From contig NIVC01003191.1 of NCBI GenBank assembly GCA_002269645.1, positions 49,173-113,172 of the forward strand: a stretch of DNA of 64,000 nt, written 5' to 3'. The stretch is from Macrostomum lignano. Taxonomy: Eukaryota. The notes beneath the pieces are model-generated. The model did no database searches. It saw only the letters and a list, made by a program, of their open reading frames with translations, and was not told where the DNA came from. Shown here in pieces: positions 1 through 64,000 of this stretch. The translations under genes and the position numbers were made by a program. The stretch's first letter is position 1. Each line of letters starts with the position of its first letter.

Positions 1-1846
<1,846 letters not shown>

Positions 1847-3487
1847 CAGACAGCACTCAGGATGGGACAGTGACAGGGGGCTTTAGCAACGGAAAAAGTA
1901 TTAGCGCAGGGTGCAGTGGACTGCGGCCTTGATTGTGGAGAGACAGAGACGCAGAAGGCTAAGCCGGGGTGGCAGCGCAGCTGGAAAAAGTCTGACTGAA
2001 GCACCTTGGACAAGGCCGTGACAAGAAGCCGGTGGTGGCAGCGGCTACCCATCCGTCTTTCTGGCCGCTCCAGTGGTGCAACGCCCATCATGCCTCTCAT
2101 TCGTTGTGACCCTCTCCAGGCGCGCCCGTCCTTCACTTTATTTCCCTCGGCCGATCAAGTTGCCTCAAAGTGTATATATTCAGTTATATAGTGTGCAGAC
2201 ATATTGGGATATACTTTTTATACTTTATATTATTTCAGCTCCCTTAATGCCACGCTCACAGATGTGGCACTTGTGCATGAACAGTTGGTCTTTAGCTGCA
2301 GGCTCGGTATTGCTAGAGCGAGAGGGCGAATGGAGGGAGTAAGATAAAAAGAGAAACGTGACTGCCCGGCCCCTAGGAAACTGCATGGGAGAGAAGGGTC
2401 TGGGGGGGGGAGAGACATGGTCCAGAATGCTTAATCGCTTCCTGCTGCGATCGGCGGCACATGCCGACGATGCCAAAACCCGGCCGGCAGCGCTGGCCTC
2501 TCGGCAGAGCCATTTCTTCTCCATGCAGTAGCGCCTCCAATGCCTCCAGAGAAGAAGTTGGCTGCAATCGAGGCGCGCTGTTAGCTGGGCTGCCTCAACC
2601 GATGAACCGAGAAACAGGCCGGGGGAGCTGCTATCGCATTGCTGTGCGGAAATGAAACTTCCTGGAATGGGGAAGTTTAATGAATTAATATGAGGGTGAG
2701 AGTCGAAAAAAGCTTCTGGTGAAAGTTTTTCTTCGATTCCTTTAGCAACACTGCCAATGTAGCGAATTCTCAGAAGAAAAGTTTTGAAAATATAGAAATT
2801 TCAGCATTTTCGGCACCTTTTATCGATCACACACGCACCGATCAACATTCACGACATGCTCAAAGAAGTCCTAAAAAATATTTTTTTGGTGTAAATTAGT
2901 ATTATGATTATAGTGAGTTTGCTCGGTCAAATTTTTAGTTTCATTTAAGTATACACACTGTCCGGCTTCATCCGTTGCTACACTCATTTTAGTTGATTTG
3001 GAAAGTTTTGCAATGATTTATTTTCCATTTTTTCAATTTTTTATTTCTTATGTTTTCTAGCATTACATGTAATTTGGCATAAAACGTTTTAACGAGCTAG
3101 TGATATTGAAAATGTCTGATGTTGGAAAGATTAGCGAACGATTAGATAAGCCATAATGAACTTTTAAAACGGTCCTAAAACATCGTGTTTGGCATCAAAA
3201 TAACAACATTACTATATAGAAAATTTCTGTTGTATTTTTAACGTTTGTAATGTGTAGTCATTATAATATTAAATCAAATAATTTTCTAAGTATGTTTTTC
3301 TTAGTCGCAGTATGCTAAAAAAATTATAACTACCAAAGCTACCAAATTTAAACGGATCTTTTTAATTTCTTTGTCAAGCTGTCTATTGGTCTCCGATCTC
3401 ACATCTGGCTCAGTTATAGATTTTAGAAACATTTTAAAATTTGTCATTGTGAGGAATTAGAGTGAAATATGAATATATGATTTCGAT

Positions 3488-32913
<29,426 letters not shown>

Positions 32914-33094
32914 AAATTTACAAAAAAAATTCTGTGTTGCAGTGTGATATTACTAATAGTAATTCGCTGGAGATTTTTGGCGTGAAGTTGACTATTGATA
33001 TTTTGTGTTTTCTTTCACCGCTTATAGCCGATGTTTTTATATTTCACTTTGAAATTAGAAACGTTTAAATCGACCAATTTAATATTTTGCTTGG

Positions 33095-34395
33095 GTCAAT
33101 TTGGGTCAATCAGTCACTTTGGGTCAATCAGTCACTTTGGGTCAATCAGACAATTTGGCTCAATCAGTCACTTTGGGTCAATCAGTCACTTTGGGTCAAC
33201 CAGACAATTTGGGTCAATCAGTCACTTTGGGTCAATCAGTCACTTTGTGTCAGTCAGTCACTTTGGGTCAATCAGAAAATTTAGGTCAATCAGAAAATTT
33301 GGGTCAATCAGTCACTTTGGGTCAATCAGACAATTTGGGTCAATCAGGCACTTTGGGTCAATCAGACATTTTGGGTCAATCAGACAATTTGGGTCAATCA
33401 GACACTTTGGGTCAATCAGACAAGTTAGGTCAATCAGACAATTTGGGTCAATCAGACAAGTTGGGTCAATCAGACAATTTGGGTCAATCAGACACTTTGG
33501 GTCAATCAGACAAGTTGGGTCAATCAGACACTTTGGGTCAATCAGACAATTTGGGTCAATCAGACACTTTGGGTCAATCAGACAAGTTGGGTCAATCAGA
33601 CAATTTGGGTCAATCAGACACTTTGGGTCAATCAGACAAGTTGGGTCAATCAGACACTTTGGGTCAATCAGACAAGTTGGGTCAATCAGACACTTTGGGT
33701 CAATCAGACAAGTTGGGTCAATCAGACACTTTGGGTCAATCAGACAAGTTGGGTCAATCAGACAATTTGGGTCAATCAGACAAGTTGGGTCAATCAGACA
33801 ATTTGGGTCAATCAGACAAGTTGGGTCAATCAGACAAGTTGGGTCAATCAGACAATTTGGGTCAATCAGACAAGTTGGGTCAATCAGACACTTTGGGTCA
33901 ATCAGACAAGTTGGGTCAATCAGACACTTTGGGTCAATCAGACAAGTTGGGTCAATCAGACACTTTGGGTCAATCAGACAAGTTGGGTCAATCAGACAAG
34001 TTGGGTCAATCAGTCACTTTGGGTCAACCAGACAATTTGGGTCAATCAGTCACTTTGGGTCAATCAGTCACTTTGTGTCAGTCAGTCACTTTGGGTCAAT
34101 CAGAAAATTTAGGTCAATCAGAAAATTTGGGTCAATCAGTCACTTTGGGTCAATCAGACAATTTGGGTCAATCAGGCACTTTGGGTCAATCAGACATTTT
34201 GGGTCAATCAGACAATTTGGGTCAATCAGACACTTTGGGTCAATCAGACAATTTGGGTCAATCAGACAAGTTGGGTCAATCAGACACTTTGGGTCAATCA
34301 GACAAGTTGGGTCAATCAGACAATTTGGGTCAATCTTAGAAAATTTAGGTCAATCAGACACTTTGGGTCAATCAGACAATTTGGGTCAATCAGTC
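33095..34395. repeat. 18-bp minisatellite downstream of WDR49
   Basis: Unit TTTGGGTCAATCAGACAC with variants; a block near 33170-33400 recurs near 34010-34240. Confidence 0.96.
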
Positions 34396-35728
34396 AGCAA
34401 GTTTTCAGGCAGCGCGCTTAAGAGTTCACAATGAAATTTCTATTTCTTTATTCGTGTGTGTCTGCTTATTCACTTTGTTATAATGAACTGAAATTCTGTG
34501 TACGTTTACAAAACAGCTTTTCATACCTAACAAAAGTTTGCACACTTTGCACGGAGTTTTGATGCGAATATGTTTTAGCCGCAGTTCGCTTATATATTCT
34601 TCTATCAGAGCTTAGCAATATATAAAATAGATTTCTGAAAAAAGGAAAAAATTTTAATGTAAATTCTGTGTTCTTTTTTTGACTTCAGAATCTGCTTCTG
34701 GAGCGATTTTATTTAGATTTTTCTTAGAAGTTTTTTTAAGAAACTTTTCTGTATCTTCCCAAGCTGCAATTTCGAATTTTTTACTTTTAATGTTTGTTTA
34801 AACTGAATCAGCTTATTTTTTTGTTTTTTTTTAAACTCAATCTAACTGGATTGGAAACTGATAGCTCCAGTGCACTGTCCTAACTGAGACACTTTTGCGC
34901 AATCATCAATGCAAAACTACTGAAATGCAAAAAGCTTATCGTAGTTAAAAATTCTGTGGATGTTCTGTAATACTTGGCCACCAAATATATATTTATTGAC
35001 AGAATTAATATTCCTAATTTTTTAATAGTTAATTCTTTTCTGTAGCAGAGCGAAAACGATTGCATCTAAACATTCAACATTGTCTTTGTTGTGTTTAAAT
35101 AAAGTAGATATAAAGAACAACAAACAAAAACCAATAAAATTTCATAATAAATATTGGATTGCATTGCACAACTGAATTAACCTGGATAAAATGATTCACT
35201 CGTACATGTATTTATTGTCAAGTTCAAGTGATGAAAACGATTTTTGAAAAATGAATAGTAAGCATTCTTAAGTGTATCTGTACTTTAGTTTCAGCAGTTC
35301 CATCGGAGAGTACATGCGTGCAGCTGGGCTTCTGCTAGACGGTAGTTCGGTCTCAGTGGCTATACAGGTAATTCATCAGCTAGAGCAAAAAAGGTAAGAG
35401 GTATATGGGTATGGAATACTAAGGTTAAAACAAATTCAAATGTACAAGTATTTTCCCTCTAAAGAGGGTGACGCCATTTGTCGCGCGAGGTGCTTGTGCC
35501 AAGGAAGAAAATCAGGAGCCTGACGTAAATCACGGATATATACATGCATATATACATGTACATATACTGTAATAAGCAAGCTTAATTAAGAGTGTATAGC
35601 TAAATTTTTACCACTAGAGGAGAATTTTATCTGTATGCTTGTTCGTACACAATTAGTTTTGTTCTAACTATCGATAGTAATAAAGATAGAAACGTTAATA
35701 ATAATGCTCGTTAAAAATGTACTTTAGT

Positions 35729-37374
35729 CTATGCAGTCTCAGCAACTAATCTTTGGGCTTCTGGAGATAGTTGGCCAAACTGAGCACACTTGCAATGATT
35801 TGTTTCTGGCATCGAATTTGAGTCTTGGACAGGTTTATAGCACACGGTGCACCGGTTCTGGTCGTTGCTCTGGATGGAAATCTCTGTATTGTTCGTGGCC
35901 GTGCTGTTAGCATTGGAGGATTGTCTCTTCGAGAAGCAGCATGTGGTTTTGCGTTTATAAAAGAAAACCATAGCAATAATGGCAGCAGCAAACAAAAAAG
36001 TCAGCACAACTACAGAACCAACAACGATTTTTGTTATAGTCCCAGTTTGGTCACAATGGCTTGGCCTATTAGCAGCTCGAACAGCGGGACAAGCTCGGCA
36101 ACTGCCATTTGGATGGTGCAGATCTTCGCTGCAATTTCTACAGCGCATCAGCTCGCGATCTGAGCAGTTCTGAGCCAGCTGCACCTCCATTGCAGAGGTC
36201 GGCGATGGCGTGATAGAATCGGGGCAGAATTTGTTCTGTGTGAGGCATGTCAATAATCGTTTGTTCTTGGATTCTGGGCCGGGACAGCTGACGCAGACGC
36301 AAGCGGAATCCGGGTAATGCGCTGCTGCCGACCTGCAGGTTATTCCAGGGTCGCTGCACAGCAAATCATCGCATTGTACGGGTGGATCGTCTGCGTTGGG
36401 GCAAACATTCAGCTCCCTAGTTAAACAGCTCAATTTCCACTTCTCGTACGCGGAAGTAGCCGGAACTACAGGACACATCGAGCAGGCGCAATCGGAACTC
36501 AGGTATTGCCCAGGTGGACAGCGAGTTTTGATAGTGTCGGAGCACAGTAAACTGTTGCACGATCGGGCCGTTGCTTTAATTTAGAAAAAGTTTCACCGAT
36601 GTGAAATACTCAGAGAGGCAATGCATCTCAGCAACTCCCCTTTAGACCATTGCGCCTATTCCTAACCCAAATTATTCATTTGATTGCTTTTTCTACATAA
36701 TTTTCATTACTAACTGCAAGCTGAAATTTACAACTTCGTCTAAAGCATTTCGTTAATCTTCTGTCAGAAAATAATCTGTACTTTGGCTACTTCTGCAGGA
36801 CTCAGGTAAAAAATGAGAGCTTCAATGTGAATTTGTACACGTTGGCAAGAGAGTGAAGCGAAGAAAGCGTTTCTCATCGTACGCAATTTCTACAGAAATA
36901 GAATGGGGGACAAATGAGACTGTACAAAAGTGTACAAGCAGTTTAGTTCCATGTTCTGTGTTGCTTAGATTAGCCAAAGTTTATTGAATGACAAAGGAAC
37001 CCGCAGCTGTTTAGTCAGTGTGTGACATCGCGTGTATGAAATTATATAATGAGCTTTGACTACGTATAGATAGTATAGACAGCTGGGTAATTTTCTCATT
37101 CAACTGTAAGCCTACTGTAACCGCTGTAAGTACTTTGAATAGGCCTTTTGACAAAAAGCATAGTTGTCTATGGCCAAAAGGTAGAGATTCTTAAACACAT
37201 ATGGTTTGACATACTTAAGGAGAAAAGTTTAGAGGGGGAAGTACCAAGAAGAATGACAACTATATCATGGTAGTTAGAAAAGACAAAAATGTAAATAAAA
37301 AACCAAAACTTACCACTTAAAGCTGATACTCGTAGAATAACAAAGACTGCTACTAATTTGAACAAAGTAAGCAT
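35729..37374 (-). CDS. Type I membrane protein with three Cys-rich modules, TNF-receptor-like, ~301 aa, two exons
   Basis: Signal-peptide exon 37374-37314 (MLTLFKLVAVFVILRVSALS G|gtaagt, phase 1) joins exon 36573-35729 (ttctaaattaaag|CA). The ectodomain has two clearly duplicated modules (C..LLCSD..C..Y.S.C.C..CP..CLT..CP) and a third degenerate one. TM segment IVVGSVVVLTFLFAAAIIAMVFFY; 75-aa tail containing PVQDS. The gene model is solid; the TNFR assignment is inference. Confidence 0.75.
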
Positions 37375-39342
37375 AATCGTAGTGTGCGAAATCGTTTAGC
37401 TTGGCAATTTGTTTTTGCTGTAGCTGAGTAGTCAATTACAGTTTTGTAATAAAAATTATAGGCTCAAAATAAATTTGGATGTCTTTCATAGCGATATAGC
37501 GATAACCTTGCGAGCTGCGCGAGAAAGAAAGAGAAAGAGAAAGAGAGAGAGAGAGAAGAGAAGACAAGAGAAAGACGCGAGTACATGTACGCCCACGCCC
37601 ACGCATCATTGGTCTATTACAATTTAATAGGCCTCAGTCAAGTACTCTCGGTCTTGTGCAAGATATCAGCAATACTCGTAGAAAGCAATAAATGGAGTGA
37701 GAGAGAAACACGGCGAGAAGAGTGAACACATTTTTCCAAATTTAGAATTAAAAAATAAGCAGGAGAGAAAATCGACAGTTGAGATTGTGCATTTACATTA
37801 ACTTAGCTTGGACCAAACTGAAAGCATTGAGCATTGAACGCATGCATTAGTAGCGATACACATTATGAAGGGAGAGATCTATGACGAATGTTGCAATCAA
37901 GCACTGGCACTGTGGACCGCAAGACACTGCCAGCGTACACTTAAACACGCCTCAATAAAACAAAACTCATACGCCTAAAAGTAACCTAATTTACGGGCTA
38001 CAAGTAAATAACATTAACATTAACATTAGCTATTGTGATTTGCTTGTAAATAATAAAAGTTCTAAGAAAAATAGAAATGATGTCAATAAGCCAAGAAAAA
38101 AATTCGACACTGTCACATAACGAAACTCGTTTTTAGTTTGTTGAAAATTTGCAAAAGAATTAAAATTTGTTCGGTTACTTTCAAAGCCGACCAAATTTTT
38201 ATTTGTTAATTGTTAACTGACATATTCTTAGTTTAAGTAAGATGTATGTCATGCCGACAGAGGTGGGTAGCAAAACTAAAGCAGTGCGCGAGTAAGGGGG
38301 TTGAATGGATATTAGAAATGGCGGTTTGTCGTAGCTGGGATTCAAGCCAACACAATTACATGTCTGTCAATGGGAAGCCAAAACTACGTACGTGTGAGTG
38401 CACGCCTTCGTACGTAGAGCAAAGCAACCCCCAAGTGACTAATCAACTAATTAGCGTCATATCAAATTTAAGCCTTTAAATTATGGTTGTTGTTAATGCG
38501 AACAAATGAAAACTTTAACATGTATGTCACCCGTCTGCAAACTGCAGGCTGCAGTTCCGTATTCATGTATACTGAAAAACATTAAAAAGTCGTCACCTTT
38601 GAGAGAACGCAGTAAATTCCAGCTCAGTATTGACTTTTGAGTGACGCAACTTGAGCCACGCGACGCAGTAGTGTTGGGCTGGGTGAGGAGGGATTGGGAG
38701 GAGCGGAGGGCGAAGATTGGATGGATTGAAGCTGCCGCCCAGTTTTCATTGCTTTTTTAAAGCAGTTTTTAATATCAGAAATGGTTGGCCAGGTGATAGA
38801 CGCTGGTTTGAAAGACACTGCTCACTGAAGCAAAGGCCGGGTGGCGACTCTTCAATGTTGCTGAGTACATCACCGGGGCAAAACCTAATTTGTAATCAGC
38901 CTGTACGAGAGCTACTCCTTATGTAAGTATCAAAGCAGTGGCTATCACCTTACTTTCTGTACAAGAGCTTTAAGTACAATTGCCTACAAATTGACATGAT
39001 ATTTCCATTTAGAAATTGTTTTAATCAATGACGAATATGCAAATCGGTCCATCATCATCGATGATAAAATAAAATAAAATATAATAAAATACACAGCAGC
39101 ATCAAGGTCTTTGTTGTGACCGTAGGATGCACTGGTTGTGCAGGAAACTCAATTCGTTCTTCGAAGAGATGGCTAATAATCGTAGCCAGGCAAAGGCTTT
39201 CTATTTGAAACCGAGGGGAGGCTGGTACTACAGCAAGTGGACTTTGACAACGCGGGATTTGGGACATAAAATACAATAGAATGCATAGAACACTTGGGCT
39301 TGAACACACACTAACAGTCTACTCACGAATTATTTCTTAGTA

Positions 39343-39566
39343 CACCTTTTCACGTTCAATTTTGAACAAAGTCCAGTTCTAAAAAAACTAGCGGAAATTC
39401 AATTCAGACAATTCAGACTGGGGCAACAAAACCCAGTTCAAAACATTCTGCTACGGAAGCGAGGTTTAGCCATAGACAAAATTGTCCCCAGTCTGAATTG
39501 TCTGAATTGAATTTCCGCTAGTTTTTTTAGAACTGGACTTTGTTCAAAATTGAACGTGAAAAGGTG
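39343..39566. mobile_element. MITE, 224 bp, 81-bp terminal inverted repeats, TA target-site duplication
   Basis: Arm 39343-39423 is the reverse complement of 39486-39566, with TA on both flanks (Tc1/mariner-type signature). Confidence 0.85.
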
Positions 39567-40185
39567 TAGTAGTGCTTGATCTAGATTCTACGAAACTTTC
39601 TTCTAAATATGCCATTGTGATATTTAATGAAGGCGTTTTATAAGCTTGAAATGTCGCATTGTCGAAGTCTTTTTAGTCACTTTCGCTGGCGCACAGCTTC
39701 AAGAATTCAACGATTTCAATGACCTTTTTATTTACAACAAAGTCCTAAGGTGATTTTATAATTAGCGAATTTTCGTTTAGGGCTTTTAAGCATTTTGTAC
39801 GAAAGCTAATGAGTGTACATGTAGATTGAAGTTAGTTCCCTTTATCAGCCCCGTGAACTAAGATTTTGTTTATCCCACACTTACTGCACTAGTATAAACC
39901 AGATCTTAGTACTGGACTAGTGTTTGGCATATGCTAATAGATCTTCTGGTAGTAATGACTCCGGTGAGCTAACTATCAAAGCAGTAGCTTTAGTATTTCA
40001 TTTAAGTCTAAGAGTCTAATTGGCTGGACGCCGATCGCATGCTAAGTAGCGCGCTTGCGTTTTTCTCGGACTTTGGAAATAAATAAAACAGCACTTCATT
40101 TCCTATGCGACACTGGAGCCGAGGGCCGTAGCATATATTGTTTGACTTTTCCCCGGTTTCTCCATATCTGAACTGGCACTTAAAC

Positions 40186-40962
40186 ATGGCTTTGACCCTT
40201 AAAACTCTGCTGATTTTGTTGTGCACCTCAAGCGGCACCTTGTTGGCGTCAGCAATGGCACCAGCGTCAGCCAGCTACTCCAGCGCAACCATCAACTGCA
40301 ACTCAGCTCGTCAACGATTCCGATCGGCCTCGCTAGATCACATTCTGAGGAGTCTGTGCAATGCGGACATTGCCATGGAGTCGGGAGACATGCCAAAGGC
40401 CAACGAACTGTTGCACAGCGCTAAACAACTAATCGCGCCAGTAAACTGCTTCCACAAGGGCTACCTAGCGGCTGATCAGGTCGTAGTATCGCTACACAGC
40501 AACTTCACCCGCTGCATCGATGAGCACACTATTGACGCCGAGCTTGCTAACGATCGAAAATTTGTGCTTTTCTTGCGTTTGCTGCCGGACGCTAGCCTGC
40601 TGCTCCTAGAAGGAGGCGTAGTCAGAGCGGGCGAGTTCTATAACAAGACCAGACTGGTCTGCGACCTGCACAGTCAGACTAGACAGAAGGCTTGCAGGCA
40701 CAATGTCCGCACATCTTCAAACGATTGTCAACCGTTGCAGGTTTTTCTATCAGCCAGCACCGCGGGCAACTACGTGTACAGGAAGCCGTACTTTCAGTCA
40801 TCAGCCTCTGTAAGAGAAAGCAGCAGTCAGACTGCCTCAGGAACGACCTACAGGGCTGCTGGAAGAAGCGCCGCGCCTCTCGGCTTGCCCCGACCGACAC
40901 TGTGGCTGCAAGCCGCCCTGGTTGCCGTTGTCGGCGCAGTGTGCGGCCTGAAGTCATACTGA
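40186..40962 (+). CDS. Intronless orphan secreted/GPI-anchor-type protein, 258 aa
   Basis: ATG at 40186 gives signal peptide MALTLKTLLILLCTSSGTLLASA, several Cys, an S/T-rich linker and a hydrophobic C-terminus LWLQAALVAVVGAVCGLKSY. No family recognised. Confidence 0.8.
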   Translation: MALTLKTLLILLCTSSGTLLASAMAPASASYSSATINCNSARQRFRSASLDHILRSLCNADIAMESGDMPKANELLHSAKQLIAPVNCFHKGYLAADQVVVSLHSNFTRCIDEHTIDAELANDRKFVLFLRLLPDASLLLLEGGVVRAGEFYNKTRLVCDLHSQTRQKACRHNVRTSSNDCQPLQVFLSASTAGNYVYRKPYFQSSASVRESSSQTASGTTYRAAGRSAAPLGLPRPTLWLQAALVAVVGAVCGLKSY

Positions 40963-42802
40963 GTGGTAAAAACTTTGTTCCTTTAAAATTTTATAGGCTT
41001 TTAAAACAACGTTTTACTGCGGATCGCATTGAAGCTTATAGAACTCATTGATTTTTGTAAAAATCTATCAAAAATTTTAATTTTATTTTGTAGCCCTAAA
41101 TAGTTATTTTTTGTCGATTTCGATGCTACAAATAGCTCACGTGACTTTTTGCTCATTAATTAAATAATTTATTCTTAATTCGGTTGATTAGTCTTTTGAA
41201 CCATCTTAGACTCAACCCTATGTAAATTATCACTTAATTATCAAGGACAACTGGTAGTAAATAAGCCTCGATATTGCAGCTTTTCCTATGTAAATCAACA
41301 TAAAATGCCCAGTACAGACATTCCACGGGCTAATTTATTAAAACGAGAAACGATAAACCAACTTTAGTTAAAGAAAACAAAAATAGTCTATGGTAGCAGG
41401 TAGGGCTTAACCCTCGCACCCCGTTCCCTCAGTCTCAAGTGTGACTTAGACAAGAATGTCTATGGTACAATATAATTACGCCTAATACCCATGCTTTAAA
41501 AGGCCAGATCGATGGAAAATCAGTGCGCGTCGTGATATACTACTTTATACTAACCTTCATTTATTTACTATAATAATTTTTATCCGAGGGTTTACTCCCG
41601 ATTTGCCATACTCTGTGTATGAATAAACAACTATAGACTAGGCCCTTGATACTTCGTACATAGCTAGTTCATAAGCAAGTCTTCTGCTGTAAAATATCCA
41701 CATTAAATTTTCCTAATTAGGCAATAATTACATTTTTACTTATAGCTATTGCTTTAATGCTTAAGCTGTGGCGGCTTCCTTTTGAAATGCGATTCCTGCC
41801 CTTGGTTTCCATGTAATAAGCAGCAATTTCTCAGTAATTATATTCGGCTATAGTTTCTAATCGAGAATGCTGATTATTAATATTCAAAAAAATTTATATG
41901 CTAGAAAATGCAAAAATATGTGCATTACGAAAATATCGCGGCGGTGGAGTTACTTATACAACTATTATACATATTTATGGCTTGTATTTTATGACTACTT
42001 TGTTTAACTGAAGTTCCGTCTCGGCACACTGCTGGATGCTAGCGCCGACTTTGACCAGCAGATATTTGCACTTGACAGCCACTGATATGATCGAAATCTT
42101 ATCAAGCTTAGGGCTAACTTATAATTGTCTAGATAGCGTAGCTTGTGGCTCGATTTGTCTTTGTGAGCACCACCACCACTGCCGCTTCCTTGGAAGCAAA
42201 GCAGGAGCAGGTGCAGCATGGCTTCCACTGAGCCGACAGCCGAACAGTGAAGAGGGCGACTATTTTGTTAATTCTATTGAATGCCCAGCAAAGAGCAGCT
42301 CTCGCTGTGAAGCCAGACTAACTTTGAGCATATCTACTTGAGCACATATACATGTACTTACAGTGCCCAGTCTAACTCAAGTACTGAGGCACTGTAGCAA
42401 CAAGTCAGATAGGGGGATCGATTCAATATCAGTAGCCTTGACCAGTGAGCAAAGTTTTGAATTTGGCGATATACGCTCGTAAGAATGAACTAATAGCCAT
42501 AGCCGTATCGTAGCTATACTCGTATTATGAAAAGAGAGTTTTTCAACTGTCAATCAAGGTCTTCGTTGCCTGCTTTTTATTAACCCGTTGAAGCATTTCA
42601 TTAAACAATCCAATTAACTCGTATTTGTCGAGCAACGTTTACTGACGAGCGTACCCGGACAGCAATCCGACGGATAACGACGTGACGTCGGTTGAACGTA
42701 TGCGCAATTTAAAAGTACATATTTGCCATAGACGTCAATCGTGTAATTTATTTGATTCCGTTTCTATTAGTTCCTCCTGGATAAGCTAATACACTAGCTG
42801 AG

Positions 42803-45800
42803 TTAGCGGGCAAAGTCGAACCTGCTTTTGAAAGTAATATTGTGCGCATTGATTGGCTGCTCATTGTCATACAGCGCTGGAGCCTGAAGGAGCATCCCTG
42901 CTGAGCCTGAAAAGTTTTAATACGTATTTAGTTAGTTTTTTTCTAGTGGAGCCACAAAATGCTAAAAAAGCCTGTGAAAGACAAATAAAATGAGTTTGTT
43001 CGACTGCTCACTTACCAAGGACAAAAACAATAGAAAATATTGTGAAAAACAGACGATCCAAGACTCTTGTTACAAATTTCCAGTCGTCAATGACCTAAAA
43101 AGTCATTAGTTGAAAAATAAATTTATCAGATTAAAGTTTCAAACGTCTTTTGACCGACACAAGCGGGCTTTCTAACAGCTTAAACAACTCTATTGTAAAG
43201 TTACGGGTGTGTAACGTAAACTGTAGAGTATGTCGTATCAAAGTCAATTAAACAGTCGTCGATCGTTCTACTAAACGCTTAACTTGCTACTAATAACAGT
43301 AGGCTATTTAGTTTTTTATAAGTCGTATAAACAGTCATGTCACGGTATTAAAGCTGGAAGGCACTCTCAAAATACCTCCCTAGCGCCTCTATGTCGGAAG
43401 TGATTCTGTGGGTCGCTTTTTAATCAGGAAAACATTATCATTGGGTTGATTTCTCCAGGATTCGAGGTCATACCTCTTTGTCAGCCATATCGTCTCGCAT
43501 GTGCTTGGCGATATACTGCGCCCCGGCAACGGCGTCTTTGATAGCCCGCCTCACTGTCGGATGGCTTGCCGAATCGACATTCGTCCCGGCGTGGTGCATC
43601 GAAGCCGACCCGGCAGTAGCAGCGAACTCTGGTCGGAGCTTCCAGCAGGACTCGCCAGCCAGATGATCGTCTTGGCTGTAACCGTCGGCTAAATCAGCGC
43701 CGCTGGCATTCTCAGCGCGCAGCAGCGAGTCCAAGTCCTTCGTCATTCGACGTCTCAAGAAAGCTTCACGATCGGCAGATGCGTCGTCGGCTCTGCTGAT
43801 GCCGGCAAGGCCGAATCGACGATGCTGCAGCGGCGAATGCTGATTGGGGGCCGCGGCGGCGGCGGCGGCTGCTGCTGACGATGATGGACGAAGAAGTCGC
43901 CAGCTGGCGGAGTCGCTGTTGTCACCGCTGTCTCCAAAGACGGTGTTTAAGGGGACGGATGTCACTGCGGCGGCTGATGCAGCAGACTTTGGAGATGATT
44001 TTTTGTCATTTTCGTCATCTGACTTCTGAAATAATCATGCAGTATGTGATTAGAGTTGCCTTTTACACGTAAACACTGCCGGTTCAGTCAGTGCACTTTG
44101 TAAGGCTGGGGGTGGCTGGGGAAACAGAGAGAAATGCCTCAGCTTCTTAGTTTGACTCTAGGCCCAACTAAGCATTTAAAGCCATAAAGCTGGCTTCTTC
44201 CACTGCAACGGATGGGCACCCCGAAACATAATTACTAAAACCTGGCTGTCGCCGCCTTTGGTGCTAAAGCCACTTGGTGCTAAAGCCACTTGGTGCTAAA
44301 GCCACTTGGTGCTAAAGCCACTTGGTGCTAAAGCCACTTGGTGCTAAAGCCACTTGGTGCTAAAGCCACTTGGTGCTAAAGCCACTTGGTGCTAAAGCCA
44401 CTTGGTGCTAAAGCCACTTGGTGCTAAAGCCACTTGGTGCTAAAGCCACTTGGTGCTAAAGCCACTTGGTGCTAAAGCCACTTGGTGCTAAAGCCACTTG
44501 GTGCTAAAGCCACTTGGTGCTAAAGCCACTTGGTGCTAAAGCCACTTGGTGCTAAAGCCACTTGGTGCTAAAGCCACTTGGTGCTAAAGCCACTTGGTGC
44601 TAAAGCCACTTGGTGCTAAAGCCACTTGGTGCTAAAGCCACTTGGTGCTAAAGCCACTTGGTGCTAAAGCCACTTGGTGCTAAAGCCACTTGGTGCTAAA
44701 GCCACTTGGTGCTAAAGCCACTTGGTGCTAAAGCCACTTGGTGCTAAAGCCACTTGGTGCTAAAGCCACTTGGTGCTAAAGCCACTTGGTGCTAAAGCCA
44801 CTTGGTGCTAAAGCCACTTGGTGCTAAAGCCACTTGGTGCTAAAGCCACTTGGTGCTAAAGCCACTTGGTGCTAAAGCCACTTGGTGCTAAAGCCACTTG
44901 GTGCTAAAGCCACTTGGTGCTAAAGCCACTTGGTGCTAAAGCCACTTGGTGCTAAAGCCACTTGGTGCTAAAGCCTCCTCGATGGCGTCTCTTACGACGG
45001 TGCCCCAAGATGGCGCCCCTCGCTGTCGCCCCGCACTGGTAAACTTCAAGGATGCCTCCTCACTAAAAAATCCTGGCTTCGCCGCTGTCTACTGAACTTG
45101 CCCTTTGTCACTTCAACCACCGTGTCCATCCAAAGCGATATTTTACTCACAATTCCATCAAATCGAGTCGTATTTGGCCGATTAATGAGCAAGATTTTAG
45201 GCAGCAAAGTAAGAAATATCCACTTCGTCATTGGCGACATTCGATGCGTGGCGGGAGTTCGTTCGTTAAAGTTCATCTCAATAACGGTGATAACGATTGA
45301 GAGCATGACAAGTACGAGAGTGAACAGCAGGTACTTGCCAATCAGCGGTACAACTAGCGATGTAGGCGGGATGGATTCTGCCAGCACTAAAAAGAAGAAG
45401 GTCACGGCAATGAGGATGGAGATGCTGAGCGTGTTTTTCTCGCCACTATCGCCTGGCAGGTAGAATACAAACAGAGACAAGAAGCTGATTGCCACGCAAG
45501 GAAATATAAGATTAATCAAGTAGAACATGGTCTTTCGGCGTATGACAATGGTGAAGGTGATGTCTGGGTAGGGCTCAGGGCAGCAGGGATAGGTCTTCAG
45601 GTTGCGCTCGGCTGGAACGTGTAGCAAATCCCATTCTGTGGAGTCGATTAGTCCGTCGATGTTGATGCCGTACTCAACCACGGGTGACGAATCGTTGGTC
45701 TGCGACACGTGTCGAAGGTCAACCTGAATTGAAGGAAGAGGACTAAAGTACATTTAAGCAAAGTACATTTCCAGTCCAAAAATGTACTGTGGAAAAAGAA

Positions 45801-48800
45801 CATTTGAGATGCTGAAAGAATTAAAAGAATATTGCATTGGTATTGCCCCTTAGTTTGCTTTGAAGACTCTAAAGACTACAGAAGCCTAGTAGGGGTTGCA
45901 GTCTAGTGGTTAGAGTGTCCAACTCACGACTGAAAGGTTGGGGGTTCGATTCTCGACCCACTCGAAATAATTTGCGTCCTCGAGCAAGACACTTAACTCT
46001 GCATTGCTTCAGTTTACCTAGCTGTAAAATGGGTGCCAGCATTAGCTGGGGTAATTGAGGGCGTGTGAAAAGCTTTATTCTGTATCTCTAATAAAGTCTC
46101 CAAAACTAAGTCAACTCACCTGAAGTCCATCGTAGGTCCAGCTTCCGAACTTCATCGCGCAGCGCTGCTTGTCAAATGGAAAAAACTCCACGTCAATTTG
46201 ACAGGAGGATTTGAATATGGCCGGCGGCTCCCACACAACTATACCACTGCTGTACAGCAGAGCCTTTGTTCCTTTGTTCACTTCGTAGTTGCCATCGGCA
46301 CTGAAGGGTAATTTGATAGGGTGTGGTAGTTGGATTAAAAATGAAGTCATGTGCGTATCAAAGTTAAAAGTACTCAGTTAAAATAGCACATTTTACAGTA
46401 AGCAAGCGTCAGAGCTATTGGTTAAGCAGCATAGCTTATGGACCTTAAGCCAAGCTATATCGGTTACACATTAAAAGTCTAATTTGACCTTTCTGGATAA
46501 ATTGTCTTAGACGATATGTAGCGTTAAACGTTTGTAATGGGAAATTTTTGCGCAACACAAATATATTTTGGAAGGTTAGACTCTGTTTAGTTTACAACCA
46601 ACTCAAACCGAACGCTAAGTTTTGTTTAAATCTGTCGCGCACTTATTAAACAGGACTACGTCAGGCTGCCAAATATCTGATGGCGGAATTCTAAACTGCG
46701 TTATCTGGCCGTAGTCTTTCGGGTTCCAGCGCAGTCTTGGCTCGTTCCAGATCTGAAAAGGATGTCGCGTTTCGGAGTAATCTGCGATTCTTTTCCATGC
46801 CTTCATCGAGTTGAACTCGTTTGACTTCTCAAGCATCGGGATGACTAACGATATCTTCGATTAGTGAACTGTGAGTTGCATTGTACAGCATTTTCTACAT
46901 AAACTATAATCAAATTTTGACGCAAGTTGACCAAGTTTTTAGTAAACAGTTATCCAAAAAAATATATACTTTTGCGTTGAATTTTGCTTAAATCATGGTT
47001 TTAGAAAGCTTTGACAATACAAATCCTACCTTTTGAACCCAGACGTTAGTAGTCATAATTTGATTTTTTTCGTCCTGAAATGAAAGGAAAAACGGGGTGC
47101 ACAAAACTTAATAAAAAGATTTGAGTTCTAACGTGGAGTTGAGGCGGCTTTAGTCAGGATTTTAAAGTTACGTATTGAGGGAAAATATCATGCCATTAGC
47201 ACCAAGGGCGCCAGCACCAGGGGCGCCAGCACCAGGGGCGCCAGCACCAGGGGCGCCAGCACCAAGGGCGCCAGCACCAGGGGCGCCAAAGCTACTACAA
47301 AGGGTGCCAAATACTTTTATAACAAAGTGAGGGTCGTAGCCCTTCTTGTTCTCCCTGGCTACGCCCCTTCGCACTTCAACTGTGACTCACAATGTCAATT
47401 AGCTGGCCCAGTTTCAAGCTTAAGTACACTGTGAGCGTATCCGAATGGTTGTTTACTGGCCTGATTAAACCATTGTAGTCGCGTTTCACAAGCACGTCTT
47501 CGTAGAGGCGTTTGGCATCGGGATTGGCGCTGACGGAACCTGCAAAATGTTTTTTTCCTAAACATGAGCAATTCTTTCGGTTTCATTTGGCATAATGTAT
47601 CCGATTCAGCTTTTTTGAACAAAGTGCATTCGTTGAATAATATAATACCTTTTATCAACATATAGAACAATACTTCAGATTAACACTGTCTTTGTTTTAA
47701 GCTTGGAGACGTTAATATGATCATTTTATTTCTCTTCTGTGTTGTATTGCTCTTTATTGAGCACATAAATTCGTTTATCAGTGAGTTCATGAGTGAGTTC
47801 ATGAGTGAATTCATGAGTGAGTTCATGAGTGAGTTCATGAGTGAGTTCATGAGTGAGTTCATGAGTGAGTTAATGAGTGAGTTCATGAGTGAGTTCATGA
47901 GTGAGTTCATGAGTGAGTTCATGAGTGAGTTCATGAGTGAGTTCATGAGTGAGTTCATGAGTGAGTTCATGAGTGAGTTCATGAGTGAGTTCATGAGTGA
48001 GTTCATGAGTGAGTTCATGAGTGAGTTCATGAGTGAGTTCATGAGTGAGTTCATGAGTGAGTTCATGAGTGAGTTCATGAGTGAGTTCATGAGTGAGTTC
48101 ATGAGTGAGTTCATGAGTGAGTTCATGCGTGAGTTAATGAGTGAGTTCATGAGTGAGTTCATGAGTGAGTTCATGAGTGAGTTCATGCGTGAGTTAATGA
48201 GTGAGTTCATGAGTGAGTTCATGAGTGAGTTCATGAGTGAGTTCATGAGTGAGTTCATGAGTGAGTTCATGAGTGAGTTCATGCGTGAGTTAATGAGTGA
48301 GTTCATGAGTGAGTTCATGAGTGAGTTCATGAGTGAGTTCATGAGTGAGTTCATGAGTGAGTTCATGAGTGAGTTCATGCGTGAGTTAATGAGTGAGTTC
48401 ATGAGTGAGTTCATGAGTGAGTTCATGAGTGAGTTCATGAGTGAGTTCATGAGTGAGTTCATGAGTGAGTTCATGAGTGAGTTCATGAGTGAGTTCATGA
48501 GTGAGTTCATGAGTAAGTTCATGAGTGAATTCATGTGTGAGTTTATGAGTGAGTTCATGAGTGAGTTCATGAGTGATCGTTCATGAGTGAGTTCATGAGT
48601 GAGTTCATGAGTGAGTTCATGAGTGAGTTTATGAGTGAGTTCATGAGTGAGTTCATGAGTGAGTTCATGAGTGAGTTCATGAGTGAGTAAATAAGTGAGT
48701 GAGTTCATGAGTGAGTTCATGAGTGAGTTCATGAGTGAGTTCATGAGTGAGTTCATGAGTGAGTTCATGAGTGAGTTCATGAGTGAGTTCATGAGTGAGT

Positions 48801-49244
48801 TCATGAGTGAGTGAATGAGTGAGTGAGTTCATGAGTGAGTGAGTGAGTGAGTGAGTGAGTGAGTGAGTGAGTGAGTGAGTTCATGAATGAGTTTATGAGT
48901 GATTTCATGCGTGAGTTCATGAGTGAGTTCATAAGTGAGTTCATGAGTGAGTTCATGCGTGAGTTAATGAGTGAGTTCAAGAGCGAATTAATGAGTGAGT
49001 TCATGAGTGAGTTCATGAGAAAGTTCACTTTAAAACAAAAACAAATTTGAGTCTATGGCTGAAATTTTGAATTGATATACCGGTAGTTTACTCAATAATA
49101 ACTATTTAAAAAACTCATATTAACATCTTGAACAGCCGGAATGCCTATACATGTACAATAAATGTGCGCAATTTTCAAATAGGCATTGGTTGACTCACCG
49201 AGTAACAGACAGATAATTATGAGGCACCAATGACAGTGGCGCAT
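42803..49244 (-). CDS. Nicotinic acetylcholine receptor alpha subunit (9 coding exons)
   Basis: Exons 49244-49199, 47539-47391, 47074-47030, 46752-46643, 46300-46120, 45723-45151, 44025-43474, 43094-43016, 42906-42803, all phase-consistent. Motifs [22 protein letters not shown], Cys-loop [22 protein letters not shown], loop C YPCCPEPY (vicinal Cys = alpha), M1-M3, and [11 protein letters not shown] before M4. Confidence 0.96.
44258..44975. repeat. Perfect 16-bp tandem repeat in nAChR alpha intron 6
   Basis: GCCACTTGGTGCTAAA, ~45 copies with no visible variant. Confidence 0.98.
45892..46072 (+). mobile_element. tRNA-derived CORE-type SINE, family A, 3'-truncated copy
   Basis: Head GGGGTTGCAGTCTAGTGGTTAG..GGTTCGATTC (A/B boxes), followed by CTCGAGCAAGACACTTAACTCTGCATTGCTTCAGTTTACCTAGCTGTAAAATGGG, which resembles the MIR/CORE domain. 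Second copy at 59880-60227. Confidence 0.8.
47198..47288. repeat. 15-bp GC-rich tandem repeat
   Basis: GGGGCGCCAGCACCA, ~6 copies, in nAChR alpha intron 2. Confidence 0.9.
47780..49025. repeat. 12-bp minisatellite in nAChR alpha intron 1
   Basis: GAGTTCATGAGT, ~100 copies by length, with an inner (GAGT)n patch. Confidence 0.97.
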
Positions 49245-49840
49245 TTCATTAATCAGATTGGTATGGCTAGTTCTAACTGGGTTCTATCGCTAAATCTTAT
49301 CTCTGAACGAAATCTTCGAATAGCAGGTTTGACAGCTCAGTTGAAGCAGAAAACTCTCTCTTCTCTGTAGTTGTATAAAACATGCCATGAGACAGGTTGG
49401 TCTTCCGCAGATGCTTGCTCTTCGCGCACCTGTCTGCCCCCTGGCAACTATAATTTTTCTATCTACGGTTTTGCTAAGAACGGGCATGTGTGTACAAATT
49501 GCGTATTAGAGGGCTTTGTACATTAGACACGAAGCTCTACGTAGTTGTATGTAAAGCGTTCGAAGTATTTTCGTGCGCAGAGAATGCCGATATGTCTCTC
49601 TGCGCGTCTCTTCTCTCGCGTACGATTAAGACCCTCCTCACAAGCATTTGTTTGCACTGCACAAACCAATGAGAATAAAAGTAAACTGGCGTCAGTTCTA
49701 TCTTAGCTACTTGCCATAGTCCACTCTGGCAACTTTCAGGCCAGAAAGAGACTCAACTTGCTTCTGAAGTGAAGAAGAGGACAGAAGCCATTTGTTCGGT
49801 AGGTTACTTCTACTAGGACTAAATTTATCCTCAACAGGCA

Positions 49841-50713
49841 ATGGAAATCTTGAGCAGCTACTCAGCCTCTACCATCAAGCTGGGTCTGGCGGCCGCGGGT
49901 ACGGCAGCCGTTGTCGTCTTCGCTCTGCGTCGAATTGCCAAGCGCAAAGGCTCCGGCCTTCGAGTGGCCAACTATGAGAAGAACATGGTGTACTTGTTCA
50001 ACTTTCCCAGCTGTCGAACTATCGTCAGCATTTCGCCGTTCGGACTGAAGCTGGAAACCTGGCTTCGAATGCACCAGATTCGGTACACAGCAATCCGGAA
50101 GACTTACGTCTGGAGCCGCAAAGGCCAGATTCCTTTTGTTGAGCTCAACGGACAGGAGTACAATGAGTCTAATCTCATCATTGCCGAGCTGCAAAAGTAC
50201 TTTGGAGTTGATGACGGACTGTCTGAGCAGGAGCAGGGCTTAGCCAGAGGTCTGGAGATGATGCTTGAAAACCAGACAGTATTTAGCTATTTCTATTACC
50301 GCTATGTTGAAGCGGCTCGCGAGTTTGTACAGACCTGGGAGTTCTCCGGATTTCTGCTGCGCTGGGTGCTGTACCGATTCTTCCCTCCAGGATTCCGCCA
50401 CCGGCTCAAGCACCACGGCATCGGGCGCAACACGGTGCCGGAGATCTACTCCATGGGTTTCGAGGACATCCGCGCTCTGTCCCGCGTGCTTGGCAGCAAG
50501 AAGTTCCTGTTCGGCGAGCGGATGACTGCGGCAGATTGCTACGCTTTCGGTCATCTGGCTCAAATCCTCTACGTCCCGGTGGACTATCCGCACAAGCAGT
50601 TCATGCGAGAGCAGACGCCGAACCTGTGCGAATACGTAACCAGAATCAAGGAAACGCTCTGGCCAGACTGGGATCAACTGTGCATGGATAATCTGCTCGG
50701 TTCTAATAATTGA
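49841..50713 (+). CDS. FAXC: Failed axon connections homolog (metaxin-like GST fold), 290 aa, intronless
   Basis: N-terminal hydrophobic anchor, then VYLFNFP..SISPFGLKLETWLRM, SRKGQIPFVELNG, GIGRN, DIRALSRVLGSKKFLFG, ADCYAFGHLAQI, NLCEYVTRIKETLWPDWD. Confidence 0.9.
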   Translation: MEILSSYSASTIKLGLAAAGTAAVVVFALRRIAKRKGSGLRVANYEKNMVYLFNFPSCRTIVSISPFGLKLETWLRMHQIRYTAIRKTYVWSRKGQIPFVELNGQEYNESNLIIAELQKYFGVDDGLSEQEQGLARGLEMMLENQTVFSYFYYRYVEAAREFVQTWEFSGFLLRWVLYRFFPPGFRHRLKHHGIGRNTVPEIYSMGFEDIRALSRVLGSKKFLFGERMTAADCYAFGHLAQILYVPVDYPHKQFMREQTPNLCEYVTRIKETLWPDWDQLCMDNLLGSNN

Positions 50714-51431
50714 ATAAGTTCGGAATATGAATTCAGATGATGGTTAGTACATACTTTCGCTATGGGCTGACAGATTTAAAAGACTCGACACTTCATCGAC
50801 TGTCACTTTAATCTTTGCGATCTTCTTTTAGAGTTTAGAGTGCGATCTTTCTTTTATTTTCAGATTCAGCACTTCCAGTTGTTATCAGTGCTAGTCTCCT
50901 ATTGAACTCGAACTTTCTTTAGCACCAATAGTATTATCTCTTGATTTAGCAAAGGCATGCTGTATGCATGTTGTTAAAGTTTATCTTTATTATTAAATAA
51001 ACTTTTATTAAACGAGATATTGCTTGATTCTTCTTGAAACTATAAAACCATCGCCAAAATACTACTCTGAGTAGCAAATAGGGCATTCATCTAGCTGTCT
51101 ACAATAAATATCAATTATTAAACTAAAAGCAATCCGTATTTTTCGTGCTACCATTATCGGCGATTTTACAACTACTTCTAGGCTTCTAAAGTACACACCT
51201 TATTTTGAGTGGATCCATTTTCATGGCGTTTGTAATGCTCAGCGTTTAAGTTTAGATGCAATCCACATGGTAACTCTAGCAATAAGCATAACAATAAAAG
51301 GTTTGCAGCAAGCAAATTATAGAGCTATTGGTGCTATAGTAGCTACATAGGCCTAGGCTAGATATTTTATATAGATCGAACTTTCCAATACGAATCAATC
51401 ATTTGCGTTCCACCATCTTCTCTGGATATAT

Positions 51432-52449
51432 TCACTGATATGTGGGCTGGTACAGGTGCTCCAAACCGCTGAGAGCCTTTGCGCACAGCTCATCAAATCG
51501 CTTGCTGCTCTCGGCGTCAAACCAGTTGCGCCAGTCGCCCACCTCGCCCTTCCGATAGAAACCGGTGGTAGCGCTGGAGTTGAAGAACTCGCTAAGGTCA
51601 GTGCCTCGATCCTGGCGCATCCGTTCAAATGTCACCTGCTTGCAGATGTCGGCCAGCAGCTGGTCGGAAATGGCGGCAGCGTTGGCCTCCGGGCTGTCCA
51701 GCAAAAAGTCGGCGATTCGTCGTATCTGGCCGGCCGGATCGGCCTTGAGCTTCTCGAACTCCACCAGCAGGATGTTGGAATGGCAGCCGCTGTTTATGGC
51801 TGCAAGAAATTCCCTGGTGTGTTCGAACCACGAGCCTCCATCGACTAATCCCTGGATAAATGTAATTGGCGAATTCGAAAATCTTTAGATCTGGATGCGG
51901 CTGTTAGAGCAAAACAGAGGTCGGTAGGAATACCTTTTCGTATAGACCCAGAAAGCCTTTGAAGCTGCCCTTGTACTCGTAGTCGTCGATGGAGATATAG
52001 TGATGATACAGGGACACGGCGGCATCCTTGGGATTTCGTACCGCAAACAGGGCCTTGTTGGTTGCCAGCAGCTTCTCGGGCAGTATCGAGTAGCGCAGAT
52101 GACAATTGAGCACTCGGGGTGAGGCGAACTTTTCAAAGCAGTGAAAGTCCTGCGCCTCGAGCATGGCATCCTCCTTGAGCGCAGGTCGCTGCTTAGCCTG
52201 TTTGGTGAGCACAAAGTGGCAGATATCATTGAGCCAGTGGGTCCCGCACTTTAGATGAGCATAAATGAAAACATCATCCTGTCTTGGCTGAAACGCCTCG
52301 CAAAGCCTATCGAGATTTTCCTCCGCGCCGGGGAAGTCAGACACAAAGTAGCCTCGCCAGAGTCTGTTCTTCACGCTGGCTCCTTCGCCATCTTTGTTAT
52401 AGACGACTCCTCTAGCTGGTTGTCCGCTGGAGTTCAGAACCGGTTCCAT
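51432..52449 (-). CDS. Cytosolic sulfotransferase (two exons)
   Basis: Exon 52449-51934 (AAG|gtattc), 82-nt intron, exon 51851-51432 (atccag|GGA). 5'-PSB-like motif KCGTHW, SPRVLNCHL, 3'-PB RNPKDAAVSLYH, GSWFEH, C-terminal FYRKGEVGDW. Confidence 0.93.
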
Positions 52450-53502
52450 GTTGACCCGCTATTGATCAAATTCAAGTAGAAGCGTAAGACTTTTCACTTG
52501 GAGTTGAAGCCGCAGGATTCGGGGCAGGACGCTGAAAGCTTTGCTCTTTTATGAATCAGTCAGATTGTTCTGACGCTTATCGCTTATCGGCTCCTGGATT
52601 TTGCGGCTTAACTAACTGGCCCACTAATTGAGGCTCAGCATGAGAACCAACCAGGCCAGCTGGCGATTGCATCTGAGGATTTACCCGATGCTGCCTGGGA
52701 TCAGAAAGCAATTTCTAGAGGGCATTGGCCGCATGCCCAGGGCGGCTGGCTCTGACGGGATCAGGACAGATAGCTAGCTAGCCGTCAGACTGTAGAGCTG
52801 AAATCCAATTTCCCACACCTAATCCTTTGTTTACAAGTTCAGAAGAAATGACGAACTTTTGATTGAGCTGCCCGCCTGCAGAGGTTCATTCTGTGCTTGA
52901 ATAAAATCCGAGTTATTTATTTAAACCTGGTCGACAAAGTACATACAATTTAATCAATGCAAGACGAACATGTTAATTGGCTTTTACATAGTTTAATGCG
53001 CTTGTTAGACGACTAAGCAAAAACACGGAATTCTATCACAAAGCCAAGTGACCTTGACACCAATATTAATATGAGCTGCAGGCCTGCTGAACACTATTTT
53101 GACTCCTAGATGGCTAGAAAGGCCTTAGTTACTCGAATAGATTTTCAACTAATATACCCCACATCCTGGTTGCAGTCTCTAAACACACCCAAGTGATAAA
53201 GTCAAGCGTAAATTATGGTTTCGTGGTAGCCGAACTAAATTAATAAGCGTCATACGTTGCTACAAGCAATGTATTATTAATGCATATAACTGAATGATTT
53301 ATATAACTATATAGATAGCGGAGGTGATGAGTGAATATTACAGTTCCAAGTGCGCATTAATTGATGCTAAGTGACGGTACAAGAGCTGACAAGATCTAGA
53401 AAATAATGTTCATGGCATCCGAGTAACACATACCCGTAACTAAGCTACAGTTCTGAATTTCAAAAAGTCAAAATATCAATCAGAAAAGTAAGAAGAAAAA
53501 AA

Positions 53503-53781
53503 TTAACGGGATTTCAACGATCCAGTTTGAAATTTCAGGCAAAGCTTAAACTGTGTCTGATAGTTGCGACACTTGGCAACAAAGAACGGACTTGTGTCGT
53601 CCGGACCGCGGCAGATTGCATCGCACGGCTCGCACATGCAGCTGTAGGGATCACTGTACTCGCCAGCAGAGCACTTGGAGAACACTTCGCAATCATTTGC
53701 CAGTGCGAATCCTTGAACAGAACTGGTTGTCACAGCGCTGGCGATCAACAGCAGGCAAGGAAGCAGACAGTTGGGAGACAT
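53503..53781 (-). CDS. Small secreted Cys-rich protein, 92 aa, single TNFR-type (BCMA/TACI/Grindelwald-like) module
   Basis: ATG at 53781 gives signal peptide MSPNCLLPCLLLIASAVTTSSVQG, then DCEVFSKCSAGEYSDPYSCMCEPCDAICRGPDDTSPFFVAKCRNYQTQFKLC. No TM segment before the stop. The family call is from Cys spacing only. Confidence 0.7.
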   Translation of the reverse strand: MSPNCLLPCLLLIASAVTTSSVQGFALANDCEVFSKCSAGEYSDPYSCMCEPCDAICRGPDDTSPFFVAKCRNYQTQFKLCLKFQTGSLKSR

Positions 53782-54759
53782 GGCTAAAAGCTTGAGGTTG
53801 CTGTAACTGGTTAGTGCTGCTTTACGGGACTCTCTTTGGTTCCAGATTAGCTGCCTGGCTTGGCTATATAGTTGTCTATAGAAAACCCGCGGGATTCCCT
53901 CAATAGCAAAAAATAGACATTGCGTAGGCCGAGTAGACAGTGCAATCGTACTAAGTACCTTGTTATAATACAAGGGACGCAGTCCCCTAAATAGGCCAAG
54001 TTCAGTCACTTAGGATGACTCACTAACCAAACTTCGGCTGCAGAGGATGTTCAGTCACAAGGATCTAAACGTGTATTACAGAAATAGTTGCATTTTCCTA
54101 ATTTACAAAGCGCATTCCTTCAAGATTATGTAGATTTCATACCAACATATGTCGTATTATGGCCGTCCGCGTGTCAACCGGTTTTGTGGGCGGATTTAGC
54201 ACAACGTAAATACTCGTATATAGTCAAGAGGTAAAACCTAATTATAAATACAGGCACATTACTCATTAAATCTTATTTTAGGAAAAAAAACTGTTTTTTG
54301 AGCTCTTTCATGATAGAGGGTCTCGCGACGCAAAATACATAGTTCATGGCCACCAAAATCATCTGATTTATTGATCAGGCCACCACAGTCTAGCAAGAAG
54401 TCCACTTTTTTGCACCATCCAAGGCATCGGAACTACAGCTAGACTGCAAGATCCCAGAAACCTGCCATCGTGAATAGCATCCAATGCAAAAATTGAGAAG
54501 TCGAACTCCTACGAGTGGTCTCTACGTTGTCTGAAGAATATAAAACTAATGCACGTAGAGCACAGTAATTAGTTTATTTTTTAATTGGTCAACCGCCGAG
54601 GTTACCGAGTAATAATAAATTACAGAAGCTTGAATTATACTACTTTTGGTACATAGTAGGCGTAGCGAAATAGCTGCAAATTAAATTATTAACTCTCGCA
54701 AATGAAAATGAATCAGGAATGTATCTTTTAAAAGCAATATACGAGTATATTAAAACTCT

Positions 54760-58902
<4,143 letters not shown>

Positions 58903-59348
58903 CTTTGATCTTTAGACTTTGTTATCAGAATGATTATTACTCGTAAAGAAGCAGGAATTTTTTATGGTATAGCCGAAATATTCATCCCAAATTTGAAACG
59001 GCCGGGCTGCTCTATTCGGAGCCAATGCTGCGCTAGTAAACCGACTCAATTATTTTCTTACTAAGCTGGTGAATATTTTCTTTCTATTTGCTTTACAGCT
59101 GAGCCAGAAAGGAATAAAAGAGCTGTTAAGCCTGAGTCCCTGCTCTATATATGTTCATTTGCTAGTTAGAATATTTCACGCAAGCTGCTGTACAAACCGA
59201 AAAAGGAGAGAAGATTTTAAGAACTGACTATATAGTGAGCGCTTCATATTTTTGCACCTCGAACAGCAACGAGCGAAGACGCGAGTAAAGTGGCTACTCA
59301 AACCCATCCCGCAACGTTTAGCTCTTCTACTGTAAATGGAAGCTTCAA

Positions 59349-59890
59349 TTAAGCTGGAACTGAGTCTATTAACTGTGCAGCAAGGCTACAGTGCGGTCTT
59401 GTGCACGCAGTAATTAGGAAAGAGGCTGCATCTGCATGTGTCAAAGAGGTGACATGACGAGTAGTTGGAGCCTCATTCAGCCAGGGAGTGGTATAGCCAA
59501 CCACATAAACAGCAGCGTTCCAAAACAGTTCCAATGATACAGAACCCAAATGTTGCGCCCCTGGGACCAAAATCTTGCTATGATACAAAAATCCCGTTAC
59601 CCTGACACCGAAATCGCGTGACTCTGACACTAATATCTCATGACTCTGACACCGTTTCTGACACAGTACGTACTGACACCGTACGTACAAGCCTCAAGTT
59701 TTATTGAAAACAGATTGCTTTATTTATACATTTTGTTTCTTTTAAACTAAGTGTGCAATACGCTTCTTACAAAATTCAAAATTCAAAGAAAAATAAGCAC
59801 GTAAGTCGCGCAGCACTCTACTTAATAAAGTTCTACATAGTAGTATACTTAGAAAGTTATAATCATAAGCTTTTTGAAACAATAATAATA

Positions 59891-59937
<47 letters not shown>

Positions 59938-60494
59938 TGATTACACCTGCCCCAATTGGCAGATGTGCAACCGACAGCTCAGCCGCAGATATTGCGCGGT
60001 GTATCTGACGGCTGCGTACGGCTGTTCAGTCCAAAGATTGGGGGTCGCCACACACACCCTCAATTTCCCCAGCTAATGCTGGCACCCGTTTAAAAGCTGG
60101 GTGAACTGAAGCAATGCAGAGTTAAGTGTCTTGCTCAAGGACACAAATTGTTCCAGTGGGATCGAGAATCGAACCCCCGACCTTCCAATCGTGAGTTTGA
60201 CACTCTAACCACTAGGCTACAACCCCCTTCTAGGCTACAACCCCCTTTCGAAACAACCCTCTAGAATACCCTTTCTTCCTTTTTGAAACATGTAGAGTGA
60301 GTATACGAAACAAGCAAAGTTTCATACTCGTAGCTAATGGAAGGATCTTACGCAGATCTTCGTATTTATTTACCGCACACTTTAAGACAAGAATCCCATC
60401 GAAAATCGTTAAATACGCTCGTAAGCGCTCTTTGGTTGAAGTTGAAGCGGCCTTGATAATGACATCTGACTGTCGGTTGCTCCTCTAGAAACAT
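59349..60494 (-). CDS. Candidate partial gene, possibly divergent C-type-lectin-like; 5' end unresolved
   Basis: Exon 60494-60374 (ctgcag|ATG..TGC G|gtaaat, phase 1) joins exon 59560-59349 (ttttggtcccag|GG, ends TAA): MFLEEQPTVRCHYQGRFNFNQRALTSVFNDFRWDSCLKVCGAQHLGSVSLELFWNAAVYVVGYTTPWLNEA... The intervening intron holds a SINE. Confidence 0.4.
59880..60227 (-). mobile_element. tRNA-derived CORE-type SINE, family A, apparently full length with (ATT)n tail
   Basis: The reverse complement matches 45892-46072 (A/B boxes, CORE-like block), continues through a unique 3' segment and ends in an (ATT)n run at 59880-59937. Confidence 0.82.
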
Positions 60495-61806
60495 CTGCAG
60501 CTCCAAGCCAGTCAAGAAAAACTAACTAAGCATAATAATAGACTAAGGATTCAAGTTCTCATAATTCTGCCTTAGTACGCGTCCTCACGCCACTTCATTT
60601 GAAAAAAAACTGCATGGGGATTGGGGATGCTGCAGTGTGATGAGGATGGTGCGCAGGACTGAAGAGAAAAATTCATCAGATGTTCACCAGACCAGATCTT
60701 CCCAATCCCCCCCCTGAATCTCTGAAACTTGAAATCTCTGAACCTGAAATTCTCTTCCCCTTGCATCGGTCAGACAGAGCGAGAATGACTCACTCTCAGC
60801 TGAGGGCAACCGTACATCATGTGACAGGGAGTTCTGTAAATAGAATCTGGAGTGGATGGATTCAAACTGAGATTTTCGCAGGGACAATAGGCCCCTCGCT
60901 AACCCCTTCTTGACCTTACACCGGATCCGCCGCTGACAACGACCAGGATTTCCCCGGGGGGGGGGTATGACCCCCACGGCCTAGTTTTCTAGGGTGGAGG
61001 TCAGCCGACCCCTTGACCCCCTGAACCCGCTAAGGTGAATTTGCAGAATTACAATTTCAATTTTTAGGACGGTCCTTCAACTTCTCTTCGCGCATCTAAT
61101 GCTGTTCTCAGTAATGAGCTCTCAGAGAGTTATCAAATTTATTTCAATTGTTAAGAAATTATTAACTTTAAAACGATAACTTCACTTGCCTTATCTTATC
61201 TTCTAGCTTCGTATATAATAAAAGCTCTGAGAATCCTAATCCGTGCGTGCTCTATAGTCTAGACTTCTAACTTTAGGCATCCATGAGGTTTGTAGGACTG
61301 CGGAGTGCGGAGAAGATCTTGGAGGGAGAATGGGGGGTGGGGGCCCTGACCCCCTTTGGGGAGCATTCTGCAAAGGGCGGCGCCCGAGGGCGGAGAGAGA
61401 AATCAGCCGGGTATGGGGGTTGGGCGATAGCCTACCCACCCCACCTCCTCCGCAATTTAGATTCCAGAGAGCGCCAGTGCCCCACCACCCACACCCACCT
61501 CCCCATCCCTGCCACACGCCCCCGCCCTCCCCCGCCCGCCCTTAAGGCTCTGACCACGGCCAAAACACGCCACCCCGTCTTACCCCACGCCACGCCACGC
61601 CACGCCACCTCTCCATCGTCCTTAAGTTCGCGCACCCCGGGGCCCATGCACACCATCCCTCAAGCGCGACTCCATATGAATATGAACTCCATAAGCCAGA
61701 CAGTTAGGTTCACGCGCACGATAACGATTCTCTAAGGCGACGCCTAAAAAGTCTTAGTCGTCGTTGTACGAGCTTATTGTTAAGAATCGGCTCGGTGTTC
61801 AAAATC

Positions 61807-63653
61807 ATGTCACAAAGAGTCTATTATTATTATTTATTTCTGCAGATTCTTCTACTACTATTGCTTGAAGAGCTTCTAGTAGTGGCAGAAGAGTTTAAAT
61901 CAAAGCCTACTTCTGCTCCACTGTCTGCCACTACTACGAAACATATCGAGTACGCCAGTGAGGTCAAGGACTCGTTTTTGATTCATCCTGGCACGAGATG
62001 GTGTGGAGTTGGTAAGTACTATGTTTCAAGTTCCTAATATTAATCTCTCTCCAGATTCCCATCTCCCTTGACCTTTAGATCCTCAGTCTCCACTCAGCTC
62101 ACCAATCCCTTTTAGATCCACAATCTACCACTCAGATCCCCAATCTCCTTCGCAGATCCCTAATCTCCCAGATCCCCAGTCTCCCTTTAGATCAACAATC
62201 TCCCCTTAGATAAATAATTACCCTCTTCTTAGATCCCCAATCTCCTTCCCAGATTCTCAATCTCCTTCCCAGATCCTTAATATCCCTCCCTGATCCACAA
62301 TATCCCACTCAGATCTACAATATCCCACTCAGATCCACAATATCCCACTCAGATCTACAATATCCACTCAGATCCACAATATCCCACGACCCACTCAGAT
62401 CTACATATCCCACTCAGATCCACAATATCCCACTCAGATTCACAATATCCCACTCAGATCCACAATATCCCACTCAGATCCACAATATCCCACTCAGATC
62501 CACAGTATCCCACTCAGATCCACAATATCCCACTCAGATCAACAATTACCCTCTTTTTAGACCCTTCTTAGAATCTTAGTCTCCCTTTATTAGATCCACA
62601 TCTCCCACTCATTCAATCTGCCAATTTCCCTCCCGTATGGGTATAAAAAGGCCTCGAACCCCCGTCAAATCCAGGCACCCTAGCCATGAACTACACAATC
62701 CTGGGCACCGCCTACGAATCGACATGTGCTGTCGGGAGCACGACCACTGCGACCGAGTTATCCGAGCCAAACGAACCAAGTACCACATGAAGAGCATTTT
62801 TCATTTCACTATATCGCACTGCGAATGCGATGTTAAGTGAGTGCCCGCCTTCGCCTTGGCTAATTGTCATGATGTACTTGTCATTTTGTTCTTTCTTTTG
62901 CCTCTAAGTGACAAACTCAAGCCATAAGTGACACAAACTCATGCACCAAAGTGACACAAACTCAAGCCCAAAGTGACACAAACTCAAGCCCAAAGTGACA
63001 CAAACTCAAGCCCAAAGTGACACAAACTCAAGCCCCAAAGTGACACAAACTCAAGCCCCAAAGTGACACAAACTCAAGCCCAAAGTGACACAAACTCAAG
63101 CCCCAAAGTGACACAAACTCAAGCCCCAAAGTGACACAAACTCAAGCCCCAAAGTGACACAAACTCAAGCCCCAAAGTGACACAAACTCAAGCCCCAAAG
63201 TGATACAAACTCAAGCCCCAGAGTGAAACAAATTTAAGCCCCAAAGTGACACAAACTCAAGCCCCAAAGTGATACAAACTCAAGCCCCAGAGTGAAACAA
63301 ATTTAAGCCCCAAAGTGACACAAACTCGAGCTCCAGAGTGGCGCACCAATAATTTAATCGAACTTTCCAATCCAATCAAACAATGCCAGGTTTTATCGCT
63401 GCCTAAAGAACGCCCACGACAGTCAAGGTGCTTCGGTTATCGAATGGTTTTTCCGCCTAATCCGGGTGCCCTGCTTTGATCTGGTGCCAAGCGGGTGTGC
63501 CTGGAGTCCAAGCGGGTGTCCATGTTCTCCAGCGAAATGCGCTGCATTCGCTACGGCACGGAGGACGCTGCCGTTCTGAGGCGGCTGCCGTACTTCACTG
63601 ACGAATTGGATCGAATGAGACGTGAACAGAGTGGCTTACACTGGTACAAATGA
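61807..63653 (+). CDS. Group III (bee-venom-type) secreted phospholipase A2; frame broken twice (assembly error or young pseudogene)
   Basis: Exons 61807-62011, 62675-62836, 63390-63653. Signal peptide, IHPGTRWCGVG Ca2+ loop, DMCCREHDHC catalytic His-Asp, SHCECD, FYRCLK. One base is missing at ~62718 (GAA TC GAC) and one at ~63488 (GTG CC AAG) relative to the family-consistent frame. Confidence 0.85.
62040..62600. repeat. Degenerate 20-bp minisatellite in PLA2 intron 1
   Basis: Core unit AGATCCACAATATCCCACTC. Confidence 0.9.
62925..63340. repeat. 21-22-bp minisatellite in PLA2 intron 2
   Basis: Unit AAGTGACACAAACTCAAGCCC(C). Confidence 0.93.
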
Positions 63654-63755
63654 TCTCCATGATGAACGACTATCTTCTTGAACAACTATTGACGTTACCG
63701 AAGATAGTATTTTAAATGAATTTTGTCGTGGAATACATGTTTATTACAGTCCATA

Positions 63756-64000
63756 GGGGCTGTGTGCACCCTGGCGCACTTTAAGCGACATTGTCACACA
63801 ACCGGCGAGAGGCATTACTGCCCATTCCGCCGACTCCCCTGAGCAGGCATACAAGCGCGCGGATACGTACGCAGTCATACGCAGAGGCACACACTCACAC
63901 AGGAGTGCATAGCGGCCCTAACTTTATTTATCGTTAGGCATGTACACTTCACTGTGCCTTGGGGGTTAATTGCATGAGCAGAGCCAAGCCGAGATTCCAA
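63756..64000 (-). mobile_element. SINE family B, copy 2 (head lies beyond the window end)
   Basis: Near-identical to 21095-~21340 with small indels. Confidence 0.78.

Follow-up and report, generated by a model that had tools for sequence, protein, structure and literature searches.

Gene content and arrangement of the locus

The window, a 64,000-nucleotide stretch of Macrostomum lignano contig NIVC01003191.1, contains a gene for a Cys-rich membrane protein (the receptor) and a second, much smaller gene for a Cys-rich protein of 92 aa, both held by GenBank as hypothetical proteins. The M. lignano annotation is transcript-derived, by genome-guided assembly and TransDecoder (PMC5730564). Both reading frames lie on the minus strand, at 37374-35729 and 53781-53503, respectively, in agreement with the first-pass annotation, which had read them as a possible receptor and soluble decoy within 18 kb. 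The pair does share a strand and is separated by about 16 kb, but is not contiguous: three unrelated genes stand in between, one for a sulfotransferase, one GST-like and one for a Cys-loop channel. The same arrangement is present in all three assembly copies of the locus. These copies are 94-100% identical in DNA and the kept linkage of the two genes is therefore uninformative.

The receptor is a divergent TNFR-like membrane protein

A two-exon model (37374-37314 joined to 36573-35729) reproduces every residue of the 301-aa GenBank protein PAA52741.1 / P0012, and the annotated range of the gene is likewise 37374-35729. Exon 1 is directly followed by a GTAAGT donor at 37313, and the acceptor AG of exon 2 occupies 36575-36574. 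The gene and its product are made up as follows.

37314-37374, minus strand: exon 1, the ATG plus 20 codons plus 1 base, encoding the signal peptide MLTLFKLVAVFVILRVSALS
35729-36573, minus strand: exon 2 (phase 1), encoding the ectodomain, TM helix, cytoplasmic tail and stop codon
36401-36559, minus strand: Cys-rich repeat A, residues 26-78, 8 Cys
36224-36373, minus strand: Cys-rich repeat B, residues 88-137, 8 Cys, containing AHYPDSACVCVSC
36053-36166, minus strand: third Cys-rich unit, residues 157-194, 6 Cys, from direct reading of the sequence
35960-36028, minus strand: TM helix, residues 203-225, IVVGSVVVLTFLFAAAIIAMVFF, with a Kyte-Doolittle maximum of 2.79 over 19 residues
35732-35959, minus strand: cytoplasmic tail of 76 aa, no death domain, carrying PVQDS

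A hydrophobic N-terminus (the signal peptide), a Cys-rich ectodomain and a single 23-residue hydrophobic helix together give the protein a type I topology. Repeats A and B are 40% identical in an internal repeat alignment and follow the framework C-x4-C-x6/7-C-x9/11-C-x-C-x2-C-x12/15-C-x6/7-C. The ectodomain is constrained (omega 0.28), with 22 of 22 Cys kept between paralogues; every Cys of repeat B is retained in the paralogue P0002. The tail is only 76 aa long and has no Pfam match, and hence contains no death domain. Its PVQDS sequence (residues 268-272, 35833-35819) fits P-x-Q-x-[ST], the TRAF-binding pattern of CD40, and is conserved in the paralogue even though the tail has an omega of about 6; it may be a TRAF-docking site.

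Members of the TNFR family are recognised by at least one Cys-rich domain that matches PROSITE PS50050/PS00652 or Pfam PF00020. No Pfam domain is recorded for the receptor, and the PS00652 pattern finds no match in it. PAA52741.1 bears the UniRef name "TNFR-Cys domain-containing", and repeat A aligns by hhalign with a probability of 88% to a canonical TNFR domain profile built from 16 PDB-verified human domains; repeat B scores no higher than unrelated controls against the same profile. With a generic TNFR-domain HMM the receptor reaches 7.6 bits, compared with 20-41 bits for true members, and E=0.42 when the window is scanned in all six frames. Searches of the PDB by phmmer and with a repeat profile gave no matches at E<=10, and the AlphaFold model of the ectodomain is of low confidence (pLDDT 35). 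The UniRef name and the repeat A match support the earlier view that the membrane protein is TNFR-like.

The canonical NGFR-like TNFR of M. lignano (Bertevello et al. 2020, PMC7519573) is BOX15_Mlig018038g1, a death-domain protein of 513 aa. It and the receptor are both type I membrane proteins with TNFR-type Cys-rich domains, but BOX15_Mlig018038g1 has four canonical domains in addition to its death domain, the best of them scoring 25.7 bits with the same HMM, whereas the receptor lacks a death domain, scores 7.6 bits and has 2.5 repeats of an atypical 8-Cys/6-Cys make-up. The Wengen/Grindelwald-type TNFRs of Drosophila are likewise short, lack a death domain and have few Cys-rich domains. 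The receptor is absent among the TNFRs reported in PMC7519573. It is not undescribed: the gene has already been auto-annotated, and for M. lignano a preprint puts the number of Wengen-like TNFR homologues, to which the receptor may belong, at 16 (10.1101/2024.07.27.603686). The gene probably encodes a divergent type I membrane protein that is TNFR-superfamily-like and restricted to its lineage, one more in a TNFR-rich species. Its ligand would be extracellular, plausibly a TNF-like protein of the species, and its signal would pass through an adaptor instead of a death domain, possibly by TRAF coupling.

The 92-aa gene is a genuine coding gene for a secreted orphan mini-protein

The small gene and the parts of its product are listed below.

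53503-53781, minus strand: ATG-initiated gene for the 92-aa precursor, stop codon included
53710-53781, minus strand: predicted signal peptide, residues 1-24, with the hydropathy peak at residues 4-19
53539-53691, minus strand: Cys-rich core, residues 31-81, 8 Cys

The frame corresponds to the ATG-initiated part of a 110-aa 5'-partial CDS in GenBank that starts at 53835. Compared with a diverged copy on NIVC01000012.1 it shows 11 differences, 9 of them synonymous third-position changes and 2 non-synonymous (omega 0.057, binomial P=4e-5). There are no indels within the frame, while the flanks do have them, and the other reading frames are closed across it. Synonymous-only substitutions occur at codons 64, 79, 91 and 92; they run to the last codon, and the protein therefore ends there without a TM segment. 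The annotated CDS end, which derives from transcripts, is identical in the three genome copies. Both findings support the end of the short gene at 53503 and the lack of a TM segment in its annotated product. A chance ORF in a UTR or a non-coding transcript, picked up by TransDecoder, might also be annotated only as a 5'-partial hypothetical protein and be short and free of homologues. Such an origin is very improbable given that it is in precisely this frame that 9 of the 11 substitutions fall on third positions and are synonymous, that only the flanks carry indels and the alternative frames are closed, and that the product begins like a canonical signal peptide and has an even Cys count. The 92-aa ORF is a genuine, strongly constrained coding gene.

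The N-terminal signal-like segment is the sole hydrophobic stretch of the protein by hydropathy; cleavage after VQG is deduced from the -3/-1 rule rather than from a prediction tool. The Cys-rich core has the framework C-x5-C-x10-C-x-C-x2-C-x3-C-x13-C-x9-C. Within it, CSAGEYSDPYSCMCEPC, the motif singled out by the first-pass annotation, occupies 53673-53623, and alignment to TNFR-type profiles is confined to the slightly longer CSAGEYSDPYSCMCEPCDAIC (21 residues, 53673-53611). A phmmer search of 1.84 billion representatives returned only the protein itself and two translated tandem repeats, and a word-indexed search among 5.8 billion proteins likewise recovered nothing else. No Pfam match is recorded for it, PS00652 does not match it, and phmmer against the PDB listed no TNFR, neither BCMA nor TACI, at E<=10. 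The single-sequence AlphaFold2 model is all-helical and of low confidence (mean pLDDT 59), and Foldseek of this model against the PDB gave nothing at E<1. These features describe a predicted secreted orphan mini-protein, with a mature form of ~68 aa that has 8 Cys and hence probably four disulfides. Its action would be extracellular, through binding to a partner.

The shared motif is a generic TNFR half-domain

The two proteins had been linked by a common core, C-x-x-G-[QE]-Y-x(3-4)-C-x-C-x-x-C. The counterpart in the receptor, CPPGQYLSSDCACSMC (36520-36473), lies inside repeat A and fits this pattern with a gap of 4 residues after the motif Tyr. The gap in the small protein is 5 residues, not 3-4, so the pattern as written matches the receptor only. 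The generic TNFR-domain HMM picks exactly this motif in both proteins, at only ~7.5 bits; in the small protein the 7.5 bits come solely from positions 1-23 of the 40 in the model, and among the 1276 fragments of the six-frame window scan it ranks third (E=1.7). Against the canonical HMM both proteins exceed their shuffles (P=0.004-0.007). The small-protein motif region carries a weak TNFR-type signal, and what the two proteins have in common is the generic start, or N-terminal half, of a TNFR Cys-rich domain, 'C-x2-G-x-Y ... C-x-C-x2-C'. A motif this generic is no evidence for common descent or a shared ligand.

Direct comparison of the two proteins gave similarity at chance level. BLASTP yielded 20 bits, and the Smith-Waterman score of 39 is no better than that of composition-preserving shuffles (P=0.12-0.23). 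By hhalign, the small protein matched the whole receptor with a probability of 0.16% and the receptor repeats with 4% (P=0.02 against full shuffles, 0.12 with Cys positions fixed). None of the three methods showed the domain of the small protein to be homologous to that of the receptor, and the Cys frameworks of the two differ. The proposed relatedness of the two modules is thus unsupported.

The small-protein module resembles the BCMA/TACI type

The 21-residue core of the small protein was aligned by hhalign to a BCMA plus TACI-CRD2 profile built on PDB-verified domains, with a score of 23.1, a probability of 58% and P=1e-4. This score exceeds those of 300/300 full shuffles, 300/300 Cys-fixed shuffles, 11/11 unrelated Cys-rich control domains and 16/16 canonical TNFR domains; the resemblance to BCMA had been spotted by eye before testing, and about 15 comparisons were made. 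Smith-Waterman alignment with human BCMA, the best of 12 TNFR comparisons, gave 51 (P~8e-4 against full shuffles, 7e-3 with Cys fixed). BCMA and the small protein are 43% identical over 21 aligned columns and share the spacing C-x12-C-x2-C-x3-C, and the Asp of the DxL ligand-binding motif is aligned. HMMER does not confirm the match: its model, built on the same seeds, yields only 3.5-6.9 bits, a level that non-coding fragments from the six frames of the window equal or exceed. By profile alignment, the module resembles the BCMA/TACI type more than it does the repeats of its neighbour.

BCMA (TNFRSF17) and TACI (TNFRSF13B) are vertebrate membrane proteins in which one domain of about 35-40 aa is enough for ligand binding. 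Soluble BCMA acts as a decoy, made by shedding and not by a separate gene. The small protein departs from these domains in having two additional Cys, distal loops that are far longer (x13 and x9 versus x8 and x3) and a Tyr in place of the Leu of DxL.

Two neighbouring genes rather than a receptor/decoy module

Both components of the proposed module are real, but the module itself is unsupported. The case for it is that the genes share a strand within 16 kb in every assembly copy, that both proteins carry a TNFR-type half-domain motif, and that the small protein, with its predicted signal and no TM segment, is the kind of molecule that could compete with the neighbouring receptor for one ligand. 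Yet the two proteins resemble each other no more than by chance and differ in Cys framework, three unrelated genes separate them, and copies so nearly identical tell nothing about conserved linkage. Decoy/receptor pairs such as OPG/RANK and DcR3/Fas are not known to be linked in the genome. The secreted decoys OPG (TNFRSF11B) and DcR3 (TNFRSF6B) lack a TM segment and a signalling tail, as the small protein does, and have TNFR-type Cys-rich domains, as it possibly does; however, they contain four canonical domains, the best of which scores 26-33 bits with a leave-one-out HMM as against 7.5 bits, their homology to signalling TNFRs is clear, unlike that of the small protein, and they are unlinked to the receptors with which they compete. 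The poxviral Crm proteins are alike in concept, as secreted TNFR-domain ligand traps, but are viral and have several canonical domains. One Crm structure turned up among the matches to a human TNFR2 query. Nothing beyond a short generic Cys motif links the two genes, and their pairing as receptor and decoy is therefore a guess, and a highly improbable one; the BCMA/TACI type also fits the small protein better.

A different role for the small protein is that of a soluble TNFR-superfamily member with one domain, of the BCMA/TACI (A1-C2) type, encoded in the genome and independent of the neighbouring receptor. Because the BCMA plus TACI match lies above all shuffles and controls, the protein may have a TNFR-type fold and hence bind TNF ligands. 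M. lignano does have TNF ligands, with EDA, BAFF and APRIL as their best human matches (PMC7519573), and on this reading BAFF/APRIL/EDA-like ligands are predicted to be bound through the YSDPY hairpin. The hhalign score that 0 of 600 shuffles and 0 of 11 controls reach, the human BCMA alignment, the identical Cys spacing and the aligned Asp all favour such a role. Against it stand the mere 21 columns of the alignment, the long loops of the second half of the domain, the Leu-to-Tyr replacement, the HMMER scores at the level of non-coding fragments, and the blank returned by Pfam, by the PDB search and by Foldseek of the low-confidence model. On this evidence it is a possible but unlikely role. 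The best account of the locus, to which we assign a probability of about 0.6, is that of two independently transcribed genes that are chance neighbours on one strand and form no demonstrable functional module.

Implications

TNF signalling in flatworms is thought to depend on one NGFR-like receptor (PMC7519573). The receptor described here adds one more divergent, death-domain-less TNFR-like gene to a species with many. Were its pairing with the small protein real, the two would form the first TNF receptor/decoy system of an invertebrate, and this in a regeneration model that is tractable by transgenesis. More generally, a Cys-spacing motif common to two Cys-rich proteins is by itself no evidence of relatedness, and here it is the generic start of a TNFR domain.

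An entry annotated as a 5'-partial "hypothetical protein" has become a genuine, constrained secreted mini-protein with no relatives and a BCMA/TACI-like lead. It is rather unlikely, though conceivable, that the gene encodes the first genome-encoded, constitutively soluble, single-domain BCMA/TACI (A1-C2) protein outside vertebrates, trapping or modulating the EDA/BAFF/APRIL-like TNF ligands of the flatworm. If the small protein is of this type, the A1-C2 domain would predate the protostome-deuterostome split, and an invertebrate would have a gene dedicated to ligand trapping.

Gene models and neighbourhood

Two independent genes, one for a divergent, death-domain-less TNFR-like receptor and the other for an orphan, strongly constrained, secreted 8-Cys protein, are the best-supported reading of a locus that the first-pass annotation had described as a possible receptor with its soluble decoy. 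The components of that description are real and were correctly read, including the placement of both genes on one strand (the minus strand), and the TNFR likeness of the receptor had already been annotated automatically. The spliced receptor product of 301 aa is identical to GenBank PAA52741.1 (BOX15_Mlig012219g1), and PAA94328.1 ("BOX15_Mlig019251g2, partial") is a near-identical copy of the small protein. Both models are transcript-based, because the annotation of GCA_002269645.1 derives from a genome-guided transcriptome and TransDecoder ORFs (PMC5730564). An operon-like, second-gene reading of the '.g2' suffix was dropped; the name prefix denotes a cluster of 95%-identical transcripts (PMC5730564).

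Genes of the locus (window positions; add 49172 for the NIVC01003191.1 record, which contains the window at 100% identity)
37374-37314, minus strand: receptor exon 1, signal peptide, followed by a GTAAGT donor
36573-35729, minus strand: receptor exon 2, phase 1
53781-53503, minus strand: small ORF, 92 aa, the ATG-initiated portion of an annotated 110-aa 5'-partial CDS
52449-51432, minus strand: sulfotransferase gene, between the small ORF and the receptor
49841-50713, opposite strand to both genes: GST-like gene, between the small ORF and the receptor
49244-42803, minus strand: Cys-loop channel gene, 612 aa, Pfam Neur_chan_LBD and Neur_chan_memb, between the small ORF and the receptor
58902-54760, minus strand: Cys-loop channel gene, 511 aa, Pfam Neur_chan_LBD and Neur_chan_memb, upstream of the small ORF

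Together, the two Cys-loop ligand-gated channel genes flank a block made up of the small ORF, the sulfotransferase gene and the GST-like gene. In the diverged assembly copy, NIVC01000012.1, the 49244-42803 channel gene is annotated at just 447 aa. The sulfotransferase call is present in the window contig and in the other copy, NIVC01001112.1, and absent from NIVC01000012.1 (stretch L005, 10334-13030), where the DNA still aligns with few differences; a gap in the annotation or a broken gene copy could account for the missing call.

Assembly mosaic and tandem repeats

Between 57137 and 34500 the two other copies alternate along the window contig as a mosaic. From 57137 to 50388, and once more below 36530, its sequence is that of NIVC01001112.1 without a difference; from about 47288 to 37170 it agrees with NIVC01000012.1 at 99.6-100% identity. 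Within the receptor intron, 0.6 kb has no exact match in either copy. The window receptor therefore combines exon 1 of one copy with exon 2 of the other. The mosaic could stem from haplotype switching in the assembly, or from real recombination or gene conversion between duplicated chromosomes.

Tandem repeats abound in this eukaryotic genome (31 TRF rows at a score of 300 or more), and long arrays of them crowd the window. Several arrays lie within annotated gene ranges (a WD40-repeat gene and a Cys-loop channel gene) and are presumably intronic. Long spurious ORFs arise from the arrays of the window.

Tandem arrays in the window
1-1846: GATA, 462 copies
5625-8829: 40-bp unit, 80 copies
14425-15253: GACA, 207 copies
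25586-27087: 8-bp unit, 189 copies
29223-32488: 33-bp unit, 102 copies
33097-34393: 18-bp unit, 72 copies
44258-44975: perfect 16-bp unit, 45 copies
47780-49027: 12-bp unit, 103 copies

The small ORF encodes a constrained secreted protein

Selection on the small ORF was assessed between the window and the diverged NIVC01000012.1 copy. The pair formed by the window contig and NIVC01001112.1 was discarded; their identity around the small ORF makes it uninformative on selection. In NIVC01000012.1 the DNA diverges by 4-6%, and the flanks of the small ORF contain indels. The 279-nt ORF itself carries 11 substitutions and no indels; nine are synonymous third-position changes and two are non-synonymous (S20N and S38A), with an omega of 0.057 (binomial P=4e-5 versus neutrality). 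Codons 64, 79, 91 and 92 carry synonymous changes, and the frame is therefore translated to the stop at 53503. The remaining two frames across the ORF are closed. The sole hydrophobic stretch of the product is a signal-like N-terminal segment, and the mature protein of ∼68 aa has eight Cys. Searched with tblastn, the window yielded no other exon of receptor type, no TM exon downstream of the small ORF and no paralogous exons of the receptor. Given selection up to the stop codon, the hydropathy and the 8-Cys mature form, the small ORF encodes a genuine mini-protein that is under constraint, is secreted and has no TM segment. The proposals that the short gene ends at 53503 and that its product is secreted are thus borne out.

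The annotated 110-aa CDS begins 54 nt upstream of the ATG, at a codon other than Met. In the diverged copy, a 1-nt indel at 53837 lies directly upstream of the start of this CDS (region 53782-53837), so the upstream extension of the frame lacks conservation. The likely start codon of the small ORF is the ATG at 53781.

Architecture and selection of the receptor

The 22 Cys of the receptor ectodomain form two clearly homologous 8-Cys repeats, A and B, and one 6-Cys unit. Repeats A and B show 40% identity and have LLCSD, Y..S.C.C..C and CLT in common. The TM helix (residues 203-225) is followed by a 76-aa tail from which a death domain is absent. The first-pass reading of this membrane protein as TNFR-like is supported: UniRef names PAA52741.1 "TNFR-Cys domain-containing protein", and hhalign matches repeat A to a canonical TNFR profile with 88% probability, repeat B giving no match.

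Selection was measured against the NIVC01000012.1 paralogue, the window being identical to the NIVC01001112.1 copy over the compared exon. The ectodomain has an omega of 0.28 and every Cys is kept. The tail (35732-35959) carries 21 non-synonymous changes and one synonymous change (omega about 6), and by our own calculation the chance of at least 21 of 22 being non-synonymous under neutrality is ∼0.035; the tail may be under relaxed or positive selection. A tail block, CFSKR...NRCTVC.KPVQDSNSMP, including PVQDS (35819-35833), is kept in the diverged paralogue. PVQDS matches the TRAF-binding pattern P-x-Q-x-[ST] of the CD40-type PVQET and is a putative TRAF-binding site.

The canonical flatworm TNFR of M. 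lignano is a separate gene, BOX15_Mlig018038g1; its 513-aa product has four domains and a death domain (PMC7519573). According to a preprint, M. lignano has 16 Wengen-like TNFR homologues (10.1101/2024.07.27.603686).

The shared motif and the similarity of the two proteins

The pairing had been proposed from a common core, C-x-x-G-[QE]-Y-x(3-4)-C-x-C-x-x-C. The two motif peptides are found at 36520-36473 in the receptor and 53673-53623 in the small protein; the gap after the Tyr is 4 and 5 residues rather than 3-4. An HMM was built from 16 domains of eleven human TNFR ectodomains, each of which matched its own namesake in a PDB search at about 84-350 bits. It aligns exactly to the motif in both proteins, at model positions 1-23 of 40, with scores of 7.6 bits for the receptor and 7.5 bits for the small protein that exceed those of shuffles (P=0.004-0.007). 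True TNFR members score 20-41 bits on leave-one-out, and the canonical M. lignano TNFR 25.7 bits. A scan of all six frames of the window placed the receptor at the top (E=0.42); the small protein came third (E=1.7), with a non-coding fragment ahead of it. A PS00652-like pattern matched neither protein. The common motif is a generic half-domain motif of TNFR type.

Direct comparison of the two proteins gave at best 20 bits by BLASTP, and hhalign of the small protein against the entire receptor gave a probability of 0.16% over 8 columns. The mature small protein and the ectodomain reached a Smith-Waterman score of 39 (P=0.12 with the small protein shuffled, P=0.23 with the receptor shuffled). 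Against the receptor repeat profile the hhalign probability was 4% (P=0.02 with full shuffles, 0.12 with Cys fixed), and the Cys frameworks are unlike. Judged by these alignments and frameworks, the similarity is at the chance level for two Cys-rich sequences, and the kinship implied for the two modules is not supported.

Homologue, structure and expression searches

Receptor homologues were confined to the three M. lignano copies, and neither the receptor nor its repeat profile had a PDB match at E<=10. For the small protein, the PDB search returned solely a complement-control protein, matched by chance. Its only non-self matches among 1.84 billion representatives were P0013 (775 aa) and P0014 (317 aa), which were rejected as translated tandem DNA repeats; their E-values (5e-10 and 8e-4) are too favourable, since they add up 11 and 3 weak repeated matches. 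AlphaFold2 models were of unusable confidence for both the receptor ectodomain (pLDDT 35, 3-sequence alignment) and the small protein (pLDDT 59, single sequence), and Foldseek with the latter low-confidence model found nothing in the PDB at E<1. Neither gene ID was found, for expression, in any main text or in the supplements of PMC7336406 and PMC7806878.

Possible identities of the small protein

That the small protein is a soluble decoy of the neighbouring receptor, as one linked module, is very improbable: beyond the generic half-domain motif nothing supports a functional pairing, and the genes are not neighbours, other genes lying between them. A BCMA/TACI-type TNFR domain, independent of the receptor, would be a different explanation. 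Among 12 TNFR ectodomains BCMA gave the best alignment (Smith-Waterman score 51; P of ∼8e-4 against full shuffles and 7e-3 against Cys-fixed ones), and a profile of PDB-verified BCMA and TACI CRD2 matched by hhalign with 58% probability (P=1e-4, 21 columns). Our conclusions are limited to this profile, because the TACI CRD1 sequence was unconfirmed in the PDB.

hhalign scores against the BCMA and TACI CRD2 profile
Small protein: 23.1
300 full shuffles, maximum: 19.6
300 Cys-fixed shuffles, maximum: 21.8
11 unrelated Cys-rich control domains, maximum: 11.8
16 canonical TNFR domains, maximum: 22.9

The small protein has the C-x12-C-x2-C-x3-C spacing of BCMA, and the DxL motif aligns at its Asp, but the key Leu is replaced by Tyr and the distal loops are far longer than those of BCMA. 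An HMMER model from the same seeds reached just 3.5-6.9 bits, with non-coding fragments scoring equally high, too weak to back the hhalign result; moreover, the likeness was picked by eye ahead of testing, and ∼15 comparisons were made. Kazal, EGF and granulin-type readings were dropped by eye, and the unrelated Cys-rich controls differ in the profile tests. On this sequence evidence a BCMA/TACI-type domain is possible but rather unlikely. Taking it together with the decoy explanation, the chance that the small protein has a TNFR-type domain lies between about one in four and one in three; that it would act as a ligand trap is decidedly unlikely. The best human matches of M. lignano TNF ligands are EDA, BAFF and APRIL (PMC7519573), which favours the BCMA/TACI assignment, and this BCMA/TACI-like lead for the small protein is the most interesting point that remains.
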